Shown: in pieces, positions 1-33,419 of the stretch | Position numbering within the stretch: the stretch's first letter is position 1 | Layout: every line of letters starts with the position of its first letter | DNA from: a virus | Lineage: Duplodnaviria > Caudoviricetes | IMG/VR virus record: IMGVR_UViG_3300014775_000531 | Span: 1-33,419 of that record | Length of the DNA: 33,419 nt | Direction: 5' to 3' (one strand) | Position numbers and translations under genes: made by a program | Notes under the pieces: generated by a model | What the model was told of the DNA's origin: nothing | The model's input: only the letters and a program-made list of their open reading frames with translations | Databases searched by the model: none

Positions 1-167
1 GGCATCCAGAGTGCTATCGCGTTCTTATACTTCCACCGGCTCTTAGGAATCGTGACCACGGTGATGGTATGGCCGGCAAGCTGGAACTTGCTCGGCACCC
101 CATCCTCACGCGGCTCCGCTGGCTTACGCGGCGCACGCTTCTTTGGCACTTTCGTCTTGGCAGGCAT
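1..167 (-). CDS. Hypothetical phage protein, runs off the window (MPAKTKVPKKRAPRKPAEPREDGVPSKFQLAGHTITVV...)
   Basis: Not in the ORF track. Manual translation gives ATG at 167 with a strong AGGAGG RBS upstream and a frame open to position 1. Confidence 0.75.
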   Translation of the reverse strand, partial: MPAKTKVPKKRAPRKPAEPREDGVPSKFQLAGHTITVVTIPKSRWKYKNAIALWM

Positions 168-240
168 AGCTGACCCTCCTGTATAAGGCAGTCCATTGCC
201 AAGGCTGGCAAGAGGTTAGCACAATTTGTTTGCGGAAAGT

Positions 241-2094
241 CTACTCTTCGCCCGTCAGCAGTCCCGGCAATCGTGCGCCTGCCGCAGAGACTTGCCGTCC
301 ACGCTGGCCGCGCTGCATGGCATCAATGAGTAGCTTTCGCTCCTCTGCCGCCAGCTCTTGCAACACCCGCGCTTGGTCTTGCGGGTCTACGGCCATCATC
401 ATGCGCGCAATCTCCGCACGAGTTTCTGGCGTCATGCCCTGCAACTTGCCACGGATGAAATTGAGAATCATGCCGGCTCGTTCGCCTCTGCCGCCAAGCA
501 CAAAACGTGTGCCGGCTTGCGCGGCTGCTATCTGGTCTTCGCCCTCGCCCGTAGCGGCGACACGGCGAGCGGTGTCTGACCCGGCATTGGGGTCAATTCT
601 GTTGGCAAACCTAAATAGCTCACGCTCTTGACGGATTCTCATGGCGGCCTGAGCGGCGGCCTCTGGAGTTAGCCCCAAGAAGGCCAGCGCCTCACGCCCC
701 TCAGTCTTGTCTAGCAAATAGTTCGCCATTGAGGTGTCGTTCATTCTGGCGAGCTTGTTATACAACGCATCTAGCGCCGTGCGCCGCACTACAACCTGCT
801 CTTCTGGGGAGAGCTTGGCGATTTGGGCTTGGCGGGAGGACTGCGGCAAAGACAGCAACTTCTTGCCCATCTCAGCCAAGTCAATCAATCGTGAGTCGTC
901 AAAAAATTGACGGCTTGCCGCCTGATATTCTGGCACCGCATCTTTAACGGCGCGGTCAAGGCGAGTGAACAGCGCATCAATGCCGGGGGCATTTGGGTTC
1001 CTGCTGTTGTATGCCTTTTCCTTACTGGTACGGATAGCCCTGATGGTGTAATCCAAGGCGGCCACGTTTGGATACGCGCCAGGGATTAGCTCCAATTTTC
1101 CTGTCTTTTTGTTTCTGGCAAACAAGTCTGGAATATCAATTTGCTCGCGCTTGGCACGCACTTGCGCTTGTTCGTAAGCGCGCTTCAGCAACGGGTCGCT
1201 ATTAAGTATCTGCACGATGTCGTCATCTTCAATAACTCGTCGTGCGCGTGCGGCGCCATAGAGCTGCGCTGCGTTGACGTTTCTAGCATTTTTATATTGT
1301 TGGATGATGTCGTCGGTAAACTCTCTCGGCCCTGTTGCAATTTGCACGGCATCACGCACTCGGTCTGGGTAGCCCGAGGTAATTTCATCAGCACGAGCGA
1401 TAACGGTATCAGCGGCTTGCCCGCCGCCTAACGCGACACGCTCTGAAAGCATCTGGCCTTGCTGCCCGATGCTGAAGGCAAACGGCGCAGGCATGCCGGG
1501 AGGATTAGCAGCTAAGACTCTTTGCATGGAGGCAGGGTCAAGTCCTCCCTCTCTTAATGCGCGCAATGTCTCTTGCGCCGCCACACGCTGCGGATTTGGG
1601 CGAAACGCTCGGCGGGCAATGTCGCCGGCCCCCATGACGACATCTCCCGCCGCACGCAGGGTGGGAGATAGGACGGCGCTAGTTACACCAGTTTGCAATG
1701 CCTGTTGGCCGCGCTGTTCCGGCTCTGCGCTGAGCGCGCCTTCTACGCCACCGATTACAGCACCGCCAGCAAGTGATGTTTTTAGCTTGCCGTATGTCTC
1801 TTCAATTTTCCCGAGCTTGCCTAATGGATTCGGCGACAGCAGAGCGCCAGCAAACTCTGCCGCAGGGAATAGCAGCGGATTTCTTTCGCGCATAGCCTGC
1901 CGCTCTTGGCGTTGACGCATCAGGCTTTGCTGATAAGTCTCACCGGGCAGCATGGACTCAATGGCTGCTATTGCCTCATCAGCGCCGCCATAGGTAAAGC
2001 CCTGCCCAAAGGCTTGGATGGCTGTAGGCAGCACACCTGTTCTTGCGGGGCTAACATTAGCCTGCCCAATGATTTCATCATCTTCAATTGCCAT
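241..2094 (-). CDS. Putative internal virion / DNA ejection protein (617 aa)
   Basis: Ala/Gln/Arg-rich helical protein with an N-terminal GQGFTYGGADEA motif of the kind seen in podophage ejection proteins. Last gene of the tail/ejection block. Confidence 0.7.
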   Translation of the reverse strand: MAIEDDEIIGQANVSPARTGVLPTAIQAFGQGFTYGGADEAIAAIESMLPGETYQQSLMRQRQERQAMRERNPLLFPAAEFAGALLSPNPLGKLGKIEETYGKLKTSLAGGAVIGGVEGALSAEPEQRGQQALQTGVTSAVLSPTLRAAGDVVMGAGDIARRAFRPNPQRVAAQETLRALREGGLDPASMQRVLAANPPGMPAPFAFSIGQQGQMLSERVALGGGQAADTVIARADEITSGYPDRVRDAVQIATGPREFTDDIIQQYKNARNVNAAQLYGAARARRVIEDDDIVQILNSDPLLKRAYEQAQVRAKREQIDIPDLFARNKKTGKLELIPGAYPNVAALDYTIRAIRTSKEKAYNSRNPNAPGIDALFTRLDRAVKDAVPEYQAASRQFFDDSRLIDLAEMGKKLLSLPQSSRQAQIAKLSPEEQVVVRRTALDALYNKLARMNDTSMANYLLDKTEGREALAFLGLTPEAAAQAAMRIRQERELFRFANRIDPNAGSDTARRVAATGEGEDQIAAAQAGTRFVLGGRGERAGMILNFIRGKLQGMTPETRAEIARMMMAVDPQDQARVLQELAAEERKLLIDAMQRGQRGRQVSAAGARLPGLLTGEE

Positions 2095-2104
2095 CTTTTA
2101 TCTC

Positions 2105-3490
2105 CTAGCCTCTCTTGCGGCGCAGGTTTCCATCTTTATCAATATAGGTATCGCCGGGCTTTAAGTTTTTATAAGCCTGATCATTTTCGCTGCTGATAAC
2201 TGGAGACGCTTGCGGGCGAGAATATGTGGGAATTTCAAACGGCTGTTTTTTCGTTCCGAATCGGCCCTTGATGTTGTAATACCAATCAAGACCGCCTGAG
2301 TTGATTCTTTCATTAACCGCCTCAAGCCCTTCGCGCAAATACTTTTCTCGCATCTCTGTCATCTTAATTAGCGTATCTTCGCTCATGCTAATCTCACCGC
2401 TCATTACGCCTTGCAAGAATTGCCGCTCGTTAGGCGTGTCAAGCCCACGAGCGCCGATACCAAGAGACTGGATGTAACTAAACACATCACGCCCAAGCAG
2501 CGCCTCCAAAAGCTCCGTGTCCTGAACTTCTTGAGAAGGCCGCCCAGAAACCAACTCGCCAAGCCGTGCAAAGTTTTTTGCGTATGTCGCGCCAAGTCCA
2601 GTAATCGGCTTCCCTTCGTAAAGAAGCCTCAAAGAATTTTGAACTTCTCTAAGCTGTGGGATTGCCTTCTTAGCATTGGCAAGCGCCTCATCGACAACCT
2701 TCGTTTCAGTCTCAAGTTGCTTTGCCAAAAATTCTCGCTGCTGCGTTGGGGATAGGTCGGCCATCGCGCCATCCGCTGATGGCAGAGCGGCAACAGACGG
2801 CCCTCCACCACCACCAGCAGCAGCACCGCCTTGTCCCGCAAAAAGGTCTGGCAAGACAATGCCGGTTTCTTGTCGGAACCTCTCACGGTCAAGCAAAGCC
2901 TTTTGCCGAGCTTCTGGCGTACCGGCCTCATCAAGAGAAATTAAATATCTTGGGTCTTGCGTTTCCAAATAATACAGGCGACTTTCTCTAGTAAAGTCTT
3001 TAAGGTTTGGGGTGGCATAAAGTTTTTCTGTGGCCGTTCGTTGCGGAGCCATTCCCAATACCCCCTCACGCAATTCAGGATTCGCCAGCAAAGCCTGCTG
3101 CCCTTCAAGCGTGCCAGCAAGGCGTGACAAGTCACGCGGCCCGCGCATCAAGGCAAGCCCAGACGCATCAGGCATTGTCTCGGCCGCCGTCAATGGCCGC
3201 CGCCCTTCAAGCACAGCCTGCGTTATCAGCCCGCTAGTCCTTAATATTTGATTGCGCTGCGACTCTTGCGCACGCTGCTGCGCCCGCTGCTGCTGACGCA
3301 ACATCTCAGCCTGCCGCTCACGGCGATAGCCGCCAAGCCCGCCAAGCAATCCTTCGCCCATGAGTAAGCCCTGCAAGGCACGAGAGGTGGCTTGCCCAGT
3401 CAGGCGCTTGCGCTGCTCCTCATCGAGCTTGCTTAAATCTTCCCCGAGCAACCCGCCAATGAGGCGCTGATATAAACTTGGTTCAGCCAT
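2105..3490 (-). CDS. Putative internal virion / ejection protein (461 aa)
   Basis: Helical/coiled-coil protein lying between other ejection-type genes. N-terminal GGLLG/GLL motifs. Confidence 0.65.
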   Translation of the reverse strand: MAEPSLYQRLIGGLLGEDLSKLDEEQRKRLTGQATSRALQGLLMGEGLLGGLGGYRRERQAEMLRQQQRAQQRAQESQRNQILRTSGLITQAVLEGRRPLTAAETMPDASGLALMRGPRDLSRLAGTLEGQQALLANPELREGVLGMAPQRTATEKLYATPNLKDFTRESRLYYLETQDPRYLISLDEAGTPEARQKALLDRERFRQETGIVLPDLFAGQGGAAAGGGGGPSVAALPSADGAMADLSPTQQREFLAKQLETETKVVDEALANAKKAIPQLREVQNSLRLLYEGKPITGLGATYAKNFARLGELVSGRPSQEVQDTELLEALLGRDVFSYIQSLGIGARGLDTPNERQFLQGVMSGEISMSEDTLIKMTEMREKYLREGLEAVNERINSGGLDWYYNIKGRFGTKKQPFEIPTYSRPQASPVISSENDQAYKNLKPGDTYIDKDGNLRRKRG

Positions 3491-3492
3491 TG

Positions 3493-3831
3493 TCAGTCTC
3501 CTAAAAGGCCGCCACGCACACGCTGGCCGCCGTACATGCTATAGAGTCCACCATACAATTTTGCTGGGTCATACACTGGCGCAGAGGGGCGCTGCATCGT
3601 GGGGGCAGACAAGATAGATGTCATGTCAGTTCCACCGCCGCGCCGCCCGCCTGACAGAAGACGGTCGCGCAAATAATCCTCAATCTCCTTTTCCATTTTC
3701 TCTGGCTTCTTTGGCTCGGTGTCTTTCGCAGACCCAACGCTTTCGCCAGCGGATTTTGCGACCTCACCTAATTTCTTGGCCGCAATCTGTGAGGCAACCT
3801 TCTCCCCTGCTGATTGGAATAAATTAGACAT
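3493..3831 (-). CDS. Small putative internal virion protein (112 aa)
   Basis: Tightly packed between neighbours; ends in RGGLLGD. Confidence 0.6.
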   Translation of the reverse strand: MSNLFQSAGEKVASQIAAKKLGEVAKSAGESVGSAKDTEPKKPEKMEKEIEDYLRDRLLSGGRRGGGTDMTSILSAPTMQRPSAPVYDPAKLYGGLYSMYGGQRVRGGLLGD

Positions 3832-5572
3832 TACGCTTGCCTCGCTTCTTCTTGCCTTCTACCTTGGCATCTAATTCTTTGACCGCCTCTGTCAATACGC
3901 CCACCATCTGCGGCACGCTGACCTTACGCATGCCCGTCTCGTCATCCATTGAGACAGCCTCGGGCATGGCGTCCTCTACGTCTTGAGCGATTACGCCAGC
4001 GTCCATGTCATCGTCATCCTTCCACTGATAGGTCACGCCTTCGATGCGATTGATTTTGTCTAGCGGGTTGCGAATGGGCTGGACGTTATATTTCATTCTC
4101 TCGTCTGAGAAAATATTCCCCGCCACGTCCCACAAGCTCTGGCGACCTTGCGTGGTGCCGTACTGCGTCTGGTTGTACGGGCTTGCCGCGACAGCACCTT
4201 GCGCAATGGCGAGCTGCTGCATTGGGAAGTTGACCCGCCGCATGAACTCCTGCTGCTGTGCGTTGAGGTACTGCTGCATGAGCTGCTGCTGCGCACTGCC
4301 GAGGCCCGTCATAGCCGCCGCAGCACCATAACGGTTTTGCAGGGCTTGCTGGCCGAGGTCGGCAAACTGTCGGCCTGCTGATAATTGCAATTGCGCGCCT
4401 TGTCGCCGTGCCTCTTGATTGGCTAAAGCTGCCCGCAATGCAGCCTCTTGATTGGACTGCCCTGCCGTAAGTGACAAACGCTGCGCGTCCATCATTGCCC
4501 GTTGATTGGCCTCCTCTGCCGACAGCCCCATCCGCATGTAATCTTGCACAGCCTGCTGGTTAGACAATCCTGCGCGCATGCCTTGCTCAACATTAAACCT
4601 TTGCGCCTCTGCCCCCATTCGTTGCGCTTCTTGGATGGCGCGCTGATTAGCTTGCTCACGCTCAAGCATGGCTGCCTGATTCGCTTGCTCTGCTGTAAGC
4701 CCAAGCTGAGCCAATCGCAGGTCACGCTCTTGGTTGCTGATTTGACCGGCTTGCGCCAATCGCATCGTCTCTTGAGCCGCTGCCTGATTGGCAAGCGCCG
4801 TCTGCTGCTGCCGCCCCACGTCGGCCTCGCGCAAAGCAGACGCCTCACGAAAGGCTTGTGCGCGCTGCTCGGCGATAAAGCGGTTGCGTTCGCGGGCAGC
4901 CTCACCTGCTGCAATGCCTTCCTCAACCGCCGCACGCGAACCACCAAAGGCACGCGCTGCGGTCGCACGTTGCGCACGCTCACGGCGCGCCAAGTCCTCG
5001 GCACGCTCAATATCGGACAAGCCTACGTCAATGACGCCCTGCTGATAGGGATTCATGTAGTCAGCGATGCTGGTACCGCCCTGCGGGCCAAGCACAGAGG
5101 CGGCTTGCGCGACAGGTGCAGCGCCGGGGCCAGCAATATCCCGCGCACTAAACGTGGTGCCGAGACGCTCTGCGCTAATAGTCGGCGCTGTAAATTGCGT
5201 GCCAACCTGCCCAGCCGTAACACGCTCTGGGCCACGCGCTAAAGCAGCGCCAATGTCTCGTGCGCCAAACGTAGTGGCAAGCTGCTGGGCGGCAACATCT
5301 TGCGGGGTATACCCCATGATGTTTGCGGCAGAGCGTGCGGCACCCTCCACCTCCGGCACAAAGCCGCCTTGCCGCGCAATGTCGCGGGTCATTTGTTCGC
5401 CCATCATATAGTCACGGGTGAACGGCGCGACCATCAGGCCACGGTACGGCTCAAACGGAATCTGGGAAACTTGCCGAGCGAGCTGCAAGTTTTGCAGCAC
5501 CTCGTTATAGACCCTCGGGTCGATTTGAGTTTCTTGCTTTTCCTTTTTAGAGCTTTTGAAAATGTTACTCAC
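3824..5572 (-). CDS. Putative ejection/pilot protein with C-terminal peptidase S74-type intramolecular chaperone domain (582 aa)
   Basis: YMNPY and AFGGSR motifs and Q/A-rich ANQ repeats. C-terminal SDERMK...YQWK...GVIAQDV...LTEAVKEL matches the S74 autocleaving chaperone signature. Confidence 0.75.
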   Translation of the reverse strand: MSNIFKSSKKEKQETQIDPRVYNEVLQNLQLARQVSQIPFEPYRGLMVAPFTRDYMMGEQMTRDIARQGGFVPEVEGAARSAANIMGYTPQDVAAQQLATTFGARDIGAALARGPERVTAGQVGTQFTAPTISAERLGTTFSARDIAGPGAAPVAQAASVLGPQGGTSIADYMNPYQQGVIDVGLSDIERAEDLARRERAQRATAARAFGGSRAAVEEGIAAGEAARERNRFIAEQRAQAFREASALREADVGRQQQTALANQAAAQETMRLAQAGQISNQERDLRLAQLGLTAEQANQAAMLEREQANQRAIQEAQRMGAEAQRFNVEQGMRAGLSNQQAVQDYMRMGLSAEEANQRAMMDAQRLSLTAGQSNQEAALRAALANQEARRQGAQLQLSAGRQFADLGQQALQNRYGAAAAMTGLGSAQQQLMQQYLNAQQQEFMRRVNFPMQQLAIAQGAVAASPYNQTQYGTTQGRQSLWDVAGNIFSDERMKYNVQPIRNPLDKINRIEGVTYQWKDDDDMDAGVIAQDVEDAMPEAVSMDDETGMRKVSVPQMVGVLTEAVKELDAKVEGKKKRGKRNV

Positions 5573-5943
5573 AGTCTTTTCTCCAATACCACCGCCGTGC
5601 GTCGGTAGCCTTCTAGTGCCCGCTGCCAGCCGGGGCGTCCAAAGATAATCAGCGCGTCACATTGAATCTCTCGCGCCCAGTCCTCAATCACAGGGCGAAT
5701 CTTGGTATCAATCTCGGCCAAGTCACCCGCACCCAAAATAATCGTCAACTGCTTCATCTGCGGAAAGATGTCGATGGTCGTGACGACACATGAATTCTCT
5801 GCCGCCCAAAACTGGTACTCGCCATTCTTGATGCCCTCTACCACATCGTGGTACGAAAGCTGGCCGTACCCCTCTGCCAGCGCACGCTCAATCAATTCTC
5901 TGAACGGCGCAATCCAGCGCATGTCATCGTCTAGCATGTTCAT
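5569..5943 (-). CDS. GNAT-like virion assembly protein (P22 gp14 / T7 gp13 position)
   Basis: 124 aa with WAREIQCD...GRPGWQRAL motif, immediately downstream of the nozzle gene. Confidence 0.6.
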   Translation of the reverse strand: MNMLDDDMRWIAPFRELIERALAEGYGQLSYHDVVEGIKNGEYQFWAAENSCVVTTIDIFPQMKQLTIILGAGDLAEIDTKIRPVIEDWAREIQCDALIIFGRPGWQRALEGYRRTAVVLEKRL

Positions 5944-7415
5944 CGTTCACCGCCTTGTGTGGCGTCTAAGCGCATCACGCCCACACGCCAATCGGTATTG
6001 GGCGTGACGCCTGTGACGCGCATCGCAATCTGTCTGCCCGTGAATCGCACTGGCGTGTAGTTGCTATCAATCGTGTAGCTTTTGGTGCCTTCGGATGCGT
6101 TGGGCGTGAACTTGGTCTTAAATTGCACGCTGACAGAGCCTTGCGTCTTCTCATCCGCAATCAACTGCTTCGCCACCAATACTCGGTCGCCATTCCCAAA
6201 CTCAATCGGGCCACTCTCGGCATAGGGTGCGCCGTTGTCGTACTCCACGCCCACCTCATGCTCGTAGACGTATCCATCCGTCGATACCATGATGGGGTAG
6301 GTGAATACGCCACGGTCGGTGCCGGCGGTGCGGCCTAGTGTGCCAATCGTCCAGTGATTCTCTCGGTAATTATACGCCACATAGGAATCCACCTCGGTGC
6401 CTGTCGCGGATGGATAAAACCACCACACCTCACCAAACTGGTTATTGGCGACCGCATAAATCTTTGAGCGTTGTACGCTGGACAGATTCTGTGTGACGTA
6501 ATCCAGCACGTCACACTTGAGGGGACGCACAAAGCCGTCGTACATGAAAAAGCCTGACGGCGACCACCAATAGGCCACCGACTCCACCGCCGCCACAGAC
6601 TGCGCACTAATCACGCCACAGCCTGTGGCGATTCGCTCAAAGCCGTACACAAAGGGCGGGCCTTGGTATTGGGCGGTATGCACGTCAACATCGGTGAATA
6701 TCAGATTGACACCGCGCAGGCGCTTGCCGGTCACGATGGAACCTGACGTCTCAAGGTCGATGTCACCGGCTTGGTTCGTGATGCTCGCCGTCCAAGAGGT
6801 ATTGTTTTCTTGGTCGCACCACGCTACGCGGCGGGCGTTGCCGCCTGCGCCAAGCGCAAACACAAACCGCTCTGCCGTGACCATCACGGCCTTGTTATTG
6901 ACCGGCGCATTGGTCAGCGCTACGCCGTCGTTGTTGGTGTCTAAGTCCCACTCGTATATCTTGCCGTCGGCGTTGGAGCAGGCCAGCAAATACTCGCCCC
7001 AGTTATCAAGCGTCCAAGTGGTGGCGGGCGTGACCGTGCCGGTGTCGGCTCGTGGCGTGCCGTAGCTAAACAAGCCATAGGGGCCACCGCCATAGGCCAA
7101 GTTAAGCAATGCGTCTGCATTGCCTGTCGTGAAGCCTGCCGGCGTGATGTCGGTGAGCGTCCCCGCCTCGTTCATCACATAGAGATTGCTATGCGTGCCG
7201 AGCGCAATCCAACGCGCATTGGCGTTGGTGCGCCATGTCAGCAGCCCTCGGCACTTGCCAGAGAGTTGACTGCTGGCACGCTTGCGCCAGCCGCCCACAG
7301 GCCGCATGGTGCCTTCGTACCAGCGCACGAGGTTGGCATCAAACCAACGCCCCTTGCTTTGATACTGAGTGCCGTTGCGGTACACGCCCGGCTGGATGTT
7401 GATAGGTATAAGCAT
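5940..7415 (-). CDS. Tail nozzle / stabilisation protein (P22 gp10-like beta-propeller)
   Basis: Trp-rich beta-strand repeats (WTLDNWGEYL, GEVWWFYPS) and synteny. Likely start MLIPINIQPG at 7415 via a TGATG overlap with the endolysin stop. Confidence 0.75.
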   Translation of the reverse strand: MLIPINIQPGVYRNGTQYQSKGRWFDANLVRWYEGTMRPVGGWRKRASSQLSGKCRGLLTWRTNANARWIALGTHSNLYVMNEAGTLTDITPAGFTTGNADALLNLAYGGGPYGLFSYGTPRADTGTVTPATTWTLDNWGEYLLACSNADGKIYEWDLDTNNDGVALTNAPVNNKAVMVTAERFVFALGAGGNARRVAWCDQENNTSWTASITNQAGDIDLETSGSIVTGKRLRGVNLIFTDVDVHTAQYQGPPFVYGFERIATGCGVISAQSVAAVESVAYWWSPSGFFMYDGFVRPLKCDVLDYVTQNLSSVQRSKIYAVANNQFGEVWWFYPSATGTEVDSYVAYNYRENHWTIGTLGRTAGTDRGVFTYPIMVSTDGYVYEHEVGVEYDNGAPYAESGPIEFGNGDRVLVAKQLIADEKTQGSVSVQFKTKFTPNASEGTKSYTIDSNYTPVRFTGRQIAMRVTGVTPNTDWRVGVMRLDATQGGER

Positions 7416-7789
7416 CAGTATGACCACACCGTGGGGCGTACGCCCTCTTCCAATGTATCTAAGTGCAAAAAGCGTCCAGCACCCTTCTGCTGCACGCCGA
7501 TGCCGGTGAAGCCTAGCTCTAGCGCCAAGCGCAAGAGGCGGTGAGCGTCAGCCCCCTCCACGCCAATGTCACAGGCGCAGCCACTTGCATGCGCGCCAGG
7601 CTTCGCCTTCTTCGCCTCAATCGGATGCTCTGGGCAGCGGTAGCCGCTCGTCACCCGCATCGGCTTGCCGTACTTCATGCGCAACGCCTGAAGGCGGTTC
7701 AGGAAGTCAGGCTGCATCTCATTTTTGCCACAGTGCTGGCAGTCAAATTCTTTGGCAGAAAAGTTGGGGTAGAGTGAAAAGTCAGTCAT
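7415..7789 (-). CDS. Endolysin, peptidase M15A family (D-Ala-D-Ala carboxypeptidase-like)
   Basis: EFDC...VTSGYRC...H..G.A.DI...FLHLD zinc-peptidase motifs. Confidence 0.9.
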   Translation of the reverse strand: MTDFSLYPNFSAKEFDCQHCGKNEMQPDFLNRLQALRMKYGKPMRVTSGYRCPEHPIEAKKAKPGAHASGCACDIGVEGADAHRLLRLALELGFTGIGVQQKGAGRFLHLDTLEEGVRPTVWSY

Positions 7790-8175
7790 TTCTTAATGGC
7801 TCCTGCAATGCTCGGCGCAATCTTCTCAACGCTACGTCCGACCACATAACCTCCTAAGCCAAACTCCACAATGCTCCAGAGCTTGAGGTATTCTTCCTCC
7901 GCAAGGTTAGGCGCAGCCCAACCAAACCATCTCGCCACAATCAAGGCCACGAACACAATCATGGTCAGTGGCCGCCAGTTAGCGGCAAGCCAATGCTGTG
8001 ATGCCGCCTCGGTCTGGATAATCTTTGCCGCCGCACCCTCTATCTCTGCTTGGTGCGCAAGCAAAGACTTCATCATCTCGGCCTCTGCCTTGGCCTTCTG
8101 CTCTGGGTCAGGAAACAAGTTTCCAATGACCTTGCCCAGCACTGGGGCCAGCGCAGGGATAAGAGCTTGAATCAT
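7786..8175 (-). CDS. Holin (3TM / GTA-holin-like)
   Basis: ANWRP...LGGYVVGRSVEK motif with hydrophobic helices, adjacent to the endolysin. Confidence 0.8.
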   Translation of the reverse strand: MIQALIPALAPVLGKVIGNLFPDPEQKAKAEAEMMKSLLAHQAEIEGAAAKIIQTEAASQHWLAANWRPLTMIVFVALIVARWFGWAAPNLAEEEYLKLWSIVEFGLGGYVVGRSVEKIAPSIAGAIKK

Positions 8176-8327
8176 TTGTCCACCTTCTTATTGAACAAAT
8201 CAAACAAGGTCTTAATCTTTTCTTCCACCACAGCCAGCCGCACATCCATCTTGGCGAGGATGATAATAAGCGTGATAAGCCCTAAGAAAATAGGCCACGC
8301 CTTGATGACTAGCTCTGCGGTACTCAC
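8172..8327 (-). CDS. Small membrane protein (51 aa, MSTAELVIKAWPIFLGLITLIIILAKMDVRLAVVEEKIKTLFDLFNKKVDK)
   Basis: Not in the ORF track. GTG start overlaps the upstream stop (GTGA) and its stop overlaps the holin start (ATGA). One TM helix plus a short coiled coil. Confidence 0.8.
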   Translation of the reverse strand: MSTAELVIKAWPIFLGLITLIIILAKMDVRLAVVEEKIKTLFDLFNKKVDK

Positions 8328-8551
8328 GGCTTGTCTGCTTTGTCGTCCAACTTGTCCCAGATACGTCCGAGGATGGTCTTAATCTCATCAATGTCAGCGC
8401 GATAGTCTGCGCGGGTGACATAGGTCAGCGGCATATTCCGCACGTCCTTATCCAAGCGTTCAATGCTGCGGCTGATGTTGTTTAGAATCCAGCCGCCAAA
8501 CATCCCCGCCACGCCGACCACGATGTTGAAGAGGATCTGGGCATCTTCCAT
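8324..8551 (-). CDS. Single-TM plus coiled-coil lysis-cassette protein (75 aa)
   Basis: N-terminal hydrophobic helix followed by a charged helical tail. Confidence 0.7.
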   Translation of the reverse strand: MEDAQILFNIVVGVAGMFGGWILNNISRSIERLDKDVRNMPLTYVTRADYRADIDEIKTILGRIWDKLDDKADKP

Positions 8552-8552
8552 C

Positions 8553-8765
8553 TCACTTCCCCTTCGCCGCCAACGCCTGCGTCGTCACGACACGCAATGC
8601 AAGATTTAGCATAGCGCCAAGCAGGAGCGTAGCGGATGCTACGTTCTGCCCAAACAATACTGTGAGATGCCCTGCGAACATCTCCAAAGAGGCCAGCAGC
8701 GCCAGCAGCACGTTCCACCATACCGTGCGGGATTTGAGTGCGCCTTTCAAAGTTTGCATGTCCAT
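8553..8765 (-). CDS. Two-TM holin-like membrane protein (70 aa)
   Basis: KSRTVWWN start, two hydrophobic helices, LRVVTTQAL end. Confidence 0.7.
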   Translation of the reverse strand: MDMQTLKGALKSRTVWWNVLLALLASLEMFAGHLTVLFGQNVASATLLLGAMLNLALRVVTTQALAAKGK

Positions 8766-8775
8766 TATTTACTCC

Positions 8776-10323
8776 TTAACCGCAGTACAACACAGTCGGG
8801 ACACAGTACGAACCGTCATCGTATTCGTGCGTCTTGACCGTGCTAGTGACTTTGCCGATGGTGCTGCTGCGAATAATGTCATCCGCTTGGACACGCGCTG
8901 TGCCGTCGCCGTTGGATTCCAGCAAGTCGCCCTCTTGCACCGTGACGCCAGCATTCACGCGACAGACAAAAGCACCGACCGCTGTGACGTACATATCATT
9001 GGTGGTTTCCCAATCGTTATCCCACGCCATGAATACGCCGTAGACCTTCTTGCTGCCAGCGGTGTCGCTGATTTTGCACTTGGGCAGACGTTCGTTTGTT
9101 TCGTCAGGCCACTCACACAATTCGTTGATGGACTCCATCACCGTGCCGCGCAGAATGTCAGGCTTGCTGCCGTCTTGCAGTTGCGACCAGTGTGAGCCTG
9201 CGAAAGCGTTGTAAGAGACGGTGTTGCCGGAGACGGAGATGGAGCCTTCAGCGGTTCCTGCCTGTCTAAACTCAACAAGTGTTCCATCATTAGTTAATCG
9301 ATTAACATACAAAGGTGTGGCACTACTTCTTACAAAAACACCAAACCCATTCGCGCCATCAAACCCAACACCTGTTCCTGTTGAACCGCTAACTAATGCG
9401 CTAGGGGTTTCTGTCGTCCCAACCAGCAAATTCCCCCCGCTCGTGATTACTACTGCTGGAGTGGTTCCAATGGTAGTTGTTCCACCAGCGGCAGAGGGGG
9501 TTATCTCAAAGGCATCATTTACGTTGTATTGGTTGCCAATGAACCAATTTTTATTCGTAGATGATCCAGCAAAGAAAATTCCTGTACCACTATTGTTTGA
9601 TGCATCAAACACCTGTAATGCTTTGCCAGTTGAATTTACTTGAAGTTTTGCAGCCGGACTGCTAGTGCCGATGCCGACGTTGCCATCGCTGCCTTGGAGG
9701 AAAAATGCGTGGGTGTTGGTGTCGGATTCAATGCGAAAATCAACGTCGTTACCGGGTTCGTTAAAGATTGTTGAGGCTCCGTCAAGGTACATTCTTTGTG
9801 CAAGCACCCCTCCAATTGCAGTCTCTATGCGAAAAGTCCCAGCATCTGACGAACTCGCAAGCCTAATTCTTACTCCATTAAACGAAGCGTTTTCATTACG
9901 CCCGAAAATGTCACCTACAGCAACAAGTGAGCTACTATCATTACGTCCGGAAAGATAAAAACTAGAAGAATTTGCCCCACCAGCGACATGAAGCTGCCCC
10001 TCTGGCGCATTCGTACCCACGCCCACCCTGTCAGTGCTGGCGTCTGCGAAAATTAGATTCGCGTCGGTGTCGCCTTCCACCCGAAAGTCAACGTCGGCGC
10101 CGGAGTCGTTGACCGTGACCGCCGTGTCAAGGTCGCAAGTGCCGGTGACTTTAAGCGTCTTGCCGCTGCCTACCTGCAAGCCCACAGACGTACCCGTGCC
10201 GTCATCTTTGAAGATGCCGTCGATGGTGTCTAGGTTGGTATTAATCTTGCCGCCCCATGTGTCAGCGGATGCGCCGACCTCGGGCTTCACTAATGACAGG
10301 TTGGTAGTATTCGTGTCAGCCAT
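8776..10323 (-). CDS. Tail fibre / receptor-binding protein with putative C-terminal chaperone domain (515 aa)
   Basis: N-terminal [19 protein letters not shown] anchor, repeated DVDFR.E.D and G.VG.GT..P fibre modules, and a C-terminal domain (F.GSH...GDLLES.G.G.A..Q.DD....TIGK) resembling peptidase G2-type chaperones. Confidence 0.85.
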
Positions 10324-10334
10324 TTCTCAGTACC

Positions 10335-10940
10335 TCAAGCAGCTTCTAAATAAGCTGGGAAAGTTTTGGTCGTCCAAGTCTCTGACGTGTCACTCACTGG
10401 CGTCCACGCCGTTGCCGTATCATCCTGCGCCGTCCACACCTCTGCGGTGTCTGGGTCTATCTCCCACTTCAAGCGCCCCGCGCAGCTCAACGTAGACGTG
10501 GCGAACAAGTGCGCCATGCCGATGTCAATCTGCTGGCCCACCACGAGCGTGGAGGCTTCTGCCAAGAGGATGGAACCGCTCTGGTGAATCCTCTCAGCGC
10601 TTGTCGTCTGTGCCGCCACCGCCGGCAGCAGCGCCGCACCCTGATGGATACGCTCGCTGTCGCAGGCCAGTGCCGCCGCAGCCGATAGCGCCGCAGCGCC
10701 TTGGTGTATCCGCTCGGCTACAGTCGTTTGTGTCGCCGCTGCGGCTAATGCCGCCGCACCTTGGTGGATGCGCTCGGCGTCTGCGATGAGCGTAGCGGCT
10801 GCATTAAGCGTGGCCGCGCCCTGCTGGACTAATACCCCCTCGCACGCCAAAGCCGCCGCAGCGGCTAAGGTGGCCTCACCCTCTTTGGGGTCAATGCCGT
10901 AGTTGCCGACCCCGTATAGCCCAGAGCCGTAACCGGCCAT
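10335..10940 (-). CDS. Tail-associated protein with 20-aa ERIHQGAA tandem repeats (201 aa)
   Basis: N-terminal GYGSGLYGVGNYG, 20-aa repeats and C-terminal WT repeats; lies between fibre genes. Confidence 0.7.
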   Translation of the reverse strand: MAGYGSGLYGVGNYGIDPKEGEATLAAAAALACEGVLVQQGAATLNAAATLIADAERIHQGAAALAAAATQTTVAERIHQGAAALSAAAALACDSERIHQGAALLPAVAAQTTSAERIHQSGSILLAEASTLVVGQQIDIGMAHLFATSTLSCAGRLKWEIDPDTAEVWTAQDDTATAWTPVSDTSETWTTKTFPAYLEAA

Positions 10941-10943
10941 GCG

Positions 10944-11327
10944 TTAGGCCAACGTGATGTCTAAGTCAGCCGCCGGCACGCGGAACACGTCACCCTGCGC
11001 CACCGTCTTGCTGGCCGTCAGTGCGCCATGCGCCAAGAGGTTGCCGCTGGTCAAGGCATCCAAGATGCCGACATGCGTGATGGTGCCCCACGCACTGCCT
11101 GCGGTCGGAAACTCCACCGCTGACGTGTTCGATGCCGTGTCATTGGTCACGGTGAAGGCAATGGTCTGCCGAGCATAAGACGTGCCGCTGCACTCGGTGC
11201 CTGAGTTATCGTCACCGGGGTCGCTGGTATACAGCGCCAAGTACAGCGTGGCTGGCGCGCTATACGCCACGCCACCAAACACATGGTCTAAAACCTTATT
11301 TTCTAGATAGTCTGAAAATGCACTCAC
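10944..11327 (-). CDS. Conserved small tail/fibre-associated structural protein (127 aa)
   Basis: SDYLEN.VLDH...LYLALYTSDP...YARQ...FPTA...WGTITH motif family; GTG start overlaps the upstream stop. Confidence 0.75.
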   Translation of the reverse strand: MSAFSDYLENKVLDHVFGGVAYSAPATLYLALYTSDPGDDNSGTECSGTSYARQTIAFTVTNDTASNTSAVEFPTAGSAWGTITHVGILDALTSGNLLAHGALTASKTVAQGDVFRVPAADLDITLA

Positions 11328-11956
11328 GGTATTACCCTCGTCGGTTTAACGGTCATCGCCACACGGCCTTGGCTCACTGCGGCGCGTGAATCTTGTACCA
11401 GCATGTCCTCAACGGCCTGCGCGTACATCTGTCCCCACAGGGCCACTCGCTCATCGTCACGCAGGTAAGGAGCCGCCTGCATCAGTGCGCCATACAAATA
11501 AACATCAGGATGACGCGCCAGAATCCAGTTGGACGTGTTGCTATCAGATAACTTGGCAAGCGTGCCGATATAGGTCAGCTCTGCGGTGTACTCGGTATCA
11601 GGCGCAGGCAGCACCTCAAACTGCGTACCGACCACGGTGAAATACAAAGGCTTGCCGGTGGTGCGGTAGACGTATTTCTTGGCGTCCAGCTCATCCTCTG
11701 AGAGAAACACCAAAGGCTGCACGGGTGCGGTGGAGGTCAGCACCAAAGACTTGGCCGACACAAAGTCAGACGGCACCGCCGAGAAGGGCGTGTCAATCGT
11801 AGCGGTCGCACGCTTGACCATACGCTCAACCGGCAAGCGCCGCTCAAGCTGCGCCTCGGTAAGCGAAATGAAGTCAGGGATAACCGAGGTCAAATCGTCT
11901 CGGTTAAGCCAATCGGCAACGCTAGACTTCAACTCGTTGTATGAGGTTAGTGCCAC
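11324..11956 (-). CDS. Head-tail adaptor (SU10-type / P22 gp4 position)
   Basis: Y.ELKS.VADWLNR.DL..IPDFI.L.EA and NWIL..HPDVYLYGAL..AAPYL motifs. Confidence 0.85.
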   Translation of the reverse strand: MALTSYNELKSSVADWLNRDDLTSVIPDFISLTEAQLERRLPVERMVKRATATIDTPFSAVPSDFVSAKSLVLTSTAPVQPLVFLSEDELDAKKYVYRTTGKPLYFTVVGTQFEVLPAPDTEYTAELTYIGTLAKLSDSNTSNWILARHPDVYLYGALMQAAPYLRDDERVALWGQMYAQAVEDMLVQDSRAAVSQGRVAMTVKPTRVIP

Positions 11957-12596
11957 CTTCTAGCTGCTCCTTCATGGCCCACGCACCCTCGTGTGAGTAT
12001 TCAAAGGTGCCGATATGTTTGACGTGGTGGCTCAAATCGTGATCCACCAACACCTCAAACCCTGCCTCTCGCGCCTTGGTGCAAAAGAAAACGTCCTCGC
12101 CTATGTAGTGGTCGCCCTTCGTTGAGTACGGAATGGCGAACCAAGGCTGCTCCATCTTCTCAAACACTTCGCGTTTCACCATCATCACGCCCATGCCGAC
12201 ATAATCGACAGGCTGCAAGCCCTCAGAGTCGGGTGCCGTGTACACGCGGCCAATCTTCCCGTCCTCATCCATCATGGCGACCGGCTTCACCGGCATGCGA
12301 CGTGTCGCATAGTTTGCCGCCACAATCGGCTTGTCTCTCGCTATCAGGTGCCCGATGGTTTCTTTGGGAAACCGCATGTCAGAGTCGAGCCATAGAAAAT
12401 AATCGGCCCCCTCTTTTAATGCTTGACGGGCAAGCTCTGTGCGTTGGGAGGCGATTAGCGTGCCGTGTGAGGTGTATAACATCACGCGGTCATCTGTCAT
12501 CGCGGTATGCGCCGACATGGCCCGTGCCATGTCATACGCAAACGAGGTCATCACAGTGTCCCGCGCTGGCACCAAGATGGCGACAGAGCGGCTCAT
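11922..12596 (-). CDS. GT-A fold glycosyltransferase (GT2-like)
   Basis: VAILVP N-terminus, WLDSDM (DxD), GMGVMMVKREVF, GEDVFFC and HIG motifs. Confidence 0.85.
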   Translation of the reverse strand: MSRSVAILVPARDTVMTSFAYDMARAMSAHTAMTDDRVMLYTSHGTLIASQRTELARQALKEGADYFLWLDSDMRFPKETIGHLIARDKPIVAANYATRRMPVKPVAMMDEDGKIGRVYTAPDSEGLQPVDYVGMGVMMVKREVFEKMEQPWFAIPYSTKGDHYIGEDVFFCTKAREAGFEVLVDHDLSHHVKHIGTFEYSHEGAWAMKEQLEGGTNLIQRVEV

Positions 12597-12904
12597 ACAC
12601 GCCCCGGACGTGTTCTAAATAACTTGTTGTCTGGATCGTTTAGCCATTTTTTCATGGCCGCCGGATCGTCAATGATGCCCTGCTGCTTTAGGCGGTAGAA
12701 AAGCGTCATCGGGATTGACGCTACTTTGCTCCACTCGCCCCAGCGCGCACGCTCATCAATACTGTTAAATTCTTCCTTGTTGGCCTCTATGATGCTGCCA
12801 GCCTGAAACTCAGTTTCAATCGTGGCCTCATCTTTGTCGGCATCGTAGTGCCACCACTTCGTGGTGCCTGTCTCTGGGTCGTAGTCAAATAATTTCTTTG
12901 ACAT
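12593..12904 (-). CDS. Conserved phage protein downstream of major capsid (103 aa)
   Basis: KVASIP...KWLNDPDN..FRT motif; GAGG RBS upstream. Confidence 0.7.
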   Translation of the reverse strand: MSKKLFDYDPETGTTKWWHYDADKDEATIETEFQAGSIIEANKEEFNSIDERARWGEWSKVASIPMTLFYRLKQQGIIDDPAAMKKWLNDPDNKLFRTRPGRV

Positions 12905-12913
12905 GTTGCCTCG

Positions 12914-12950
12914 CTAGAAGGGCAGCGGCACCATTGCCGCCGCCCTCTAG
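12914..12950 (-). terminator. GC-rich hairpin after the major capsid gene (leaky terminator or mRNA stabiliser)
   Basis: Minus strand AGGGCGGCGGCA-AUGG-UGCCGCUGCCCU forms a 12-bp stem with one G.U pair and only a weak U tract. Confidence 0.65.
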
Positions 12951-12964
12951 TTTAGCTTTTTTTA

Positions 12965-13945
12965 TTAGGTCGTGGTCAGGTCAGCAGCCAATCCGTGCGC
13001 CGCTTCCTGGTTCACCTTCAAGCCCCACTCGACCACGATCATGCGCTTCTCGGCATCGCCGGTCTTCGCAAGCTCAACGGTCTGGAAGGGACGCAAGAAG
13101 GCAACGCTTGCGTACTCAGGGTCAAGCACGAAAGCATCACGCTCGCGTTGGAACCGATTCGGAACAACGGAAATCGCGCCGAAATCTGATTGGTAGATAT
13201 CCGCCGCCGCGATGATTCGCGCTTGCCCACGAGCAGGCGCATCAACACGAATCTGCGCAATACCCGAGAAGCCAGAGACGCGCTGCTTGTTGACAGGGCC
13301 AACCATCAGGATTTTCGGCGTACCGCCTTCCGTCCACACCTGCTGGACGACATCCTTGAGGATGACTTCCGTGAAGGTGCGCTGGTCAGCAGCCAAAGCG
13401 TCCGTACGGGTCGCGTTGGGCGAGGTGGTGTAGGACGGGTCAGCACCGCTTGAGCCTTTGTTCGTGTTGGTCTTCAAGAAGGCCAAGAGCGAACCCGTCT
13501 TGCGCAACGCAGTGGAGACACCAGCCGAACCAGCGGCAGCCGCTTGGTTCGTGAGCATGATGCTTTCCATGTCGCGCTTCAACTCGGCCGAACGCTTCGC
13601 AAGCTGATAGGCCAACTCAGAGCGACGGCCCGCCTTGTCCACCGACTCAAGGGTGCCCGAGAGGATGAGCGTCTTGCGGCTGACCTGCGTGTAGTTGCCA
13701 ATGCGAGCGGTCGCAGAGGTGCTGTCGTAGGCCGACACGTCGTCGCCTTCGATTTGCGCGTTGGTCGTGGAGGCCGCGGCCAAAGAATCCGTCTGCCACT
13801 CAAAATAAGTGTTCTTGACGTTTTCACGGCCAATGTTGCTCATAAATGGAGTTTCTTCTGGTGATATGTTGTAGATCACATTCGAAAGAGACTCACGGAT
13901 ACCCTTCGCATTGAAGGTATCAAAAGTGTTACTAGTCTGGGACAT
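12965..13945 (-). CDS. Major capsid protein (SU10-type / DUF5309-like HK97 fold)
   Basis: RESLSNVIYNISPEETPF, EWQTDSL, NYTQVSRK, ELKRDME and LAKTGDAEK motifs; follows the scaffold gene. Confidence 0.93.
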   Translation of the reverse strand: MSQTSNTFDTFNAKGIRESLSNVIYNISPEETPFMSNIGRENVKNTYFEWQTDSLAAASTTNAQIEGDDVSAYDSTSATARIGNYTQVSRKTLILSGTLESVDKAGRRSELAYQLAKRSAELKRDMESIMLTNQAAAAGSAGVSTALRKTGSLLAFLKTNTNKGSSGADPSYTTSPNATRTDALAADQRTFTEVILKDVVQQVWTEGGTPKILMVGPVNKQRVSGFSGIAQIRVDAPARGQARIIAAADIYQSDFGAISVVPNRFQRERDAFVLDPEYASVAFLRPFQTVELAKTGDAEKRMIVVEWGLKVNQEAAHGLAADLTTT

Positions 13946-13956
13946 TGAAGTTTACC

Positions 13957-14934
13957 TCAATCAATGAATTGCTCAAAAACGGCGGCGGCATCTTTGGCGC
14001 TGCCGGACTTGGCGAGTCTTGAAAGAGCGTCCTTTGACGTGCGTACCTTGGTCGATTGGGGCGAGCCAGCCGTGCCACCCTTCATGGGCTTGGCCTTCTG
14101 CTGGATGGTGGGTCGCATCTTGTCACGCTTAGACATCAGCTCATCGTAGAGCCATGCCTTGCGCAACGCGACGACCGCACGAGCGTCGTAGATGTCTGAG
14201 ATTTCATCGGCACTGAAGCCAAGTTTCCCAGTGGCATACTCGACAATCTTTGCCTTCTCGGCGCGTGCTTTATCGCTGTCACGCCAATCAGGCAACGCAT
14301 CCAACAACTTCTCACGCTCTGATTCCAGAGTGCGAGCCTGCTGCTCTTGCTCCTCAACCTGCTGGCGCTGCTGCAAGGCCTGCTGCTGGGACTGTACCCA
14401 CATCATCTGCTCTTGCCGCGTTCGTGCCAGCTCTCGCTGCCGCACCCACTCGGTGGGATTCTCTTGGTAGAGCCTGTCCCAGTCGATTTCGGGCGGCTGC
14501 ATCGCCTGCAACTGCTGACTCAGCACTTGCAGCGTGGCCGCATATCTCTCCCGCTCTTCCCGCGCTTGAGTCAGCTCTGCCTCGGTCTCTTTACGAGCCT
14601 GGGCGATGGCTTGCGTCTTGCGCGTGTAGTCTGCGGTGCGTGAGTAGCCCTTCAGTAGCTCATCCAGCGGCACCTCGACCTCTTCCCCGTCAACCTTGAC
14701 GCGGAAAGTCTGGGACTGCTGGGGCGCTTCTTCAGCCACCTCATCGCTGTCGGTGTCCTCGGTTGCCTCCTGATCCGACTCGCCGTCAAAATCAAGCTCA
14801 ACCTCCTCACCCTCTCCCTCTGGGGGGCTTTCTTGCTGCTCGTTTTCGCCGTCTTCGGCGGCGAGCATCTGCTCAAAAGCGTCCACTGGGGATGTATATT
14901 CTCCGGGGGGTGTACCCGTGCCGGTTTCATTCAT
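13957..14934 (-). CDS. Capsid scaffolding protein
   Basis: Acidic N-terminus, VKVDGEEVEVPLDELLKGY...DYTRKTQ motif and coiled coil; directly upstream of the capsid gene. Confidence 0.88.
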   Translation of the reverse strand: MNETGTGTPPGEYTSPVDAFEQMLAAEDGENEQQESPPEGEGEEVELDFDGESDQEATEDTDSDEVAEEAPQQSQTFRVKVDGEEVEVPLDELLKGYSRTADYTRKTQAIAQARKETEAELTQAREERERYAATLQVLSQQLQAMQPPEIDWDRLYQENPTEWVRQRELARTRQEQMMWVQSQQQALQQRQQVEEQEQQARTLESEREKLLDALPDWRDSDKARAEKAKIVEYATGKLGFSADEISDIYDARAVVALRKAWLYDELMSKRDKMRPTIQQKAKPMKGGTAGSPQSTKVRTSKDALSRLAKSGSAKDAAAVFEQFID

Positions 14935-14960
14935 TCTTTTATTTTGAAGGATTCAAGCGG

Positions 14961-15230
14961 TCAGCGGCGACCCGCGATGCGGTCAATGTCGCGCTTGGCG
15001 ATCACGCCATTTTCAACGACCACCCGCAGGTGGCGCTTGACCTCGCCAAGTACTTGGATGGCGAGCCACAGCCGCTCACGCTCTTCAAGGTCTGGCAGCT
15101 TGCTCTGCCGCCACTCGTCCATGTAGGCCGCCTCGATCTTGTCGAACGCCTCGGCCAGCATGGGGTTATCAAGCAGCTCCTCGGCCTCTCGGCCACGCTG
15201 CGCGTCTTGGTACGGGTTACGCTCGCTCAT
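14961..15230 (-). CDS. Conserved head-module protein (89 aa)
   Basis: AEELLDNP.L.EAF...ERERLW motif, commonly found between portal and scaffold. Confidence 0.7.
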   Translation of the reverse strand: MSERNPYQDAQRGREAEELLDNPMLAEAFDKIEAAYMDEWRQSKLPDLEERERLWLAIQVLGEVKRHLRVVVENGVIAKRDIDRIAGRR

Positions 15231-15403
15231 GCCAAGAGGCCGCGCTTCACGCCGCGCATGGATTTCTTGAGGCGGCCTGACTTTTTGTCGGCCTTGCTGA
15301 ACTCTTTAGCCACCTTCATCGGCACGCCCACCCGCTCTGCAAACTCAGGGTCGTGGGCGGCGGCCGCCATGAGGCGAGCTTGTTTTTTGGACTTGCTTGG
15401 CAT
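15227..15403 (-). CDS. Small basic protein (58 aa, MPSKSKKQARLMAAAAHDPEFA...RGLLA)
   Basis: ATG at 15403 with GAGG RBS; Lys/Arg-rich. Confidence 0.7.
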   Translation of the reverse strand: MPSKSKKQARLMAAAAHDPEFAERVGVPMKVAKEFSKADKKSGRLKKSMRGVKRGLLA

Positions 15404-15408
15404 AACAT
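15380..15408 (+). promoter_or_regulatory. Putative sigma70 promoter for the antisense 76-aa gene
   Basis: TTGTTT(15380-15385)-17 bp-TAACAT(15403-15408). The ATG at 15418 would be near-leaderless. Confidence 0.4.
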
Positions 15409-15417
15409 AAGCCTCAG

Positions 15418-15648
15418 ATGAACACAAAAAAGTTATCGCCTATTGTAAACACAGAAATCAACATTCCCGAAAAGATGTTTGATGCTTTGTGTTTGTTGGA
15501 AATAGTCCTGTGCGCTCGCGGGGTAAATTCTGTTTCTCAAGAAGAAATTAAAGAATATTTGAAAAATAAATATGACAATGACTTTGCAGAATCGTTTTAT
15601 CCTGAATATATGATTAGTAGCCCAATTTCTTTAGCAAATCAGAAGTAA
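15418..15648 (+). CDS. AT-rich antisense small protein, candidate immunity/antitoxin (76 aa)
   Basis: Fills an otherwise empty gap of about 200 bp. Very low GC (15541-15600: 13/60 G+C). Its 3' end overlaps the 3' end of the 410-aa gene. Confidence 0.65.
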   Translation: MNTKKLSPIVNTEINIPEKMFDALCLLEIVLCARGVNSVSQEEIKEYLKNKYDNDFAESFYPEYMISSPISLANQK

Positions 15649-16846
15649 TCATCCCCCCGTAAGGCTTCATTTGCAAAGCCCGCACATCTGCCGCAGAGGG
15701 GTTTCTTGGGTCTGAAATGCCTCTTGCCCTAGCCGCTTGCTCAAGCAGTTGGTATACGCGCAAATCTTCTTTTAAGCGGCCTATCCCTTCTCCCGGAATG
15801 CCAGTGTCATATGAGGCATGCCCCGACCGTTCAATAAGCGGCCTATCAGCGTAAATAATGCCGACATTTTGCAACCCTGATTCTGGGGCTGTGTATTGCC
15901 TAGGGTCAGCAACAGCAAGCCTAGCCTCTCCAACACTTAACCCCCCCTCGCCTCTAAATTCAATATCTAAATTGTTTTTGATTTCTTTTCTTATGGCATC
16001 TGGCGCGTTTCTAAATTGTTTTATGCTTTCTTCGCTGCCAATCCCAGACCAATTTGGAATCATTTTTTTTATCATTGCGTCGGCTTTCTTTTTCGTTTTT
16101 TTATTTAATGCAACATCAGCATAACTAAGCATTGTCTCGCCAGTCATGGTTGCAAAGTCGCCGCCAGTTGGAGCCATTCGCCAAGGCAGATAAATAGGGT
16201 CTTGTCCAAATTCTTCTTTTAGTGCTTTAGCGGCTTTTGCTACTTTTGAAGAAGCTGATTTTTGAGAAGCCCATACCATGTCAGGATTTTCAAACATAAA
16301 ATCTTGGCCGCCCTGCAAATTGATTGGCCGCGCAAGCTCTAAGTCATTTATAGCTCGGAGTAGCCCACCGGCAGCCGTTCTATCGCTCATGCTTGTTATG
16401 AACGGTTTACCTTCAAATTGCGTAATAGACACTTCTGGAGGATTGATTGTGCCTCTAGATTCAACAGTCCTTTCTAGTGCCTTTAATCTTGGCTGGTCTT
16501 TTACTCTAGGCTTAGAGCCAAATACAGAATTACTAAATCGCGGGTCATATTCAGCAATCCCCATTGTCGGCGCACGTCGCATAGCCGATATGGCGCGCCC
16601 AAATGGAATAAATTCGGTAGCAGCTAAAGCCGCTCCAGCAGGGTCTCCCGCTCGACGTGCGCGCTCAATGTCGCGCAGCGCCATCGCCTGCCCTATTCCT
16701 GGCACAAATCCAAGAGCCGCTTCAATTGCTTGCTGGGCCGTAGAAGCATCTTCTTGAGGGTCAAGCGACAAAAGACTTTCGACAGTGCGCCTTGCCTGCG
16801 GCAGCACATCATCAAAAAGCAACCCACGTTGTCGCCTCTCAGCCAT
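15614..16846 (-). CDS. Putative virion-delivered effector / polymorphic toxin-like protein (410 aa)
   Basis: N-terminal pre-toxin-like hairpin (ALGFVPGIG...GDPAGAALAATEFIPFG) followed by an AT-richer C-terminal domain of unknown function. Confidence 0.55.
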   Translation of the reverse strand: MAERRQRGLLFDDVLPQARRTVESLLSLDPQEDASTAQQAIEAALGFVPGIGQAMALRDIERARRAGDPAGAALAATEFIPFGRAISAMRRAPTMGIAEYDPRFSNSVFGSKPRVKDQPRLKALERTVESRGTINPPEVSITQFEGKPFITSMSDRTAAGGLLRAINDLELARPINLQGGQDFMFENPDMVWASQKSASSKVAKAAKALKEEFGQDPIYLPWRMAPTGGDFATMTGETMLSYADVALNKKTKKKADAMIKKMIPNWSGIGSEESIKQFRNAPDAIRKEIKNNLDIEFRGEGGLSVGEARLAVADPRQYTAPESGLQNVGIIYADRPLIERSGHASYDTGIPGEGIGRLKEDLRVYQLLEQAARARGISDPRNPSAADVRALQMKPYGGMITSDLLKKLGY

Positions 16847-17165
16847 CTTTGCGCTTCCTATATTGCTCTAAGAGCCGCCGCCCCTTGGCGACAGCACTCG
16901 CCTTGTCCCCTCGATGCCCCCACGCCTCAAGGCTTAACTTGAGCCGTGTCTTATCGCCGTCGTCGTCAAATAGCAGCCCCGGCATCGACCCCATGCGGGT
17001 CAAGAATGACCCTTTGCGCCGCATCTGCTCTGGCGTCTTTGGTGCGCCCTTCACAGGCGGCTTGAGCGTGCCGCCCGTCTCGGCCTTGTAGCTGGCACGG
17101 CCCTTTTCATTGAGGCCGCCCGTCTTAGATTGCCCCTCTTTACGCTGCCATGCCGGCGTTTTCAC
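16839..17165 (-). CDS. Basic phage protein, DUF6321-like (108 aa)
   Basis: AWQRKEG..K.GGLN.KGRASY...LKPPV...R..SF..RM motif; GTG start. Confidence 0.7.
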   Translation of the reverse strand: MKTPAWQRKEGQSKTGGLNEKGRASYKAETGGTLKPPVKGAPKTPEQMRRKGSFLTRMGSMPGLLFDDDGDKTRLKLSLEAWGHRGDKASAVAKGRRLLEQYRKRKDG

Positions 17166-17620
17166 GAGTATTCATCCTCGTCATCGTCGTCCATGTCGTA
17201 CTCGGTGCGCGCCATCGCCAGCATGTCCTTTTGCTTGTTGGTCATGCTCTTGGTAATCGGGCCACCTGATAGCCAAGCCGAGCAAGTACGCCCTGCGGCG
17301 CACTTAAAATGGAACAGCTCGCAATAACCCAGGTCAGCGGCGTCAATGACCTCCTCGGTCAAGTCTTGCTCAGCCTCCTCGGGTTCAATGCCACTCACGA
17401 TGCACTGAATCATCTCAGGCGTTTGGATGAAGGCCGCGCAGTTACCGCAGCGCATCGTGCGCGCTTGGTCTACGTCGGTCTGCCACTCATCGGCACGCTC
17501 TTGCCAAAACTCATCGTTTGGCTCTTCTGGATTAGCAGGGCCATAGCCGACATTCTTAAAAGCCCAGTTGCGCTTTTTAAGATTCAGCTTGATGTCTTGA
17601 GTCGCGTCAGGGCATTTCAT
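17162..17620 (-). CDS. Cys-rich HiPIP-like putative Fe-S/metal-binding protein (152 aa)
   Basis: C58GNC61AAF ... GYC100ELF...C113SAW pattern; acidic tail. Confidence 0.55.
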   Translation of the reverse strand: MKCPDATQDIKLNLKKRNWAFKNVGYGPANPEEPNDEFWQERADEWQTDVDQARTMRCGNCAAFIQTPEMIQCIVSGIEPEEAEQDLTEEVIDAADLGYCELFHFKCAAGRTCSAWLSGGPITKSMTNKQKDMLAMARTEYDMDDDDEDEYS

Positions 17621-17769
17621 TTGCGCTTCTTCGCTGTCTTGGCGGCCGCCTTAAAAGCAGACGCCGTAGGCGCACCCTTAGTGCCAGGCCTGCGCATCCG
17701 CTCACCGCTTCCGGCTGCGATGCGTGCGCGCTTGGCGTGAATGTTTGCGTAGAGTCCTTTGCCTGCCAT
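17617..17769 (-). CDS. Small basic protein (50 aa, MAGKGLYANIHAKRARIAAGSGERMRRPGTKGAPTASAFKAAAKTAKKRK)
   Basis: Not in the ORF track. Coupled by TAATG upstream and ATGA downstream. Confidence 0.85.
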   Translation of the reverse strand: MAGKGLYANIHAKRARIAAGSGERMRRPGTKGAPTASAFKAAAKTAKKRK

Positions 17770-18014
17770 TAAAAGATACCTCTCATGTAGGTGGGGGCCA
17801 TCATCATCTGCCGCTGTATCTCCTCCGGCGTCACCTCACGCTCTGGCAACGGCGCGGCCATAAGCTCATCCATCGTCTCAGGCATAGACGTCAGGCCACG
17901 CGCTGCTAGTGCGCGCTCTGTCAGCATACGCTGCATCGGCGTCTCTGCGGGGGTAGCTGATTGTGGAGCGGGTGTAGCTTGCGCAGTATCAGCAGGCGTG
18001 CGGGCTACAGGCGA
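17769..18014 (-). CDS. Open -1 frame extension of the 202-aa protein (81 aa, SPVARTPAD...TYMRGIF), or a 55-aa gene from ATG 17936
   Basis: Manual translation shows a stop-free frame from 18014 to the TAA at 17771-17769, coupled to the next gene by TAATG. Confidence 0.65.
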   Translation of the reverse strand, partial: SPVARTPADTAQATPAPQSATPAETPMQRMLTERALAARGLTSMPETMDELMAAPLPEREVTPEEIQRQMMMAPTYMRGIF

Positions 18015-18613
18015 AAATTTAGGTTGCTGAGTGAGTCCCTAATTTGTTGGATTTGCTCTTGCGAAAGCTGCGGCGTAGAGGGCTGCGCACTCTGCGCGCT
18101 GCTCATGGTGTCAGGGGCCGTCACAGGCTGTGGCCGCATGCGTCCAAAGCCACCGCCAAACCCACCGCCAAAGAATCCGCCACCGCCATAACCAAAGCCC
18201 GGCGTCTGGTACGGATTAAACGCACCGCCGCCATAGTATTGATTCATCATGTATTGACCGAATAGGTCATTGACGCTCGGCTGCGGTGGCACGGGGAATT
18301 GGTAGCCCATTGAGCCGCCGCCCATGTTCATGCCGCCAAAGCTCGTGGGGTATCCGCCGCCATAGCCGCCAATCCCGCTGCTAAAGCCCGACACAAACGG
18401 GTTGTTATAGCCTGACATGCCGCCGTACATGCTCGGCATGCCGCCATAGCCGCCGTAGCCCATCCCGTACGATGGCAAACCAAAACCACCCCCATAACCA
18501 CCCATTCCGCCACCCATGAAGGTGCCGCCGGGGCTGTAGCCAAACGGGTCGACGCCGATCTGTGAATACGGCGAAAACATTTGTTGGCGGCTGCCAGTGA
18601 ACGCGCTAGACAT
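18005..18613 (-). CDS. Gly/Tyr/Met/Phe-rich low-complexity protein (202 aa)
   Basis: GAGG RBS upstream; GYGG/GFGG/GMGG repeats followed by a P/Q/S/T linker. Confidence 0.75.
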   Translation of the reverse strand: MSSAFTGSRQQMFSPYSQIGVDPFGYSPGGTFMGGGMGGYGGGFGLPSYGMGYGGYGGMPSMYGGMSGYNNPFVSGFSSGIGGYGGGYPTSFGGMNMGGGSMGYQFPVPPQPSVNDLFGQYMMNQYYGGGAFNPYQTPGFGYGGGGFFGGGFGGGFGRMRPQPVTAPDTMSSAQSAQPSTPQLSQEQIQQIRDSLSNLNFRL

Positions 18614-18623
18614 GATGATGTCC

Positions 18624-19973
18624 TCAAGCTGTTAAGTCGTAAAAAGCCAGCGACCCAATGGCGTCGCCCGATCCACCTAATTCACGCACCGCGACGGTGT
18701 AGACGTCGCTTGTGCCACCTAGTGTCACCCCAAGCTGCAAGTCAAAGTTATAACCCAACTCAAGCTGTGCCTCTGCCCCTGACTGGTTCGTGGCGGTGAC
18801 ATAGTTATTCTGAACAATCGTGCCGCCGCTGATTGCGGTCGCCGATACGTCAAAGTCCACATGCGGAAATGTCGTCGTATCGTATGACGCGCTTGTAAGC
18901 GATCCGTTCTTAATCAGAGCAATTTCATAGTTTCCGGTTGACGTCGGCAAGACCCGCATCTGGTGCGGTATGACCACCGCACCCAACGCATTAGAGGCGA
19001 GCCGAATTGACACCAACGGCAAAAACGTCGAACCAATGCTCGCCAATGCCGCCGTGCGGCGCGCAATACTCTCTGCCGAGACTTGACTGTACCCACCCTC
19101 ACTCATCACGCTCGAGCAGATTTGTTTCATGCTCTTGGTGCCGGAGATGGTGCCCGTCGTCTCAATCTCATACCGCACAGGCAACGTCGCCGTCTGCATA
19201 TATACAGACGTCAATGAGTTTGCGTTGTGAAAGACGTGTGCCGTCACAAAAACGCCGTCAATCACAAACCCGCAGCGCACCGATCCAACACCCAGCCACT
19301 CAAAGTCCATAAAGAGAATCTGGGTCTTGGTCTCGTCGAGCGTGATCCCGCTCGCACCGGAGCCGTCTAGCTTGTCGGTGTTCCAGTTGGCTTGCGTAAT
19401 CTTTCGCGCATCACTGGGCGAGCCGCTGGTATTAGTGCGCACGATGAATGACAACTCGTCATCCTCTTGCTGCAAAAATACGCCGTTGTTTGCATCAAAA
19501 TATCCCACACGCTGGCGCAGATTTTCCTCGCCCGCAGCCATCGTAAACGTACACAACACGAGCAAAGACTTGCCAGGTTGATACGGCATCACGCGCTTTG
19601 ACTGCCGCACCACCTTGTCGCCAGATGCGGTCGTAACATCCATCCTGACCGCAGATTCGTTTGACAAAAATGTGGACGTTCCTGAGCCAGTCAACGCCTC
19701 GTCAAACTGTACGTCAGCGGCGTACCGATTTTGAGAGTCAAAGATCGTGTACGGGGTGGATGCGCGCAACCGCCCAAACGCATCGAAATTGTTTTTGCTG
19801 AGTAGGTTCAAGTTAGTCAGGCTGTTGATGAATTTGACAATCTCAAGCTGATTAACACTTAACGTGTTGAGAAACAGCTTGAGCTGGTTGTTGAGCTGGT
19901 TGTGATACTGCGCGGTGTATTGCTGCGGTGCCAAATTCGGATTTGGCGGCGCAGGGACAATAAGCTCTCGCAT
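18624..19973 (-). CDS. Putative virion structural protein (spike/fibre-like, 449 aa)
   Basis: N-terminal PNLAPQQY...NQLKLFLN coiled-coil anchor, then a beta-rich body with DAFGRLR and YQPGKS motifs. Confidence 0.6.
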   Translation of the reverse strand: MRELIVPAPPNPNLAPQQYTAQYHNQLNNQLKLFLNTLSVNQLEIVKFINSLTNLNLLSKNNFDAFGRLRASTPYTIFDSQNRYAADVQFDEALTGSGTSTFLSNESAVRMDVTTASGDKVVRQSKRVMPYQPGKSLLVLCTFTMAAGEENLRQRVGYFDANNGVFLQQEDDELSFIVRTNTSGSPSDARKITQANWNTDKLDGSGASGITLDETKTQILFMDFEWLGVGSVRCGFVIDGVFVTAHVFHNANSLTSVYMQTATLPVRYEIETTGTISGTKSMKQICSSVMSEGGYSQVSAESIARRTAALASIGSTFLPLVSIRLASNALGAVVIPHQMRVLPTSTGNYEIALIKNGSLTSASYDTTTFPHVDFDVSATAISGGTIVQNNYVTATNQSGAEAQLELGYNFDLQLGVTLGGTSDVYTVAVRELGGSGDAIGSLAFYDLTA

Positions 19974-19977
19974 CGCA

Positions 19978-22263
19978 TCACACCACTGGCGGCGGGTTCA
20001 TGGGCGGCTGCATTGTGGCGTCAGGCGCTACAGGCGGGGCCATCCCCATGTCAGGCGGCATCATGCCTGCATCCATCGGCGGCTGTGGAGCCAAAGGCGG
20101 CTGCGGCACAAAGGGCGTAATCTCAGGCATCGGCGGATTTTGCTCGCTCGGCGATGCCGCACGCGGCTGATCCATCATGGCCTTAATTTCGTTCATGTCG
20201 ATTTGCGAGCCGTACTTCAATTGAATCTCGTAGGCCTTCAGCATGATGTCGGCCTCTTGCTTGTCGCGATCGCGGTCATCCTGCAAGAGTGTCTGCTGTC
20301 GCTTCAACTCCAACTCGGCTTGCTTGTTCTGGATGTCAGCCTGAATCTTTTGCATCTCCACCTGCGCCAGCATCGCGGTCGGGTCAGGCGGCGGCTGCGG
20401 CGGTGGCATCGGCGGCTGCATGGCAGGATTCAAGAAGAATTCATCTGGATTCTTAAAGCCCGACACCTCAGTGAGTCGCGCCAACGTGTTGCGATACTGC
20501 TGCGGGGTCACGATAGGATTCTGCGGCCCCATCGTCTGCAAGATGGCCTCTTGTTTCTGGGCGATGCTTGTCAGCGTGGCAACCTTTTGCTCTTCGGTGC
20601 CACCGCCCAGCGCCACGTTAATCTCGACATCCATCTCGCTCTGCCACGAGCGTGGGTCAATCGGCACCCACTGATTTCTTAGGCGCACCACCCGTGGGCG
20701 ATCCTGATTCTCTACGACCAACTTGAGGATACCCTTGAACAGGGTGCGCATCCCGGTCTCTGCGAATATCCGGGCGATCAGCTCAAGATGTTGCTGCGAG
20801 GCGCTGACGGTCGCGGCGACCGCCGCACGGGTGGTGCTCTGTAACGCGCCGGGGTCAAGGCCCATCGATGCCTTGGACATGCCGGTGCGGGTCTCACGCA
20901 CCTCGTCCAAGTAGGACAACATCGGGAAGGCCGCCTGCCCGACAAACGGAACCGAAAACGGCTGAACCATGCCAGGTGCGCGCTGTCTAATCACGCCCCC
21001 GACCTCTGTGTTCAGCACGTCATCCATATTGACCTGCCCCTCGACCACGCCGACACGCGGGTGGATGGCGAGGGACAGAGAGTCCAGCATGTTACGCATG
21101 ATGGCCGACTTAATCTTTTGCAGGTCGGCGGTCATGTCAAAGATAGACATGCCAATGAAGGCATGCGGCTCTGGGTCTGGGCAGAAGGTCGCAAACGGGC
21201 GGTGCGAGCAAGGCTCGTTCATCACCACCTTGTAGCTCGGGCCAATCGTGCAGACCTTGCGCAGTTCAGAGATACCGTCACGGTCGTAGTCGATGCGCAT
21301 GTACGCTTCACAGTACAGCACGCGCTTATCGTCTTGCGTACCGCCTGGGCCATAGCTCTCGGCGTACGGGTTACGCGCAATATATTCATCATTGCTGTCC
21401 AACTCATACGCGCCCATCTGCTCCTCAACCTCGTCCTTGTCATAGCCCAAGGCCACGAGGTCAGAGACGCGCATCATGCGGCGGTGCGCGATCAGGGTCG
21501 CGTCCTCCACCGAGGTCGCACGGCGGTCAATCAAAAACTCTTCGGGCGGTACGGCGCAGACCTTCACGCGACCGTCGCGGTATTCGCGTTTCAGCTCGAC
21601 GTTATAAATCTGCGGCACAGGCGGCGGCATGCCCGTCATCGGGTCAAGCATCGGCTGCCCCGTCATCGGGTCAACGGGCGGCTGATAGCTGGGGTCGTCC
21701 ATTGACTCAATGGCGCTGCCGACCACGTTAGGCTCATCCAGCAAGACGGTCAGGGCCGACTCATCCAGCCCCGTGTACATCTCGGTCTTAACCTCGGCCT
21801 TCTCCTCCCAATAAAACTTGACGATGCCCAGCGCACCGCGCAGCGCATCCTTGAAGACCGAGTGACAAATCGTGAAGCCGTTGTTGTCCGAGTTGAAAAT
21901 GTAATTGACGTAATCGGTCGCCTGCTCGGCAACAGGGATATCCTCCACCGAGCGTGGCACAAACTGCACCACCGAGCGTGAGCCAAAGAAGACCCGCATA
22001 AGGGACGGCATGATGCCGTTGATGGTGTCACGCACGTCGGTGCTGACCACCTGCGAGCGTCCCTCCTCCTCGTTACCAAACGGCTCGCCACGGTAGTATT
22101 GGATGGCGCGTGCACGAACCGGCGACAACTCGGCGTCAATAAACGAGACGGCATCGGTCAGCTCACCGCCAACCAGTGCCTCTAGCTCCGAGTCGTCCAT
22201 AGGCTCAATCAAGCCTATCTCTGCCTCGGATTGTTCAATCAGCGAGCCGTTGCCATATTCCAT
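19978..22263 (-). CDS. Portal protein (P22/SU10-like)
   Basis: 761 aa with YYRGEPFG.E.EGRSQVVSTDVRD and VPPEEFLID motifs, a long C-terminal coiled-coil barrel and a Pro/Met-rich tail. Confidence 0.93.
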   Translation of the reverse strand: MEYGNGSLIEQSEAEIGLIEPMDDSELEALVGGELTDAVSFIDAELSPVRARAIQYYRGEPFGNEEEGRSQVVSTDVRDTINGIMPSLMRVFFGSRSVVQFVPRSVEDIPVAEQATDYVNYIFNSDNNGFTICHSVFKDALRGALGIVKFYWEEKAEVKTEMYTGLDESALTVLLDEPNVVGSAIESMDDPSYQPPVDPMTGQPMLDPMTGMPPPVPQIYNVELKREYRDGRVKVCAVPPEEFLIDRRATSVEDATLIAHRRMMRVSDLVALGYDKDEVEEQMGAYELDSNDEYIARNPYAESYGPGGTQDDKRVLYCEAYMRIDYDRDGISELRKVCTIGPSYKVVMNEPCSHRPFATFCPDPEPHAFIGMSIFDMTADLQKIKSAIMRNMLDSLSLAIHPRVGVVEGQVNMDDVLNTEVGGVIRQRAPGMVQPFSVPFVGQAAFPMLSYLDEVRETRTGMSKASMGLDPGALQSTTRAAVAATVSASQQHLELIARIFAETGMRTLFKGILKLVVENQDRPRVVRLRNQWVPIDPRSWQSEMDVEINVALGGGTEEQKVATLTSIAQKQEAILQTMGPQNPIVTPQQYRNTLARLTEVSGFKNPDEFFLNPAMQPPMPPPQPPPDPTAMLAQVEMQKIQADIQNKQAELELKRQQTLLQDDRDRDKQEADIMLKAYEIQLKYGSQIDMNEIKAMMDQPRAASPSEQNPPMPEITPFVPQPPLAPQPPMDAGMMPPDMGMAPPVAPDATMQPPMNPPPVV

Positions 22264-22299
22264 GAGATACCGCCACCCGTGCCGAAAAGGGGGATTCTA

Positions 22300-23319
22300 T
22301 TATTCTGCGGCCAATAGGGCGTCAAATTCTTCCCTGACTAGCCTGACCAGCCACGCCTCGCGGTCTTTCACGCCAAACGACAGCACAAAGTCATCGCCGT
22401 GCTGCACGAGTCCTGCGCAAAATTCCACTTGGTTGCCGCGAAAATAAAACTCACGCCCCGCATGGGTGGGGGCTAGGTTGTCGTCATAGCGCACAAGGCG
22501 GTGGGTGTAATACACACGATTCCTATCCTTGCGCCGCTGGTGTACCACCGACACCCAGCCCTCGCCGTGGCGAATCAACTGCGAGCCGCCCGACCACTTG
22601 TCCAATCCTTGAAAGTGTCCGATGTGTAAACGGCGGCGGGCGGGGGCGAGCTCGTAAGACTCGGCGGGGTGGTGGTTATAGACCACCGCCAACTGCTTGC
22701 CGTCTACGCGCACCGCCCAGTTTTTCTCTATGTCATGCCCGTGCGGGCTGTGCAAAAACTCAAAGTGGCCCACACGGTTATCGCGCAGACGCCCCATGCT
22801 CATCGTGCCGCGCACCTTCGCGCCGTGGTGCAGGGCGGTGCAGATAAACCACCAGTCGCCCTCCCACCAAAAGAGCCGCGCATCCTCTAGGCCGTGCGCG
22901 GCGGGCGGTCGGGTCTTGCGTATCTCCTCGTCATCAATGCGGGCAATCCCTGTCTGGGTCAAATTTTGATCCAGCGTGCCAAAGTAGTTGACCGTGTTGG
23001 GCTTACCCTCCTCACGGAACCAGATGCCATCCTCATCGCCCAGCTCGTAGTTGACCGTGCGCACCACAAAGGCCAACCCTCCCTCGCCATCCTTGGCGAT
23101 TGATGGGTTACACGGGTGGTAGTCGCCGCACGGCACTTGCAGGCGCACAAAGCGCGACTCAGGCAGCGCCTCTTTGAGGGTCAGGCTGCCGGCGGCAAAT
23201 CGGGCGGCGGTTTCTTTGGACTCGGCGGCTTGTCGTTCTTGGGGGGCTGCGCTTTCTGCGGCGCTTTCTTGTCGAGGCGCTTTTGAAATAGCGCGACGTC
23301 GCTTGGCTTTAGCATTCAT
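22300..23319 (-). CDS. Five-bladed beta-propeller glycosidase/phosphorylase-like protein (GH130/GH43-like)
   Basis: NPSI, EDARLF, EKNW, VEFCAGL and SFGVKD motifs. Confidence 0.7.
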   Translation of the reverse strand: MNAKAKRRRAISKAPRQESAAESAAPQERQAAESKETAARFAAGSLTLKEALPESRFVRLQVPCGDYHPCNPSIAKDGEGGLAFVVRTVNYELGDEDGIWFREEGKPNTVNYFGTLDQNLTQTGIARIDDEEIRKTRPPAAHGLEDARLFWWEGDWWFICTALHHGAKVRGTMSMGRLRDNRVGHFEFLHSPHGHDIEKNWAVRVDGKQLAVVYNHHPAESYELAPARRRLHIGHFQGLDKWSGGSQLIRHGEGWVSVVHQRRKDRNRVYYTHRLVRYDDNLAPTHAGREFYFRGNQVEFCAGLVQHGDDFVLSFGVKDREAWLVRLVREEFDALLAAE

Positions 23320-23354
23320 AGTTTCCTTTTACTCAGTGTCGTGAGTATTTTTAC

Positions 23355-23957
23355 TCACATGTGCGCGGCAGAGGCAATGCCGCGTCCGTTACTACCCTGC
23401 CCGACCAACTCGGGCAGCACCGTCAATACATTGAGCTGCTTCAGCCAATGCCACTCCAGCACAATGTCAATCGGCGTGTTCGCAGGATGCTGCTGCCTCA
23501 GCAACACCTCCACAGCGCGCCGCCTGAACCACAAGGCGTGCAAACACATTGGGTATTTCACATCGTACAAATCACCCGCCACCGGCACCTTGGCCTTGTC
23601 CTCGGTGCAGCAGCTTCCTAAAAACACCATATCACACGAGTCTGGGATGTCGGCGCGTATCTTGGCAAATCGTTCTTTGAAGTCCTCGGGCAAAAATAAG
23701 TCATCCTCAAAGATGACAAACTCATCATGCCCGTCGCGGTAGGCCATCTGCCACGCCATGAGCCAAGTCAAAAATATGCAGGTCACGCCGCGATTCAAAA
23801 AATAGTCCGTGTGCATCGGGATGCGCGGCACCACCTCAAGCGTCTTGCCAAAAAAGCCGTAGATAAAATCTAGCTCAATGCCCGCCTTGGCGGCCTCGCG
23901 CTTGGCGTGCTCAGTGCGCTCTGGCACCTCTCGCAGGGTGATGCAGTAATACTTCAC
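23355..23957 (-). CDS. Glycosyltransferase family 25 (LgtB/Lex2B-like)
   Basis: YCITL...ER N-terminus, IFEDD motif, PID motif. Confidence 0.82.
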   Translation of the reverse strand: MKYYCITLREVPERTEHAKREAAKAGIELDFIYGFFGKTLEVVPRIPMHTDYFLNRGVTCIFLTWLMAWQMAYRDGHDEFVIFEDDLFLPEDFKERFAKIRADIPDSCDMVFLGSCCTEDKAKVPVAGDLYDVKYPMCLHALWFRRRAVEVLLRQQHPANTPIDIVLEWHWLKQLNVLTVLPELVGQGSNGRGIASAAHM

Positions 23958-24619
23958 ACCACACCCTCAAGTGATGCCCCCTTGGAGATGGCAAACTTGC
24001 GGTCACGGCGCACCGAGGCGCGGCCCTCTTGCTGCACAAACTCATCGACCGCACGGGTCACGCCCGGCCATGACAGATAATCATCACCGCCCATGATGCC
24101 GCCGTTGCGCGTGAGCTTCCAATAGCCCTTTAAGTCCAGCACCACGTCGTCATACTCGTGTGAGCCGTCGATGTAGATAAACTCGGCCTCAATGCCGCGG
24201 TGCCGAATGACCTCTGCGGCTACCGTGGAGGGCAACGGTAGCGGCAGGATGACATCCTTAAAGCCCTCGCGGATGACGTTGCTCATAAAGGTTTCATGCA
24301 GGCGTGGATAGCCCGCTTGGTGGCGCAGAGACTCGTGTATCCATTTATTCACGCCATCGTGCATCTGGTACGTCTCGACGCCGCCGAGCCATGTGTCCAC
24401 GCACAAAATTTTGGTGTCTAGCCCTAGACGCTTACAAACTTTTGCCATGTGGATGGCAGAGGCACCCTTCCAAGACCCCACCTCAATAATCAGCTTGGGC
24501 TGCGTATTTTTGATGCACGCCTCAAGGATGGGGTCGTCTGAGGCCCAGCCTTGCAGGTCTAGCGGCACCAGCTTGGCGCCCTCGTAGGGGTCGCGCAAAA
24601 AGAAGTCCTGCCATTTCAT
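23954..24619 (-). CDS. Class I SAM-dependent methyltransferase (Methyltransf_24-like)
   Basis: IIEVGSWKGAS, CVDTWLG, YIDGSHEY and GDDY motifs. Confidence 0.88.
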   Translation of the reverse strand: MKWQDFFLRDPYEGAKLVPLDLQGWASDDPILEACIKNTQPKLIIEVGSWKGASAIHMAKVCKRLGLDTKILCVDTWLGGVETYQMHDGVNKWIHESLRHQAGYPRLHETFMSNVIREGFKDVILPLPLPSTVAAEVIRHRGIEAEFIYIDGSHEYDDVVLDLKGYWKLTRNGGIMGGDDYLSWPGVTRAVDEFVQQEGRASVRRDRKFAISKGASLEGVV

Positions 24620-26013
24620 ACCACACCTCGAATTTGTCGCTTGACGGTCTTATTCCACGTCGGCGTGTACGACCCGCCCACGGTCGCGGCCTCACTCGCA
24701 AAGGTCAGCACAAACGCATCAGCGCGGTCGGGTGAGGCCAGCCCTCGGCGCTTCATGTCGTCCTTGGATTCTAGCTTGAGCTTACCATTTGACATGAAAC
24801 TATAGCGCGGTGATGACAATTCATTGACCAATTGTTCATCTCTTGGCAGCTTGCAGTCGCGCGCCTCTAGCCACGTCTTGGCCTTGCCCCATAGCTCGGC
24901 GCGTAGGTTCATGTACTGCCCCTTGATGGCGGGGGACTCGCCCACGTTGATGCCGCGAACGGGTAGCTTCATCTCTCGGAGGCGATCCACCACGCCTGCG
25001 CCAAGGCCGATGCTGTCTACCAATATCTCGGCGGGGCGTTGCTTGAAGTCAGCCGATTCGTACTCGTGCAGGATGGCACCCGTGAGGGACATCAGGTCTA
25101 GGTTTTTCCATGTCTTGATGGGTTCCAGCACCACATTGGACTGCCGCTTACACAGGGCCGAGCTGTCTGAGCCAAAGCGGGCGACGTCCACGCCCCAGAG
25201 GATGGGGGCGTCGGGGTTTTGTATCACGTCACGGTCTAGGGCGGCTTGCGCCAGCTCAAGGCTGATGAGCGTGTCGTCGTCGGCCAGCGGAAACTCGCCC
25301 AGCACGCGCACCCTGTAGGCGTTGCTGCCCTCGCCGTAGCGCGATCGCATCTCGTTCACATAGTCGTCGGAGACACGCGGGCTGTCTAGGCAGGAGACGT
25401 GCAGATTTTTCCATTCGCTGGAGAGGCGATAAAATGTGTCGTAGAAATAGCCCTTGGTGCGGGTGGGGTTGCCGAGCAGCAGGGTGGTGGCGTTATGGCC
25501 CGACATGCTGCCGCCGGCTGACTCGAACACGGCCTCCGACACGCCTGGCGCTTCATCAACCACCAGGAGGACGTACTCGGCGTGGATACCCTGCAAGGCG
25601 TCGGGCTGCTCTGCGCGGCTGGTGCGGGCCGAGATAAATGACTCCTCGGGGCTGGCCTTTAATTCGATGCGGTCGGACTTGATTTCCAACAACTCCCCCA
25701 CGGCGGGGGGGAGTAATTTCGCCCAGCGGCGACATTCGCCAAACAGGGCGTCAAATAATTGACTGGCTGTGGGGGCTGTGACGACCACCTTGACGGGTAC
25801 GCGGGTCAGCATGTACCAGAGCATGGCCCACGAGGCGACGGTGGACTTGCCGGTGCCGTGGCCTGAGCGGACGCTTATCTTGCGCTCTCCCGTAGCCAGA
25901 AGCTCTAGGAGCCGCTTTTGCCACGGGTCTGGGGTGACCCCTAGCACCTCCTCCACAAAGGCCGCAGGGGCGCTGTGGTAGCGTTTTACGAAGTCTAGGT
26001 ATGGATTCTGCAT
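24616..26013 (-). CDS. terL: Terminase large subunit
   Basis: Walker A SGHGTGKS, Walker B VVDEA, coupling motif GNPT, nuclease motifs GVDVARFG.D and SPDRADA. Confidence 0.96.
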   Translation of the reverse strand: MQNPYLDFVKRYHSAPAAFVEEVLGVTPDPWQKRLLELLATGERKISVRSGHGTGKSTVASWAMLWYMLTRVPVKVVVTAPTASQLFDALFGECRRWAKLLPPAVGELLEIKSDRIELKASPEESFISARTSRAEQPDALQGIHAEYVLLVVDEAPGVSEAVFESAGGSMSGHNATTLLLGNPTRTKGYFYDTFYRLSSEWKNLHVSCLDSPRVSDDYVNEMRSRYGEGSNAYRVRVLGEFPLADDDTLISLELAQAALDRDVIQNPDAPILWGVDVARFGSDSSALCKRQSNVVLEPIKTWKNLDLMSLTGAILHEYESADFKQRPAEILVDSIGLGAGVVDRLREMKLPVRGINVGESPAIKGQYMNLRAELWGKAKTWLEARDCKLPRDEQLVNELSSPRYSFMSNGKLKLESKDDMKRRGLASPDRADAFVLTFASEAATVGGSYTPTWNKTVKRQIRGVV

Positions 26014-26084
26014 TTTTTCAGATTGGCCCGTGTGGGGTTACGCCAGCGCCCGCCCCCCGTGGGGGGTACCTGCCGGGGGGGGTA

Positions 26085-26103
26085 AATGAGAATCAGTCTC
26101 ATT
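26085..26103. promoter_or_regulatory. Fur-box-like 9-1-9 inverted repeat
   Basis: AATGAGAAT-C-AGTCTCATT, one mismatch from a perfect palindrome, about 70 bp upstream of terL. Confidence 0.55.
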
Positions 26104-26124
26104 CAATGCAGCCGGCGAACGAAG

Positions 26125-26137
26125 AATCAATGACTTA
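26125..26137 (+). promoter_or_regulatory. IHF-binding consensus site 1
   Basis: AATCAATGACTTA matches WATCAANNNNTTR exactly. Confidence 0.6.
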
Positions 26138-26163
26138 CGCGCAAAATGACCGCATCGTGAACA

Positions 26164-26191
26164 ATTTAACATAATGGGTATTATGCGAAGT
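26164..26191 (-). other. dif-like XerC/XerD recombination site
   Basis: Minus strand ACTTCGCATAA-TACCCA-TTATGTTAAAT. The XerD arm is 11/11 and the XerC arm 8/11 identical to E. coli dif (GGTGCGCATAA-TGTATA-TTATGTTAAAT), with a 6-bp spacer. Confidence 0.85.
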
Positions 26192-26211
26192 GCGGTCAAT
26201 AATCCCTTACG

Positions 26212-26224
26212 CATCAATGACTTA
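26212..26224 (+). promoter_or_regulatory. IHF-binding consensus site 2
   Basis: CATCAATGACTTA, part of the 14-bp direct repeat ATCAATGACTTACG at 26126-26139 and 26213-26226. Confidence 0.55.
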
Positions 26225-26294
26225 CGATTTGACAGTGTGCGTGCGTGCATAGAATTGCGCATATCGGTGCATAAATGAGTGTTATGTTATAACA

Positions 26295-26816
26295 TTACAT
26301 CTCTTCTGAAGTGTCGTGCGCGGGTGAATTTGCGTGCGGCGATGTGTCGCCGGTAAGTCTTTCTGGCTCCTGCACGCTCACCGTTCGCATCAGGTTACGC
26401 ACAGCCTCAAGGTGTAGCTGCGTCGTGTCAGTAATCCTGACGTCGCTTTGGATCTTATTACCCCATCGCTTCGGATCCATTCTCTCGGCAAGCCACTGTC
26501 TTGCCCCGATAGAAACCTTGGCGGCGTTCGGGTCAATCTGCTCCGTCTCAACCATATCGGCCAGTCGCTCAATACGCTCTGCATTAGCCAAAGCTCTGGC
26601 CGCTCTGACCGCCTCAAACTTCTCATGCAGCTCAGGGTCAGAGTTGATGCGATTGAGCAGGATGTTGTAGGTCACGCCGTTAGACCCATCGCCGACAAAA
26701 GCGCGCAATGAGTTGCCGTCAGCCAGATGCTCCCAGAGCTGCTCCCAGAAATCGGGAGTGCTCATAATCTTGAGGGCTTTCTCGCGCCTCTCACGCTTTC
26801 TCGGTGCGCCTGCCAT
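26295..26816 (-). CDS. terS: Terminase small subunit (Sf6 gp1-like)
   Basis: N-terminal HTH (LADGNSLRAF) and ARQWLAERMDPKRWG motif; upstream of terL. Confidence 0.8.
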   Translation of the reverse strand: MAGAPRKRERREKALKIMSTPDFWEQLWEHLADGNSLRAFVGDGSNGVTYNILLNRINSDPELHEKFEAVRAARALANAERIERLADMVETEQIDPNAAKVSIGARQWLAERMDPKRWGNKIQSDVRITDTTQLHLEAVRNLMRTVSVQEPERLTGDTSPHANSPAHDTSEEM

Positions 26817-27118
26817 CAGTCTTGATCCTTGTAGTCCACATAAGTCGTGACGTCCTCATAGTCCATCTCATAATCGACGACAGACACTACGTCAAAGTTG
26901 CTGTATTGCGTCCTGTAAACCTGCTCAGGCTTGTTTCGCGTCTTTCTGGTCTTAGGCACCACAGCCTTTTTCTCATCGGCGTAGACACGCCGCCAGAGCC
27001 TCTCAGACGTGGTGAAACGATGGCCGCAGCGAGTGCATTGCCGTCGCCGTCTAGCCTCACGGTCAAACTGGTAAACCTTCACCACCTCGGAAGGTTTGCT
27101 GCACTTAGGGCAACGCAT
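26816..27118 (-). CDS. NrdR-like zinc-ribbon protein
   Basis: MRCPKC...RRRRQCTRCGHRFTTSE; lacks the ATP-cone domain. Confidence 0.75.
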   Translation of the reverse strand: MRCPKCSKPSEVVKVYQFDREARRRRQCTRCGHRFTTSERLWRRVYADEKKAVVPKTRKTRNKPEQVYRTQYSNFDVVSVVDYEMDYEDVTTYVDYKDQD

Positions 27119-27120
27119 GG

Positions 27121-27444
27121 CTATCTCTCAGGCAGCTCTTTCTTGGCCAGCTCCAGCCAATCCTCAAGAGGTTGAATCACCACAAATCCCTTGTGGTCGC
27201 CACGAGCAATCACCACCGGCTTGTCAGAAACAGAGCTTGCTTTCTGACATTGCTCAAGCCATTCATAAACCGCAATTGATTTTCTGCGCTTCACTTCGAT
27301 CAAAAACTGACCCAGGCGAACATCAGCGCCGCCGTCTCTGGCTTGGCCTAGTATTCGATTGGTCTGCCACCCAGTCTTCTCTGTGATGATTTTGCAGACC
27401 TCACGCTCTGTCTCAGCGCCTCTCTGCCGTTGTCTCAGTCCCAT
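27121..27444 (-). CDS. PD-(D/E)XK Holliday junction resolvase-like nuclease
   Basis: RG...ERE...GGADV...IEVKRR motif; start at 27444 via TAATG coupling. Confidence 0.8.
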   Translation of the reverse strand: MGLRQRQRGAETEREVCKIITEKTGWQTNRILGQARDGGADVRLGQFLIEVKRRKSIAVYEWLEQCQKASSVSDKPVVIARGDHKGFVVIQPLEDWLELAKKELPER

Positions 27445-27752
27445 TACCAGCTCGCTGTTGCCCGTCCAATATCGACAGCATCGCACAACTCTTTTGCCCA
27501 GTGAGCATGAATCGTCAGCGTCTTACGTTTCTTGCGCCTGACAGGCTTGCGCTTAAAGCTAAACTCATCAGGCTGCCTAGCCTCGTCTACAGCCTCGCAA
27601 ACCAACCTGATGACCTGGTTGCGTTCCAAGGTCTGGGCAGACGCCTGACGCACAAACTCATCCGACAGCCCTCTAGCCCGCTGGCTTGAGTGATAGCCGC
27701 AGCGCTTGCCTCCAGAGCGAGGCAGAAGGCAGACAGGGCATCTATTCGCCAT
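27444..27752 (-). CDS. Hypothetical protein with N-terminal CxxC...CxxH zinc finger
   Basis: MANRCPVC...RCGYH; start position inferred. Confidence 0.5.
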   Translation of the reverse strand: MANRCPVCLLPRSGGKRCGYHSSQRARGLSDEFVRQASAQTLERNQVIRLVCEAVDEARQPDEFSFKRKPVRRKKRKTLTIHAHWAKELCDAVDIGRATASW

Positions 27753-28014
27753 ATCGCGCATGCACCTCTGCCCTCTCTCTGGCCGCCTCAAGAGTCTGTA
27801 ATCGGTCGATGACTCTCGGCTCGGCTTTGTGCCTGTCTCTCCTGACCAACGTGTAGGTCACCTCACCCGCCACGTTAGACGGGTTGATGCTGTACCGCCG
27901 GCAGGAAGTTGTCCACAGCCAGAAGTCATCTGGCGTGTTCTTAATCCAAGTCAGCCCAGGCGGGTTTCTTTCCAACGGTTCCATTTGAGTCCTCGTGCCA
28001 TAACAATTTGCCAT
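27742..28014 (-). CDS. Hypothetical protein
   Basis: ORF packed within the operon; the true start may be downstream (MEPLER). Confidence 0.5.
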   Translation of the reverse strand: MANCYGTRTQMEPLERNPPGLTWIKNTPDDFWLWTTSCRRYSINPSNVAGEVTYTLVRRDRHKAEPRVIDRLQTLEAARERAEVHARYGE

Positions 28015-28168
28015 CGAATCGCTTTTGGAATGTTCGCATCACCCGGAGCCATTCAACGCCGTAGCAGTTAGCCAACCGCTTAGCTAAGTCCGACTCCATG
28101 TCAGCTGGCTCCAGCTCGGGTACTTGCTTAGGTTGTTGCTTGTAAACAACACGTTGCGTTCGCGCCAC
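27941..28168 (-). CDS. Hypothetical protein (75 aa)
   Basis: GTG start with GAGG RBS upstream. Confidence 0.55.
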   Translation of the reverse strand: MARTQRVVYKQQPKQVPELEPADMESDLAKRLANCYGVEWLRVMRTFQKRFDGKLLWHEDSNGTVGKKPAWADLD

Positions 28169-28211
28169 AGTTTACCTCTCAGTTTGTTCCAGTCTTTTGT
28201 CGTCCATCAAA

Positions 28212-28322
28212 ATGTCCGAAACATGTCCGAATGTCCGAGTCCCTAGGACTCTCGGACATTTTCGGACATCTATGTTCGTCCGAAATTGACCGAATTTGAC
28301 GCTTTCGGACATTTTCGGACAT
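28212..28322. repeat. Iteron array, putative replication origin
   Basis: ATGTCCGA at 28212, 28223 and 28231; inverted TCGGACAT at 28252, 28262, 28305 and 28315; immediately 3' of the primase-helicase gene. Confidence 0.75.
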
Positions 28323-30373
28323 CACTCAACCGCCAGCCTAGAGCCGCCCACACTGGCGACTAGAAACGGCGACATCATCAACTTTTCGACCGCATCGTGG
28401 ACAGACTGACGGCTGATGCCGCACTCTCTGCCAATCGCCCGCAGCTCCTCAGTCGTCCACACCATCGGATGCTCGGCCCGCTTCTGCCTTTCTCGGAGCG
28501 CCAGCAGGATCGTCCTCTGGGCCTTGCCCGATGGCGCTTGGGCTGAGATGGGCTTCTCCTGCGCCGCCTCCGTCTCGCGCATCACGAGGCTGGTCAGCCG
28601 CTCGCCGTAACGGTCAGCCGCCCCAAGGTCGACCACCTCCGCCGTGTAGGCAAGGTTCGGCAGCTCGCCCGTGTCCTTGAACCGCTGCCGCGTGACCTCG
28701 ACATGGCCCTCGGGCTGCGCCGCACGCTTGACGATAAACTCACTGTCAGGGTTCGCCATGAGCGCACTCGCGCCTCGCGGGCGGTCAGAGTCGCCGTGCC
28801 CGCTGTGCGCCACGATCAGCACCGAGGCGTGATACCGCTCGCGGATATAGCGGCTCACCTGCGCCAGATACTCAGCGACCTCTTGGTTGCTATTCTCATC
28901 CATCCCCGCGCTAAACTTGCTCAGCGTGTCAATCACCACGAGCTTGGGCGGTGCCGGCATACCGTCCATCGCCTCGACGAGCAGCGCCATCTCCTCCTCT
29001 CGGTTGAGGTTGAGCGGCTTCTCGAGCGCCACGATGGGCAGCCGCCGCAAGTCCATCCCGCCGCCGAATGTCTGCATCCACGCCTTGACACGGCGCCCGA
29101 GACCGCCGCCCTCGCCGGACAACATGGCGACGCCGTTGCCCTGCATGGCGATCTTCATGGCCCAGTCGAGCGCGATGAATGACTTAAAGCTCGCCCGCGG
29201 CCCGGCGAGCACCGCGATCACCCCCGCCTCGATGACGTGGTGCAGGAGCCATTCCGGCTCACGGTTTTCATCCACGATGTCGGCGACGTGACGCAGCTCC
29301 ACCCTAAAGCCCGTTTCATTCGTAACACTTGGCGTTACATCTATGCCACTCGGTGGCACAGTCTCGCGCACCATCCCCATCGCCTCCGGCACGTCGCTGT
29401 AGTCGTCCTCCGGCTCCTCCCGCTGTGGCGGCCCAATGCGCACCGACTCTGGCACAGACACCCAGCCGCCCGCCTTGGCCGCATTGAAGAGACTGCCGAG
29501 CGTAACGCCGCCTCTCCTGTCCAGATGGAACGACTGCCAGCGATACTCGATGTCAGCACGGCCGGCGTAAGAGTCCGGCAGCACGCCCGTGATGCCACCG
29601 CTTGACCACGCATCCCAAAGCTCAAGCCCGTCGTCGGCTCCGCCTGATGAGTGGTGCAGCGCCATCCCGACCATGAGCCACGGGTCATACTCCGACGGGT
29701 CGATGAAGGCGAGCGCCTCAGTGATGCGCGGCAGGTCGCGCTGGAAGTCCTGACTGGTGCCAGGTCGAGGCGGTAGTTTTGCCGCCAGCTCCGCCGGCAG
29801 CTCCAGATCCATCCGCCGCTCGTCGATCAGCCCCGCGGGCAGTGGCGCGATGGCCTCGAGCGGCCCCTGCTGCCCAAAGTGGAGCGGCCACCAGATGATG
29901 TAGCCGCCCTCGGCGCGGATGTCTAAGCCTTGGCGCTTGACCTTTGCGAGCGTGACGCTGACGCCGCCACGGATCTTGACACCGGCCGGCGTCGAGAAGA
30001 GGTAATGTCTCCCCCCGCTACCGCCGCCGGTGGCGTGAATTCTGGTGCCGGTCAGTGCCGCCTGATTTTCTGCCAGAAAGTCGAGAGCAGACTCGCCAGC
30101 AGACTGCGCGTCGAAATCGATGACGGCGAGTCGGGTACGGGAGCCGGTGGGCACCCCGACGAGGGCGTCGGGTCTGGCTGCCCACCACCGCCTGATTTGC
30201 GCCTCGTCTTGGGTGGCGTCTTTGAATCCGTTTGCGGTGAGCGGGCTTTTGGCCTTGAGCGTGCGGCCTTGGTTATCGGTTTCATCTGTCCTCCTGCACG
30301 GAAAAACTGGGTATCGCTTGGAAAGCTCCAAGACCTTTTCAATCGCCACGATGGCGGTCAGCTCTGGCTTCAT
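28322..30373 (-). CDS. Bifunctional primase-polymerase + PriCT-2 + RepA-like AAA (SF4) helicase
   Basis: YPVFPC, VIDFD, GRHYLF and DIRAEGGYI (Prim-Pol); YDPWLMVGMALH...WDAWS (PriCT-2); GPRASFKS, VVIDTL and IVAHSGH (AAA_25-type). Confidence 0.92.
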   Translation of the reverse strand: MKPELTAIVAIEKVLELSKRYPVFPCRRTDETDNQGRTLKAKSPLTANGFKDATQDEAQIRRWWAARPDALVGVPTGSRTRLAVIDFDAQSAGESALDFLAENQAALTGTRIHATGGGSGGRHYLFSTPAGVKIRGGVSVTLAKVKRQGLDIRAEGGYIIWWPLHFGQQGPLEAIAPLPAGLIDERRMDLELPAELAAKLPPRPGTSQDFQRDLPRITEALAFIDPSEYDPWLMVGMALHHSSGGADDGLELWDAWSSGGITGVLPDSYAGRADIEYRWQSFHLDRRGGVTLGSLFNAAKAGGWVSVPESVRIGPPQREEPEDDYSDVPEAMGMVRETVPPSGIDVTPSVTNETGFRVELRHVADIVDENREPEWLLHHVIEAGVIAVLAGPRASFKSFIALDWAMKIAMQGNGVAMLSGEGGGLGRRVKAWMQTFGGGMDLRRLPIVALEKPLNLNREEEMALLVEAMDGMPAPPKLVVIDTLSKFSAGMDENSNQEVAEYLAQVSRYIRERYHASVLIVAHSGHGDSDRPRGASALMANPDSEFIVKRAAQPEGHVEVTRQRFKDTGELPNLAYTAEVVDLGAADRYGERLTSLVMRETEAAQEKPISAQAPSGKAQRTILLALRERQKRAEHPMVWTTEELRAIGRECGISRQSVHDAVEKLMMSPFLVASVGGSRLAVE

Positions 30374-30374
30374 G

Positions 30375-30593
30375 TCACACCCCCGGTGGATACAAGTCTG
30401 GCCGGAGCTTGCTGCGCGCCACCCCGCTCACGGCCTCAAGTTTCAACGTCTGCAAGGCAGGGACACGCCCACGCTTGCACCAATACTGTACGGCCTGCTG
30501 GGTCACTCCCATTGTCTTCGCGGCGGCGGTCTGCCCCCCAAGAATGTCAACGGCGTGTAGCAGGGCGATGGTTTCTGGTGGTGGTTTCTTCAT
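30375..30593 (-). CDS. Cro-like (YdaS-type) HTH regulator
   Basis: GGQTAAAKTMGVTQQAVQYW...LRPDLY motif. Confidence 0.88.
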   Translation of the reverse strand: MKKPPPETIALLHAVDILGGQTAAAKTMGVTQQAVQYWCKRGRVPALQTLKLEAVSGVARSKLRPDLYPPGV

Positions 30594-30601
30594 AACCTAC
30601 A

Positions 30602-30630
30602 AATGTACTTTGTCATCCAGCTCCGTGCAA
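30602..30630 (-). promoter_or_regulatory. Leftward sigma70 promoter for a near-leaderless cro-like mRNA
   Basis: TTGCAC-17 bp-TACATT, 8 nt before the ATG at 30593. Confidence 0.6.
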
Positions 30631-30654
30631 CCGAAATAATTTCACAAAAGGGGC

Positions 30655-30683
30655 TTGTGCTTTATGTTGTGCCTTGCTACAGT
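30655..30683 (+). promoter_or_regulatory. Rightward sigma70 promoter of the early arm
   Basis: TTGTGC-17 bp-TACAGT, with an AAGGAG RBS before the ATG at 30736. Confidence 0.6.
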
Positions 30684-30735
30684 CCGCCCATGGACAGCAC
30701 ACCGCTGACCCAGAAGTGTTTGAAGGAGACCAACC

Positions 30736-30918
30736 ATGAACTGCATCACCTGCAACAAACGCGAGGCGACACTCGACGACAATTGTCTGGAGTGCGAGAC
30801 AGAGTTTTATTTGTCCGACAAAGCCGAGGCCGAGTCGTTGATTGAATTCTTCAACAAATACCCCAAGCACCTTGAGGCGTGGCGGCCGGTCGTTGACGCA
30901 ATCATGAGGATGCACTGA
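30736..30918 (+). CDS. Small CxxC...CxxC zinc-finger early protein (60 aa)
   Basis: Strong RBS; CITC and CLEC pairs. Confidence 0.7.
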   Translation: MNCITCNKREATLDDNCLECETEFYLSDKAEAESLIEFFNKYPKHLEAWRPVVDAIMRMH

Positions 30919-31133
30919 TGGACGCCCTAGTCAACGCGGCCTCGCCACATGAGTGGTGGATGCTTGCCAAAGCGTTTTGGGTGTTCGCTGGGCTGTGTGT
31001 GGTCGGGATGTTGATTGAAGGCCCGCTCGCCAGCATGTGGCGGCGCTGGCAGTACCTCAAAGATCAAGAGTGGCGGTCGGTTCCCCCGCCAAACTGGCGC
31101 AGCTCACGCGGCGGCGGCAGAGAGTATTGGTGA
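30918..31133 (+). CDS. Small membrane protein (71 aa)
   Basis: TGATG coupling; one TM helix; Trp-rich. Confidence 0.6.
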   Translation: MDALVNAASPHEWWMLAKAFWVFAGLCVVGMLIEGPLASMWRRWQYLKDQEWRSVPPPNWRSSRGGGREYW

Positions 31134-31160
31134 ACCGTTGTTAAATTAAGGAGCAATCAA

Positions 31161-31859
31161 ATGCCTATCTATATAAGTGAATCAAGTGGTGGCGGTAACT
31201 TTGAAAAGAAGGTGTTACCAGCCGGCGCTTACCCAGCAATATCTGACATGGTGATTGACCTGGGCGTGCAGGCCTCGCCTAATAGTCAATACCCTGCCAA
31301 ACGCACGGTGTTATTGCGTTTTCAAATCCCATCGGAGCGTGTTGAGATTACTAAGGATGGCGAGACAAAAGACCTCCCCGCCGTCATTAGCCGTACGCTG
31401 AGCCTGTCGCTCAACGAAAAGGCGACTCTACGTCAGTTTTTGCAGAGCTGGCGTGGGCGTGCCTTCACGCCAGAAGAGCTCAAAAAATTTGATTTGGTCA
31501 ACGTGTTGGGGAAGCCTTGTTTTGTCAATATAACGCACAGCGTTAAAGGTGACCGCACATACGCCAACCTCACCAGCATCATGCCGCTACCAAAGGGCAT
31601 GCCGGCCCCTGAGCTGGAAGGCGAGGCCTTGTGGTACAGCATCGACGAGCCTGACGCGACCGTGTTTGACAAGCTGCCGGCGTGGATACAAGACAAGATT
31701 GCTAACCGCGTCATCGACCAGCCTGCTGCTGTCAAGCCTGCGGCTGCGCCTGCTCAAGTTGATACTTGGGCCAAGTCTGGGCCAAAGGGGCCGACCAAGC
31801 CAAAGATTGACGAGAGTGTGGAGTTCCAGCCTGACGACCTCGACGCGGTGGCATTCTGA
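31161..31859 (+). CDS. Phage ssDNA-binding / replication protein (NGO0469-like)
   Basis: IDLGVQ, LSLNEKATLR..L.SWRG, LGKPC and LP.WIQ.KI motifs; acidic C-terminal tail ending in F; AAGGAG RBS. Confidence 0.7.
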   Translation: MPIYISESSGGGNFEKKVLPAGAYPAISDMVIDLGVQASPNSQYPAKRTVLLRFQIPSERVEITKDGETKDLPAVISRTLSLSLNEKATLRQFLQSWRGRAFTPEELKKFDLVNVLGKPCFVNITHSVKGDRTYANLTSIMPLPKGMPAPELEGEALWYSIDEPDATVFDKLPAWIQDKIANRVIDQPAAVKPAAAPAQVDTWAKSGPKGPTKPKIDESVEFQPDDLDAVAF

Positions 31860-32566
31860 TGCCTACCTCACGAGTCGGTTATAAAACCACCGATGGCAAA
31901 AAGGTTCCAAGTGTCACCACGGTCTTGAAGATTAAAGACCCAGGTGCCTTGATTAACTGGGCCTATCGTACCGGCCGTGAGCATGGAATCTTGGAGGGGT
32001 CGGGCCAACCGGCCCCTTCAGGACTCTATGACGGCACTGACGTGCTGGCTATCGGCACCTGCGTGCATAGCATGTGTGAGGCATGGGTCAAGGGCGATGA
32101 GCCTATGCTTGTGCTAGAGAAGGCGCTGGACGCTGAGACGGTTTACGACAAGGCGAGCTTTCGGGCGCAGGCTGCATCCGCATACTCGGCCTTTGAATTC
32201 TGGGTCAAGGGTACACAGTTAGAGATTATTGACTGTGAGGTCAAGGTGGTCAGCGACACGCACCGCTTCGGCGGCACGCTGGACTTTATCGGCAAGCTCA
32301 ACGACAAGCTCGTGTTAGGCGACTTCAAGACGAGCGGCGCAGTCTATCCAGAGTATTTGATGCAGGTCGCCGCATACGCGAAAGCCTATGAGGAGACGAC
32401 TGGCAACATCATTGACGGCGGCTACCACATCCTGCGCTTCTCCAAAGAAAACGGAGACTTCGGCCACCACTTCTACCCCAACTTGGACGACGACGCATGG
32501 CCGGCCTTCTTGCACACGCTGGCCCTGTACGAACTCAACCTGAAACTCAAGAAGAGGGCGGCATGA
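31859..32566 (+). CDS. PD-(D/E)XK exonuclease (lambda-exo/Cas4-like)
   Basis: PSVTTVL, GTCVH, GGTLD, DFKTS and QVAAY motifs. Confidence 0.85.
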   Translation: MPTSRVGYKTTDGKKVPSVTTVLKIKDPGALINWAYRTGREHGILEGSGQPAPSGLYDGTDVLAIGTCVHSMCEAWVKGDEPMLVLEKALDAETVYDKASFRAQAASAYSAFEFWVKGTQLEIIDCEVKVVSDTHRFGGTLDFIGKLNDKLVLGDFKTSGAVYPEYLMQVAAYAKAYEETTGNIIDGGYHILRFSKENGDFGHHFYPNLDDDAWPAFLHTLALYELNLKLKKRAA

Positions 32567-32703
32567 ATAAAGAATTCTGGGAAAACACCTTTCTGGCGGC
32601 AATCTTCATCATTACCTGTCTCGGCGGCATCGCAGTCTTTGCCGCTTTGATTGGATTCTTTGGTGGAGTGGTATGGAGTACGTTTCGATGGATGATCCAG
32701 TAA
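32563..32703 (+). CDS. Small membrane protein (46 aa)
   Basis: ATGA overlap with the exonuclease stop; long hydrophobic stretch. Confidence 0.55.
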   Translation: MNKEFWENTFLAAIFIITCLGGIAVFAALIGFFGGVVWSTFRWMIQ

Positions 32704-32966
32704 ACCCAAAGCATTACCAGTTTGACATCAACGGATTCAAGGTCGAGGCGTTCGACTACATCCGTGTCGTCTTAGGCGACGAGGGTGCGCTAGCCTACTG
32801 TCGCGGCTCTGCCTTGAAGTATCTCAGTCGCGCTGGCCGCAAGGAGGGGCAACCCTCCGAGCAAGACTTCAAAAAGGCGGCATGGTTCTGCGTGAAGGCT
32901 GCGCACATCGCCGAGGATATCGTGGCGGCAGCCGAGGATGACGAGATTGACTGGGGTGACTTATGA
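32688..32966 (+). CDS. DUF3310 / SaV-like protein (T7 gp1.7 nucleotide kinase-related)
   Basis: DPVNPKHY...G.ALKYL.RAG.K...D.KKA.W motif; GGAG RBS. Confidence 0.85.
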   Translation: MDDPVNPKHYQFDINGFKVEAFDYIRVVLGDEGALAYCRGSALKYLSRAGRKEGQPSEQDFKKAAWFCVKAAHIAEDIVAAAEDDEIDWGDL

Positions 32967-33024
32967 ATCGTGCGGCAGTCATATCCCAGAGAATTGACTG
33001 ATTTGTAGGTCACTAGGAAAAGCA

Positions 33025-33195
33025 ATGAACAGACAAGAAATCATTGAACTGGCCGAGCAGGTCAAAGACCCAAAGCCACTCAGGCCCATCCACAAAGAAA
33101 GCTGGACGGTCTATCCGGAGTGGTTGATGGAGTTTGCTAAGAATGTCATCGAGAAACACGAGGACTTAAATCATGGCAGCGACGTTAGACAATGA
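33025..33195 (+). CDS. Hypothetical protein (56 aa, MNRQEIIELAEQ...)
   Basis: Not in the ORF track; manual translation with AGGA RBS. Confidence 0.6.
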   Translation: MNRQEIIELAEQVKDPKPLRPIHKESWTVYPEWLMEFAKNVIEKHEDLNHGSDVRQ

Positions 33196-33419
33196 ATCAC
33201 TGAGCGGTGCTTGGTTGCGTGAGTGGCTCGCACAGTCCCACTCAAGCTATGAGTGGCGTGCGCATGTGATGGAACAACAGGAGCGAATCAAGGCGTACCT
33301 TGAGCAGATTGAGAAGCTCACCAAGGAGCGTGACGAGATGCTGCGCTGGCAGGTGGAGTCATCACAGAATGAGATGCACCTGCGGGCCAAGATGTTACGC
33401 TACGAGGAAACGCTCAAGC
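33173..33419 (+). CDS. Hypothetical coiled-coil protein, runs off the window (MAATLDNESL...)
   Basis: GAGG RBS; frame open to the window end. Confidence 0.6.
   Translation, partial: MAATLDNESLSGAWLREWLAQSHSSYEWRAHVMEQQERIKAYLEQIEKLTKERDEMLRWQVESSQNEMHLRAKMLRYEETLK

Follow-up and report, generated by a model that had tools for sequence, protein, structure and literature searches.

A conserved dif-like site between terS and terL of a tailed phage, possibly used by host XerCD at the genome end

The terS–terL gap and its dif-like site

The window, by which we mean the whole stretch of 33,419 bp analyzed here, is a linear viral contig of approximately 94% completeness that carries podovirus-type head, portal, tail-fibre, primase-polymerase, and RusA-like genes. 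The genes for an Sf6-like terminase small subunit (terS; 26295..26816; phrog_1482/PF20901) and the terminase large subunit (terL; 24616..26013; phrog_2; 54% identity to phiM5 terL) lie on the minus strand, as does that for a RusA-like Holliday junction resolvase (27121..27486; phrog_244). Within the 281 nt that separate terS from terL, direct reading of the minus strand from 26191 to 26164 gave a 28-mer with XerC/XerD-type layout, ACTTCGCATAA-TACCCA-TTATGTTAAAT, consisting of a XerC-type arm ACTTCGCATAA (26181..26191), a 6-bp central region TACCCA (26175..26180), and a XerD-type arm TTATGTTAAAT (26164..26174), all on the minus strand. Two 11-bp arms with an inner ATAA/TTAT dyad around a central region of 6–8 bp define a dif-like site, and the 28-mer has this form. 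The XerD arm of E. coli dif is identical to TTATGTTAAAT, and its XerC arm matches at 8 of 11 positions; the E. coli dif 28-mer also occurs among the rows of a sample of 113 viral dif-like sites described below. An earlier sequence-only reading of this DNA had given the site and its minus-strand position exactly; when up to 3 mismatches were allowed, it was the only match in the window, and none of 100 dinucleotide shuffles contained any.

A weak promoter-like match (9/12) overlaps the dif-like site on each strand. A 74-aa ORF spanning the gap (26038–26262) had no PHROG or Pfam match and was treated as spurious, and Rfam and tRNA scans of the window gave no matches. Whereas a chromosomal dif lies at the chromosome terminus with converging KOPS, this site lies on a phage contig, and KOPS, located by their consensus, showed no significant polarity around it (37 toward, 25 away; p = 0.16). 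The single-strand fold of the gap (z = −3.35) was accounted for by its palindromes, and a CTX-like folded attP was not inferred from it. Elsewhere in the window, methyltransferase (Methyltransf_24/CmcI-like) and glycosyltransferase-like genes lie within the head module (22300–24619 and 11922–12596) and possibly serve virion or surface glycosylation. There is also a 515-aa tail-fibre-like gene of low GC (approximately 49%; 8776–10323), and an unassigned 339-aa gene (22300–23319) precedes the portal gene.

Between terS and the core, the gap contains a Zur-like palindrome, TATGCA repeats, and an IHF site; between the core and terL follow a 17-bp palindrome, another IHF site, a Fur-like box, and the poly-C hairpin. 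The IHF and Fur motifs were assigned by consensus sequence. Neither the hairpin nor any of the motifs of IHF, Zur, or Fur type had been mentioned in the sequence-only reading. The first IHF-consensus-like site, a predicted accessory site (26212..26224, plus strand), is 20 nt from the XerC arm; an upstream IHF-like site at 18–22 nt was present in all 56 distinct gaps of the clade described below and in none of 30 chromosomal-type dif loci. The second (26125..26137, plus strand), a direct repeat of the first, lies 26 nt past the XerD arm, and 49 of the 56 gaps had an IHF-like site downstream of the core. An imperfect 17-bp palindrome (26147..26163) adjoins the XerD arm, a position occupied in the 56 gaps by such a palindrome (41), a DnaA box (14), or another sequence (1). 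Next come the Fur-box-like palindrome (26085..26103), which was assigned by consensus and is the sole copy in the window, and a GC-rich, poly-C hairpin upstream of terL (26047..26082, minus strand), whose poly-C tract was found in 56/56 gaps.

On the XerC side, a Zur-box-like palindrome (26281..26298) overlaps the terS stop approximately 94 nt from the XerC arm, and 16 of its 18 bases are identical to a published alphaproteobacterial Zur box (PMC2706843). This upstream slot, mostly 81–104 nt from the XerC arm, held DnaA boxes in 20 gaps, a Zur-like box in 19, a Fur-like box in 15, and none in 2, and never held two, the DnaA box being that of 10.1101/866236. Between the slot and the IHF site, two TATGCA direct repeats lie 22 nt apart (26246..26273); among the 18 gaps having two or more, 15 had them 21 nt apart, and TATGC occurred in 36/36 non-DnaA gaps versus 0/20 gaps of the DnaA type. 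In these motifs, namely an IHF-like site at fixed spacing in 56/56 gaps and a swappable Zur-, Fur-, or DnaA-type slot, the gap looks like the accessory DNA of cer and psi, as far as sequence motifs tell. PepA with ArgR or ArcA are the accessory proteins at cer/psi (PMC5357621; 10.64898/2026.02.23.706985), whereas the motifs seen here were IHF-, Zur-, Fur-, and DnaA-like, together with the TATGCA repeats; PepA has no simple motif.

Conservation in relatives and recombinase genes in sister lineages

Of 454 relatives identified by terL, the best 80 were taken, and 73 of them had at least 200 nt upstream of terL and could be evaluated. A dif-like site was found in 67 of the 73, always in the same orientation and 155–342 nt upstream of terL; every evaluable locus with terL identity of at least 75% had it in the terS–terL gap (67/67), and the 6 misses were lineages of 63–66% identity. 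Conservation of the arms, as the sequence-only reading had expected, was thus confirmed. Its expectation of variable spacers held for the first two positions, which vary as YR (TACCCA 37, CACCCA 19, TGCCCA 11; n = 67), but not for positions 3–6, where CCCA never varies in the clade. In 53 distinct sites, conservation was 99% in the inner 7 bases of the XerC arm, 94% in the XerD arm (variants TTATGTAAAGT, TTATGTCAAGT, and TTATGTTAAGT), and 100% at spacer positions 3–6, compared with means of 64% and 58% in the 20-nt linkers flanking the core; the invariance of CCCA beside such linkers indicated a constraint on the strand-exchange region, beyond the binding arms alone. Arm variation followed the pattern of bacterial dif, in which the inner part is conserved. 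The dif-bearing terL sequences formed one clade (14 representative rows; SH-aLRT 100 in a quick tree), and all clade counts given here come from related sequences and do not represent independent events.

Dif-like sites were also observed farther away. In distant terL relatives (L697–L700, L704, and L706–L708), the site was reversed, had other spacers, and lay 220–825 nt upstream of terL. Unrelated viral contigs of 34–88 kb (L094, which is G021, L127, L177, and L179) showed the arms without mismatch around a YRCCCA spacer, and none of them matched an integrase or resolvase.

The sequence-only reading had seen no integrase in this phage, and our searches agreed: neither PF00589 nor PF00239 was matched in the window, a linear contig of approximately 94% completeness, and there was no match to PF00589, PF00239, or DUF3653 in 14 near-complete genomes of the clade (0/14), two integrase matches in the search of relatives belonging to other virus types. 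A gene for the activator XafT, with DUF3653, was likewise absent from the window and the 14 relatives (0/15). The window and these relatives have no detectable integrase of their own, as IMEXs do not, and lack the phage-encoded recombinase that characterizes a loxP-like system.

In a comparison of 158 loci, some of them duplicates, a small serine resolvase gene preceded terL in 22 distinct contigs, none of which had a dif-like site, and none of nine dif-bearing loci had the resolvase. It stood directly after terS wherever terS was found. In individual sister loci (L201:966–1634; L050, L052, L679, L686, L759, and others), this serine resolvase/invertase gene directly followed terS and the poly-C hairpin whenever these could be located. 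One distant genome (G516) had both an integrase and a resolvase. A large sister clade with terL of approximately 66% identity and terS abutting terL had no dif, integrase, or resolvase in 6/6 complete genomes, the relaxed dif pattern having been run on 5 of the 6. The proposal that a dif-like site, a resolvase, or an integrase is always present in the family was ruled out by this clade, and recombination at the gap is therefore not required family-wide. The clade retains the poly-C hairpin with other host-protein-like boxes, including Fur-like and other palindromes. Approximately 600–900 nt upstream of terL in these genomes (L761–L825), the hairpin is preceded by mosaics of palindromes made up of Fur-like boxes, TAGGGTTTACCCTA repeats, SOS-box-like CTGT-N8-ACAG, and TATGCA-N5-GCATAA.

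Genome-end position and relation to other Xer sites

Among 206 distinct site records, 87 belonged to the clade; 78 of these 87 had terS upstream and terL downstream, and 9 were too short on one side. The positional link to the packaging region suggested by the sequence-only reading was accordingly upheld. Indirect evidence on genome ends came from the cultured phages phiM5 and RpT1. In phiM5, whose terL is 54% identical, the annotated terminal repeat of 357 bp takes in the 3′ end of terS, then an IHF-like site with a palindrome 22 nt beyond it, and the counterpart of the poly-C tract, which starts 43 nt inside the repeat end. At phiM5 181–238, the IHF-like site is followed by an 8-7-8 palindrome that resembles a recombinase core and occupies the position of the dif-like site in the window. 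Both arm sequences of this palindrome recur at 23150–23185, upstream of the integrase gene, 16 nt apart and with a different core. The palindrome is at most a candidate second attP: the arms recur, but not as the same core. When the phiM5 repeat geometry was transferred to the window, the repeat fell at approximately 26040–26400 and included the dif-like site; by this analogy, the gap in the window is likely to be terminally repeated. The 208-bp end repeat of the T7-like Ralstonia phage RpT1 includes a dif-like site in each copy (82–109 and 40661–40688). Presence of the window's site twice in virion DNA, as for loxP, would follow by analogy with the phiM5 and RpT1 repeats.

Dif-like sites at the genome-end position were observed in Ralstonia phages RpT1, phiITL-1 (2503), and p2137 (2500), with TAACCA or TCACCA spacers and no IHF site. 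A pattern search of the BLAST-matched Vibrio K-phages and Burkholderia phage Maja found none. The window contig had no terminal repeat at its own ends. Logan contigs of 6 runs showed no pile-up of starts or ends, although as assembled contigs they cannot show ends, and no loose end at the spacer was found among the Logan contig ends listed. One low-depth skip of 87 nt was present near the site in the X1 and X2 runs, and contig breaks were approximately 1.8–1.9 times denser in the gap, which is weak and uninformative.

Scanning of 185,579 species genomes for the arms with a YRCCCA spacer gave 111 stretches, and 67 of the 80 titles among the matches listed were Acinetobacter; 737 Acinetobacter plasmid records matched the site. 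The Acinetobacter sites were taken to be pdif/xrs-type from title and place. Of the YRCCCA sites in bacterial genomes, 103 were distinct, and 65 of these had an IHF-like site at 18–22 nt, in 57 cases at exactly 21 nt. It bears on this count that the plasmid-type sites (L205–L315, mostly Acinetobacter) share descent and are AT-rich; at the same loci, only 3 of 34 sites with other spacers had an IHF-like site at that spacing. A further sample, of 113 viral dif-like sites from which spacers with C at position 3 had been left out, contained a variety of spacers; CCA formed the end of 13, and the IHF spacing was seen at 6 sites. These low numbers indicated that the IHF geometry is the mark of a class, not a general property, and a universal CCA in phage dif-like sites was ruled out at 13/113 in that sample.

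PMC11705084 describes XerD cleavage in the absence of FtsK at two Acinetobacter sites with T/CCGCCA centres and found no accessory sequences near xrs38 and xrs66. The window spacer TACCCA has the final CCA in common with these spacers and 3–4 of 6 bases overall. It is conceivable, though we consider it rather doubtful, that YRCCCA with an IHF site 20–21 nt before the XerC arm represents an unrecognized third class of Xer site that is IHF-assisted and FtsK-independent, serves phage end joining as well as Acinetobacter pdif, and has interchangeable Zur, Fur, or DnaA accessories in phages. A search of mostly openly readable literature found no paper on IHF at pdif sites or on the IHF geometry common to phage and plasmid-type Xer sites.

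A possible role for host XerCD and comparison with known systems

Hijacking of host Xer by filamentous and tailless phages is documented as an integration route. Literature that was mostly openly readable (among it PMC12715192, PMC2731167, 10.1101/633727, and PMC3556154) described Xer use by plasmids and genomic islands and, among viruses, by filamentous and tailless ones and micro-viruses; we found no paper there on dif sites at tailed-phage terminase gaps. The reading that we tentatively prefer, at somewhat less than an even chance, is that host XerCD recombines two terminal copies of the site, closing or chaining the phage DNA. The conserved site of XerC/XerD type, which has a predicted IHF site on either side and likely lies inside a terminal repeat, would be bound in the gap by XerC, XerD, and IHF. 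IHF and a swappable regulator (Zur, Fur, or DnaA) would act on the XerC side as cer/psi-like accessory proteins, and CCA beside the XerD arm would aid XerD cutting without FtsK, as is reported for the Acinetobacter T/CCGCCA sites. XerCD would then join the two end copies with no phage recombinase, either closing injected DNA to a circle, the presumed product, or linking genomes into chains, and the RusA-like resolvase could finish half-completed exchanges. In favour of this reading are the retention of the site in 67/67 loci, the invariant CCCA, the lack of detectable recombinase genes, the serine resolvase gene in sister lineages without the site, the phiM5 and RpT1 repeats, the IHF spacing common to YRCCCA sites in bacterial genomes, XerD cleavage without FtsK at T/CCGCCA sites, and KOPS without significant polarity. 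The accessory control of cer/psi requires supercoiled DNA (10.64898/2026.02.23.706985); freshly injected DNA is linear, which counts against end joining. Also against it are the sister clade with no dif, integrase, or resolvase, the agreement of TACCCA with the FtsK-independent spacers at only 3–4 of 6 bases, and the low numbers of CCA ends and IHF spacings among other viral dif-like sites. That the phiM5 palindrome is only a putative recombinase core is a further weak point for this reading.

A serious but unlikely alternative is that the gap functions by binding only: abundant host proteins (XerCD, IHF, Zur, Fur, and DnaA) would bind tightly along an array of sites, and strand exchange would not be required. 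Such an array could shield the genome end from nucleases, act as a roadblock in repeat copying or packaging, or titrate host regulators at high copy. A slot that holds either DnaA, Zur-like, or Fur-like boxes, never two, fits this reading, as does the retention of the hairpin with Fur-like and other palindromes in the sister clade that has neither dif nor recombinase; the T5 terminal repeat also has DnaA-box arrays, for which a role other than recombination is proposed (10.1101/866236). Binding only leaves unexplained the invariant CCCA, the IHF–XerC distance common to plasmid-type sites, and the resolvase gene at this place in lineages without dif.

That resolvase gene also bears on multimer resolution, an improbable reading in which XerCD would act as at cer/psi on circular replicating or plasmid-prophage DNA and convert dimers to monomers. 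Gamma-delta-type resolvases act on supercoiled circles, and the exchange of the site for a small serine resolvase therefore fits multimer resolution at least as well as it fits end joining. The accessory-like DNA on the XerC side and the layout common with plasmid-type sites point the same way, but a resolution site could be anywhere, whereas the phage site keeps to the terminase gap and that of RpT1 lies in the end repeat, and no partition genes were found among 44 proteins scanned.

Use of the site as an integrase-free attP, through which the phage would integrate at host dif like an IMEX, had been offered by the sequence-only reading next to self-recombination, which it favoured. We consider integration very unlikely. 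None of the 87 distinct clade records had a long foreign, host-like flank, only 2 short clade contigs and no long host contig were among the 111 matches in species genomes, no hybrid attL/attR was seen, and there was no XafT-like gene; the attP option was therefore not sustained, and the preference for self-recombination was. Integration would also separate terS from terL. On the other side, the arms are near-perfect and fit many Gammaproteobacteria, MAGs often lose prophages, and rare bacteria (G026, G027, and G029) have YRCCCA as the sole or main dif-like site, among them a complete Acidithiobacillus chromosome (G027:C1:1318661) whose only such site has a TGCCCA spacer. A Chromatiales MAG (G026:C15:23221) has a TACCCA site beside genes for DUF3653, ParE, and an E2-ThiF-JAB-patatin (CBASS-like) fusion; because DUF3653 is the domain of the IMEX activator XafT (PMC6744903), this site is likely IMEX-altered. 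Chromosomal spacers were mostly TGTATA-like in genomes sampled across a family (matches in 59 of 81) and across a class (matches in 236 of 401; 150 matches listed, one of them from the unpublished G147, on which no conclusion depends by itself), where YRCCCA occurred, among the matches listed, in the centre genome only. The claim that the spacer differs from host dif thus stood for most Gammaproteobacteria sampled but not for the rare YRCCCA chromosomes. Finally, a chance look-alike in an AT-rich promoter or packaging signal, for which the promoter-like matches over the site might speak, can practically be discounted in view of the empty shuffles, the retention of arms and 6-bp spacing in 67/67 loci, and the bacterial dif-like arm variation.

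If the preferred reading, recombination of terminal copies by host XerCD, is true, tailed and apparently non-integrating phages that use Xer at the genome end would represent a new route of circularization or concatemer control. The fixed IHF spacing bears on how Xer is activated outside chromosomes at sites with neither FtsK nor PepA-type accessory DNA, and the swappable Zur/Fur/DnaA slot is a natural experiment by which a role of phage terminal DNA in recombination might be told from one as a decoy. The site type is not rare, since dif-like arms with other spacers occur in an estimated 1,100 or so further IMG/VR stretches, inovirus att sites included.

The proposed system resembles cyclization of P1 by Cre at loxP in that a site near the packaging start in terminally repeated DNA would close linear DNA, and differs in that this phage has no own recombinase and host XerCD would act. 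A role of Cre in dimer resolution is mentioned in PMC3556154. With the IMEXs (CTXphi, VGJphi, TLCphi, dif-type DJR prophages, and GGI), the phage shares a dif-like site on a mobile element without an integrase; unlike them, it is a tailed dsDNA phage with the site inside the late operon, no XafT/DUF3653, and no integrated form found. Chromosomal dif/XerCD/FtsK has the same 11-6-11 layout, and the phage arms match those of the sampled Gammaproteobacteria, whereas the phage spacer agrees with TGTATA at 2 of 6 positions, an IHF-like site is present, and KOPS polarity is lacking. Plasmid cer (ColE1) and psi (pSC101) are likewise each a dif-like core on a non-chromosomal replicon, with approximately 100–180 bp of neighbouring DNA to which an architectural protein binds along with a transcription factor that can be exchanged for another; FtsK is not needed there and would not be needed in the phage. 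In contrast to cer/psi, the predicted helpers of the phage are IHF with Zur, Fur, or DnaA rather than PepA with ArgR or ArcA, and the phage is tailed with its site likely in a terminal repeat. The Acinetobacter pdif/xrs sites have near-identical arms, common YRCCCA spacers, and an IHF-like site approximately 21 nt before the XerC arm; however, they are paired around gene modules, and those tested as FtsK-independent have T/CCGCCA spacers, whereas the phage has one site per genome with a YRCCCA spacer.
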